A DNA stretch of 32,000 nucleotides, taken from positions 510,001 to 542,000 of the forward strand of contig JBDHVY010000001.1 in assembly GCA_039809905.1 (NCBI GenBank), written 5' to 3'. This document shows, piece after piece, positions 1 to 32,000 of the stretch. The notes under the pieces were generated by a model that saw nothing but the letters and a program-made list of their open reading frames with translations, had not been told where the DNA came from and ran no database searches. The first letter of the stretch is position 1, and each line of letters begins with the position of its first letter. The DNA is from Candidatus Babelota bacterium. GTDB taxonomy: Bacteria; Babelota; Babeliae; Babelales; Vermiphilaceae. The position numbers and the translations under genes were made by a program.

Positions 1-215
1 TTGTAACGTTTAATGGATCAACTGAAAAAACATAATTATTTGCACTGTTCGTTCAAATTATTGACCAAATTATTACGCTCCTGTGGAGCTACGTATGGCA
101 GGCCAGCTTTTTTTAAAGATTTAACAATAAAATTTTAAAATCTCTTCTTTTTTCTATCGCGATTTATTGCCTCAAAAACACCTTACCAGATTGGTTTTTC
201 GCTCTTTCACCTATA

Positions 216-244
216 TTGACATAACAAAGTTTTACCTATAAGAT
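216..244 (+). promoter_or_regulatory. Candidate sigma70-type promoter for the 317..706 gene
   Basis: TTGACA at 216-221, a 17-nt spacer, then TAAGAT at 239-244, about 70 nt upstream of ATG 317. Chance matches are common in AT-rich DNA. Confidence 0.3.
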
Positions 245-316
245 TTAAGAGAAAATGCTTTATTTATAAGCATTAAGATAGTGTTTTACAAATCAATTTA
301 TTATCGAAGGATTCAT

Positions 317-706
317 ATGAACTCACGCAATATGTTGCTCGCTGGACTTTTATTCGTAGCTCCTTTTTCAATGATGCTAGCAGAAGATACTAATCCATCT
401 ACAACTACTACATCTACAGATAATAAACCTGGCATGCTATCAAAAATCGGTAATCTTATGATCGCTCCTTTTGCATTTGCATTTGCTACTGCACCTGATT
501 ATGTTGCTAAAAATACTCTTGGCAAAATTGCAGCAATTGAATACCTTAAAGGCGGTAAAGTCGCATCTGTTATTGGTAATCAATATGTAGGTCGTGCAAC
601 TGTTCTAGCTGCAACAGCATACACACTATACAAATTGAACAAAATGTATAACAACTCCCAAGATGATGTTGATGCTAACAACGAAGATTTTTTCGAAAGT
701 AACTAA
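317..706 (+). CDS. Hypothetical exported protein (orphan)
   Basis: ORF 281..706. The internal ATG at 317 gives MNSRNMLLAGLLFVAPFSMMLAEDT, a typical signal peptide. A hairpin terminator follows the gene. No family recognised. Confidence 0.55.
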   Translation: MNSRNMLLAGLLFVAPFSMMLAEDTNPSTTTTSTDNKPGMLSKIGNLMIAPFAFAFATAPDYVAKNTLGKIAAIEYLKGGKVASVIGNQYVGRATVLAATAYTLYKLNKMYNNSQDDVDANNEDFFESN

Positions 707-729
707 TACTTTTGTATTAAAAAATTAAA

Positions 730-757
730 AGGAGCTTTTTTTAAGCTCCTCTTTTTT
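730..757. terminator. Bidirectional intrinsic terminator between convergent genes
   Basis: Stem aggagctt (730-737) pairs with aagctcct (743-750) around a 5-nt loop. A T-run lies at 752-757 and an A-rich run upstream. It sits between the stops at 706 (+) and 766 (-). Confidence 0.6.
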
Positions 758-765
758 GATCCGTT

Positions 766-1440
766 TTATATGTTTCTATTTTTTTCTTCTAATTCTTTCT
801 CTACCAATTCCGCTGTTTTTGATACCTTTTTAATCCATCTTAATAAAATATCTTGTTTTTCTTCATGCGATAATTGCCAGTTATATTCTGATTTGTGTAA
901 TCGATTAATAACATCATATAAGCATAAAGCAACACTTACCGACACATTAAAACTTTCTACAAAACCAAACATTGGTATTTTTACAAACATATCTGCTTGC
1001 GCAAGAGCTTCTTGAGATAATCCCGTTTGTTCACTGCCAAAAAGAAGTGCCGTTTTTTGGTCAAGAGGCAAATCAGGCAATGAATATGATTGTAAATGCG
1101 GCGTTGTTGCAACAATGCGATAGCCTTCCTTTTTTAAGGCAGCAATAGAATCGGTAATTGAGGAATGTGATCTCACATCAACCCATTTTGATGCTCCCAT
1201 AGAAATGGTATCAACTGCTTTAAATTGATATTGCGCTTGCACTACGTTTACATCTTGTACCCCAAAAATATCACACGTACGTAATGCTGCACTGGCATTA
1301 TGTGATTGAAAAAGATCTTCAAGGACTACGGTTATATATCGTGTACGGTTTTGTAGCACTTCGTGCATTTTTTGAGTCTTATTTTCAGTAATGTACTGCA
1401 AGAGGTGATTTATTAATGGTGATTTATCAGAAATATCCAT
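766..1440 (-). CDS. trmH: SpoU/TrmH-family tRNA (guanosine-2'-O)-methyltransferase
   Basis: The 224-aa ORF has TrmH-like motifs: RYITVVLEDLFQSHNASAALRTCDIFGVQDVNVV, GYRIVATTPH, LLFGSEQTGLSQEAL and IPMFGFVESFNVSVSVAL. Size matches E. coli TrmH (about 229 aa). Confidence 0.85.
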   Translation of the reverse strand: MDISDKSPLINHLLQYITENKTQKMHEVLQNRTRYITVVLEDLFQSHNASAALRTCDIFGVQDVNVVQAQYQFKAVDTISMGASKWVDVRSHSSITDSIAALKKEGYRIVATTPHLQSYSLPDLPLDQKTALLFGSEQTGLSQEALAQADMFVKIPMFGFVESFNVSVSVALCLYDVINRLHKSEYNWQLSHEEKQDILLRWIKKVSKTAELVEKELEEKNRNI

Positions 1441-1531
1441 TGCTTTTTTGCCTGTATTTTAAAAGAATTATTATTTTTTAGTATACAATTGTTTGAAATG
1501 AAGGGATATAGGGAATAAGGGGAAAGATTAA

Positions 1532-1706
1532 GATTAATGCCCAATCTTATTGGGCTCCCGCACAAAAATTGAATTTTTGTGGAATTTACGTAGGGGTTCC
1601 TTGTCCGAACCCCTACAACCCCAGACACAACCATCCTGGTTGAACTCTTTCGGCATGAACTCGGGCTCTCATCTGCTGCGAGGACTACGCAGCTTCAAAC
1701 CCTCAT
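1532..1706 (-). repeat. Left arm of a GC-rich inverted pair. Candidate structured RNA or leader read toward trmH.
   Basis: This arm aligns as the reverse complement of 1953-2130. It contains hairpins gctgcg/cgcagc, aggggttc/gaacccct (loop GGACAAG on the - strand), cacaaaaat/atttttgtg and gcccaat/attgggc. It stands out as GC-rich against the AT-rich surroundings. Confidence 0.7.
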
Positions 1707-1952
1707 CGGGCTGCGCCCTCTTGGCAGCATAGCCTCATGGGACTTTTCACCAATAAAATTCAAGCTTTGCTTGATTCTAGATGTTTTGAAGGAGAGTAGG
1801 ATGAAGCTCGCCTTACCGGCGATAGAGATAAAACTAATTGTAGGGTTGTTTTACTGAGCGTGTGCCCGCGAAAGTAGGGTCGTAATTGAGTAGAATTATA
1901 AGAGGACAAAGTTGGATAAAATAAAGACTTTATACCACTGAAAAATACTGTA

Positions 1953-2130
1953 TGAAGGGTTTGAGACTGCGTAGCTTTGCGCAGCAGGTGAAAGCCCAAG
2001 TTTATTTTTCATCAGGGATCCAAGGGAACGTTGGGGTCTGGGGGTGTGGGGGGCCGGACCAGGGCCCCACCACGAAATTCCACAAAAATATAATTTTTGT
2101 GCGGGTGCCTAACTATATTGGGCATTAATC
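1953..2130 (+). repeat. Right arm of a GC-rich inverted pair. Candidate structured RNA or leader read toward the thioredoxin gene.
   Basis: It carries the same four hairpins with different stem sequences: ctgcg/cgcag, ggggcc/ggcccc (loop GGACCAG), cacaaaaat/atttttgtg and gcctaa/ttgggc. The last stem needs a U-G pair that exists only on the + strand. It is followed by attaatcttttttc, a T-run. Confidence 0.7.
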
Positions 2131-2233
2131 TTTTTTCTCATTCAATTTAAATCGTTGCACCCCCATTTGACAACCAATAACCCACTAATTACAATTAAAA
2201 ATAAGACAATCTAACCACAAAAAAGGTATCCCA

Positions 2234-2644
2234 ATGAAAAAAAATCTTTTATCTACACTATCTGCAATAATAATATCTACCGCCCTCATATCCCTCTGCT
2301 CTCAAAAAACAACCTCTCAGAATCTAATATATCTTCACCAGCAAACTAAATCCCTTAATGCTTTCATTACAACAGGTGATGTTATTTTGGATTTTTATGC
2401 AGATTGGTGCAACCCTTGCAAACGCATGTCACCACTCATTGATGCTGTTGCAGCACTTATGCCGCAATTCACGTTTATTAAAATCAATCGTGATAACTTT
2501 CGCGATTTAGCAAAATCATATAATATCACCAGCATTCCAACGCTTATCTTCTTGCGTGACGGTAAAGAAATTGGACGTTATGATGGTGGCCCACTGACAG
2601 AAACAAAGCTTCAAAACTTAGTTTCTTCTGTTTATAACAAGTAA
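2234..2644 (+). CDS. Exported thioredoxin-family protein (WCNPC active site)
   Basis: The 136-aa ORF has an N-terminal hydrophobic leader, MKKNLLSTLSAIIISTALISLCSQ. It then has a thioredoxin fold signature: ILDFYADWCNPCKRMSPLID ... ITSIPTLIFLRDGKE. Confidence 0.85.
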   Translation: MKKNLLSTLSAIIISTALISLCSQKTTSQNLIYLHQQTKSLNAFITTGDVILDFYADWCNPCKRMSPLIDAVAALMPQFTFIKINRDNFRDLAKSYNITSIPTLIFLRDGKEIGRYDGGPLTETKLQNLVSSVYNK

Positions 2645-2645
2645 A

Positions 2646-3776
2646 TTAAGAAGTATGATTAGTGCAAGGAGTACTAAATTGCCAGATACTCGTTGCCCAG
2701 CCCGATGCTAAACCTAACACAGCAACTATAGAACCAATGGTAGCATTTATTCTCTCTTGCTGTTTATTTTCAGCAATTGCTTGGCTTTGTAATGCCGTAT
2801 GAGTATCAGCAATCATTGAACGATTATTTATCTGACCATCAGCCTGGTCTATCGTTTTTTTCATAAGCTCAAGAAGTAATGCTTTATAAGCTTCAGGATT
2901 GTTTCGTTGCATTTTTGCATATTGCTCATTTAAATTATTCACATGCTGCTCATAGGGATCTCCGAAAAAACGATCCATCAGCTGGCGTATTATGTTTTTG
3001 TCTCCTTGCTGATTATTCACATGCATATGTTCAGTAATCAGCTTGGGATTAATATCTAACTGTTGCAGACATTCAGCAAAAACCCCCACATCATCCAGTC
3101 CTAACTTATGTTTTTGAGCAAATTCATGCAATACAGGATTACATGATTGGATGAATGCCCACACTTCTTTTTCTGTGTATTCTTTCTCATAGCTATCATC
3201 CAGAGCCTTACCCGTTAGCTGCACCAATGATTGTGGTAAAAATGATTTTTTCTGACGACGCAAAGAAGGAGCATCTTCATTACTTAATGAAGCAGAACGT
3301 TTACGAACAGGCTTAGATGCACTGCCGGCAGAGCGATTCAATGGAGCAACAGGTTTACGAACAGGTTTAGGTGTACTTTCAGCAGAACGATCCCGATGCG
3401 TGCGTTGAGTTACTACGAGTGCCTTTTCCAATTCCTTAACACTTGTTATTCTTGTTTTCATCAAATTACGCGATGAAGAATTTTGAGACGCAAGTATAAT
3501 AGCAGGAACTGGTGATTTTTTTTTATTTTTCTCACTCACTTCGTCAGTTATTTGAATAACAGTCTGAGAATTTTCTGGATCTTTGGTAAGAATCGGAGAA
3601 GACATTGGTTGGTTTTTGTTTATTTTCCCACTCGTTTCATCAGTTATTTGAATAACAGTCTGAGGGTTTTCTGGATTTTTGGATGGATTTTTTTTAAAAA
3701 CAGGATCATCCATACAGCATGTCATGAAAGCAAAAGATAGAGCACACACGACAAAGATATTTTTTTTTCTTTCCAT
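2646..3776 (-). CDS. Hypothetical exported protein with internal 32-aa repeats and a C-terminal hydrophobic anchor
   Basis: The 376-aa ORF has a GGGGG Shine-Dalgarno 6 nt upstream of its ATG and the signal peptide MERKKNIFVVCALSFAFMTCC. It repeats ENPQTVIQITDE twice and has KPVRK repeats. The C-terminal segment is IGSIVAVLGLASGWATSIWQF. Confidence 0.7.
   Translation of the reverse strand: MERKKNIFVVCALSFAFMTCCMDDPVFKKNPSKNPENPQTVIQITDETSGKINKNQPMSSPILTKDPENSQTVIQITDEVSEKNKKKSPVPAIILASQNSSSRNLMKTRITSVKELEKALVVTQRTHRDRSAESTPKPVRKPVAPLNRSAGSASKPVRKRSASLSNEDAPSLRRQKKSFLPQSLVQLTGKALDDSYEKEYTEKEVWAFIQSCNPVLHEFAQKHKLGLDDVGVFAECLQQLDINPKLITEHMHVNNQQGDKNIIRQLMDRFFGDPYEQHVNNLNEQYAKMQRNNPEAYKALLLELMKKTIDQADGQINNRSMIADTHTALQSQAIAENKQQERINATIGSIVAVLGLASGWATSIWQFSTPCTNHTS
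3539..3695 (-). repeat. Tandem 96-bp (32-codon) repeat inside the 2646..3776 gene
   Basis: cagttatttgaataacagtctgag occurs at 3545 and again at 3641 with similar flanks. It encodes P(E/S)N(P/S)QTVIQITDE(T/V)S. Confidence 0.8.
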
Positions 3777-3803
3777 AACACACCCCCATGCGTACAGATA
3801 ACT

Positions 3804-4052
3804 TTACTTATTTTCAGCTAATTGCTTCTTTTCATTTTTTGCTTTTTGTAGTTCTTTCTCCAATTCATCAAAACTTCCTACTGTTCTTTTTGGTGACGAT
3901 GCAGCTCCATCACTACCAGTTAAATTTTTTGGTTTGGTTGTATTATCATTTTTTGAAGAATCCTTTTTTCTTTTGAGAGAAACCTTTATTCTCTCTGCAC
4001 CATCTAAAAAAGCACAAAAAAATAGACTCATCATAAAGATTATTTTCTTCAT
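3804..4052 (-). CDS. Small exported protein (orphan)
   Basis: The 82-aa ORF has a GAGG Shine-Dalgarno 5 nt upstream and the signal peptide MKKIIFMMSLFFCAFLDGA. The mature part is charged and Lys-rich. Confidence 0.6.
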   Translation of the reverse strand: MKKIIFMMSLFFCAFLDGAERIKVSLKRKKDSSKNDNTTKPKNLTGSDGAASSPKRTVGSFDELEKELQKAKNEKKQLAENK

Positions 4053-4087
4053 TACTACCTCTTACCAACAATTGCCCATTAATTTTC

Positions 4088-4321
4088 TTATTTTTTTTCT
4101 TGTGGATTTCTGCATTGATCAGAATCTTCACTGAATGAAACTATCCGATGATTTGATACATAAGGAACTTCAGGTCTTTTGATAACATGTGTTTTGCTTT
4201 TTATTTGTTGCATAGCTTGTTCAAGTTGCGCAAGATTATTTATGGGCTGTTTAACTTGAGATTGCGATGCTTGTAAGCTCAAAGAATAGCAGAGTACAAA
4301 AAACAATATTTTTTTTGACAT
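4088..4321 (-). CDS. Small exported protein (orphan)
   Basis: The 77-aa ORF has a GGGGG Shine-Dalgarno about 9 nt upstream and the signal peptide MSKKILFFVLCYSLSLQA. Confidence 0.6.
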   Translation of the reverse strand: MSKKILFFVLCYSLSLQASQSQVKQPINNLAQLEQAMQQIKSKTHVIKRPEVPYVSNHRIVSFSEDSDQCRNPQEKK

Positions 4322-4375
4322 AGTGATTTTCCCCCTTTTTAAGAAACTGGCACTATTCTACCTCATTGTCTCTCC

Positions 4376-4407
4376 AAAAAAAAAGAAGAAGGAAAATTTT
4401 CCTTCTT
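4376..4407 (-). terminator. Intrinsic terminator of the nrdAB operon
   Basis: A perfect 24-nt palindrome, gaagaaggaaaattttccttcttc (4384-4407), is followed on the - strand by a run of 8 T (the A-run at 4376-4383 on +). It lies 34 nt past the nrdB stop. Confidence 0.75.
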
Positions 4408-4440
4408 CTCATTGATGCAGTGCATACTATAATAAAAAAT

Positions 4441-5442
4441 TTACCACTCCAATGAACCAGCTGTTTGATATTCCGTAACTCTGGATTCAAAAAAGTTTTT
4501 CTCTTTGCTTAAATCAGTTGATTGAGACATCCACGGGAACGGATTTTTGGTTCCATATATTTTCGCTAAATCAATACGTTCCAAACGCCGATCAGCAATA
4601 TGTTCAACATATTCAGCAAATTGTTGTGCATTAATACCAAGCATCCCTTGCGGACATGCATCAAGCGCGTATTGTTTCTCTAAAATTACCGCCTGTTTAA
4701 CTAATTCAGTAATCTCTCTCTGAAAACTTTCAGTCCAAATTTCAGGATTTTCTGCTTTGATCATATTGATTAAATCACAACCAAATGCAAGATGCAGACT
4801 TTCATCGCGCATGATGTATTCAAATTGCTCACCAATACCAACCATTTTATTTTGGCGCTTTAAAGCAAGCATCATTGCAAAACCTGCATAAAAGAAAATA
4901 CCTTCCATAATTACATAAAAGCCAACCAAATCGTGAACAAATCGTTGAATGTTTTCAATGGTATCTGTTTTAAAATTTGGATCCATAATTGATTTTGTTA
5001 AATTAACCACAAAATCATCTTTTTCTTTAATGGAAGGAATAACCTCATACATATTATAAATTTCATCAGGATTTAACCCTAATGAATCACAACAATAAAT
5101 AAAGGTATCTGTATGAACAGCTTCTTCATATGCTTGACGCAACAAATATTGACGACATTCAGGATTTGTTACGTATTTATAGACCGTTAATACTAAATTA
5201 TTTGCTGTTAACGATTCTGCTGTTGAAAAAAAACCAAGATTCCATAAAATCAAACGCCGCTCATTAGCCGATAAAATAGATGAAGATTTCCACTGCTCAA
5301 TATCAAGCTGCATAGAAACTTCTTCAGGTGTCCAATTATTTGCAACGCCATCTTTATAATGTTGGCGCGCCCATGGATAACGCATAGGTAAAATTTTGTT
5401 TGGATCAACAGTCGAATTATTAATGATTCCATTTTTATTCAT
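4441..5442 (-). CDS. nrdB: Ribonucleotide-diphosphate reductase beta subunit (class I)
   Basis: The 333-aa ORF has ferritin-like diiron motifs (EEAVHTDTF, MRDESLHLAF) and sits directly downstream of nrdA. Confidence 0.9.
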   Translation of the reverse strand: MNKNGIINNSTVDPNKILPMRYPWARQHYKDGVANNWTPEEVSMQLDIEQWKSSSILSANERRLILWNLGFFSTAESLTANNLVLTVYKYVTNPECRQYLLRQAYEEAVHTDTFIYCCDSLGLNPDEIYNMYEVIPSIKEKDDFVVNLTKSIMDPNFKTDTIENIQRFVHDLVGFYVIMEGIFFYAGFAMMLALKRQNKMVGIGEQFEYIMRDESLHLAFGCDLINMIKAENPEIWTESFQREITELVKQAVILEKQYALDACPQGMLGINAQQFAEYVEHIADRRLERIDLAKIYGTKNPFPWMSQSTDLSKEKNFFESRVTEYQTAGSLEW

Positions 5443-5511
5443 GATTAACCTTTTTAGTAAAATATATTGATCAAAATTGCATATTTTGCAGTATTATCAA
5501 AGAAATATGCT

Positions 5512-8082
5512 TTACTGACACACATCACACGCAGGATCATCTGAAATACTACACGCTTTACCCACCACAATATCTTCATCTGATGTAATAGTATCAACAG
5601 AATCAGTATCTTTTTTGGCAACCATATTTTCAAAAGCGCCGTTTTCTATCGATTTATACACACGTTTTTGCGTAAATCCAAACTTATTAGCATCAAGGCT
5701 TGCTTTTTCAATTTGACTCGCGCCCAACGTTCGTAAGTAATACGTTGTTTTAAGCCCGGCATTCCATGCTGCAATATAAATATCATTAAGCTTTTTACCA
5801 GAAACACCACGCATAAATACATTGTGCGATATGCTTTGGTCAAGCCATTTTCCACGAGCTGCAGTAATAGAAATAAGATGCAATGGATCAATTTCAAATG
5901 CTTCTTGATATTTATCTTTTAATTCTTGCGGAATAATATCAATCATTTGTAGATTACCATCATAATATTTCAACAGCTCAAGCATATCCTGATCCCACAA
6001 TCCACGAGCCTTTAAATCATCTACCAAATAGGTATTAACAACCGTAAATTCACCACTCATGTTTGTTTTAACATACATATTTTTGTAAATTGGCTCAATT
6101 GAAGGATAAACACCTGAAATATTTGCAATTGTTGCTGTTGGTGCAATTGCCATAACATTTGAATTGCGCATACCATATGCTTGCACATGCTCACGGACTG
6201 GAGACCAATCACGTTTACCATTACGTTTTACACAAATTTCCATACCACGTTCTTCTTCAAGTAAATCAATGGTATCTTGTGGGAAAATGTTACGATCCCA
6301 TTTGGAGCCCTTATACGATTGATAAGCACCGCGCTCTTGTGCAAGTTGTGATGATGTTAAAATGGCATGATATGCCACAAATTCCATTACCTCATCAGCA
6401 TATTCAATTGTTTCTTGTGATGAAAAATTAAGACCAACTTGATACAATAAATCTTGAAAACCCATTATACCAAGACCAACAGGACGATGACGCATGTTTG
6501 ATGTTTGAGCTTCTTTAACTGGATAATAGTTAATATCAATAACGTTATCCAACATACGTACGGCAAGAGCGATTGTTTTGCTTAATTTTTCTTCATCAAG
6601 TTTTCCGTCTTTAACATGATATGCCAAATTAATAGAACCAAGATTACAAACGGCTATTTCTTCTGCACAAGTGTTCAACGTGATTTCTGTACACAAATTA
6701 GAACTATGCACAACACCAACATGATCTTGAGGAGAACGAATATTACACGGATCTTTGAACGTAATCCAAGGATGACCTGTTTCAAACAATCTACTTAACA
6801 TTTTACGCCATAATTCACGCGCTGAAAGCGTTTTATGCATCTTGATAGCGTTCAATTTCACCATTTCTTCATATTCCACATAGCGCTTTTCAAAAGCTTT
6901 ACCATAAAGATGATGCAGATCAGGTGTTTCTGCTGGAGAAAAGAGTGTCCATTGCTCATCTGCAATAACACGTTTCATGAATAAATCAGGAATCCAATGC
7001 GCAGTATTAATATCATGCGTACGGCGACGTTCATCACCAGTATTTTTACGCAAATCAATAAAATCTTCTATTTCCAAATGCCATGTTTCAAGATACACAA
7101 CCGCAGCACTACGGCGTTTACCACTACGATTGATCGCCGCAACAACATCGTTATTAATTTTCAAAAATGGTAATACACCTTGGCTTTCTGTTTTGATCGA
7201 ATCAATCATTGCGCCACAAGCACGAATATTACTCCAATCAACAGCAACTCCTCCAGACCATTTTGCAAGCTGAGCTGAATCTGAATAACTTTTGAAAATA
7301 TTAATTAAATCATCTTCAACTGTTGAAAGAAAACATGAACTTAATTGTGGTCGCAAAAGTCCACTATGCAATAACGTTGGGGTACTTGGTACATAATGCA
7401 GCGACGACATTGCATGATAAAAATCAACTGCTGCTTTATTTTTATCCGGTTCATTATATGAAAGTCCCATTGCAATACGCATCCAAAATGCTTGCGCAAG
7501 CTCAATGTGGCGCATTTCATATTTCAGGAAATATCGCTTATATAAGGTACTAACACCCATATAATCAAAAAGACTATCTCTTTCAATCACTAACTGTGCA
7601 GCAAGATACTCTAAATCAAAATCTGCTAAACGCTTATCAAGCAACTCAAGATTGATTCCCGTAGCAATACCAGTAATAAATGATTGCCGATATAGTTGTT
7701 CATGGTCACTGCAGGTAATAGAATTATGGGTTACTTTTTTAAATAATTTTTTAAGTTGTAAACGGACAGCAACTTTACTATATGCAGGATCTCGTTCAAT
7801 AAAACTAATAGTTGCTAATATTAATGCATCAGCAATACCGCTTGGGGTAATACCATCAAAAATATTTTTCAACGTTTCACTTAAAAGCAATTCCGAATCA
7901 ACAACAGATTCGTATCCCATACAAGCCCAGCCAATTGCCCGTTGCAATCGTTTCTCGCTCACTACTTCCCGAATTCCATCAGGCTTTACAACAGAAAACA
8001 TATAGACATTTTTTCCTGTTTTTTCAGCTACGTCATTCTGTAAAAATGGTGCGGCTGAGGCTCGATTATGTTCCATTGGCAT
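5512..8082 (-). CDS. nrdA: Ribonucleotide-diphosphate reductase alpha subunit (class Ia)
   Basis: The 856-aa ORF has the catalytic-site motif SNLCTEI. Its N-terminal VVKPDGIREVVSEKRLQRAIGWA resembles the E. coli NrdA VTKRDGSTERINLDKIHRVLDWA. It ends in a Cys pair (ACDVCQ). Confidence 0.92.
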   Translation of the reverse strand: MPMEHNRASAAPFLQNDVAEKTGKNVYMFSVVKPDGIREVVSEKRLQRAIGWACMGYESVVDSELLLSETLKNIFDGITPSGIADALILATISFIERDPAYSKVAVRLQLKKLFKKVTHNSITCSDHEQLYRQSFITGIATGINLELLDKRLADFDLEYLAAQLVIERDSLFDYMGVSTLYKRYFLKYEMRHIELAQAFWMRIAMGLSYNEPDKNKAAVDFYHAMSSLHYVPSTPTLLHSGLLRPQLSSCFLSTVEDDLINIFKSYSDSAQLAKWSGGVAVDWSNIRACGAMIDSIKTESQGVLPFLKINNDVVAAINRSGKRRSAAVVYLETWHLEIEDFIDLRKNTGDERRRTHDINTAHWIPDLFMKRVIADEQWTLFSPAETPDLHHLYGKAFEKRYVEYEEMVKLNAIKMHKTLSARELWRKMLSRLFETGHPWITFKDPCNIRSPQDHVGVVHSSNLCTEITLNTCAEEIAVCNLGSINLAYHVKDGKLDEEKLSKTIALAVRMLDNVIDINYYPVKEAQTSNMRHRPVGLGIMGFQDLLYQVGLNFSSQETIEYADEVMEFVAYHAILTSSQLAQERGAYQSYKGSKWDRNIFPQDTIDLLEEERGMEICVKRNGKRDWSPVREHVQAYGMRNSNVMAIAPTATIANISGVYPSIEPIYKNMYVKTNMSGEFTVVNTYLVDDLKARGLWDQDMLELLKYYDGNLQMIDIIPQELKDKYQEAFEIDPLHLISITAARGKWLDQSISHNVFMRGVSGKKLNDIYIAAWNAGLKTTYYLRTLGASQIEKASLDANKFGFTQKRVYKSIENGAFENMVAKKDTDSVDTITSDEDIVVGKACSISDDPACDVCQ

Positions 8083-8668
8083 CCTCTAATCTTTTAAGGT
8101 TTGGTTATGTTCATTCACAATAAATACATTATCGGTATCTTCAATAGCATATTCCATCAAAGTTACCCAACAAAATAATGAAAAAATATTCTTATTTTTT
8201 TTAAATAGTTGCTATATGAAAAAAGATCATATGTGGTATCATTCTAGGATAATGACTAAGCCCCTTATAATCAAATAGTTTTTATAACTTTTTATTGAAA
8301 ATATATTCTTAAATTTTTTTCAACCTTCGAATTAAAATTAATACATTTAGAATAAAAACATTGTTGTGATGTTATATTTCCATTTCATCGACTACACAGA
8401 AAGAACTCATCATTTTTATTCAAAAAAAAGAGACCCGTTATAAATACAAACAAGAAAATGATTCCAAAAAACATTTTTTTAAAAAGGTCTAATCGTTAAT
8501 TTCTTACTTAAAAAGAATAATTTTATCTTTTTAAATACCTTATAAGTAATCTTATTGAAATAAATTTATAATTTTTTTTTAAAACTTATTAACTTTATCC
8601 ACAAAAATCTTCTATAATAGAAATAGGTCGTATAAAAATTGATACTTTATAACAAAAAAGAGCTTATT

Positions 8669-11600
8669 ATGAAACATTTTAATAGATTATGTATCTTTTT
8701 AATGGGGCTTTTAATCAATTTCTCCATAGCATGGAGCATGGATCGATCTTCCTTGCTTGGATCATTAGAATCCCCTCAAGTTCTTTCTAAAGCTGCTAAT
8801 AAACCAAATGATGATGTAGATAAGGCCATTATAAATCAAGACTCTCGTTATTTCCAGAATGATCTTAAAGCATTAATCAACGCTATTCCTTACTATACAA
8901 CACATGCTAAGGATAATAATACATCAAAACAAAACGCCCTAAATGCACTACAACTTTTGTATTTTCATCCTAAAAGTACGAATCACGATCTTATTCTCAA
9001 TGCTTTAAATGAAATAGCAGGAAATCAATCGATTTCACCCGACAATATGCAAAAGATTTTGCAACCATACCACCAGAAACAAGCTCCTCAATTGAAGCAA
9101 CCCTCACAACTAGCACGAGCACCGCAAATCAAAAAAAATGAAACGTCAAATTTTGATACAAAAATTTCTGACATTGAAAATGAGCTTGAAAACATTCAAA
9201 AAAACACAGTTCTAACTAAAAAAGAAAAGTTGCAACAAATAGAACATTTGTATAAAGAACTTGATTTAATCAGGTCTCGCTCTTTAAAAACAACAATCCC
9301 TAAATCAGCACCTTCAAAAATACAAATGTCCAATTGGGTTAGAATAGAAAAAGCTTTACAACAAGCTTATGAAAATATCAAAAACCCTCAAGCAACAACT
9401 TTTGCCTTGCAGTCTTCTGGTTTTCAAGATCAAGATAGATCTCAAGGATCATCACTCAACCAACTAGAAGAATCAATGTTTTATGAACCATCAGAAAATG
9501 AGCTCCTTGAAGAACTCAATATTACCGCTAGCAACATTATTAACAATTTAGAATGGTTACTTAAGATATCTAAGATTGAAAATGTTGATGAAATAAAGCA
9601 TCAACTTGGAAATATCCAGAAAATAAAACAACAGGTCCACGATTTTATTTTTCGTATGGTTCAACAAATTACCAATATAGAAAACATCCCTGTTAATTCA
9701 AAACGTTTAATTGATTTACAAGACATACGGCGAAAAATCAATGCTTTTGTTCCAGGACAAAAGTTAGATATAGAACTGCTTATAACTGAAGTAAAAGCAA
9801 TACAACAAATAACAATCGATAACATAAAAAACAAAGACTCTTTACAGGATCTTGGGACAAGCGCTCTTAGAATAAATGCAGCTGTAGAAAATTTAGAAAA
9901 AAAACGTATAAGAAAAGATAGAAGAACTGTTGTAGCAAGATTAAAGCAAGAGCATGAAGCTCTCAAAGAAATTGCTATTCCCATACAAGAAGATTTTAAA
10001 AGACCTATAACTGAAAGAATTTTCTCTCTAAAAGTTGGTGAAAAATATATAAATTTATTAAAACAACATATTGCAACACTAGAAGAATACGTAGATCTTC
10101 GACCAAGACTTAGAGAAAAAACTAAAGAAAATATTAAAAAGAATAGAGATACACTCGAAATTGCAATGAACCAGATATACAAATTTAAATATCCTTCAAT
10201 GCAAAAACCATGGATTATGGATATTTTTGATCAGATTAATCAGGCAGTACTGCTCAATAACGCAAAGCTGTTTAGAGAAGCGATTGAATCTTACAATAAA
10301 AAACTTTTTGTTTCAAAAACTAAATTTGAGGAATTAAATACAGCTGATGACTTTAAAAGAGAAACAATAAAAGCTTATGCTCAATCTTTATCTAAAACAT
10401 TGTCTCCCACGCAAGATACCATTCGAAAGAATGCTGCTCAATTAATTCCGCCTTATCTCGATCAATTATACAGCTATCAATTAGAAGAAAAAAATGTTGC
10501 TATGATTGAATTGGAAAAAGAGACTATTTTAAAAATCATTGCTTGTATATTCGATACTCCTAGTAATCCGTATGCGAACTTAATTAAAGATATTATTTCT
10601 TCTGAGCGGATATTAGATATAGAAAAAAGACACACATGTCTTCTTCTTGTGAATAAACAAGGAAATTTTTATCCAAAACTAAAATCTGCTGCTGTTCAAG
10701 AAATTATTGATAACATTGCAAAAGATTATAATGTATCATCTCATCAACAAAACTTTAAGCAACAACAAGATCAATTTATTGCTCAAGCTATAAAATGCCT
10801 TACTATCTTACCAACAATGGAACCAATACTTTCAGGAACATTACCAATCTCTAGAATTGGTGATAGTGAGATGGAAGATTATTTAGATAAAATAGAATTA
10901 TTAAATCGAAATATTAATGATTCTTCTATAAAAGAAAAGCTAGAAAAAATTTCAAAAGACATCTTGGATGAAAGTACAAAACGATTAAATGTTCGTATCA
11001 TTACACCTGTAACACCAGAAGAACCGAAAAAAGAAGAACCAACTAACCCAGAGATTACAACTTCTAGTAGTTCCGAAGAAAATCCATCGATTGAAGAAGA
11101 ACTCCCAAATGTTAATTGGAGTGATTTTGAGGAAATGGTTGCAGCACAACAAGAACCTACAAAGCCTACAAAATCAATGGTTGCTGTGCCAGCAAATGAA
11201 TCACCCGAAGGGGAACCTCAAGCTGAACAAAAAGCTATTATTAAGCCTAATGTTCCACAAATACCAACTGAACCTAAGCCAGAACCAAAACACGAATTGA
11301 GTAGAGAAATAGAACAAGCTGAACCTGGAACAGAACAAAAATCAGAGCCAACTGAATCTGACGCAGAAAAAATATTCGATATTTCTGAAGGAAAACCTGA
11401 ATGGTGGGGAAAATCGGAACGTCGCCCAGCTCAACCTGCGGTTGAAACAAATGAACAACCAAAACCTTATGAATGGGAAAAAATAGATAAACTTTATCCT
11501 CAACCAGAAACATCTAATACACCAGAATTACCAACCAACCAGTCATCATGGAAATCTATGTTGGATTCTACCTGGAAGTATATATCAACTAATGCTTATA

Positions 11601-11698
11601 GATGGTTCTTCGGAGATCAACAAAAATCAGAGCCTTATGAGTGGGTAAGACCTTATCAATGGGAAAAAATAGATAAACTTTATCCTCAACCAGAATAA
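8669..11698 (+). CDS. Very large exported alpha-helical orphan protein with an acidic, Pro-rich C-terminal region
   Basis: ORF 8639..11698. ATG 8669 gives MKHFNRLCIFLMGLLINFSIAWS, a signal peptide. The ~1009-aa product is rich in heptad-like K/E/Q/I/L sequence. The C-terminus is a PEEPKKEEP-type low-complexity region plus a repeated motif. No family recognised. Confidence 0.75.
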   Translation: MKHFNRLCIFLMGLLINFSIAWSMDRSSLLGSLESPQVLSKAANKPNDDVDKAIINQDSRYFQNDLKALINAIPYYTTHAKDNNTSKQNALNALQLLYFHPKSTNHDLILNALNEIAGNQSISPDNMQKILQPYHQKQAPQLKQPSQLARAPQIKKNETSNFDTKISDIENELENIQKNTVLTKKEKLQQIEHLYKELDLIRSRSLKTTIPKSAPSKIQMSNWVRIEKALQQAYENIKNPQATTFALQSSGFQDQDRSQGSSLNQLEESMFYEPSENELLEELNITASNIINNLEWLLKISKIENVDEIKHQLGNIQKIKQQVHDFIFRMVQQITNIENIPVNSKRLIDLQDIRRKINAFVPGQKLDIELLITEVKAIQQITIDNIKNKDSLQDLGTSALRINAAVENLEKKRIRKDRRTVVARLKQEHEALKEIAIPIQEDFKRPITERIFSLKVGEKYINLLKQHIATLEEYVDLRPRLREKTKENIKKNRDTLEIAMNQIYKFKYPSMQKPWIMDIFDQINQAVLLNNAKLFREAIESYNKKLFVSKTKFEELNTADDFKRETIKAYAQSLSKTLSPTQDTIRKNAAQLIPPYLDQLYSYQLEEKNVAMIELEKETILKIIACIFDTPSNPYANLIKDIISSERILDIEKRHTCLLLVNKQGNFYPKLKSAAVQEIIDNIAKDYNVSSHQQNFKQQQDQFIAQAIKCLTILPTMEPILSGTLPISRIGDSEMEDYLDKIELLNRNINDSSIKEKLEKISKDILDESTKRLNVRIITPVTPEEPKKEEPTNPEITTSSSSEENPSIEEELPNVNWSDFEEMVAAQQEPTKPTKSMVAVPANESPEGEPQAEQKAIIKPNVPQIPTEPKPEPKHELSREIEQAEPGTEQKSEPTESDAEKIFDISEGKPEWWGKSERRPAQPAVETNEQPKPYEWEKIDKLYPQPETSNTPELPTNQSSWKSMLDSTWKYISTNAYRWFFGDQQKSEPYEWVRPYQWEKIDKLYPQPE
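11465..11695 (+). repeat. 45-bp direct repeat (1 mismatch) at the 3' end of the 8669..11698 gene
   Basis: ccttatgaatgggaaaaaatagataaactttatcctcaaccagaa at 11465-11509 matches ccttatcaatggg...ccagaa at 11651-11695. It encodes PY(E/Q)WEKIDKLYPQPE. Confidence 0.85.
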
Positions 11699-11746
11699 CC
11701 TAAAAACCAAAACCCTAAACGATTGGTATAGGCTGATATAAAAAAC

Positions 11747-11792
11747 AACATTGTGCAAAATTTAAAAAAACTCTTAAATTTTGCACAATGTT
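11747..11792 (+). terminator. Long perfect hairpin downstream of 8669..11698; probable terminator without a U-tract
   Basis: aacattgtgcaaaattt (11747-11763) pairs with aaattttgcacaatgtt (11776-11792), a 17-bp perfect stem with a 12-nt loop. It lies 49 nt after the stop and has no T-run after it. Confidence 0.5.
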
Positions 11793-11925
11793 ATCAAATC
11801 ATTATGGATTCATTTGACTTAAATCCAATAGAAAGTTGGTTATTAATCAAGTTTTTGACATATCATAAAAAAAAAATCTATCATGATAATAAGTCAATAT
11901 AATAATTTTCTAAAGCAAAATCCCC

Positions 11926-14340
11926 ATGAAATATGTTTTTTTGATTATCATAGCAACATTATTTTCTACGTGTCAAAGTATGGATACATCAAAAGATTTT
12001 GTTTCAAAAATCTTGAATTTAACCCACACATGCATTAATGCTAATCAAGCAGATTTAAAAAATTGGGCAGCTGATGAGCAAAACCCTCTTTATACATTAC
12101 AATCAATGCTTGCAAAAGAAATGCCTTCTTTAGAGGCACATGCACCAATTGTATCTGCCAGCCTGTGTGATTTAAATCCCACCAACAAACTGTTATTGCA
12201 AAAAATAAGTATTATAAAAATTAAACAAAAAGATGACCAAACATATACTCTCGCAAAACAATATCTGAGAAATTTTCGATTAATTATTGTAAAACACAAT
12301 AATTTGATATCAGAAGAAAAAAATGCTCTTGGTAAAAAGAGCTCAAGCTTAGACATCTCTCAAACAGCAAAAACTGAAAACGTTGCTTATGCAAAACAAT
12401 TAATTGGAACTTCTGATCCTAGATTATTAGTTTTCGTACCTGATGAACTTGATCTTATGACACAATTAAGTGAACAACGATTAGATTTCAATACACGTAA
12501 AGAAAATAGTAAACAACCTTCAATTCAATGGTTACGAAAACAAAAAGAAATACTAGAGGAGTATCTATCTATTCAAACAGAATACACAAGCATCAATCCC
12601 ATTTTAAGTGATGAAAGAAAAAATGAACGATACAAAGTAGAATTAGAAAAAACAAAATTAGCAATACAAAAACACTTTATAAAAAACAGTATAAAAAAAG
12701 CAGCTGAAGCTTTTAATAAAAAACCTACTGATGAATTATTGTGCGATTACAGAGAACAACTCGAAAAATTACAAAAAATATCACCATCACCTGAAAAGGC
12801 AGAAATTCTAAAGGAAATACATTCCAAATTTTTTAATAAAATAACAGACGAGCTTGTTATTAAAGCAAAAAGCCCTTTATCGGCATTAAGAGATCAAAAA
12901 AAATATATTACTATTGATGCATTAAGAACTGTTGGGCTCATAATTGCTTTAGCTGACATCATTGAAGATACAGATCAAGAGCAAAAACAAAAAATTAAAG
13001 ATCTAGCACAGGAATCTTTTTTATTAAAAAAAAATCTTGCTCATCATTCTTTAATGCTCTACCCCTTGGAAATTCCATCCATGATAACTCAATGGGCTGA
13101 TTTTTACAGAGCATGTCTGAAAATTTGTGAAATTATTCCAGATTTTCCTATGCCATTTCCACATGTATTAGAGGAAAACACTGAAAATTTTAATGTTTTT
13201 TTTTCCAAAAACCAATATGCAGAAATTTTTAATATTACTCTTTTTCAACTGATAGAAATGTTTCCCTATGAAGGCAACAATGAAAACGCTATTTCGCCGA
13301 AATCCCATGCCTATAGTGAACTTTGTACAACATTATGCAAACAGCTTGCACTCTTGGAGAATGTACATTCTATCGTTGATGAAAACACTGTATTTAAGGA
13401 CCTTTTTGATATTATAAAAAAAGTAACATGGTGTAGAAACGCATATGGTACAAATATTGTTACCATTAATAAAATTATAGAACATTGCAACCTAATAGCT
13501 GAAAATTGCACCAATGTTCTTATCGAAAATATAAAAAGCAATAGTGATATGTACGTAGACTCAAATACTCATGACCTTGTAAAATACTATTTTTATGATG
13601 GAGCATGTACATTTGATTTGCACTATCAACGAGCATTAGCCGCTTTAGAAGATAAAGAACAAAAAGAAAAACAAAAAGCTCGTATACGAGAAGAAAAAAG
13701 AAAGCATGATGATGAAGAAGCTCAGAAAAAATATGCTCTTGCAGCAGCCATCAGACAACAAGAGATTTTAAGCAAATTAAAACCATATCAATCTGAAAAT
13801 CTTATACCACGAAAAATAGCTGACTTACAAATAAACATAAAAAACTTGATATCTTTACTCAGAGATGCTCCACAGCACGCACAAGTAATAGAGATATGCC
13901 ATAAGTATTTTGAAGAACTAAAAAAACAGATATCATCACATAATCTTGAACCTAAAGATATCGTTGATTATTTTCAACAATACAAAGCAATAAACAATAT
14001 AACAACTAACAATTCATTAAAAACATCTTATACCAATATACTCTTTGCATTCCTCAACAGATTATTACAGATGATAAAAATACGCAGCGGAGAATTCAAT
14101 AGTAAATCTGAAGCACAAAGATTATCTTTATATGAAAAATATCTTTCTGCCATAAATATAGATACTCCCGACCTCAAAGACCTTCTTGAGCAATTGCCCA
14201 CTGCTTGCAAAGATACAACGAATGAAAAAATCATGGGTATTCTAACCTCGCGATACACTATGTATGCTTTTATTGGACTCATTGTCGTAGGCTTGGCACA
14301 ATGGCAATTCAATCTCAATCATGCACTAGGAATCGGCTGA
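11926..14340 (+). CDS. Large exported alpha-helical orphan protein with a C-terminal hydrophobic anchor
   Basis: The 804-aa ORF has the signal peptide MKYVFLIIIATLFSTCQS and a charged coiled-coil-like stretch (EDKEQKEKQKARIREEKRKHDDEEAQKK). The C-terminal segment is MYAFIGLIVVGLAQWQF. No family recognised. Confidence 0.75.
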   Translation: MKYVFLIIIATLFSTCQSMDTSKDFVSKILNLTHTCINANQADLKNWAADEQNPLYTLQSMLAKEMPSLEAHAPIVSASLCDLNPTNKLLLQKISIIKIKQKDDQTYTLAKQYLRNFRLIIVKHNNLISEEKNALGKKSSSLDISQTAKTENVAYAKQLIGTSDPRLLVFVPDELDLMTQLSEQRLDFNTRKENSKQPSIQWLRKQKEILEEYLSIQTEYTSINPILSDERKNERYKVELEKTKLAIQKHFIKNSIKKAAEAFNKKPTDELLCDYREQLEKLQKISPSPEKAEILKEIHSKFFNKITDELVIKAKSPLSALRDQKKYITIDALRTVGLIIALADIIEDTDQEQKQKIKDLAQESFLLKKNLAHHSLMLYPLEIPSMITQWADFYRACLKICEIIPDFPMPFPHVLEENTENFNVFFSKNQYAEIFNITLFQLIEMFPYEGNNENAISPKSHAYSELCTTLCKQLALLENVHSIVDENTVFKDLFDIIKKVTWCRNAYGTNIVTINKIIEHCNLIAENCTNVLIENIKSNSDMYVDSNTHDLVKYYFYDGACTFDLHYQRALAALEDKEQKEKQKARIREEKRKHDDEEAQKKYALAAAIRQQEILSKLKPYQSENLIPRKIADLQINIKNLISLLRDAPQHAQVIEICHKYFEELKKQISSHNLEPKDIVDYFQQYKAINNITTNNSLKTSYTNILFAFLNRLLQMIKIRSGEFNSKSEAQRLSLYEKYLSAINIDTPDLKDLLEQLPTACKDTTNEKIMGILTSRYTMYAFIGLIVVGLAQWQFNLNHALGIG

Positions 14341-15779
14341 TATAAAAAACAAGATTGAGTAAGATCTAAAAACTTTTTTAGATCTTGCTCAATCTTATTA
14401 AATAGTTCTTCTTTAGCAATTACTCCATTAAACAATTTCTGTACCTCAGCTGTTCCCATTGCTTTATTAAATGCTGCAGAAAAAGAAAATGGTATTTCTT
14501 CTTTTTTAAAAAATTCTAATATCGCAATGAATAATTCAAAAGAACGTAATTGACTGATATCAGAAAACTCCAAACGTAATCCTTTGCTCTTGCGATTATT
14601 TTTTGGATTTGTGTGATGATACAAAAAACTTTTTACCCCAAATGAACTAAACACCTTTTGTAATCGTCTCCATACATCTTGCGATATATTCATGTGCTTT
14701 GGTAATGCAATACATCTAAATGCCATATTAGTGCCAACACCTACATCAAAAGGTTCCACTTCACCTAAAAGACCCAGAAAACTATATCCATAACATGATT
14801 GTAATGATTGCAAATTAGGAGATAATTGATGAATAAATGTACCCATAAATCCTTTACTGCGATCATATTCTTGCATTGGTATAATAGATAAAGAAAGAGG
14901 TTTATCAATGATATTTTTATTAAAATAAGTAGCTAATTCGCCAATCGTCATGCCATGCCGCAATGGAATAGATGCAATGGAAATGAATGATATTAAATCT
15001 GGCTGCACCAATGGTCCTTGCATCAAAGAACCTAAAGGATTGGGGCGATCCAACACTATATATTGTTTTTTATATTCTGCAGCAATTTTCATGGTATTAA
15101 GCAAGGTAGAAATATAGGTATAATGGCGCATACCAGAATCTTGAATATCAAATATCAAGCAATCAAGTTCATTCATATGTTCAGCTGAAATCATTTTACC
15201 TGAACCATTACCATACAAACTCAAAACAGGAATTTTTGTTTTTTTATCAACAGAATCATGAACATCACGTTCAGCAAGAGTACCATTCAAACCATGCTCT
15301 GGTACAAAAATATATTTTACTGCAATGCCTTCATGCGCAAGAATATCAACAGTACGTTTTCCTTTTTGATCAACACCCGTTTGATTAGTAATTAATCCAA
15401 TAACACACGATTCTTTTTTTGCATCAGTACATATTGTTTGTATTAATGATGTTGGAATATTTTCAACACCCAGTTTGAATGCAGCATGTGCGTTAAAGAA
15501 AATGAAAAATATGGTATATGTGTGCAGTAACTGAAAGTTTGCTCTAAAAATAACTCTCTTCTTATCTAAATTTATTCCTTGTCCGCTCGCCCTGAACGCA
15601 GTGTTGACTGCTGAGCATAGTCGAAGCATCAGGGCGAGCGCAGAGAGTCTGAACATAATATTGCTCACTGAATTCAATCGAAGCATCAGGACAGACACAA
15701 AAATAAAAATAAAGACATTAGATAATTTTGGACTTTTTAATAAATTCGCATTCATAAGCATTTCCCTTATTATATGCAA
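14319..15779 (-). CDS. DUF1343 / NamZ-family exo-beta-N-acetylmuramidase-like protein; N-terminus uncertain
   Basis: Family motifs are VIGLITNQTGVD, FVPEHGLNG, IFDIQDSGMRHYTYISTL and VLDRPNPLG. The conserved domain starts near aa 100 of the ORF. The first ~75 codons are built from GC-rich palindromic repeat units. A signal-peptide-like FRANFQLLHTYTIFFIFFNAHA has no canonical start codon in front of it. Confidence 0.8.
   Translation of the reverse strand: MHIIREMLMNANLLKSPKLSNVFIFIFVSVLMLRLNSVSNIMFRLSALALMLRLCSAVNTAFRASGQGINLDKKRVIFRANFQLLHTYTIFFIFFNAHAAFKLGVENIPTSLIQTICTDAKKESCVIGLITNQTGVDQKGKRTVDILAHEGIAVKYIFVPEHGLNGTLAERDVHDSVDKKTKIPVLSLYGNGSGKMISAEHMNELDCLIFDIQDSGMRHYTYISTLLNTMKIAAEYKKQYIVLDRPNPLGSLMQGPLVQPDLISFISIASIPLRHGMTIGELATYFNKNIIDKPLSLSIIPMQEYDRSKGFMGTFIHQLSPNLQSLQSCYGYSFLGLLGEVEPFDVGVGTNMAFRCIALPKHMNISQDVWRRLQKVFSSFGVKSFLYHHTNPKNNRKSKGLRLEFSDISQLRSFELFIAILEFFKKEEIPFSFSAAFNKAMGTAEVQKLFNGVIAKEELFNKIEQDLKKFLDLTQSCFLYQPIPSA
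15584..15691. repeat. GC-rich palindromic repeat unit plus a degenerate tandem copy, inside the namZ-like ORF 5' region
   Basis: cgctcgccctga (15584-15595) and tcagggcgagcg (15629-15640) form a perfect 12-bp inverted repeat with a 33-nt spacer. An AT-shifted tandem copy, tctgaac...tcgaagcatcagga, lies at 15648-15691. The half-site recurs at 26278-26293. Confidence 0.8.
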
Positions 15780-15852
15780 TTCTTAACCTATTATTTTTAA
15801 AAAATAACAAATTACACTATACTACCTACCAATATTCAAAATAATCATCACT

Positions 15853-18800
15853 ATGCAAAAGGCTTTTATGCAAAAAATTAATCATCTGCTTCTGATAACA
15901 CTATTATGCCATGCTACTGCAGCTTTAGCAGAACAAGTCCCAACCTCAATATTTCAAGAAGCACGTAGCGGTAACGCACAAGCAATAAAAGAACGTCTTG
16001 AAGAATGGCAAGATTGTAGCGCAAAAGATGAAAATGGAAATACCGCTCTTCATATTGCAGCACAAAAAGGACATACAGAAATAGTTGATATGCTTACCAC
16101 AGAACAAAAATTTTTAGAATGGGATTGGAATTATCTGTGTTCATGGGTGCAAACACCAGCAAAATTACCCAACAAAAATGGAAAAAATAATGATGGCAAT
16201 ACACCATTGCATTGTTCTATTGAAGCGGGTCAAGAAAAAGCAACAGAATGCTTATTACAAAAAAATGTCGATACAAATATCTGCAATAATCAAGAATATG
16301 TTCCTTCATTCATGATACTTGCACAAGATAATCCGACATTGATTCCTCTTTTGAAACATCATAATTGTCTCAACAAAAAAGTTAAAGGTAATACCGTTTT
16401 ACATGTTGCAATTAAACAAAATAAACCACACATAGTAGAACGTTTATTAGATGAGCAATCTTTAGTTCACGAAAAAGATGCTGAAGGTAAAACAATTACA
16501 ACAATTGCTTTAGATGCAAGCAATATTCCTGTTTTAAACACATTAATTAAAAAGAATATTAACCTTAATGAACCAGATAAAGATGGTCAAAGACCAATGC
16601 ATCATGCCGCTCGTGATGGTAAATATGATATCCTCAACTTTCTTTTAGAACATAAAATTTCTCATAATGTGACTGATAAAGAAGGTAATACACCATTGCA
16701 TTATACTGCAATGTATAACCGTAAAAAGGAAATGGATCTTTTATTAGCACATACAGCCGATATACAGCAATGCAATAATGCGGGAGAAGATATATTCTTA
16801 ATTGCCGTTGATAAAAAGCATATAGATCTTGTAGAATATCTTGCTAAAAAACCCGGTATCAATATTAATATTCGCGATAAAAAAGGGCAGACTGCCTTTA
16901 TGCGAACAACCATAGCACAAGATTATACTGGTTCAAAAAAATTGTACGACCTTGGTGTTAATCTGCGTCTTACTGATTATGATCAAGAAAACGTACTTCA
17001 CAAAGCAGCCGCTCTTGGTAACGAGGATATTACAAAACTTGTTCTTAGCCGTGATAAAACATTGCTCGAAATTAAAAACAAACACGGTGAAACTCCTTTA
17101 TTTGTAGCAGTAAAAAATGGTCGCTATGCCATTTCTCAAGCATTGATACAACAATATGGCGCATCAATAAACAGCACCAATAATAATGGCGAAAATCCTC
17201 TGTTTGTTGCCATAGCAAAAGGTTATGAAACCTCCACAAAAATATTATTGCAAGCGGGAGCTTCAGTAAACACTAAAAATAAATTTGGCGAAACTCCACT
17301 ATTAGTAGCAGTAAAAAATGGCAGAGCCGAACTTGTTACATTATTAACACAACAATATAATGCACCAGTAAATATTACGAGCAACAATGGGTCTATTCCT
17401 CTGTTTATTGCCGTAGAAAATGGTTACCAAAATACCACGAAAGCGTTGCTCAAAGCTGGCGCATCTCTTCTTACTAAAAATAAAGAAGGTGAAAGCATTC
17501 TTCATGTTGCTGCACAACTATCAGATACTACTATATTGTCAGATCTCTTGAATCAACCCAATAAACCAGATATCAACATCCTCAATAGCGCCAAATTAAC
17601 ACCATTGCATTGCGCAGCACAATCTAATAATGTTGCAGGAATAAAATTATTAGAACAACACGGCGCAGGTTGGAATTATATAACTCCTCAAGGAAATACT
17701 ATTGCTCATTCCGCTATTGAGAAAAACGCTGTTAAAGCTCTTGATTATATAATTACAAGAGATCCACAGCTTCTTAATATTGAAAATAAAAGTGAACATA
17801 CTCCATTACTTTTAGCGGCTAAAATGAATGCTCTTTCTTGTGCAAAAAAAGCATTACGGGAAAAAGATTTTATAAATAAAGACATTGAACGAGCAATCAA
17901 TATAGCAATTCATTTTTCTCATCCTGATATGCGTCATTTCTTAGAAAGTGAAATCACGGATCGAAAAAATCGTCGCAGAAAAATAGGCAACATGTATCAT
18001 GAAATTGATTCCATAATCAGTGACAATCGCGCAACAGTTGCTACATTGGTACTGAAAAATATTATGAGCTCAAGAGAATACAATCCAGGTCTAGTAAACC
18101 ATTATACTGATCATCAATTATATCACATGACTGAAACTGAAATAATTGAAGTACATAACTACTATCTTGAACGTAAAAATAAGGAACTACAGTACAAAAA
18201 TGTTGTGACGCAACGATTAAATACCGTCTTGCAACAAGAAGCCGCGCAAAGAGAAGCTGAAAAAGAACTTAAACGTATTGCACGAGAAAGAGAACGCGCT
18301 GAAGAAGAAGCTCGCCTTCAACGCATTGAAGACCAAAAGCGCCGTGAACGTGAACTAAAAGAAAAACTTGAAAGAGAGGCTTTGCAAGCACAAAGAGCAC
18401 GCGAGTTAGAATTTAAACAAAAACAACTTGCAGAAGAACAAGCTCGCCTTGCACGTATCGAAGAACAAAATCGCCGTGATCGTGAGTTACGAGAAGCTCA
18501 AGAAAAAAAGACTGCCTTAGAAGCACAAAAAGCACGTGAATTAGAATTTAAGCAAAAACAAGAAGCGGAAGAAAAAGCTAAACAAGCTGCTCTCAAAGCA
18601 CAACAAGATGAAATAGATCGCCGCAATAAGGAAAAAGCCGCACAAGATGCATGGCAAGCAGACATGGTACGTAAACAAAAAGAAGTTACCGCTGCAATTG
18701 CTGCCGATAAAGAACGTGCACGTCAACAACAACATAGTAATGCCTTGGAAGGCCAGCATATACCACAGAATCTACAACCAAGTGCACCGCCAATGGAAAA

Positions 18801-19176
18801 CATAACAGTTGAAATTTTATGTTCATCATGTGGAAAAAAAGCATCAGCTAAGCCTCTGCCATGCAATAATGGTAAATGCAGAAAAAAAACAGCAAACTTA
18901 TGCAATGATTGTTTAAAACAACACAATAAAGGACAATGCCCTACCTGCTGGAACACCATTGGTAAATTCACACAAAAAGAAATAGATCAATGTTGCATCT
19001 GCACAGAAAAACAATCTGTTACTCCTATGCCATGCAATAATTGCAAAATCGGGAGCGCTCGCATTTGCAAGGAGTGTCTAGGTGATTGCCTTCAAAGCAA
19101 TCCTCATAAATGTCCAACATGCATGCAAGATGCATACAATAAAGACTTGATAGAAAAAGTTTTAAATCAGAAATAA
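15853..19176 (+). CDS. Exported ankyrin-repeat protein with a coiled-coil repeat region and two C-terminal 8-Cys zinc-binding (RING-like) modules
   Basis: The 1107-aa ORF has the signal peptide MQKAFMQKINHLLLITLLCHATAALA and about 16 ANK repeats (GNTALHIAAQKGHTEIVDML and similar). An E/R/K/Q coiled coil spans about 18240-18730. The C-terminus has CxxC-x10-Cx4C-x7-CxxC-x8-CxxC and then CxxC-x10-CxxC-x7-CxxC-x11-CxxC (18811-19140). Confidence 0.9.
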   Translation: MQKAFMQKINHLLLITLLCHATAALAEQVPTSIFQEARSGNAQAIKERLEEWQDCSAKDENGNTALHIAAQKGHTEIVDMLTTEQKFLEWDWNYLCSWVQTPAKLPNKNGKNNDGNTPLHCSIEAGQEKATECLLQKNVDTNICNNQEYVPSFMILAQDNPTLIPLLKHHNCLNKKVKGNTVLHVAIKQNKPHIVERLLDEQSLVHEKDAEGKTITTIALDASNIPVLNTLIKKNINLNEPDKDGQRPMHHAARDGKYDILNFLLEHKISHNVTDKEGNTPLHYTAMYNRKKEMDLLLAHTADIQQCNNAGEDIFLIAVDKKHIDLVEYLAKKPGININIRDKKGQTAFMRTTIAQDYTGSKKLYDLGVNLRLTDYDQENVLHKAAALGNEDITKLVLSRDKTLLEIKNKHGETPLFVAVKNGRYAISQALIQQYGASINSTNNNGENPLFVAIAKGYETSTKILLQAGASVNTKNKFGETPLLVAVKNGRAELVTLLTQQYNAPVNITSNNGSIPLFIAVENGYQNTTKALLKAGASLLTKNKEGESILHVAAQLSDTTILSDLLNQPNKPDINILNSAKLTPLHCAAQSNNVAGIKLLEQHGAGWNYITPQGNTIAHSAIEKNAVKALDYIITRDPQLLNIENKSEHTPLLLAAKMNALSCAKKALREKDFINKDIERAINIAIHFSHPDMRHFLESEITDRKNRRRKIGNMYHEIDSIISDNRATVATLVLKNIMSSREYNPGLVNHYTDHQLYHMTETEIIEVHNYYLERKNKELQYKNVVTQRLNTVLQQEAAQREAEKELKRIARERERAEEEARLQRIEDQKRRERELKEKLEREALQAQRARELEFKQKQLAEEQARLARIEEQNRRDRELREAQEKKTALEAQKARELEFKQKQEAEEKAKQAALKAQQDEIDRRNKEKAAQDAWQADMVRKQKEVTAAIAADKERARQQQHSNALEGQHIPQNLQPSAPPMENITVEILCSSCGKKASAKPLPCNNGKCRKKTANLCNDCLKQHNKGQCPTCWNTIGKFTQKEIDQCCICTEKQSVTPMPCNNCKIGSARICKECLGDCLQSNPHKCPTCMQDAYNKDLIEKVLNQK
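17080..17481 (+). repeat. Tandem duplication of a two-ankyrin unit (about 201 bp, two copies)
   Basis: KHGETPLFVAVKNGRYAISQALIQQYGASINSTNNNGENPLFVAIAKGYETSTKILLQAGASVNTKN matches KFGETPLLVAVKNGRAELVTLLTQQYNAPVNITSNNGSIPLFIAVENGYQNTTKALLKAGASLLTKN. DNA similarity is visible at 17080 and 17281. Confidence 0.8.
18310..18576 (+). repeat. Tandem ~132-135-bp (44-45 codon) repeat in the coiled-coil region
   Basis: gctcgcctt occurs at 18310 and 18442. Both units encode ARL(Q/A)RIE(D/E)Q(K/N)RR(E/D)REL...A(R/K)ELEFKQKQ. Confidence 0.8.
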
Positions 19177-19184
19177 TAATAGGT

Positions 19185-19220
19185 AAACGCGAGTCGTATG
19201 AATAAGTACGACTCGCGTTT
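19185..19220 (+). terminator. Long GC-containing hairpin after the ankyrin gene; probable terminator without a U-tract
   Basis: aaacgcgagtcgta (19185-19198) pairs with tacgactcgcgttt (19207-19220), a 14-bp perfect stem with an 8-nt loop. It starts 9 nt after the stop at 19176. Confidence 0.55.
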
Positions 19221-19233
19221 ATACAAAAAAACA

Positions 19234-20328
19234 ATGCTATACAATAAAAATTTTTTTATTATTTTTTATTTTTTTATTATCGGAATCATATCTTATGGAG
19301 CTGAAAATAAAGGCTTAGCTCATTTATATAAGATAGAAAAAATTGATGCTGATGCTAATACAAAGCATGTAACACATATTACCAACAATATTATTGCCAT
19401 AACCAATAATAATCAATTGCACATTTTACAATTAAACCCAGTACAAAAAATCCATAGCATTAAGATTGTTGATGAAGAGCTCTTAAGTCACTCAATATTT
19501 CATACACATGATAATAAGATTATAGCTGCTTCACGCAATAAGATTCTTATATATGATCTGGAGACAAAGAAACAACAGCTTGAAGAACAATTTTTAAATC
19601 AATTTATTACAGCTACAACTATCCATCCCCGCAAGAGCATACTTTTTGTATTGTCTTCAATTAATGGCTTTGTTACAAAATACAATTATGTAACAAAAGA
19701 ATCAGAATCTTTCGATCTACCTCAAGAAACTTGGACACGCATGAGCATTCATCCAAACAAGGAGATTATGTGTTTAGCCAGCGATAGAATGCTTTCTTTC
19801 TGTCCATTAGAAAATTTAAATACAATAGAGGCTATTGGACACACTCACAAAATTGTACTTTTTTGCAACTATAGTCCTGATGGATCTTATATAGTTACAG
19901 GAGACGCCTATGGGATTTCCGCAATACATCTCAATAAAAAATCTAATGAGTTAACGATACTTGCAAAAAATGAGCGTTTTCTGAATATAAAATTTCACCC
20001 AAATGGCTTGTTGGCTATTTTTACTGCTCAATACTCTGGACCTTCTGAAAGTTCAATAGGCCGATCGCTATACTTCTGGGACTTAAAAGAAAGAAAATGT
20101 GTTCATGTGATGCCTTATCTAAAAATTAACAGTGAAGATGATTTTTCTTTTTCCAAGAATGGTCTAGAGGTTGTTATTGCAGGGTATAAAAGTATTATAA
20201 AAACATATGTTCCTTTTGTTGTACAAGAATATGAAAAACTTTTTATCTGGTTAAAAAAGCTTGAACAACAACATCTGATATCAAAAGATATTATAATGCA
20301 CTGTTTGAACATTTTTTTGAGGCGTTAG
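19234..20328 (+). CDS. Exported or membrane-anchored WD40-like beta-propeller protein
   Basis: The start of ORF 19198..20328 lies inside the upstream hairpin. ATG 19234 gives MLYNKNFFIIFYFFIIGIISYGA, a hydrophobic leader. Degenerate WD-like blades are visible: ILIYDLETKK, TTIHPRKSILFV, MSIHPNKEIMCLASD, YSPDGSYIVTGDAYG, KFHPNGLLAIF and LYFWDLKERK. Confidence 0.7.
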   Translation: MLYNKNFFIIFYFFIIGIISYGAENKGLAHLYKIEKIDADANTKHVTHITNNIIAITNNNQLHILQLNPVQKIHSIKIVDEELLSHSIFHTHDNKIIAASRNKILIYDLETKKQQLEEQFLNQFITATTIHPRKSILFVLSSINGFVTKYNYVTKESESFDLPQETWTRMSIHPNKEIMCLASDRMLSFCPLENLNTIEAIGHTHKIVLFCNYSPDGSYIVTGDAYGISAIHLNKKSNELTILAKNERFLNIKFHPNGLLAIFTAQYSGPSESSIGRSLYFWDLKERKCVHVMPYLKINSEDDFSFSKNGLEVVIAGYKSIIKTYVPFVVQEYEKLFIWLKKLEQQHLISKDIIMHCLNIFLRR

Positions 20329-20361
20329 ATCTAAAACACCGTTGTGGCTCCAAGAAAAACC

Positions 20362-20673
20362 ATGATATACAATAAAAATCTTTTTATTATTTCTTATTTT
20401 TTTATTGTCGGAACTTATACGCTTATTTGGATGAGATATTTACTTATTTAGATGAAAATTGTAGTGATTTAGATAAAACAAACCTAAAAGAAACAACTGA
20501 AAAGATACAAGCTATTCCTTCAAAATTAGATAGTTTTGTTAAAAAAGAAGCAATCCGTTTCGGAGTATCTGTGGATGTTATAAAAAACTGTTCCAGACTG
20601 CGTCAAAAACTGGCAAAATGATCCTAGAATAAAAACAGGTACCGTACAAGAACTTATAGAAAAAAAGTTTTAA
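20362..20673 (+). pseudogene. Frameshifted gene remnant; its 5' end is paralogous to the WD40-like gene and its 3' end resembles the ankyrin gene 3' end
   Basis: Positions 20362-20414 match 19234-19286 at 49 of 53 nt and encode MIYNKNLFIISYFFIVG, but a stop occurs at 20449. Coding continues in another frame (20427..20621) and returns to the first frame for the last codons (..QELIEKKF, stop at 20671). The 3' ~40 nt resemble 19141-19178 (gacttgatagaaaaagttttaaatcagaaataa). Confidence 0.5.
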
Positions 20674-20693
20674 ATGAAAAATAAAAAACATAA

Positions 20694-20733
20694 AAAAGCA
20701 CCCTGTACAATTTGTCTACAGGGTGCTTTTTTT
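20694..20733. terminator. Canonical bidirectional intrinsic terminator
   Basis: aaaagcaccctgta (20694-20707) pairs with tacagggtgctttt (20717-20730) around a 9-nt loop. An A-run lies upstream and a T-run downstream. It sits between + strand genes and the convergent murE. Confidence 0.8.
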
Positions 20734-20862
20734 ATAGTATGTTTCAAAAAATTGATATATTTATTTATGGTAAATGTCTTATTTTTTGTGGTCCAAAAAG
20801 ATTGTTGTGAGGTTGAATGGTAGGTTTTTTAACAATATGTGGATAGCATTTTGAAGTACATT

Positions 20863-22284
20863 TTATAATTGCTCTACAATACTACGTTCACTAAAATAAT
20901 GTTTTGTTGTTCCAATGATTTGATACTCATCAGGCCCTTTGCCAAGTAATGCAATTATAGAGTCCTGATCAGATAACTGATACGCATATTCAATAGCCTT
21001 TTTACGATCAAGCTCTTGAATAATTTTATGTGTTAATGATTGTGGAATATCACCAATAATATCATTGGCTATCGTTGCGGCATCTTCTAATCGTGGATTA
21101 TCAGACGTTATCATTACAATATCGGCAATTTCTGCTGCAATACAACCCATCATAGGTCGCTTTGATTTATCTCTGCCACCACCAGCACCAAAAACAACAA
21201 TTAATTGTGAAGTAAGCGCACGTAATGTGGATAAAACTGCATGAAATGATTCAGGATTATGTGCATAATCAATAAAACAGCGCGCACCATTTGGTAAAAC
21301 ATGTTCTTGTAATCTTCCCGGCACACCTGCAAATGTTTCAAATGCTCTACTGATGTCATCAGGACTAATGCGCAATGCCAGTGCCATACTCGCTGCAGCT
21401 AAAACGTTATATCCATTATAGGTACCAAAAAGAGAATGACATGCAAAATGATATTCTCGTAATTGCAATTTGATTGAAGCAATAGCATCAGTTAATAATT
21501 TTCCATGATATATATTCTCTGTGCTATTAAACCCAAAGCTCATCATATGCGAATGTTGTTCCAATAAAGACATGCAATATTCATTATCATTATTAATCAA
21601 AATAGGTGCATCATCAGTAGCTTGATTAAAAATTAAGCATTTAGCTCGGAAATAATTATCCAAATCAGGATAAAATTCTAAATGTTCATGAGAAAAATTA
21701 GTAAAAATAATACCACAAAAAGTGATTCCTTCAACTCGATGCAGCGTTAATGCTTGTGCAGCAACTTCCATGATTACATATTCCACCCCTTGATCAACAC
21801 ACAATTTGAGAAATTGTTGTAAATAATCTGGTTGTGGCGTTGTTAATGATGCAGGAAATACCGTACCATTCATTTTATTTTGCGCAGAACTAATCAACGC
21901 TGTTTTATATCCAGTACATCGGAGAATATGTTCAAGCAAAAAAGATGTTGTTGTTTTGCCTTTGGTGCCGGTAATACCAATAATTTTGAGTTGGCGTGCA
22001 GGAAATCCTGCTGCTTGTGCACTCAATTGCGCAAGAGCTTTTCTGGTATTATCAACACGCTGTACAGTAACATTACATTCTTGTATGATGCTGCATAAAT
22101 CATCAGGTAATAAAACAGTTTGGTGCACGACTATTGTACGTGCACCTTTTTCAATTGCGGATTTAATATAATTAATGCCATTATCGGCATATCCCTGGAT
22201 AGCCACAAAGATAGAGTTTTGACCAACAAAATCTGTATGACATGTTACCGGAAATATTTTAGGCATGGATAATAATGAATCCAT
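20863..22284 (-). CDS. murE: UDP-N-acetylmuramoyl-L-alanyl-D-glutamate--2,6-diaminopimelate ligase
   Basis: The 473-aa ORF has Mur ligase motifs: the P-loop GITGTKGKTTT, DYAHNP, and the MurE-typical TSDNPR. Confidence 0.9.
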   Translation of the reverse strand: MDSLLSMPKIFPVTCHTDFVGQNSIFVAIQGYADNGINYIKSAIEKGARTIVVHQTVLLPDDLCSIIQECNVTVQRVDNTRKALAQLSAQAAGFPARQLKIIGITGTKGKTTTSFLLEHILRCTGYKTALISSAQNKMNGTVFPASLTTPQPDYLQQFLKLCVDQGVEYVIMEVAAQALTLHRVEGITFCGIIFTNFSHEHLEFYPDLDNYFRAKCLIFNQATDDAPILINNDNEYCMSLLEQHSHMMSFGFNSTENIYHGKLLTDAIASIKLQLREYHFACHSLFGTYNGYNVLAAASMALALRISPDDISRAFETFAGVPGRLQEHVLPNGARCFIDYAHNPESFHAVLSTLRALTSQLIVVFGAGGGRDKSKRPMMGCIAAEIADIVMITSDNPRLEDAATIANDIIGDIPQSLTHKIIQELDRKKAIEYAYQLSDQDSIIALLGKGPDEYQIIGTTKHYFSERSIVEQL

Positions 22285-22291
22285 AAAATAA

Positions 22292-23629
22292 CTACGCCTT
22301 ATAATTTCTCAGTAACCCAAATACATTCTCTTTTATTTTTGGCAATAATAGTAATAAGCCATACATGTTGATGTATAACATCATTGCAATAATAATGCCT
22401 GCTAAATCCCACACAAAATCAACTGCAGCGACCGCTCCCAATAAAGCGCACAAACTGTACGTAATATTGAATGCCATGCCAAAGCGATTGTTTGTTAAAA
22501 ACATCCATGCAGATTTAACTACATACGCGTAAGAAACCATAACACCAAATCCAAAACTTACGGCAAGGAAACTTACAATCCATCCACCATATATTCCAAA
22601 AACTGTTTCAAATGCAGCAATAGTAAGCGCTGTACTGTTAAGACCACTATCCCATACACCAGAAGCAACAATACATAGTGCAACGATGAGTCCAATAAAG
22701 GTACTAATAAATGTACTAATCATTCCCATGAAACCGTTTTGAACCACATCATTGTTTCCAGTGGAACCAAACATAATGGCTGCAGAACCAAGACCTGATT
22801 CAGTTGCAAAAATAGAGCGAGACATTCCCGCAGCAATCATTTGTTGGAAAGAAAAACCAATTACTCCTCCGGCAAAAGACTGTAACCCCAATCCACTTTT
22901 TATCATAAGAGACAACGCAGGAATGATAGATTGATAGTGAACAAAAAGAACAGTCAAAGAAGAAGCCATAAATACCACTACTTTAACCGGAACAATACTT
23001 AATGAAATTTTGGCAATTCTATCTGCGCCACCAAAAAGTATGTATAAAACAAATAATAAAAGACCAAGACCGCTGATAATTGGTGCAATTCCCCATGTTG
23101 CAGCCAAACTAACTGCCATAGAATTTGATTGGATAACATTTCCACCAATTAAACCATAAATAACACAGAAAAATGCATATAACCAAGGAAGGTAAGATCC
23201 GCCAGGAACACGTTTAAGGTAAAGCATTGGTCCACCAAGAGAGCCTTTTTCTGTTGTTTGCGCTGCAAAAAGTGAACTAATATATACCTCGCCAAAACGT
23301 ACGGTCATTAAAATCAATCCAAATACAACAAACCAAAATGCTGCACCTGGACCACCTGAATAGATAGCCGTTGCAACGCCAGCAATAACACCATTACCTA
23401 AATTTGAATTAATCGTATTCATAAAAGCATGAAAGGGAGACATTCCTTCTGCTTGTTGCGATCCTTTTTGAGAAGGGAAAAGAGCAGTTTTAAGTGCTGT
23501 TGTAAGATACGTAAATTGCATACCACGTAAAGCAACTGTATAAATAATGCTGATAACACCAACATAAATAAGTAGTGGCCATCCACATACAACATCAGCC
23601 AGTTGATTTATTAATAGTACAAAATCCAT
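22292..23629 (-). CDS. Alanine/glycine:cation symporter (AGCS family)
   Basis: The 445-aa polytopic membrane protein has AGCS-like segments (GPGAAFWFVVFGLILMTVRFGE, ATESGLGSAAIMFG). It lies directly upstream of murE on the same strand. Confidence 0.8.
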   Translation of the reverse strand: MDFVLLINQLADVVCGWPLLIYVGVISIIYTVALRGMQFTYLTTALKTALFPSQKGSQQAEGMSPFHAFMNTINSNLGNGVIAGVATAIYSGGPGAAFWFVVFGLILMTVRFGEVYISSLFAAQTTEKGSLGGPMLYLKRVPGGSYLPWLYAFFCVIYGLIGGNVIQSNSMAVSLAATWGIAPIISGLGLLLFVLYILFGGADRIAKISLSIVPVKVVVFMASSLTVLFVHYQSIIPALSLMIKSGLGLQSFAGGVIGFSFQQMIAAGMSRSIFATESGLGSAAIMFGSTGNNDVVQNGFMGMISTFISTFIGLIVALCIVASGVWDSGLNSTALTIAAFETVFGIYGGWIVSFLAVSFGFGVMVSYAYVVKSAWMFLTNNRFGMAFNITYSLCALLGAVAAVDFVWDLAGIIIAMMLYINMYGLLLLLPKIKENVFGLLRNYKA

Positions 23630-23798
23630 AAGCGCTCCTCGCGTAAAAAAAATAATTTTAAAACATCAACATAATTAGTATACTTATTTTTTATATTTAT
23701 ACAGCACCCAATTAGCACCAAAAGTCTCTTTAGCAAACTTCGTTAACGTTCGCACGAATATTAGCTAAAAAAAATATTGGCTGCAAAGTCTTTTATGA

Positions 23799-23830
23799 GG
23801 TCCCCGTGTGTAAAGCATTGAGCATGGGGC
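23799..23830 (+). repeat. Intercistronic hairpin family, copy d (5' of ruvX)
   Basis: In ggtCCCCGTG-tgtaaagcattgag-CATGGGGc, the 7-bp stem includes a G-U pair that is valid only on the + strand. It ends 17 nt before ATG 23848. Confidence 0.7.
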
Positions 23831-23847
23831 TATTATGTGGAGTTACC

Positions 23848-24309
23848 ATGAAAATTCTTGCTCTTGATATCGGTGATCGTTGGACAGGAGTTGCTATCTC
23901 TGATCCATTAGGAATACTACCCCGCCCTTATGATACTTTTAAAACCAATGAATTATATGCATGCTTAGAAAAAGTAATTGCTCAAGAACGCATTTCCACC
24001 ATTGTTGTTGGATTGCCAACCACGCTACGCGGTACTGAAAGTGATCAAACAAAAAAAGTTATTGCTATGACACATGATTTGCAAAATCACTTTCCAAACA
24101 TTGAATGGAAAATGTGGGATGAAAGACTAACAAGTAAACAAGCATCTCAGATAAAACCAGCCAAAACAAAAGAAGATAAATTACGCTCCCATGCCGTTGC
24201 TGCCGCAATTTTTTTAAGTACTTATCTTGAACACAAACGATTTTTAAATCCATCTACAGATTATTTTGACAATAATGATGACTCTGATTCAGAAAACGAC
24301 GCTGTTTAA
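23848..24309 (+). CDS. ruvX: YqgF/RuvX-family putative pre-16S rRNA nuclease (Holliday-junction-resolvase-like)
   Basis: The start of ORF 23806..24309 lies inside the hairpin. ATG 23848 has a GGAG Shine-Dalgarno 5 nt upstream and gives MKILALDIGDRWTGVAISD, the YqgF N-terminal motif. VVGLPTTLRGTES and WDERLTSKQA also fit. The C-terminal tail is acidic. Confidence 0.85.
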   Translation: MKILALDIGDRWTGVAISDPLGILPRPYDTFKTNELYACLEKVIAQERISTIVVGLPTTLRGTESDQTKKVIAMTHDLQNHFPNIEWKMWDERLTSKQASQIKPAKTKEDKLRSHAVAAAIFLSTYLEHKRFLNPSTDYFDNNDDSDSENDAV

Positions 24310-24408
24310 TTACAGGCTATAATGTTGATTGACAACATACACCTTTATATTTTAGGTTGACATATAAAAGGAAAACAACTTCGATTCCCAAATTCTCGGT
24401 TTTTTAAA

Positions 24409-24440
24409 GGGTCTCCAATCAGAGTAAAGCTCGATTGGGT
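24409..24440 (+). repeat. Intercistronic hairpin family, copy a (5' of the zinc-ribbon ORF)
   Basis: In gggtcTCCAATC-agagtaaagctc-GATTGGGt, the 7-bp stem includes a U-G pair that is valid only on the + strand. It ends 19 nt before ATG 24460. Confidence 0.65.
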
Positions 24441-24459
24441 TTAAAAAAAGGAGTAGTTT

Positions 24460-24639
24460 ATGAAGTGTCAAAAATGTGATGGTTTATTAGTTCTTCAAAC
24501 ATTTTTTGATCATCCTCTCAATTTTGAGGGGTGGAAATGCTTAAATTGTGGTAAAATAGTATTGAAAAAAGAAAAGACTATAGAATACGATTCATTTAGT
24601 CTTTTTTACCAACAACAGAAAAGTAAAAATCGAAATTAA
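24460..24639 (+). CDS. Small zinc-ribbon protein (59 aa), absent from the supplied ORF track
   Basis: My translation is MKCQKCDGLLVLQTFFDHPLNFEGWKCLNCGKIVLKKEKTIEYDSFSLFYQQQKSKNRN. AGGAG at 24449-24453 lies 6 nt before the ATG. The two CxxC pairs are 21 residues apart. The gene sits between ruvX and tsaB on the same strand. Confidence 0.65.
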   Translation: MKCQKCDGLLVLQTFFDHPLNFEGWKCLNCGKIVLKKEKTIEYDSFSLFYQQQKSKNRN

Positions 24640-24669
24640 CATTTGTAACCTTTTGCGCTATTCTTGAAT

Positions 24670-24705
24670 GGAGTCCCCATACGAGATGTCGATAAAGTAT
24701 GGGGC
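24670..24705 (+). repeat. Intercistronic hairpin family, copy b (5' of tsaB)
   Basis: ggagtCCCCATAC-gagatgtcgataaa-GTATGGGGc has an 8-bp perfect stem. It ends 16 nt before ATG 24722. Confidence 0.7.
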
Positions 24706-24721
24706 AAAATGATGGGGCAAA

Positions 24722-25348
24722 ATGCATTCATACTTAGCAATACAACACACACAAGACACATTTGAGATAGCACTGTGTATCGATAATAATATTATGGATA
24801 CAATTTCAGATGATAAACGCCACACGAGTAAATTATTTATTCCACATTTAGAGCAATTACTCAGCAAAAATAATATAACTTTTGCTGAGCTTTCTTTTTG
24901 CGTAGTTAATTGCGGACCAGGTCCCTTTTCTACCCTCAGATCAATTATTGCATCAGTGAATGGCTTGCATTTAGCAACCAACATGCCTTTAATAAGTATT
25001 GATGGTCTTGAAGCCACTTTTTTGGAATATTATGATCCTGTATATGAAAACACCGTTGTTTTACTGAATGCCTTCAATAATGAAAGTTATTATTTAACTG
25101 CTCATGGCAACAAAATTATATCCACCGGATATAAAAATACCGATATATTAAAACAGGAAATCGTAGAACAATTCGCTGCACCATCCCTTAATATTATCGA
25201 TAATAAAACCTGTTCGGTTGAAACTATTGGACGCCTTGGATATGAAAAGTATATCAACAAACAACCATTAGATGGATATCTTTTGCCTCTGCACTTGAAA
25301 AAACATCCTGTAGAACGTAACTTTCAACAGCCTTTTGATAAAAAATAA
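24722..25348 (+). CDS. tsaB: tRNA threonylcarbamoyladenosine biosynthesis protein TsaB (YeaZ)
   Basis: The 208-aa ORF has the TsaB pattern: N-terminal LAIQHTQDTFEIAL (compare ILAIDTATE..SVAL), then H(T)SKLFIPHLEQLL, then CGPGPFSTLRSIIASVNGL (compare GPGSFTGVRIG). Confidence 0.8.
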   Translation: MHSYLAIQHTQDTFEIALCIDNNIMDTISDDKRHTSKLFIPHLEQLLSKNNITFAELSFCVVNCGPGPFSTLRSIIASVNGLHLATNMPLISIDGLEATFLEYYDPVYENTVVLLNAFNNESYYLTAHGNKIISTGYKNTDILKQEIVEQFAAPSLNIIDNKTCSVETIGRLGYEKYINKQPLDGYLLPLHLKKHPVERNFQQPFDKK

Positions 25349-25402
25349 CAATTAATATATGCTAATAGAGAATGAAAAAGCATAGCCTAAAGGAGCGCTT
25401 TT

Positions 25403-26011
25403 ATGAAGATATACAACGCCATTTTAGCAGCATTGACAGCAATAACTTTTGCAAGCATAACAATAGCTCAAGAAACAAACTTAAATCAACAAGATCTTGA
25501 AGAAAAAGAACGGGCAGAACGCAGTAATAGACCTATTGTCCCTGTCATATTTAGGAGTTCAAGAGAGGGTTTACCATGGGATGTTAATAAAACACCTACA
25601 ACTCCTGATACCATTTATCATTATGTGAACCCTGCTTCTGCTCGAAATTTTTATCGCAAGCGTATATTTTTCGGTACAGATCAATCAGGCAAACCTTGTT
25701 ATAAAAGAATTAGGGAACACGCAAAAGATAATCCTGAGTTTGGCAATGTTGGGCTAGTTATATTTCACCAGCAAGCGTGGCATAAATTACATTTTTCTGA
25801 CTCGTTTGAAGTGGTAGGCACCTATGCTGATGAATCTGCACGGAACAAATTAATTAACAGCATGAGTGGATTTTGGATATTAACTGAAGGCAATGGTGGT
25901 GTATGGTGTCCAGAACAAAATGTATTTATTGGTGGAACGCGAGATAAGCAGATATGTGATAGATTTGCTGAATATATGAAACAATCAGAACAATCAAAAA
26001 AGATGGAATAG
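25403..26011 (+). CDS. Hypothetical exported protein (orphan)
   Basis: The 202-aa ORF has an AGGAG Shine-Dalgarno 7 nt upstream and the signal peptide MKIYNAILAALTAITFASITIAQ. No family recognised. Confidence 0.65.
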   Translation: MKIYNAILAALTAITFASITIAQETNLNQQDLEEKERAERSNRPIVPVIFRSSREGLPWDVNKTPTTPDTIYHYVNPASARNFYRKRIFFGTDQSGKPCYKRIREHAKDNPEFGNVGLVIFHQQAWHKLHFSDSFEVVGTYADESARNKLINSMSGFWILTEGNGGVWCPEQNVFIGGTRDKQICDRFAEYMKQSEQSKKME

Positions 26012-26064
26012 TTTTTGATTTTCGTCCTTCGATAGATTTTACTATCTCAAACATTTCGTAAAAC

Positions 26065-26116
26065 ATTCAGGCCGAACGGGTTAAAAATTTACTTTCTTAC
26101 TCCGTTCGGCCTGAAT
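26065..26116 (+). terminator. Perfect 15-bp GC-rich inverted repeat; probable operon terminator and member of the CGYTCGSCCTGAA repeat family
   Basis: attcaggccgaacgg (26065-26079) pairs with ccgttcggcctgaat (26102-26116) around a 22-nt spacer. It starts 54 nt after the stop at 26011 and is followed by atttatattt. Confidence 0.55.
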
Positions 26117-26168
26117 ATTTATATTTAAGCATGAATCTTTAAAATGACCCACCGCGCTCATTAGCTTA

Positions 26169-26226
26169 GCCCCATGCTTCACTCTGTTACACATGGGGTC
26201 CCCAATGAAACGAAGTGTAATTGGGG
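26169..26226 (+). repeat. Intercistronic hairpin family, copies c1 and c2 (adjacent double hairpin)
   Basis: c1 is GCCCCATG-cttcactctgttaca-CATGGGGT (8 bp; the terminal G-U works only on +). It is followed immediately by c2, tCCCCAAT-gaaacgaagtgta-ATTGGGG (7 bp). Confidence 0.7.
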
Positions 26227-26277
26227 TGAAAAGAATTAAGCGCATAAAAAAGCGCTCGAAAGATACCCTTCAACAAG

Positions 26278-26293
26278 TTCAGGGCGAGCGCAG
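26278..26293. repeat. Half-site of the GC-rich palindromic repeat family
   Basis: ttcagggcgagcgcag shares a 15-nt match, tcagggcgagcgcag, with 15629-15643. It can pair with ccgttcggcctgaa (26102-26115) with one mismatch and one wobble, enclosing 26116-26277. Confidence 0.6.
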
Positions 26294-26354
26294 CGAGAAA
26301 TAAACTAAGACAAGGAAAATTTAGTCTTCCGCAAGTTTGAAAAATTGGGCTTTT

Positions 26355-27257
26355 TTACGCTCCATATTCTCGCAACAACTGCTCAAGATTATGATAATTA
26401 TATTTCATAGCAATAGTCAGCGCAGTGCCAACTTCGTTATCAATAACACGGTCTACCACAGCTCCCTCATCCAAAAGCACACGAACACCATCTATATTAT
26501 TTTTTTCAACAGCCATGATAAGCAAGGTTTTGCCATTTTCTAAGCAATTAACATCAGCTTGAGCATGATGAACAAATAATGATATTAATGCACTATTTTT
26601 TTTATGTTCAATAATATACCACAGTAATTCCGATGCTTTTTGCTGAGCAATACGAACTTTTTTACTAAACAATGTTTCTACAGCAGCATAATCATTGTCT
26701 TCTACTGCTCTTTTAAATGCTTGTTCAGCATAATTTGCTAAAAGTCCGCTTTTTGCGCGAGTCTTTTGGCGATCTTTGCCCCACGCAATAAATAACCCTA
26801 TATCCTCGGCATACTTATTGCGAGCAAGAGACAATAAGACAGGTGTTTCCATATCAAAACAAGGATACTCTAACAACAAATCCAACCATTCATAATACAT
26901 GTTTTTTTTACTATACGCATGCATCATTCCATAAATAATATTTAGTTTTTCTTCTAAAGATAAACAAATTGTTTCATCTTTAATTATTTTTTCTACCACA
27001 AGTCGTGCACAGCTACACTTAAATTGACTGATTACTTTAATAATAAGATCAACATCATGCGTCAAAAATAATGAATTCATTTCTTGATACACATGTTCGA
27101 TAGAAAAATTAATCGTAGCATCTGATTTAGTATCACATATATCAATATGTGTTGAAGTTACCAAATTTTTCTTATTATTATTTAAAAAAAATATACTAAT
27201 GCAAAAAAAAGACATAATAATAAATAACCGGAGAACTCCTTCTTGCCTGCCTTCCAT
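26355..27257 (-). CDS. Membrane-anchored protein with C-terminal ankyrin repeats
   Basis: ORF 26355..27281. ATG 27257 has a GGGGGAG Shine-Dalgarno 6 nt upstream. The N-terminal TM segment is LRLFIIMSFFCISIFFL. The C-terminal ANK-like sequence is GKTLLIMAVEKNNIDGVRVLLDEGAVVD...GTALTIAMKYNYHNLEQLLREYGA. Confidence 0.7.
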   Translation of the reverse strand: MEGRQEGVLRLFIIMSFFCISIFFLNNNKKNLVTSTHIDICDTKSDATINFSIEHVYQEMNSLFLTHDVDLIIKVISQFKCSCARLVVEKIIKDETICLSLEEKLNIIYGMMHAYSKKNMYYEWLDLLLEYPCFDMETPVLLSLARNKYAEDIGLFIAWGKDRQKTRAKSGLLANYAEQAFKRAVEDNDYAAVETLFSKKVRIAQQKASELLWYIIEHKKNSALISLFVHHAQADVNCLENGKTLLIMAVEKNNIDGVRVLLDEGAVVDRVIDNEVGTALTIAMKYNYHNLEQLLREYGA

Positions 27258-27400
27258 TACATACTCCCCCATCCTCAACAAAAAACGCCTTTTACACCTT
27301 CTATAACAATAGTGTAATAATCAAAAACATAAAAAATCAACAAAATTTGTAAGTACTATTTGAAAAAATAAAACAACTTTTTATTTGGTCATAATTATTA

Positions 27401-27434
27401 CCCCCCATGTTCCACGCCGTTTGACACGAGGACC
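27401..27434 (-). repeat. Intercistronic hairpin family, copy e (minus strand, 3' of rsmE)
   Basis: On the - strand it reads ggtCCTCGTG-tcaaacggcgtggaa-CATGGGGgg. The 7-bp stem has two wobble pairs that are valid only on the - strand, which is the sense strand of both flanking genes. Confidence 0.6.
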
Positions 27435-27493
27435 TGCACGTAGAGTAATTAAACAGGGAAATAAAGTATACGAACTCAAAAGATAAACAAAAA

Positions 27494-28240
27494 CTAAAGT
27501 ATAGAGCGAATAACACCAGCACCAAGAGATGCTGCTTGAAAAGCTCGTATAACAGTAGGCGTAAGAGCACAAAAAATAAATGCTTTTTTACGTACCAATT
27601 CTTTTTCTTCTAAACTTAAATCTCCTTCTGGTCCAACCAAAAGCAGTATCTTGCGAGTTTTTTCCGCCTGTATAAGTGTCATCACATCATATAATTTTTT
27701 TCCGGCTGGATCAAAAAATAACTTTATACAATCGGCAGCATGCTGATTAAACGCAGCATCAAGAGATATGGGTTCTTGTAATAGTGGATACGAAAAATTT
27801 TTAGATTGCTCTGCTGCAGCAATAAGTATTCGTTCAGCACGCTCACGATCCTTGCTTGCCCATTGATGAGCTGTTTTTTGCGTAAATATTAATTGAATTG
27901 TATTAACTCCAACTTCCGTAAGTGCATATAAAGCTGCTTCGTAATCATCTCGCTTAAGCAACGGCAATAAAAAGGTTACCGATGGCTGCAATGCCATATT
28001 TTTTTGATATGACACTATTTCCACAGAAAATTGTTTTTTACCAATAAAACTGATGATTTTAGCCTCTATGTGTATCTGACGATCAAAAAAAATACATCTA
28101 TCATCTGTTCTTAGCCGTAAAACATTCACTATTCTATGCAACAATTTTTCATCGGAAAATGTTACCATACTACCAGTTTTTTTTTCTTGAATAAGTGAAG
28201 ATAATGTTTCTACAAATAAAGCAAATTCGTGTTTTTCCAT
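27494..28240 (-). CDS. rsmE: 16S rRNA (uracil1498-N3)-methyltransferase RsmE
   Basis: ORF 27494..28252 starts with TTG; the first ATG is at 28240. RsmE-like features include a PUA-like N-terminus and the C-terminal LLVGPEGDLSLEE motif (compare IGPEGG.S..E). Confidence 0.8.
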   Translation of the reverse strand: MEKHEFALFVETLSSLIQEKKTGSMVTFSDEKLLHRIVNVLRLRTDDRCIFFDRQIHIEAKIISFIGKKQFSVEIVSYQKNMALQPSVTFLLPLLKRDDYEAALYALTEVGVNTIQLIFTQKTAHQWASKDRERAERILIAAAEQSKNFSYPLLQEPISLDAAFNQHAADCIKLFFDPAGKKLYDVMTLIQAEKTRKILLLVGPEGDLSLEEKELVRKKAFIFCALTPTVIRAFQAASLGAGVIRSIL

Positions 28241-28256
28241 AGCAAAAAGCAAAAGA

Positions 28257-28628
28257 TTATATTATACGGTGGTACCATTGCATAAGGGCAGTTTTAGCGC
28301 TTCTAAAATAAGTTTTCATGTTTTCGCGCATGTTAATATAGCGAATCAATAAAACACCTAACATTTCTTTACATAATGCTTCAGCTTTGCTTATTTTTGG
28401 CGGAATTACGTTATCGCTAACATTTTTGTCATACTCTTCAATATCCTGCATATCTTTATCCATAGCATAATCATGCTGATTATCATATCCATTTTCTAAT
28501 GAGTCAGCATCAAGAAAAGTAGTATTATTCTCTAATTTAGGCATACGAGAAACTGATTTAAGATCTTCAAAAGCATAACTTTTACTACTTATTAAAATGA
28601 TGATAGCAATAAGTACTATTTTTTTCAT
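28257..28628 (-). CDS. Small exported protein (orphan)
   Basis: ORF 28257..28826 would overlap the secA start. The internal ATG 28628 has an AGGA Shine-Dalgarno 8 nt upstream and gives MKKIVLIAIIILISSKSYA, a signal peptide. Confidence 0.6.
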   Translation of the reverse strand: MKKIVLIAIIILISSKSYAFEDLKSVSRMPKLENNTTFLDADSLENGYDNQHDYAMDKDMQDIEEYDKNVSDNVIPPKISKAEALCKEMLGVLLIRYINMRENMKTYFRSAKTALMQWYHRII

Positions 28629-28804
28629 AAAAAATGATCCTTTTTTATAACTATAATATCTTAATAAAGTACCTAAAAAATTAAAAAAAGCTCTTTTTTT
28701 TGCAAAAAGCTTTTTTGCTTGCCCGAGACATATTGAGCAACCCTCTTTTTTTTGATACTCTTGCAAATATACGGTAAAAAAACCTAATAAAATGGGGCTC
28801 AATA

Positions 28805-31234
28805 ATGATCTCACGGATAATTGCAAAAATCGTTGGCACTAATAATGAACGTCAAATAAAAAAATTACTTCCTATTGTTGAAAAAATTAATGCATTAGAA
28901 CCATCAATCAAGCTTTTATCTGATGAACAACTTGCGCAGAAAACTGTTGAATTTAAATCGCAGTTAGCTGCAGGAAAATCACTTGATGATATTTTACCTG
29001 AAGCGTTTGCTGTTGTTCGCGAGGCAGGATTTCGAACCCTCGGGCAACGGCATTTCGATGTCCAGCTCATGGGTGGGATTGTACTCCATCAAGGTAAAAT
29101 TTCTGAAATGAAAACGGGTGAAGGTAAAACACTCACCGCAACATTACCTCTCTATTTAAATGCCTTAACCGGAAAAGGTGCACACTTAGTTACCGTAAAC
29201 GATTATCTTGCGCGTCGCGATTCTGAATGGATGAGTCCTATTTATAAATTTCTTGGTCTTGAAGTTGCGTGTTTGCAGAATGCAATGAGCGATGAAGAAC
29301 GTCAAAAAGCTTATGCTGCTGATATTTTGTATGCAACAAACAATGAGCTTGGTTTTGATTACTTACGCGACAATATGAAATTTCGCAAAAGTGATCTTGT
29401 GCAACGTGCCCTTGCATTTGCAATTGTTGATGAGGTCGATTCCATTTTAATCGATGAAGCAAGAACTCCTCTTATTATTTCTGGTTCTGCTGAAGAAGTA
29501 GGAAACCTTTATCGCGATGCTGATCGTGTTGTATCTCATTTAGAAAAAATAACGGATTATGAAGTTGATGAAAAAGCTCGCACCGTGCTTTTAACTGAAT
29601 CTGGTGTTGATAAAATTGAACATGCATTTAATATTTCTAACTTATATCTTATCGAACACATGAAATTATTGCATCACATTAATCAAGCATTGCGCGCACA
29701 CGCTCTTTTCAAACGCGATGTTGATTATGTGGTAGCAAATAATCAGGTATTAATTGTTGATGAATTTACCGGAAGAATTTTACCGGGACGCCGTTATAGT
29801 GATGGATTACATCAGGCGCTTGAGGCAAAAGAAAACGTTGAAATTGAACGCGAAAGCCAAACGCTTGCCAGCATTACACTCCAAAATTTCTTCAGACTTT
29901 ATAAAAAACTCGCAGGTATGACCGGTACTGCAGCAACTGAAAGCGAAGAGTTTCATAATATTTATAAACTTGATGTAATCTCTATCCCACCAAATCGCAC
30001 AATGATTAGAAAAGATATGCCAGATCTTATCTTTTTAACTAAAAACGCAAAATATAAAGCCATTGTAGAAGATATCAGAGAACGATATGCAAAAGGTCAA
30101 CCCGTTCTTATCGGTACTATTGCAATTGAAACATCAGAATTATTGAGTACCATTTTAACTGCACATGGCATTAAACATGATGTCCTTAACGCAAAACAAC
30201 ATGAACGAGAAGCTGAAATTGTTGCTCATGCAGGTGAATCTGGACGAATTACCATCGCAACAAATATGGCTGGTCGTGGTACTGATATTAAACTGACACC
30301 AGAATCAATTGCAGCAGGAGGTTTATATATCTTAGGAACAGAACGCCACGAAAGCAGAAGAATTGATAATCAGTTACGTGGACGATCTGGTCGTCAAGGA
30401 GACCCTGGCGAATCTCGTTTTTATATTTCATTAGAAGATGATTTAGTACGTATTTTTGCGGGAGAATCGTTAAAAAATAAAATGGTTTTCTTTGGTATGC
30501 AAGAAGACGAAATTATAGAATCACGTCTTGTCTCAAAAACTATTGAACGAGCACAAGAACGTGTTGAAAAACACAACTTTGATAATCGTAAGCATTTGCT
30601 GGAATATGATGATGTTTTAAATCAGCAACGTATTGTTATTTATGATCATCGTCTTGATGCTCTTGAAGGTGAAAATCGTATTTATGAATTGATCCGAGAT
30701 TTTATTACTACCATTATTCAAGATCTAATTGCGTATAATGCACCAACAAGAAATATAACAAACGATCAAGTTGCCAAAATATATGAAGCTTTAGAATACA
30801 TAACAGGTCTTAAAGCGAAAGAATTTGAAAATGCAGCTTTAAGCACAGCAAACGTTGAATTATTTGAAAAAGATCTCATTATTTTCTTGCTTGAGCGCTA
30901 TGAATTATATCGCAAACAGCACAATGAAGCTATCATGAAAGCTGCCGAAAAATGGCTTGTTTTAGAGACAATTGATAAAGCATGGCGTCAGCATATGCTT
31001 AATCTTGATCATCTGAAAGAAGGAATTGGTTTGCGCGGCTGGGGACAAAAAAATCCGCTTATTGAATACAAACGAGAAGCTTTTGATATGTTCCGTGAAA
31101 TGATGTCTCATATTCGCTTTGATATTGTTCATCATATTTTCCATGCTAATCTTACCCAGATTAATACAGAAGAACTTGAAGAACAACGCGATGAAGAAAT
31201 GGAACGTCTCAATTTTTCCGGAACAGAACAATAA
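28805..31234 (+). CDS. secA: Preprotein translocase ATPase SecA
   Basis: The 809-aa ORF has the N-terminal KIVGTNNERQIKKL and the DEAD-like motor motifs MKTGEGKTL, DEVDSILIDEARTPLIISG, GMTGTA, TNMAGRGTDI and LRGRSGRQGDPG. Confidence 0.95.
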   Translation: MISRIIAKIVGTNNERQIKKLLPIVEKINALEPSIKLLSDEQLAQKTVEFKSQLAAGKSLDDILPEAFAVVREAGFRTLGQRHFDVQLMGGIVLHQGKISEMKTGEGKTLTATLPLYLNALTGKGAHLVTVNDYLARRDSEWMSPIYKFLGLEVACLQNAMSDEERQKAYAADILYATNNELGFDYLRDNMKFRKSDLVQRALAFAIVDEVDSILIDEARTPLIISGSAEEVGNLYRDADRVVSHLEKITDYEVDEKARTVLLTESGVDKIEHAFNISNLYLIEHMKLLHHINQALRAHALFKRDVDYVVANNQVLIVDEFTGRILPGRRYSDGLHQALEAKENVEIERESQTLASITLQNFFRLYKKLAGMTGTAATESEEFHNIYKLDVISIPPNRTMIRKDMPDLIFLTKNAKYKAIVEDIRERYAKGQPVLIGTIAIETSELLSTILTAHGIKHDVLNAKQHEREAEIVAHAGESGRITIATNMAGRGTDIKLTPESIAAGGLYILGTERHESRRIDNQLRGRSGRQGDPGESRFYISLEDDLVRIFAGESLKNKMVFFGMQEDEIIESRLVSKTIERAQERVEKHNFDNRKHLLEYDDVLNQQRIVIYDHRLDALEGENRIYELIRDFITTIIQDLIAYNAPTRNITNDQVAKIYEALEYITGLKAKEFENAALSTANVELFEKDLIIFLLERYELYRKQHNEAIMKAAEKWLVLETIDKAWRQHMLNLDHLKEGIGLRGWGQKNPLIEYKREAFDMFREMMSHIRFDIVHHIFHANLTQINTEELEEQRDEEMERLNFSGTEQ

Positions 31235-31235
31235 T

Positions 31236-31649
31236 TTAGTCACTATTTTTTTTCTGTACGATTGGCAATTCTTCTACCATAGGAGAATATGGCCTACTTT
31301 GGGTGATGGTAAATAATTGCGTGTCATAGTTACCTTTTTCTATATCAGAAAACTTTAATTGGATATTGCCCTTATCATCACACCCAATTTGTTTACAAGT
31401 ATATGCTCGACTCAAAACACGTTGATTTGACTGTTGCTCATAAATAGCAAAATGTGCTTTTTGATGTTGATTGCCAAATCTACGTTTTTCGTTTTTATGT
31501 ATAGGAATAAGAGTTTTATCTATTTTATTATAAATTATTACTCTACCAGCTTTATCATTGATAAAAGTTGTCAAACAGGCATGTATGTTCATTGTCTGCA
31601 TAATAGTCATCAGTAGAATCACCATCATTGCGTGTTTATATTTTATCAT
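31236..31649 (-). CDS. Hypothetical exported protein (orphan)
   Basis: ORF 31236..31655 starts with GTG. ATG 31649 gives MIKYKHAMMVILLMTIMQTMNIHA, a signal peptide. The choice of start is uncertain by 2 codons. Confidence 0.55.
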   Translation of the reverse strand: MIKYKHAMMVILLMTIMQTMNIHACLTTFINDKAGRVIIYNKIDKTLIPIHKNEKRRFGNQHQKAHFAIYEQQSNQRVLSRAYTCKQIGCDDKGNIQLKFSDIEKGNYDTQLFTITQSRPYSPMVEELPIVQKKNSD

Positions 31650-31691
31650 GAACACCCTTTTTTATTATCCCATCTTTTGTCTTATCTCTTC

Positions 31692-31988
31692 TTAAATTAC
31701 ATTTTCAAAAATGCAAATAGCAATACTGAAGACTTTTTTAAACATAATTTTATCTAAATAAAAGGATATTTTTGTAATTACCTTCAATCCATTGAATGTG
31801 TCAATAAGAAAAGTGTATCCTTTAGATGTATTTAATAATATGAAGTTACAGATATAAAAAAAAGTAGATACTGTTATGGTAAAAAACATAATTACCCTTA
31901 TTTTAAATATTTTTTTGATTATATTTTTTACTCCTTCATATAGCATGGTACCAAAGCTTATAAGACTTCCATCCACGAAAGCCCCCAA
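31692..31988 (-). CDS. Possible small membrane protein; low confidence and close to the window edge
   Basis: The 98-aa ORF has a TTG start and is very AT-rich and hydrophobic (FFTITVSTFFYICNFILL). No clear Shine-Dalgarno and no family recognised. It could be non-coding. Confidence 0.25.
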   Translation of the reverse strand: MGAFVDGSLISFGTMLYEGVKNIIKKIFKIRVIMFFTITVSTFFYICNFILLNTSKGYTFLIDTFNGLKVITKISFYLDKIMFKKVFSIAICIFENVI

Positions 31989-32000
31989 ACCATCTCTCTC

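Follow-up and report, generated by a model that had tools for sequence, protein, structure and literature searches.

The GC-rich island that separates the divergent trmH and thioredoxin genes in the window, i.e., the whole 32,000-nt stretch of Babelota DNA analyzed here, is probably a non-autonomous mobile element of a previously undescribed family, which has so far been seen only in Babeliales-like (Dependentiae) sequences. It is bounded by imperfect terminal inverted repeats of ~190 nt, each of which represents a fixed series of hairpins (H1, H2, H3 and H3b, with H4 in some copies), and these repeats flank two non-palindromic inner blocks and a variable middle. With a middle of 84 bp, the present copy is MITE-like; with a middle of ~850 bp carrying the orphan gene of a secreted or membrane protein, as in another genome, the same design resembles a mobile insertion cassette. 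The element may be mobilized in trans, through an enzyme whose action is symmetrical at its two ends and which would read the hairpins in single-stranded or extruded DNA. The stems vary freely yet stay Watson-Crick, and the CTTrTCy loop and the linkers are constant and presented in the same outer-to-inner sense at both ends.

An insertion between trmH and the thioredoxin gene

The GC content is 0.45-0.47 at positions 1501-2100, compared with ~0.33 elsewhere in the window, where it reaches a maximum of 0.413 per 300-nt bin. The island is bordered by trmH (766-1440, minus strand; SpoU_methylase) and a thioredoxin gene with a signal peptide (2234-2644, plus strand). The first-pass annotation of this DNA had described it as the only long GC-rich non-coding stretch of an AT-rich window, filling the gap between these two genes, and this description is borne out.

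The boundaries of the element, which spans 631 bp at a GC content of ~0.46, are defined by inverted repeats together with a shared terminal motif (Table 1). A repeat search detected inverted arms at 1530-1626/2036-2132 (97 nt, 79%), inner segments at 85-89%, and an outer extension of the inverted repeat at 1513-1531/2125-2143. The chance expectation of a 30-mer common to both arms is 0.00, and the mean column identity between the left arm and the reverse-complemented right arm is 84% in a MAFFT alignment. The stretches 1532-1706 and 1953-2130 had already been recognized as reverse complements, a relation that holds with the outer limits shifted to 1513 and 2143. The terminal motif GAATrAGrrr-AAAGAnT(AAGAnT)n-AAT-sCCCAAT is common to four termini from three genomes. 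The length of the element falls within the range of roughly 100-800 bp that is applied to MITEs, no coding capacity was seen in it, and its two arms constitute terminal inverted repeats. A six-frame translation of the element (concatenated) found no match among 5.8e9 proteins. Its small ORFs are out of frame relative to each other across copies, and as the reading frames differ, the possibility that R-inner encodes a conserved small protein was ruled out.

No direct repeat that would indicate a target-site duplication is present at 1507-1512/2144-2149 of the window copy, which is the sole complete copy available. The palindromic TTAA/TA at 1534-1537 and 2125-2128 lies inside the inverted repeat and could be a target duplication only if the true ends were located inside the inverted repeat.

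The same gap was compared in six relatives. In L005, L006 and L042, whose TrmH proteins are 83%, 74% and 87% identical to that of the window, the divergent arrangement of trmH and the thioredoxin gene is kept, and the gaps of ~165, 165 and 252 bp contain no island. In the three others (L040, L041 and the P0005 contig), the gap is occupied by one or two large genes without a Pfam match; a derivation of the island from the large gap genes of L040/L041, as their remnant, was ruled out, as blastn and tblastx were both empty. When the element is removed, the window aligns to the empty sites through two blocks conserved in L005, L006 and L042, namely GTATACA and GGGATA..TAGG followed by CCATTTGmC. 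By these comparisons, the island is shown to be an insertion at trmH/trx that is absent from six relatives at the same gap.

The near-consensus promoter of the thioredoxin gene sits within the second conserved block, and the motif TGTATACT is likely to be the extended -10 promoter element of trmH. No conserved promoter was found inside the element. The insertion between the divergent promoters disrupted neither that of trmH nor that of the thioredoxin gene.

Hairpin series and polarity of the arms

Both arms, of ~190 nt each, contain the same row of local hairpins, and at the right end a terminator-like hairpin is followed by a T-run. The hairpins named in the first-pass annotation, i.e., H1, H2, H3 and CTGCG/CGCAG, are all real; H3b had been overlooked. 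The central part of 84 bp is specific to this copy and found no match in the other sequences compared.

Table 1. Features of the inserted element and of its flanks in the window; arms are read from outer to inner.
Feature	Position	Strand	Description
Whole inserted element	1513-2143	no strand	Inverted repeats, shared terminal motif, island-free orthologous gaps
Left arm (L end)	1513-1706	+	Outer to inner: purine-rich tract 1513-1538, H1, H2, H3, CCCCAGAC linker, H3b, H4, TCAAACCCT (1695-1703)
H1-L hairpin	1539-1555	+	GCCCAAT-CTT-ATTGGGC; one pair covaries, GC to CG
H2-L hairpin	1561-1581	+	CACAAAAAT-TGA-ATTTTTGTG
H3-L hairpin	1590-1616	+	GTAGGGGTTC-CTTGTCC-GAACCCCTAC; conserved 7-nt loop CTTrTCy
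H3b-L hairpin	1628-1642	+	CAACCA-TCC-TGGTTG; 3/6 pairs covary
H4-L hairpin (CTGCG/CGCAG)	1673-1693	+	CTGCTGCG-AGGACTA-CGCAGC
L-inner block	1697-1754	+	Non-palindromic, includes CTTGGCAGCATAGCCTCATGGGAC; 91-93% identical to left interior of L048, L056 and L060
Copy-specific middle, 84 bp	1755-1838	no strand	~850 bp with 203-aa ORF at same position in L048/L060
R-inner block	1839-1952	-	Primary-sequence conservation only: TTACTGAGCGTG, GAAAGTAG, GGATAAAATA, CTGTATGA
Right arm (R end)	1953-2143	-	Order read outer to inner on minus strand; terminal tract 2124-2143
H1-R hairpin	2107-2123	-	
H2-R hairpin	2081-2101	-	
H3-R hairpin	2046-2073	-	
H3b-R hairpin	2020-2034	-	
H4-R hairpin	1967-1987	-	
Thioredoxin promoter	2167-2195	+	TTGACA, 17-nt spacer, TACAAT; 11/12 matches; outside element
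Likely extended -10 element of trmH	1480-1487	-	TGTATACT on minus strand; GTATACA block; outside element

For the analysis of covariation, only five independent arms exist (window left, window right, L045, L048R and L056R/L060R); these were aligned, and hairpins H1, H2, H3 and H3b were scored. In the MAFFT alignment, 94.4% of the cells were paired and 10 of the 32 pairs showed double changes, a result that none of 500 shuffles equaled; when the partners were slid by 1-3 columns, at most 56% of the cells were paired and at most one pair was doubly changed. The covariance-model alignment of the five arms, which includes the complete L060 arm and is biased towards the modeled structure, yielded 95% paired cells, double changes in 15 of 32 pairs (19 cells) and just one one-sided change; again, 0/500 shuffles were as good, and no more than 57% of the cells were paired in the slid controls. 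The compensatory changes between the two window arms that had been proposed earlier are real, and the related copies extend them.

In H3, six of ten pairs are doubly changed across the arms and one-sided changes are entirely lacking. Around the loop CTTrTCy, this hairpin exists in five stem versions: GGGGTTC/GAACCCC, GGGGCC/GGCCCC, GGGAGCC/GGCTCCC, GGGGGCC/GGCCCCC and GGGGGTTT/AAACCCCC. The stem of H2 is unchanged in four arms and has five pairs flipped in L060R, giving ACTTTTGT/ACAAAAGT. Minimum free-energy folds run separately for each arm recovered H1-H3 in five of five cases, and the order, spacing and linkers of H1-H2-H3-H3b are identical in all five arms, from at least three genomes. The hairpin structure of the arms is thus constrained. 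Paired changes of this kind could also arise without selection, through template-switch correction of quasi-palindromes.

The hairpin CTGCG/CGCAG (H4), said to be kept in both window arms, is real; its covariation is not significant in either register. The H4 sequence is kept in four arms, and another module occupies its place in the L048R and L060R arms.

Folding of the whole element gives a single giant hairpin, with z ~ -13 for both strands. The five-arm covariation strongly supports the earlier view that local hairpins, and not one giant hairpin, are conserved. The outer 140 nt of the left arm form separate local hairpins (z = -4); the right arm by itself did not fold more stably than its shuffled versions (z = -1.5 to -1.8). 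The center of the element, taken alone, gave z-scores of -0.27 and -1.85, and neither a significant fold nor covariation was detected in the central/R-inner region by z-scores and covariation scoring. The structured central RNA of ~240 bp with a GAAA tetraloop, which the first-pass annotation had placed there, was dropped on these grounds.

The core identities between arms reveal the age of the two ends. Window left and window right share 73%, compared with 77.5% for window right and L045 (92% in the H4 region) and 79% for window left and L048R. Each window arm is at least as similar to arms from other genomes as it is to its partner, and the element therefore has distinct L and R ends of long standing. 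Furthermore, L-inner and R-inner are different sequences, each of which is conserved between genomes. The polarity of the element is shown by these comparisons to run from the L arm through L-inner, the variable middle and R-inner to the R arm. As far as the sequences tell, the arms have differed for a long time, and their hairpin architecture persisted while they diverged.

Whether the fold concerns RNA or DNA is addressed by the rare mismatches. G-U pairs are nearly absent from the five-arm alignment, with 19 double changes versus 1 single change. A T-G pair closes H1 in three arms on the outer-to-inner strand, and a C-A cell in H1 of the right window arm corresponds to U-G on the opposite strand. 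Because wobble cells occur in both strand senses, a lone U-G says little about the folding strand; the use of a U-G pair on the plus strand as a strand argument fails, and the outward transcription deduced from that single pair is not supported. In addition, the conservation of loops and linkers at one end mirrors that at the other, which fits an enzyme acting on both DNA ends rather than the need of a single transcript. We infer that it is in single-stranded or extruded DNA that the hairpins serve for recognition. A role as inward-reading RNA, e.g., insulation from flanking transcription, is a live rival.

When the whole window was searched against Rfam, no match reached the gathering threshold, and a relaxed cutoff of E<=10 in 1400-2300 added only a 12-bit chance match; ARAGORN detected neither tRNA nor tmRNA. 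The earlier failure to fit the element to known RNAs, for which a comparison with Rfam had been proposed, agrees with this outcome, as no Rfam family was recovered at E<=10 in that interval.

Related copies in Babeliales-like genomes

Relatives were recovered by searches of different stringency. Exact-pattern scans found no match to a 29-base H2 with flank in GTDB genomes or to TIR+H2 in JGI metagenomes. Two of three exact patterns had no match in IMG/VR, and the third matched a lone H2-like hairpin, which is attributed to chance. When the pattern was reduced to the H2 hairpin, JGI metagenomes yielded ten loci, of which three are true relatives by blastn and seven are lone hairpins. Plasmid and phage collections gave no match with blastn in distant mode.

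The L045 copy, located on a contig of 357 kb whose sample also yielded L042, comprises an R-type arm with the R-inner block; window 1851-2132 is 80.6% identical to L045 and 75% identical to L048. The L045 arm begins within ~15 nt of the stop codon of uvrA, and no element follows uvrA in L054 and L055, whose UvrA C-termini are 89-92% identical. L048 and L044 are two assemblies of one locus, in which the arm adjoins a REP-like hairpin and a 90-aa ORF. In L048, L044, L056 and L060-L063, the arms are arranged around an orphan 203-aa ORF. This ORF has a signal peptide and a C-terminal hydrophobic segment, and its sole Pfam match, Acyl_transf_3, is sub-threshold. In L048, L056 and L060-L063, L-inner (91-93% identical to window 1669/1697-1754) and R-inner enclose ~850 bp with the ORF, and the same ends therefore occur in a gene-less form, as in the window, and in a gene-carrying form. 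The organization of a mobile insertion cassette is found in L048, L056 and L060-63; the window copy, with its 84-bp middle and no gene, lacks it.

The copies also differ from one another in detail. The interiors of L048 and L060/L061 are 99% identical, and their outer arms and flanks differ, with the switch a few bases after H3b. In L044, an 84-nt two-hairpin unit is inserted exactly in the H3 loop, and L048 is otherwise identical without the unit. The intergenic regions of Babeliales are full of small GC-rich palindromes, e.g., GGGGWCCCC and CCCCAAT..ATTGGGG, to which H1 is similar.

By sequence similarity, the family is shown to occur at unrelated loci. The first-pass annotation had suggested a search for copies with blastn and for target-site duplications; related arms lie at unrelated loci on other contigs, and no duplication could be read at the window copy. 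With the covariance model, no further copy was detected in ~165 kb that comprised Babeliales-type and other sequence, and 190 kb contained neither a solo arm nor a partial series; of the 1.23-Mb genome, ~43.5 kb were covered and contain a single copy. The ~10 kb upstream of the window and the 1 kb downstream are free of a second copy, and neither the window nor the 10 kb upstream contains a transposase or recombinase, nor is one linked to any copy. The window proteins were also detected on Logan contigs of SRR27308757 and SRR27308745. A 75-kb Logan contig passes uninterrupted through the element, and near-identical copies elsewhere in this genome are therefore unlikely. Nothing in these sequences points to several copies in this genome or to recent activity there.

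The Dependentiae (TM6, Babeliales) live in protists as obligate intracellular bacteria; they are widespread, and almost all knowledge of them comes from metagenomes. The window fits this group, since several close TrmH homologues are labeled Candidatus Babeliales in NCBI and since a 1107-aa ankyrin protein and a WD40 protein are encoded in it. The literature searches on Dependentiae recovered no description of elements of this kind, and the Dependentiae genome papers checked by term search make no mention of mobile elements, transposases or palindromes. To our knowledge, no mobile elements have been characterized in this phylum. On the reading favored here, structured, GC-rich mobile DNA of one family or more resides in the reduced, AT-rich genomes of Dependentiae, and the same genomes contain smaller palindromic units that still move. 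Ends that are defined by covarying hairpins instead of sequence are rare among inverted-repeat elements and point to a single-strand or cruciform recognition step. The hairpin model could serve as a search handle for the family and its mobilizing enzyme in MAGs, and the inverted arms may explain assembly breaks at such loci.

A more far-reaching version, which we regard as rather unlikely when taken as a whole, would make the island the representative of a new class of Dependentiae hairpin-ended mobile cassette. Its ~190-nt ends would be recognized as folded ssDNA by a putative enzyme, possibly the one that moves REP-like palindromes into loops (L044); such a cassette could carry secreted-protein genes and perhaps flips or exchanges its interior just inside H3b.

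Rival readings and comparison with known systems

According to the leading idea of the first-pass annotation, the arms form a pair of cis-regulatory 5' leaders, or attenuators, one serving trmH and the other the thioredoxin gene. The arms do face both genes, their hairpins end ~100 nt before the start codons, and a T-run follows the right hairpin. However, the element is missing in six of six relatives despite conservation of the genes, the same arms lie downstream of uvrA and around an unrelated ORF, and conserved promoters are situated between the element and both start codons, by which the arms are excluded as 5' leaders of trmH/trx. The idea is contradicted and can be credited with almost no probability; divergent sRNAs, offered alongside it, find no support at this locus either. 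The third identity then proposed, a MITE-like insertion with long structured terminal repeats, fits the empty sites, the copies at unrelated loci and the outside promoters. RNA could still be involved if the arms were structured small RNA genes, or acted at the RNA level to block or stabilize read-in transcripts, and the element were a mobile carrier of two inverted copies. Such a role is in line with the strong covariation in four hairpins, the conserved loops and linkers, the terminator-like hairpin with its T-run, and the orientation of the wobble or near-wobble cells, three of four of which are G-U on the outer-to-inner strand; moreover, the arm of L045 would be transcribed, given its proximity to the uvrA stop codon. 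We nevertheless consider it unlikely, since no Rfam match at E<=10 and no conserved internal promoter were found, RNA helices are not usually so poor in G-U, the right arm by itself folds no more stably than its shuffled versions, and mirror-symmetric loops would mean that a single transcript carries complementary loops in its two arms.

Accretion provides another explanation for the hairpins, in which independently mobile REP-like hairpins gathered as a BIME-like mosaic at a permissive intergenic spot and the large inverted repeat is a by-product of alternating orientation. The abundance of small GC-rich palindromes between Babeliales genes and their resemblance to H1, the two-hairpin unit that distinguishes the H3 loop of L044 from that of L048, and the REP-like hairpin abutting the element end in both assemblies all suggest such traffic. 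Yet the invariant order, spacing and linkers of H1-H2-H3-H3b in five of five arms from at least three genomes, the inner blocks that travel with the arms, and the lack of any solo arm or partial series in the 190 kb covered by the covariance model make a mosaic distinctly unlikely. An invertible segment, whose arms would act as recombination substrates flipping the interior (the gene in L048/L060, possibly a promoter here), is still less probable. The 99% interior shared by L048 and L060/L061 between different arms and flanks is the pattern expected of inversion isomers; it is not diagnostic, as two loci or two strains would explain these contexts equally. The window copy does lie between divergent genes, but both have their own conserved promoters, no invertase or recombinase was found in the window or 10 kb upstream, and arms of 73-84% identity are poor substrates for homologous recombination. 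Finally, the element might be a eukaryote-type MITE acquired from a protist host, as with Submariner of Pandoravirus/Acanthamoeba (PMC4495683). The GC content lies far above that of the host genome, long TIRs in a near-palindromic element of 0.6 kb are typical of eukaryotic MITEs, and the TTAA/TA pair could be read as a palindromic target duplication. This origin is very improbable in view of an inverted repeat and a between-copy similarity that extend past TTAA to 1513 and 2143, diverged copies at different loci in at least three Babeliales-like genomes, and an H1 similar to bacterial REP-like hairpins.

For the non-autonomous mobile element favored here, the closest known kinds are prokaryotic MITEs and, for the gene-carrying relatives, mobile insertion cassettes (MICs). 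Correia/CREE of Neisseria is a prokaryotic MITE. Further comparison is offered by the QMITEs in Coxiella, which are prokaryotic MITEs (PMC5896051), a MITE of Cardinium (PMC9769881) and the near-palindromic Submariner MITE (PMC4495683). Like prokaryotic MITEs, the element is short, non-coding and intergenic, has terminal inverted repeats, is present or absent between related genomes, resides in an AT-rich host-restricted bacterium and can be folded as a whole into one long hairpin. Unlike them, it has unusually long arms (~190 nt) with four to five discrete, independently covarying hairpins, its L and R ends are old and distinct, and no target duplication, multi-copy burst or parent IS was seen in the sequences compared. 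MICs consist of IS-type ends around passenger genes without a transposase (PMC3129680, PMC5444012). The L048/L060 relatives resemble them in holding a 203-aa non-transposase ORF between the same inner blocks and arms; the gene-less window copy and ends without known IS derivation set the element apart.

REP/BIME with RAYT transposases, the ends of IS200/IS605 and PATEs serve as further comparison systems (PMC2817692, PMC3733652). REP/RAYT and IS200/IS605 ends are recognized as hairpins rather than sequence, with covarying stems and no target duplication; the element has covarying stems as well, shows no readable target duplication and would likewise be recognized by its hairpins. Small associated palindromes and the insertion into a hairpin loop nearby (L044) are also REP-like. 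However, REPs measure 20-40 bp, are high-copy and possess a GTAG or CGTC tag and a RAYT gene, whereas the element is a fixed series of ~130-190 nt; separate REP-like hairpins do occur in these genomes. The ends of IS200/IS605 (PATE) are not mutual inverted repeats and are both read on one strand, in contrast to the element, whose ends are inverted repeats with mirror-symmetric loops. No HUH TnpA or RAYT gene was found in the DNA read around the copies.

In integrons, the attC recombination sites owe their identity to a folded structure whose sequence is free to covary, and single-ORF cassettes are flanked by them. H1 (GCCCAAT/ATTGGGC, with GCCTAAC in the right arm) may recall the RYYYAAC/GTTRRRY boxes of attC. 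A single attC is present per cassette, together with an integrase, an array and attI; the element instead has two inverted 190-nt arms, its H1 loop spans just 3-5 nt, and it is accompanied by no integrase, array or attI. If the more far-reaching version given above is true, an obligate intracellular phylum would possess a structure-defined mobility system comparable to attC or REP.

Gene-carrying copies and their junctions

In the metagenome loci with related arms, the interior that comprises the 203-aa ORF and the non-palindromic inner blocks L-inner and R-inner is 99% identical between L048 and L060/L061; it is attached to a different outer arm and a different flank in each of the two (L048 1080-1411 versus L060/L061 1108-1356). 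The arms switch a few bases past H3b, one of the arm hairpins. L062 differs again: left of its inner repeat GGCAGCATGGCCTCATG lie 105 nt (1-105) of other sequence, which is GC-rich. These alternative junctions may represent inversion isomers, two separate loci or assembly artefacts, each of which is possible. Within the larger element, the ORF is bracketed by a 35-nt inner inverted repeat (88%; L048 23-57 and 867-900), of which the window holds the left copy only, at 1719-1742.

The arms apparently defeat short-read assemblers. The SRR27308745 Logan assembly is broken within the left arm of the window element, with one contig ending at 1587 and the next starting at 1596, and among assemblies of the L048-type locus, L048, L056 and L063 share their starting base (AAACCCT).

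L044 and L048 represent the same locus in two assemblies, whose sole difference is an 84-nt two-hairpin insertion (L044 1163-1246) placed exactly in the loop of the arm hairpin H3, CTTATC^CGG. No duplication at the insertion point is visible from comparison of the two, and the insertion looks like a small palindromic element recently inserted into a hairpin loop.

The trx-trmH gap and other regions

The intergenic position between the thioredoxin (trx) gene and trmH is a hot spot of DNA specific to individual lineages. In some relatives it is occupied by one or two large genes of 455-735 aa (L040 2323-4512; L041 507-3955; the P0005 contig), for which no Pfam match was found. Elsewhere in the window, an extremely AT-rich intergenic stretch (8101-8700; GC 0.18-0.23) lies upstream of a 1019-aa ORF, likewise lacking a Pfam match, and 15853-20328 encodes an ankyrin-repeat protein (1107 aa) and, after it, a WD40 beta-propeller protein (376 aa); both domains are eukaryote-like and typical of intracellular symbionts.

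Small palindromes and REP-like hairpins

Small GC-rich palindromes are clustered in the intergenic DNA at window 26012-26354. The palindrome beside the L045 element, a related arm after uvrA, shares 77% identity with window 26025-26079, adjoining this cluster, and is matched at 95% by L040 5945-5988.

Palindromes of the window cluster and REP-like hairpins of Babeliales intergenic DNA
Feature	Sequence	Location	Position
Palindrome	ATTCAGGCCGAACGG..CCGTTCGGCCTGAAT	window	26065-26116
Palindrome	CCCCATG..CATGGGG	window	26170-26198
Palindrome	TCCCCAAT..ATTGGGG	window	26199-26226
Palindrome	AAGCGC..GCGCT	window	within 26012-26354
REP-like hairpins		L042	6419, 9928, 10680, 13514, 16583, 20193
REP-like hairpin		L005	1979
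REP-like hairpins		L055	9935, 10124
REP-like hairpin		L048	1211-1240

The intergenic DNA of Babeliales repeatedly carries REP-like hairpins built as CCCCAT-N16-ATGGGGACCCC or GGGGTCCCCAAT..ATTGGGG, often directly 3' of stop codons, such as those of the RNR large subunit gene and trmH. The terminal hairpin of the element, H1, is similar to these REP-like hairpins.

What the first reader, a model, noticed from the sequence alone, without database searches (positions are those of the whole stretch)
23799..27434. Family of six co-oriented intercistronic hairpins (GGTCCCC-N3 / loop 12-15 / N3-GGGG) with strand-specific wobble pairs
There are six copies:
- d at 23799-23830
- a at 24409-24440
- b at 24670-24705
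- c1 and c2 at 26169-26226
- e at 27401-27434, on the minus strand

All share a 5' G-rich lead-in (GGTCCCC, GAGTCCCC, GGGTCTCC or GGTCCTC), a 7-8 bp stem whose inner three base pairs differ between copies yet stay complementary (gtg/cat, aatc/gatt, atac/gtat, aat/att), and a 12-15 nt purine-rich loop. Loops a and d share GTAAAGC.

Four of the six stems contain G-U or U-G pairs that would be A-C mismatches on the opposite strand. In every case the pairing strand is the sense strand of the flanking genes, including copy e on the minus strand between rsmE and the ankyrin gene. That pattern points to selection on the RNA rather than on the DNA.

Copies d, a and b end 16-19 nt upstream of the start codons of three consecutive genes: ruvX, the zinc-ribbon ORF and tsaB. 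None has a U-tract, so they are not classical terminators.

The 3' arm (ATGGGGC) resembles the G-rich Shine-Dalgarno sequences used elsewhere in the window: GGGGG before the genes starting at 3776 and 4321, and ATGGGGC 6 nt before the secA ATG. Possible roles are an mRNA processing or stability punctuation element, translational control by a Shine-Dalgarno mimic, or a binding site for an unknown protein. Any link to the RNase-like RuvX encoded in the same operon is pure speculation.
Basis: partly seen in the sequence, partly recalled or inferred. Interest (0 to 1): 0.7.

Follow-up and report, generated by a model that had tools for sequence, protein, structure and literature searches.

The report
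REP-like hairpin repeats in a Babeliales genome
Five of the six hairpins are copies of a small palindromic repeat that is scattered through the spaces between genes in one group of amoeba-associated bacteria, which makes them ordinary selfish or neutral repeat DNA of a known general kind rather than a dedicated RNA control signal.

Summary
All six hairpins exist at the stated coordinates. Five (d, b, c1, c2, e) form a statistically solid family: covariance-model E-values run from 2e-14 to 4e-6, and 0 such hairpins appear in 100 shuffles.

- c1 lies on the minus strand. c1 and c2 form a head-to-head inverted doublet sharing GGGG(T/A)CCCC, enclosed by an outer inverted repeat.
- The "12-15 nt loop" is structured: a GNA/GNA internal loop, a covarying 2-bp helix and a triloop.
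- Copy a is a look-alike. It is a position-conserved leader hairpin of the 59-aa zinc-ribbon gene, kept even in a relative that has no family copies.

The window comes from a Candidatus Babeliales (Dependentiae) bacterium. The closest syntenic relatives lack d and b. Other relatives carry different copies in the same spacers or none at all.

In 623 kb of related metagenome contigs I found 212 copies: 108 singletons and 52 heterodimeric doublets with defined ends and unique flanks. Singletons between co-directional genes are 38 sense and 22 antisense. G-U wobbles are equally frequent in both orientations.

This is a REP/REPIN-like, MITE-like repeat with a GGGGW 5' tag. The agent that mobilises it was not identified.

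The parts
23796..23833 (+). Copy d, a singleton. Degenerate tag GAGGT, 8-bp stem CCCCGTGT/GCATGGGG with two G-U pairs, 12-nt loop. It lies in the ruvX 5' region.
   Evidence: The covariance model scores it 27.1 bits, E=4e-6, and it folds at -14.2 kcal/mol. It sits inside about 130 nt that the closest relative L125 lacks. Its loop gtaaagcattga is identical to that of a copy at a non-orthologous site, L003 17848.
24407..24443 (+). Hairpin a. It is a conserved leader hairpin of the 59-aa zinc-ribbon gene. It is either a look-alike or a very old, fixed copy, and not a clear family member.
   Evidence: It scores only 16.2 bits, E=0.014. It is orthologously conserved in L002, L003 and L125, and L125 has no family copies. 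In L005, L127, L128 and L220 it is replaced by a different hairpin.
24669..24708 (+). Copy b, a singleton with the B-type tail. Tag GGAGT, stem CCCCATAC/GTATGGGG, tail CAAAATG.
   Evidence: It scores 29.0 bits. The 59aa-tsaB spacer is 82 nt here, 14 nt in L125 and 8 nt in L006.
24699..24724 (+). Tandem duplication ATGGGGCAAAATG x2, made of the 3' arm and tail of b. The second copy supplies the GGGG and the ATG start codon of tsaB.
   Evidence: Read directly from the sequence. The tsaB start at 24722 is confirmed by alignment with L125.
26166..26204 (-). Copy c1, the minus-strand half of the doublet. Tag GGGGA, stem CCCCATGT/GCATGGGG.
   Evidence: It scores 51.8 bits on the minus strand. Its loop is purine-rich only on the minus strand.
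26194..26230 (+). Copy c2, the plus-strand half of the doublet. Tag GGGGT, stem CCCCAAT/ATTGGGG.
   Evidence: It scores 36.6 bits. The two halves overlap in the central GGGGTCCCC.
26154..26243 (.). Composite doublet element. An outer inverted repeat GCGCT...AGCGC encloses c1 and c2. It can fold either as a three-way junction or as one long imperfect hairpin.
   Evidence: Folds. The same architecture, with unique flanks, occurs at many non-orthologous sites in related contigs. L177 has an 87%-identical copy.
27399..27437 (-). Copy e, a singleton. Degenerate tag CAGGT, stem CCTCGTGT/ACATGGGG with two wobbles. It lies between the rsmE and ankyrin genes.
   Evidence: It scores 38.6 bits. The model finds no copy in this spacer in L002, L003, L005, L127 or L128.
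26252..26291 (+). Module of a second repeat family (GCGCTCGAAAGATACCCTTCAACAAGTTCAGGGCGAGCGC). In related contigs it often directly follows the doublet.

Best explanation
Five of the six hairpins (d, b, c1, c2, e) are copies of a dispersed, non-autonomous palindromic repeat of Candidatus Babeliales. In build and behaviour it matches REP/REPIN elements and small MITEs.

**The unit**
- An unpaired 5' tag GGGG(T/A).
- A 7-8-bp stem whose foot is CCCC/GGGG and whose inner pairs vary by compensatory change.
- A 13-nt cap that itself forms G-N-A / G-N-A mismatches, a 2-bp helix and a triloop.

**Arrangement**
- Units occur singly, or as head-to-head heterodimers that overlap in the palindrome GGGGWCCCC.
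- The heterodimers are bounded by terminal inverted repeats (GCGCTCG...CGAGCGC).

**Shown here**
- Copies sit in intergenic spacers at non-orthologous sites.
- They come and go between close relatives.
- They occur in both orientations relative to transcription.
- They bring sequence with them that can remodel a neighbour's translation start, as at tsaB.

**Inferred**
- They spread as DNA.
- The one-strand-specific pairing and the tag next to the hairpin foot are what elements handled as single-stranded hairpins show (the IS200/IS605 and REP/RAYT logic).
- The enzyme responsible was not identified.
- Because the copies are co-transcribed with flanking genes, any effect on mRNA stability or translation is a side effect, not the reason they exist.

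Copy a is a separate, position-conserved leader hairpin of the zinc-ribbon gene.
For: **Family membership**
- The covariance model finds the five copies at E=2e-14 to 4e-6 and nothing else in the window.
- The detector finds 0 copies in 100 shuffles.

**Presence and absence at orthologous spacers**
- d is absent upstream of ruvX in L002, L003, L005, L125 and L127.
- b is absent in L003, L005/L006, L125 and L128, while L002 has two copies there.
- L125/L126 and L127 have no copies at all in 12-19 kb of synteny.

**Dispersal**
- Identical or near-identical loops occur at non-orthologous sites in other genomes.
- I found 212 copies in 623 kb of low-GC metagenome contigs, including 52 heterodimeric doublets.
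- Doublets have defined ends with unique flanks, and several near-identical copies occur in one sample.
- The flanking genes of the doublets are not orthologous.

**Orientation**
- Singletons are 38 sense to 22 antisense. Doublet polarity is 8 to 6.
- Copies also occur in divergent spacers (10 singletons and 5 doublets).
- Wobble frequency is independent of transcription direction.

**Structure**
- 98% of cells are paired, with compensatory changes.
- The inner helix covaries.

**Match to published REP biology**
- Published features are an unpaired tag at one end, head-to-head or tail-to-tail dimers sometimes 1-2 bp apart, heterodimers, ORF mis-annotation over the repeats, and families that lack a dedicated transposase, including families in Rickettsia and Wolbachia (PMC3733652).
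- REPs are defined as a guide tetranucleotide 5' to a hairpin foot (PMC6006769).
Against: - No REP-associated or other transposase is linked to the family. A tblastn search of about 900 kb of Babeliales-like DNA found one IS200-type TnpA (L220), and its ends do not carry these hairpins.
- The tag is GGGGW, not GT[AG]G or CGTC.
- No clean empty-site versus filled-site pair was found, so transposition itself is not demonstrated. The d and b spacers differ from L125 by more than the hairpin alone.
- A weak sense bias remains. It is 38:22 in the metagenome set alone (my unrun estimate, p about 0.05) and 45:25 when pooled with the first, smaller set.
- The conserved purines in the cap show sequence-specific constraint. 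A host RNA- or DNA-binding protein could also impose that constraint.
- Copy-number and orientation statistics come from loci chosen because they contain a copy, and from crude ORF calls.
Confidence: 0.65

Rival explanations
1. RNA-level element. The hairpins act in the mRNA as processing or stability punctuation, or as Shine-Dalgarno mimics or sequesterers, and are bound by an unknown protein that reads the conserved purine cap.
For: - In this window d, a, b and e are all sense to the flanking genes and lie upstream of start codons.
- Singletons show a modest sense excess, 38:22.
- G-U pairs are tolerated while A-C mismatches are rare.
- The cap nucleotides G1, A3, A8, G11 and A13 are conserved (and with the caveat that the metagenome search pattern fixed some of these positions).
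- In L003 a weak (15-bit) family match ends in GGGG 7 nt before the secA ATG, and the window keeps ATGGGGC at that position.
Against: - 37% of singletons are antisense, and every doublet has one antisense half.
- Wobble frequency is the same in antisense copies, whose mRNA complement would carry A-C mismatches.
- Copies are not conserved at orthologous spacers, and whole lineages lack them.
- Distances to start codons range from -12 to 452 nt with no peak.
- In d, a and b a separate Shine-Dalgarno sequence lies outside the hairpin.
- No Rfam family matches, even at E<=10.
Confidence: 0.15
2. DNA-level host function. The palindrome GGGGWCCCC and its flanking hairpins (cruciforms) are binding sites for a nucleoid, topoisomerase, replication or restriction-modification protein, in the way E. 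coli REPs bind gyrase and IHF.
For: - The central GGGGWCCCC is a perfect 9-bp palindrome in the doublets.
- The copies are restricted to intergenic DNA.
- Published REP roles include gyrase and IHF binding (PMC6006769).
Against: - Pairing is strand-asymmetric, with G-T on one strand only. A double-stranded binding site would not need this.
- Singletons carry only half of the palindrome.
- Related lineages manage without any copies in the same region.
Confidence: 0.07
3. Unconventional transcription terminators without a U-tract, possibly bidirectional, placed between genes.
For: The copies are hairpins with a GC-rich foot in intergenic spacers. Some lie between convergent genes, including the window doublet, and some antisense copies abut stop codons.
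Against: - No U-tract follows the hairpin on either strand.
- Copies occur in divergent spacers and in 5' leaders, including d.
- Copies sit between tightly linked co-directional genes.
- The copies are gained and lost between relatives.
Confidence: 0.03

Closest known systems
REP / BIME / REPIN elements (GTAG-tagged repetitive extragenic palindromes mobilised by RAYT tyrosine transposases)
   Same: - A short imperfect palindrome with a GC-rich foot and an unpaired conserved tag 5' of the foot.
- Many intergenic copies, both singletons and inverted dimers that can fold separately or as one long hairpin.
- Heterodimers.
- Copies variable between relatives.
- Gene callers run ORFs through them.
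(PMC3733652, PMC6006769.)
   Different: - The tag is GGGG(T/A), not GT[AG]G.
- The inner stem is AT-rich, and the cap is a structured 13-nt purine motif.
- The two dimer halves overlap in a 9-bp palindrome.
- No RAYT was found.
- The host is a small-genome Dependentiae bacterium, whereas RAYT-carrying genomes tend to be large.
CGTC-tagged REPs of Alphaproteobacteria, including Rickettsia (RPE-4/6) and Wolbachia
   Same: REP-like repeats in obligate intracellular bacteria with no dedicated transposase. In some of these families the dimer partners are only 1-2 bp apart.
   Different: The tag and sequence differ, and the phylum is different. Intragenic insertions are common in Rickettsia, but none was seen here.
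Subterminal hairpins of IS200/IS605 insertion sequences and their miniature derivatives
   Same: A hairpin recognised on one DNA strand, with a guide tetranucleotide just 5' of the hairpin foot. From memory only, the IS608 end hairpin also has a CCCC/GGGG foot.
   Different: The copies do not flank a tnpA gene. The one IS200-type tnpA found in a relative (L220) has different ends.
MITEs (miniature inverted-repeat transposable elements, such as Correia/NEMIS)
   Same: The roughly 90-bp doublet has terminal inverted repeats (GCGCTCG...CGAGCGC) and unique flanks. It is nested with other repeats and is co-transcribed with neighbouring genes.
   Different: No target-site duplication was recognised. 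No parent insertion sequence with the same ends was found.

Membership tests
REP / REPIN (repetitive extragenic palindromes) | Short (20-40 nt) imperfect palindrome able to form a stem-loop | tested here: met
   The hairpins are 27-30 nt plus a 5-nt tag. Across 39 copies, 98% of cells are paired.
REP / REPIN (repetitive extragenic palindromes) | Many dispersed copies confined to intergenic DNA | tested here: met
   There are 5 copies in the window, 39 in 170 kb of Babeliales loci and 212 in 623 kb of metagenome contigs. Some apparent intragenic cases could be traced to over-extended ORF calls, for example NamZ in L005; others were not checked individually. Whole-genome counts were not obtainable.
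REP / REPIN (repetitive extragenic palindromes) | Conserved unpaired tetranucleotide (GT[AG]G, or CGTC) at the 5' foot of the hairpin | tested here: not met
   A conserved unpaired tag is present, but it is GGGGT (133 copies) or GGGGA (57 copies) out of 212. The architecture is the same and the sequence differs. I therefore file this as REP-like, not as a member of the GTAG or CGTC super-families.
REP / REPIN (repetitive extragenic palindromes) | Inverted dimers (REPIN/BIME organisation) | tested here: met
   I found 52 head-to-head heterodimers, including c1/c2 in the window. They can fold as two hairpins or as one long hairpin.
REP / REPIN (repetitive extragenic palindromes) | Cognate RAYT (Y1 HUH transposase, PF01797) gene flanked by the repeats | tested here: inconclusive
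   - No RAYT turned up in about 900 kb of Babeliales-like DNA. The only hit was one IS200-type tnpA, without these hairpins at its ends.
- In Acidobacteria, one RayT-like gene (L103) is directly preceded by a GGGGT-CCCCAT hairpin.
- Five loci carrying homologues of that gene have no such hairpins.
- Complete genomes could not be scanned.
Intrinsic (Rho-independent) terminators | GC-rich hairpin with a short loop, immediately followed by a U-tract, downstream of a gene | tested here: not met
   No U-tract is present. The cap is 12-15 nt. Copies occur in 5' leaders and in divergent spacers.
Any described structured RNA family (Rfam 15) | Match to a curated covariance model | tested here: not met
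   There was no match at gathering score over the whole window, and none at E<=10 over 23600-27600 apart from chance-level eukaryotic hits. None was found in 18 loci from other phyla either.
MITE | Terminal inverted repeats plus target-site duplication, with a related autonomous insertion sequence | tested here: inconclusive
   Terminal inverted repeats and unique flanks are seen for the doublet. No target-site duplication and no parent element were recognised.

The most novel reading that the evidence does not exclude
GGGGW-tagged hairpins with a CCCC(A/G)T...ATGGGG foot may form a third, pan-bacterial super-family of REP-like elements, alongside the GTAG and CGTC types.

- The same head and foot recur as dispersed, often clustered hairpin repeats in Acidobacteriota, Clostridia, Bacteroidota, WOR-3, Thermus, Nitrospirota, Burkholderiales, Saccharibacteria and Amycolatopsis.
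- The Dependentiae branch replaced the middle of the stem with a GNA/GNA purine motif.
- That branch would persist in 1-1.5 Mb genomes without a cognate transposase, perhaps because a host protein now reads the structure.
Probability: 0.2. Interest if true: 0.6.

Novelty: new member of a known kind. Interest (0 to 1): 0.35.

Why it matters
- It explains a striking local pattern as repeat DNA rather than regulation. That prevents over-interpreting the operon and corrects gene starts that callers place inside the repeats: the ruvX start in the 3' arm of d, and the NamZ N-terminus in a relative.
- It documents an abundant REP-like family in Dependentiae. The papers I could read describe these reduced genomes as nearly free of mobile elements. 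I estimate roughly one copy per 5 kb in some lineages and none in others.
- The family gives a sharp marker for strain and lineage comparison.
- It shows repeats remodelling translation-initiation regions, as at tsaB.
- Its GGGGW tag, its structured purine cap and its look-alikes in many phyla are a concrete lead on how tag-plus-hairpin repeats are recognised and spread where no RAYT is present.

Tried and rejected
- **Rfam.** A gathering-score scan of the whole window, a scan at E<=10 over the region, and a scan of 18 loci from other phyla found nothing relevant.
- **Literature.** The two Dependentiae genome papers that are held do not mention such repeats. The TM6SC1 paper is not held, so my vague memory of an upstream motif there is unverified. 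A search by sequence string returned only unrelated papers.
- **Hammerhead ribozyme.** CUGAYGAGCGC flanks several doublets, but the rest of the core is not in place. I rejected this by inspection.
- **Consistent doublet polarity.** The first small sample looked 5:0 sense by my reading of the contexts. The larger set gave 8:6.
- **RAYT link.**
  - tblastn with remembered IS608 TnpA and E. coli RAYT sequences, and with two RayT-like proteins from Acidobacteria, found those two Acidobacteria genes near hairpins (L029, L103) and one IS200-type gene in L220.
  - Five loci carrying homologues of the L103 RayT-like gene, most of them in a conserved YacG-RayT-PgpA gene arrangement, have no such hairpins.
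  - The link is therefore not established.
- **First genome-contig scan.** The scan with TsaB found nothing.
- **Exact look-up of RuvX.** The look-up failed because the deposited gene call starts inside hairpin d.
- **Clean empty-site comparison.** The closest relative is only about 83% identical, and the spacers differ by more than the hairpin.

Full report
**Source and genes.** The window has 33.8% G+C. Its RuvX has hundreds of homologues at 70-86% identity, and the few that carry an organism name are from Candidatus Babeliales, phylum Dependentiae/TM6.
- Na/Ala symporter, 22292-23629 (-)
- RuvX, 23848-24309 (+)
- a 59-aa CxxC...CxxC ORF, 24460-24639 (+)
- TsaB, 24722-25348 (+)
- a hypothetical gene, 25403-26011 (+)
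- an ankyrin protein, 26355-27281 (-)
- RsmE, 27494-28252 (-)
- SecA, 28805-31234 (+)

**Checking the observation.** All six hairpins are present and fold as described. I built a covariance model (R1) from 12 gap-free copies, 2 from this window and 10 from related genomes.
- c1, 26166-26204, minus strand: 51.8 bits
- e, 27399-27437, minus strand: 38.6 bits
- c2, 26194-26230, plus strand: 36.6 bits
- b, 24669-24708, plus strand: 29.0 bits
- d, 23796-23833, plus strand: 27.1 bits
- a, 24407-24443, plus strand: 16.2 bits, E=0.014

A rule-based detector finds five copies in the window and none in 100 dinucleotide-preserving shuffles. The family is therefore real, but two descriptive points need correcting.
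- c1 is on the minus strand. Only there does it have the 5' tag and the purine-rich cap. c1 and c2 are an inverted, head-to-head doublet overlapping in GGGGTCCCC.
- An outer inverted repeat, GCGCT at 26154-26158 and AGCGC at 26239-26243, encloses the doublet. The roughly 90-nt unit can fold as a three-way junction or as one long imperfect hairpin.

**Anatomy of the unit.** I aligned 39 copies from Babeliales loci. The consensus is (T/C)GGGG(T/A), then CCCC(A/G)NNN, then a 13-nt cap, then NNN(T)GGGG.
- 98.3% of stem cells form standard pairs.
- The four inner pairs carry 37 compensatory cells. No shuffle reaches this, and slid registers collapse.
- The "loop" is structured. Cap positions 4-10 and 5-9 form a 2-bp helix with strong covariation. 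In the 39 copies this is AU 23, GU 6, GC 3 at the first pair and UA 11, CG 10, AU 5 at the second.
- An independent set of 111 distinct caps shows the same: AT 83 and GC 21 at the first pair, TA 34, CG 32, GC 10 and TG 9 at the second. That is 96% and 82% paired, against 82% and 48% after shuffling.
- This helix is flanked by G-N-A on each side, which could form G-A mismatch pairs, and is capped by a triloop.
- The element is thus an irregular rod of about 13 stacked pairs. Its overall size is similar to the longer hairpins described below from other phyla.

**The wobble asymmetry.** The asymmetry is real. Stem pair 5 is A-U in 27 copies and G-U in 11 copies, and never A-C. Overall there are 21 wobble cells against 5 unpaired cells. 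However, it follows the element's own polarity, meaning the strand with the tag and the purine cap, and not the direction of transcription. In the larger data set, wobbles make up 6.4% of pairs in sense copies, 5.4% in antisense copies, and 5.6-7.7% in copies in convergent or divergent spacers.

**Comparative evidence.** I fetched syntenic loci from relatives: L002, L003, L005/L006, L125/L126, L127 and L128/L129. L220 turned up by chance. All keep the gene order symporter / ruvX / 59-aa gene / tsaB ... ankyrin / rsmE ... secA.
- **Copy d.** No relative has a family copy upstream of ruvX. L125, the closest at about 83% nucleotide identity, has 20 nt where the window has about 150 nt.
- **Copy b.** The 59aa-tsaB spacer is 14 nt in L125 and 8 nt in L006. 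It holds a different long hairpin in L003. In L002 it holds two family copies plus scrambled fragments of the 59-aa gene.
- **The convergent spacer after tsaB.** This spacer holds the c1/c2 doublet in the window, two same-strand (+) copies in L002, one copy in L003, one in L128, and none in L005 or L127.
- **Copy e.** It has no counterpart in any relative.
- **Lineages without copies.** L125/L126 and L127 have no copy at all in 12-19 kb.
- **Shared loops at non-orthologous sites.** The loop of d, gtaaagcattga, is identical to that of L003 17848. The loop of c1 closely resembles that of L003 8517.

**Copy a behaves differently.** Its hairpin is conserved in position and sequence in the leader of the 59-aa gene in the window, L002, L003 and L125, even though L125 has no family copies. 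In L005, L127, L128 and L220 a different hairpin replaces it. It lacks the GGGGW tag and scores at the noise edge. I treat it as a gene-specific leader hairpin, or at most an ancient fixed copy.

**Wider census.** Of these, 113 are low-GC, with a median of 36%.
- In 623 kb the detector finds 212 copies: 108 singletons and 52 head-to-head doublets.
- All 52 doublets are heterodimers with recurring partner types, for example CCCCATC/gaaagaaactgaa paired with CCCCGATT/ggaacgaagtgga.
- Doublets have sharp ends: GCGCTCGTCAGCTTAA, hairpin, W, hairpin, ATAAAGGATATCYTCGAGCGC. The flanks are unique, and several near-identical copies come from one sample.
- The genes next to doublets in different loci are not orthologous.
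- Singletons between co-directional genes are 38 sense and 22 antisense.
- Doublet polarity is 8 to 6.
- 14 singletons and 4 doublets lie between convergent genes, and 10 singletons and 5 doublets lie between divergent genes.
- Distances to the next start codon run from -12 to 452 nt with no peak.
- Antisense copies often abut the stop codon of the upstream gene.
- From the seven loci chosen by synteny rather than by repeat content, I estimate a density of about 27 copies in 134 kb, very uneven between lineages.

**Interpretation.** The family shows these features:
- a short palindrome with a conserved unpaired tag at the foot
- intergenic dispersal
- inverted heterodimers
- rapid gain and loss between relatives
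- both orientations relative to transcription
- nesting with other repeats
- gene callers running ORFs through the copies

These are the hallmarks of REP/REPIN-type repeats and small MITEs as described in the literature (PMC3733652; PMC6006769). That literature also records REP families without a dedicated transposase, including families in the obligate intracellular Rickettsia and Wolbachia. I therefore read d, b, c1/c2 and e as copies of a Babeliales REP-like repeat.

The one-strand-specific pairing and the tag-next-to-foot layout fit recognition as a single-stranded hairpin, as in IS200/IS605 and REP/RAYT systems. This step is inference only.

**The search for a transposase.**
- A tblastn search of about 900 kb of Babeliales-like DNA found only one IS200-type TnpA (L220 342-851). 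It lies 1.8 kb from a doublet, and its own ends lack these hairpins.
- The Babela massiliensis genome paper reports only one IS4 transposase (PMC4378268).

**RNA-level consequences.** They are plausible as side effects. At tsaB, the sequence just upstream of the start codon is now a duplicated element tail, ATGGGGCAAAATG x2. A deposited gene call starts ruvX at the ATG inside the 3' arm of d.

- By inspection, roughly three quarters of the matches carry four or more extra complementary pairs, whereas I estimate that only a few percent would do so by chance. They form lineage-specific repeat families with the same head and foot but a longer stem and a small loop.
- These families occur in Acidobacteriaceae/Terriglobales (two sub-families), Defluviitaleaceae and other Clostridia, Bacteroidota, WOR-3, Thermus, Nitrospirota, Burkholderiales and Saccharibacteria.
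- In Amycolatopsis the motif occurs inside a long, near-perfect palindrome.
- The hairpins often occur in clusters whose members have different stems.
- None matches Rfam.
- In Acidobacteria a RayT-like PF01797 gene is directly preceded by such a hairpin in L103, and another lies within about 700 nt of one in L029.
- Five loci carrying homologues of the L103 RayT-like gene, most of them in a conserved YacG-RayT-PgpA gene arrangement, have no such hairpins. The transposase link is a lead, not a result.
- Di Nocera et al. note a GGGGWSAS motif in inverted repeats that flank RAYT-like genes. This is similar to the GGGGWCCC seen here but not identical.

**Verdict.** The thing is a new member of a known kind: a REP-like, MITE-like repeat family in Dependentiae. 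It has an unusual tag, a structured purine cap and possible relatives across phyla. Interest is modest, and it would rise if the cross-phylum GGGGW-tagged class and its mobilising or binding protein were established.

Noticed in passing
window 15584-15640, 26065-26116, 26252-26291: A second repeat family. These are long hairpins or half-sites built on TCAGG(G/C)CGA(G/A)CG, with 5 matches against 0.04 expected by chance. The family also occurs in L003, L005, L010, L080 and L102. In related contigs it often directly follows the doublet as TCGAAGAAATCCTTCAACAAGTTCAGGACGAGCGC, so the two families form composite units.
   Followed up: partly
window 24699-24724: A perfect 13-nt tandem duplication, ATGGGGCAAAATG x2, made of the 3' arm and tail of copy b. 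The second copy provides the GGGG and the ATG start codon of tsaB. In relative L125 an A-rich 14-nt spacer stands in its place.
   Followed up: partly
L002 10997-11239: Between the 59-aa gene and tsaB, two family hairpins are each followed by a fragment of the 59-aa gene. The fragments are out of order (3' part first, then a middle part). This suggests duplication or rearrangement associated with the repeats.
   Followed up: no
window 24310-24459 and the orthologous leaders in L002, L003, L005, L125, L127, L128, L220: The leader of the highly conserved 59-aa CxxC...CxxC gene is itself strongly conserved (two TTGACA motifs and AAAAGGAAAACAACTTCG). It ends in one of two mutually exclusive hairpins just before the Shine-Dalgarno sequence. 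This looks like a gene-specific regulatory leader. The protein has no Pfam match.
   Followed up: partly
window 23824-23850; L005 842-2377: Gene callers start ORFs inside or run them through the repeats. A deposited call starts ruvX at the ATG in the 3' arm of d, giving 161 aa instead of 153 aa. The NamZ ORF of L005 is extended by about 80 codons through four or five repeat copies.
   Followed up: partly
window 28793-28807; L003 14808-14851: ATGGGGC lies 6 nt before the secA ATG with no 5' arm upstream. In L003 a hairpin (CCCCAAT...ATTGGGG) that is only a weak family match (15 bits, E=0.03) ends 7 nt before the secA ATG. The window's GGGG may be a relic 3' arm now serving as the ribosome-binding site.
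   Followed up: no
L220 342-851 (-): An IS200-type Y1 transposase gene in a syntenic relative of the window. It is 38% identical over 115 aa to a remembered IS608 TnpA sequence, E=4e-23. It lies 1.8 kb from a doublet and from tandem composite repeats of about 125 bp, next to two unannotated ORFs.
   Followed up: partly
window 2030-2075: A G/C-rich island (GGGGTCTGGGGGTGTGGGGGGCCGGACCAGGGCCCCACC) in an otherwise AT-rich spacer upstream of the thioredoxin gene. It is not a family member, and no tRNA or Rfam hit covers it.
   Followed up: no
L011, L018, L021, L034, L046, L070, L105, L118 and other Amycolatopsis loci: A dispersed long palindrome of about 46 bp, perfect or near-perfect, TGAGGGGTCCCCATAGGACGAA(A/T)TTCGTCCTATGGGGACCCCTCA. 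It is present in many contigs of several Amycolatopsis genomes.
   Followed up: no
L250, L252-L257 (Terriglobales): A RayT-like PF01797 gene sits in a conserved, overlapping gene arrangement (radical-SAM MiaB-like, YacG, RayT, PgpA) with no flanking hairpins. This looks like a vertically inherited, domesticated copy.
   Followed up: no
L007 and L015 (Acidobacteriaceae): The GGGGT-CCCCAT hairpin is nested inside another widespread repeat: GTCATCCTGAGCGAAcc[hairpin]tggagaaGCGAAGGACC.
   Followed up: no
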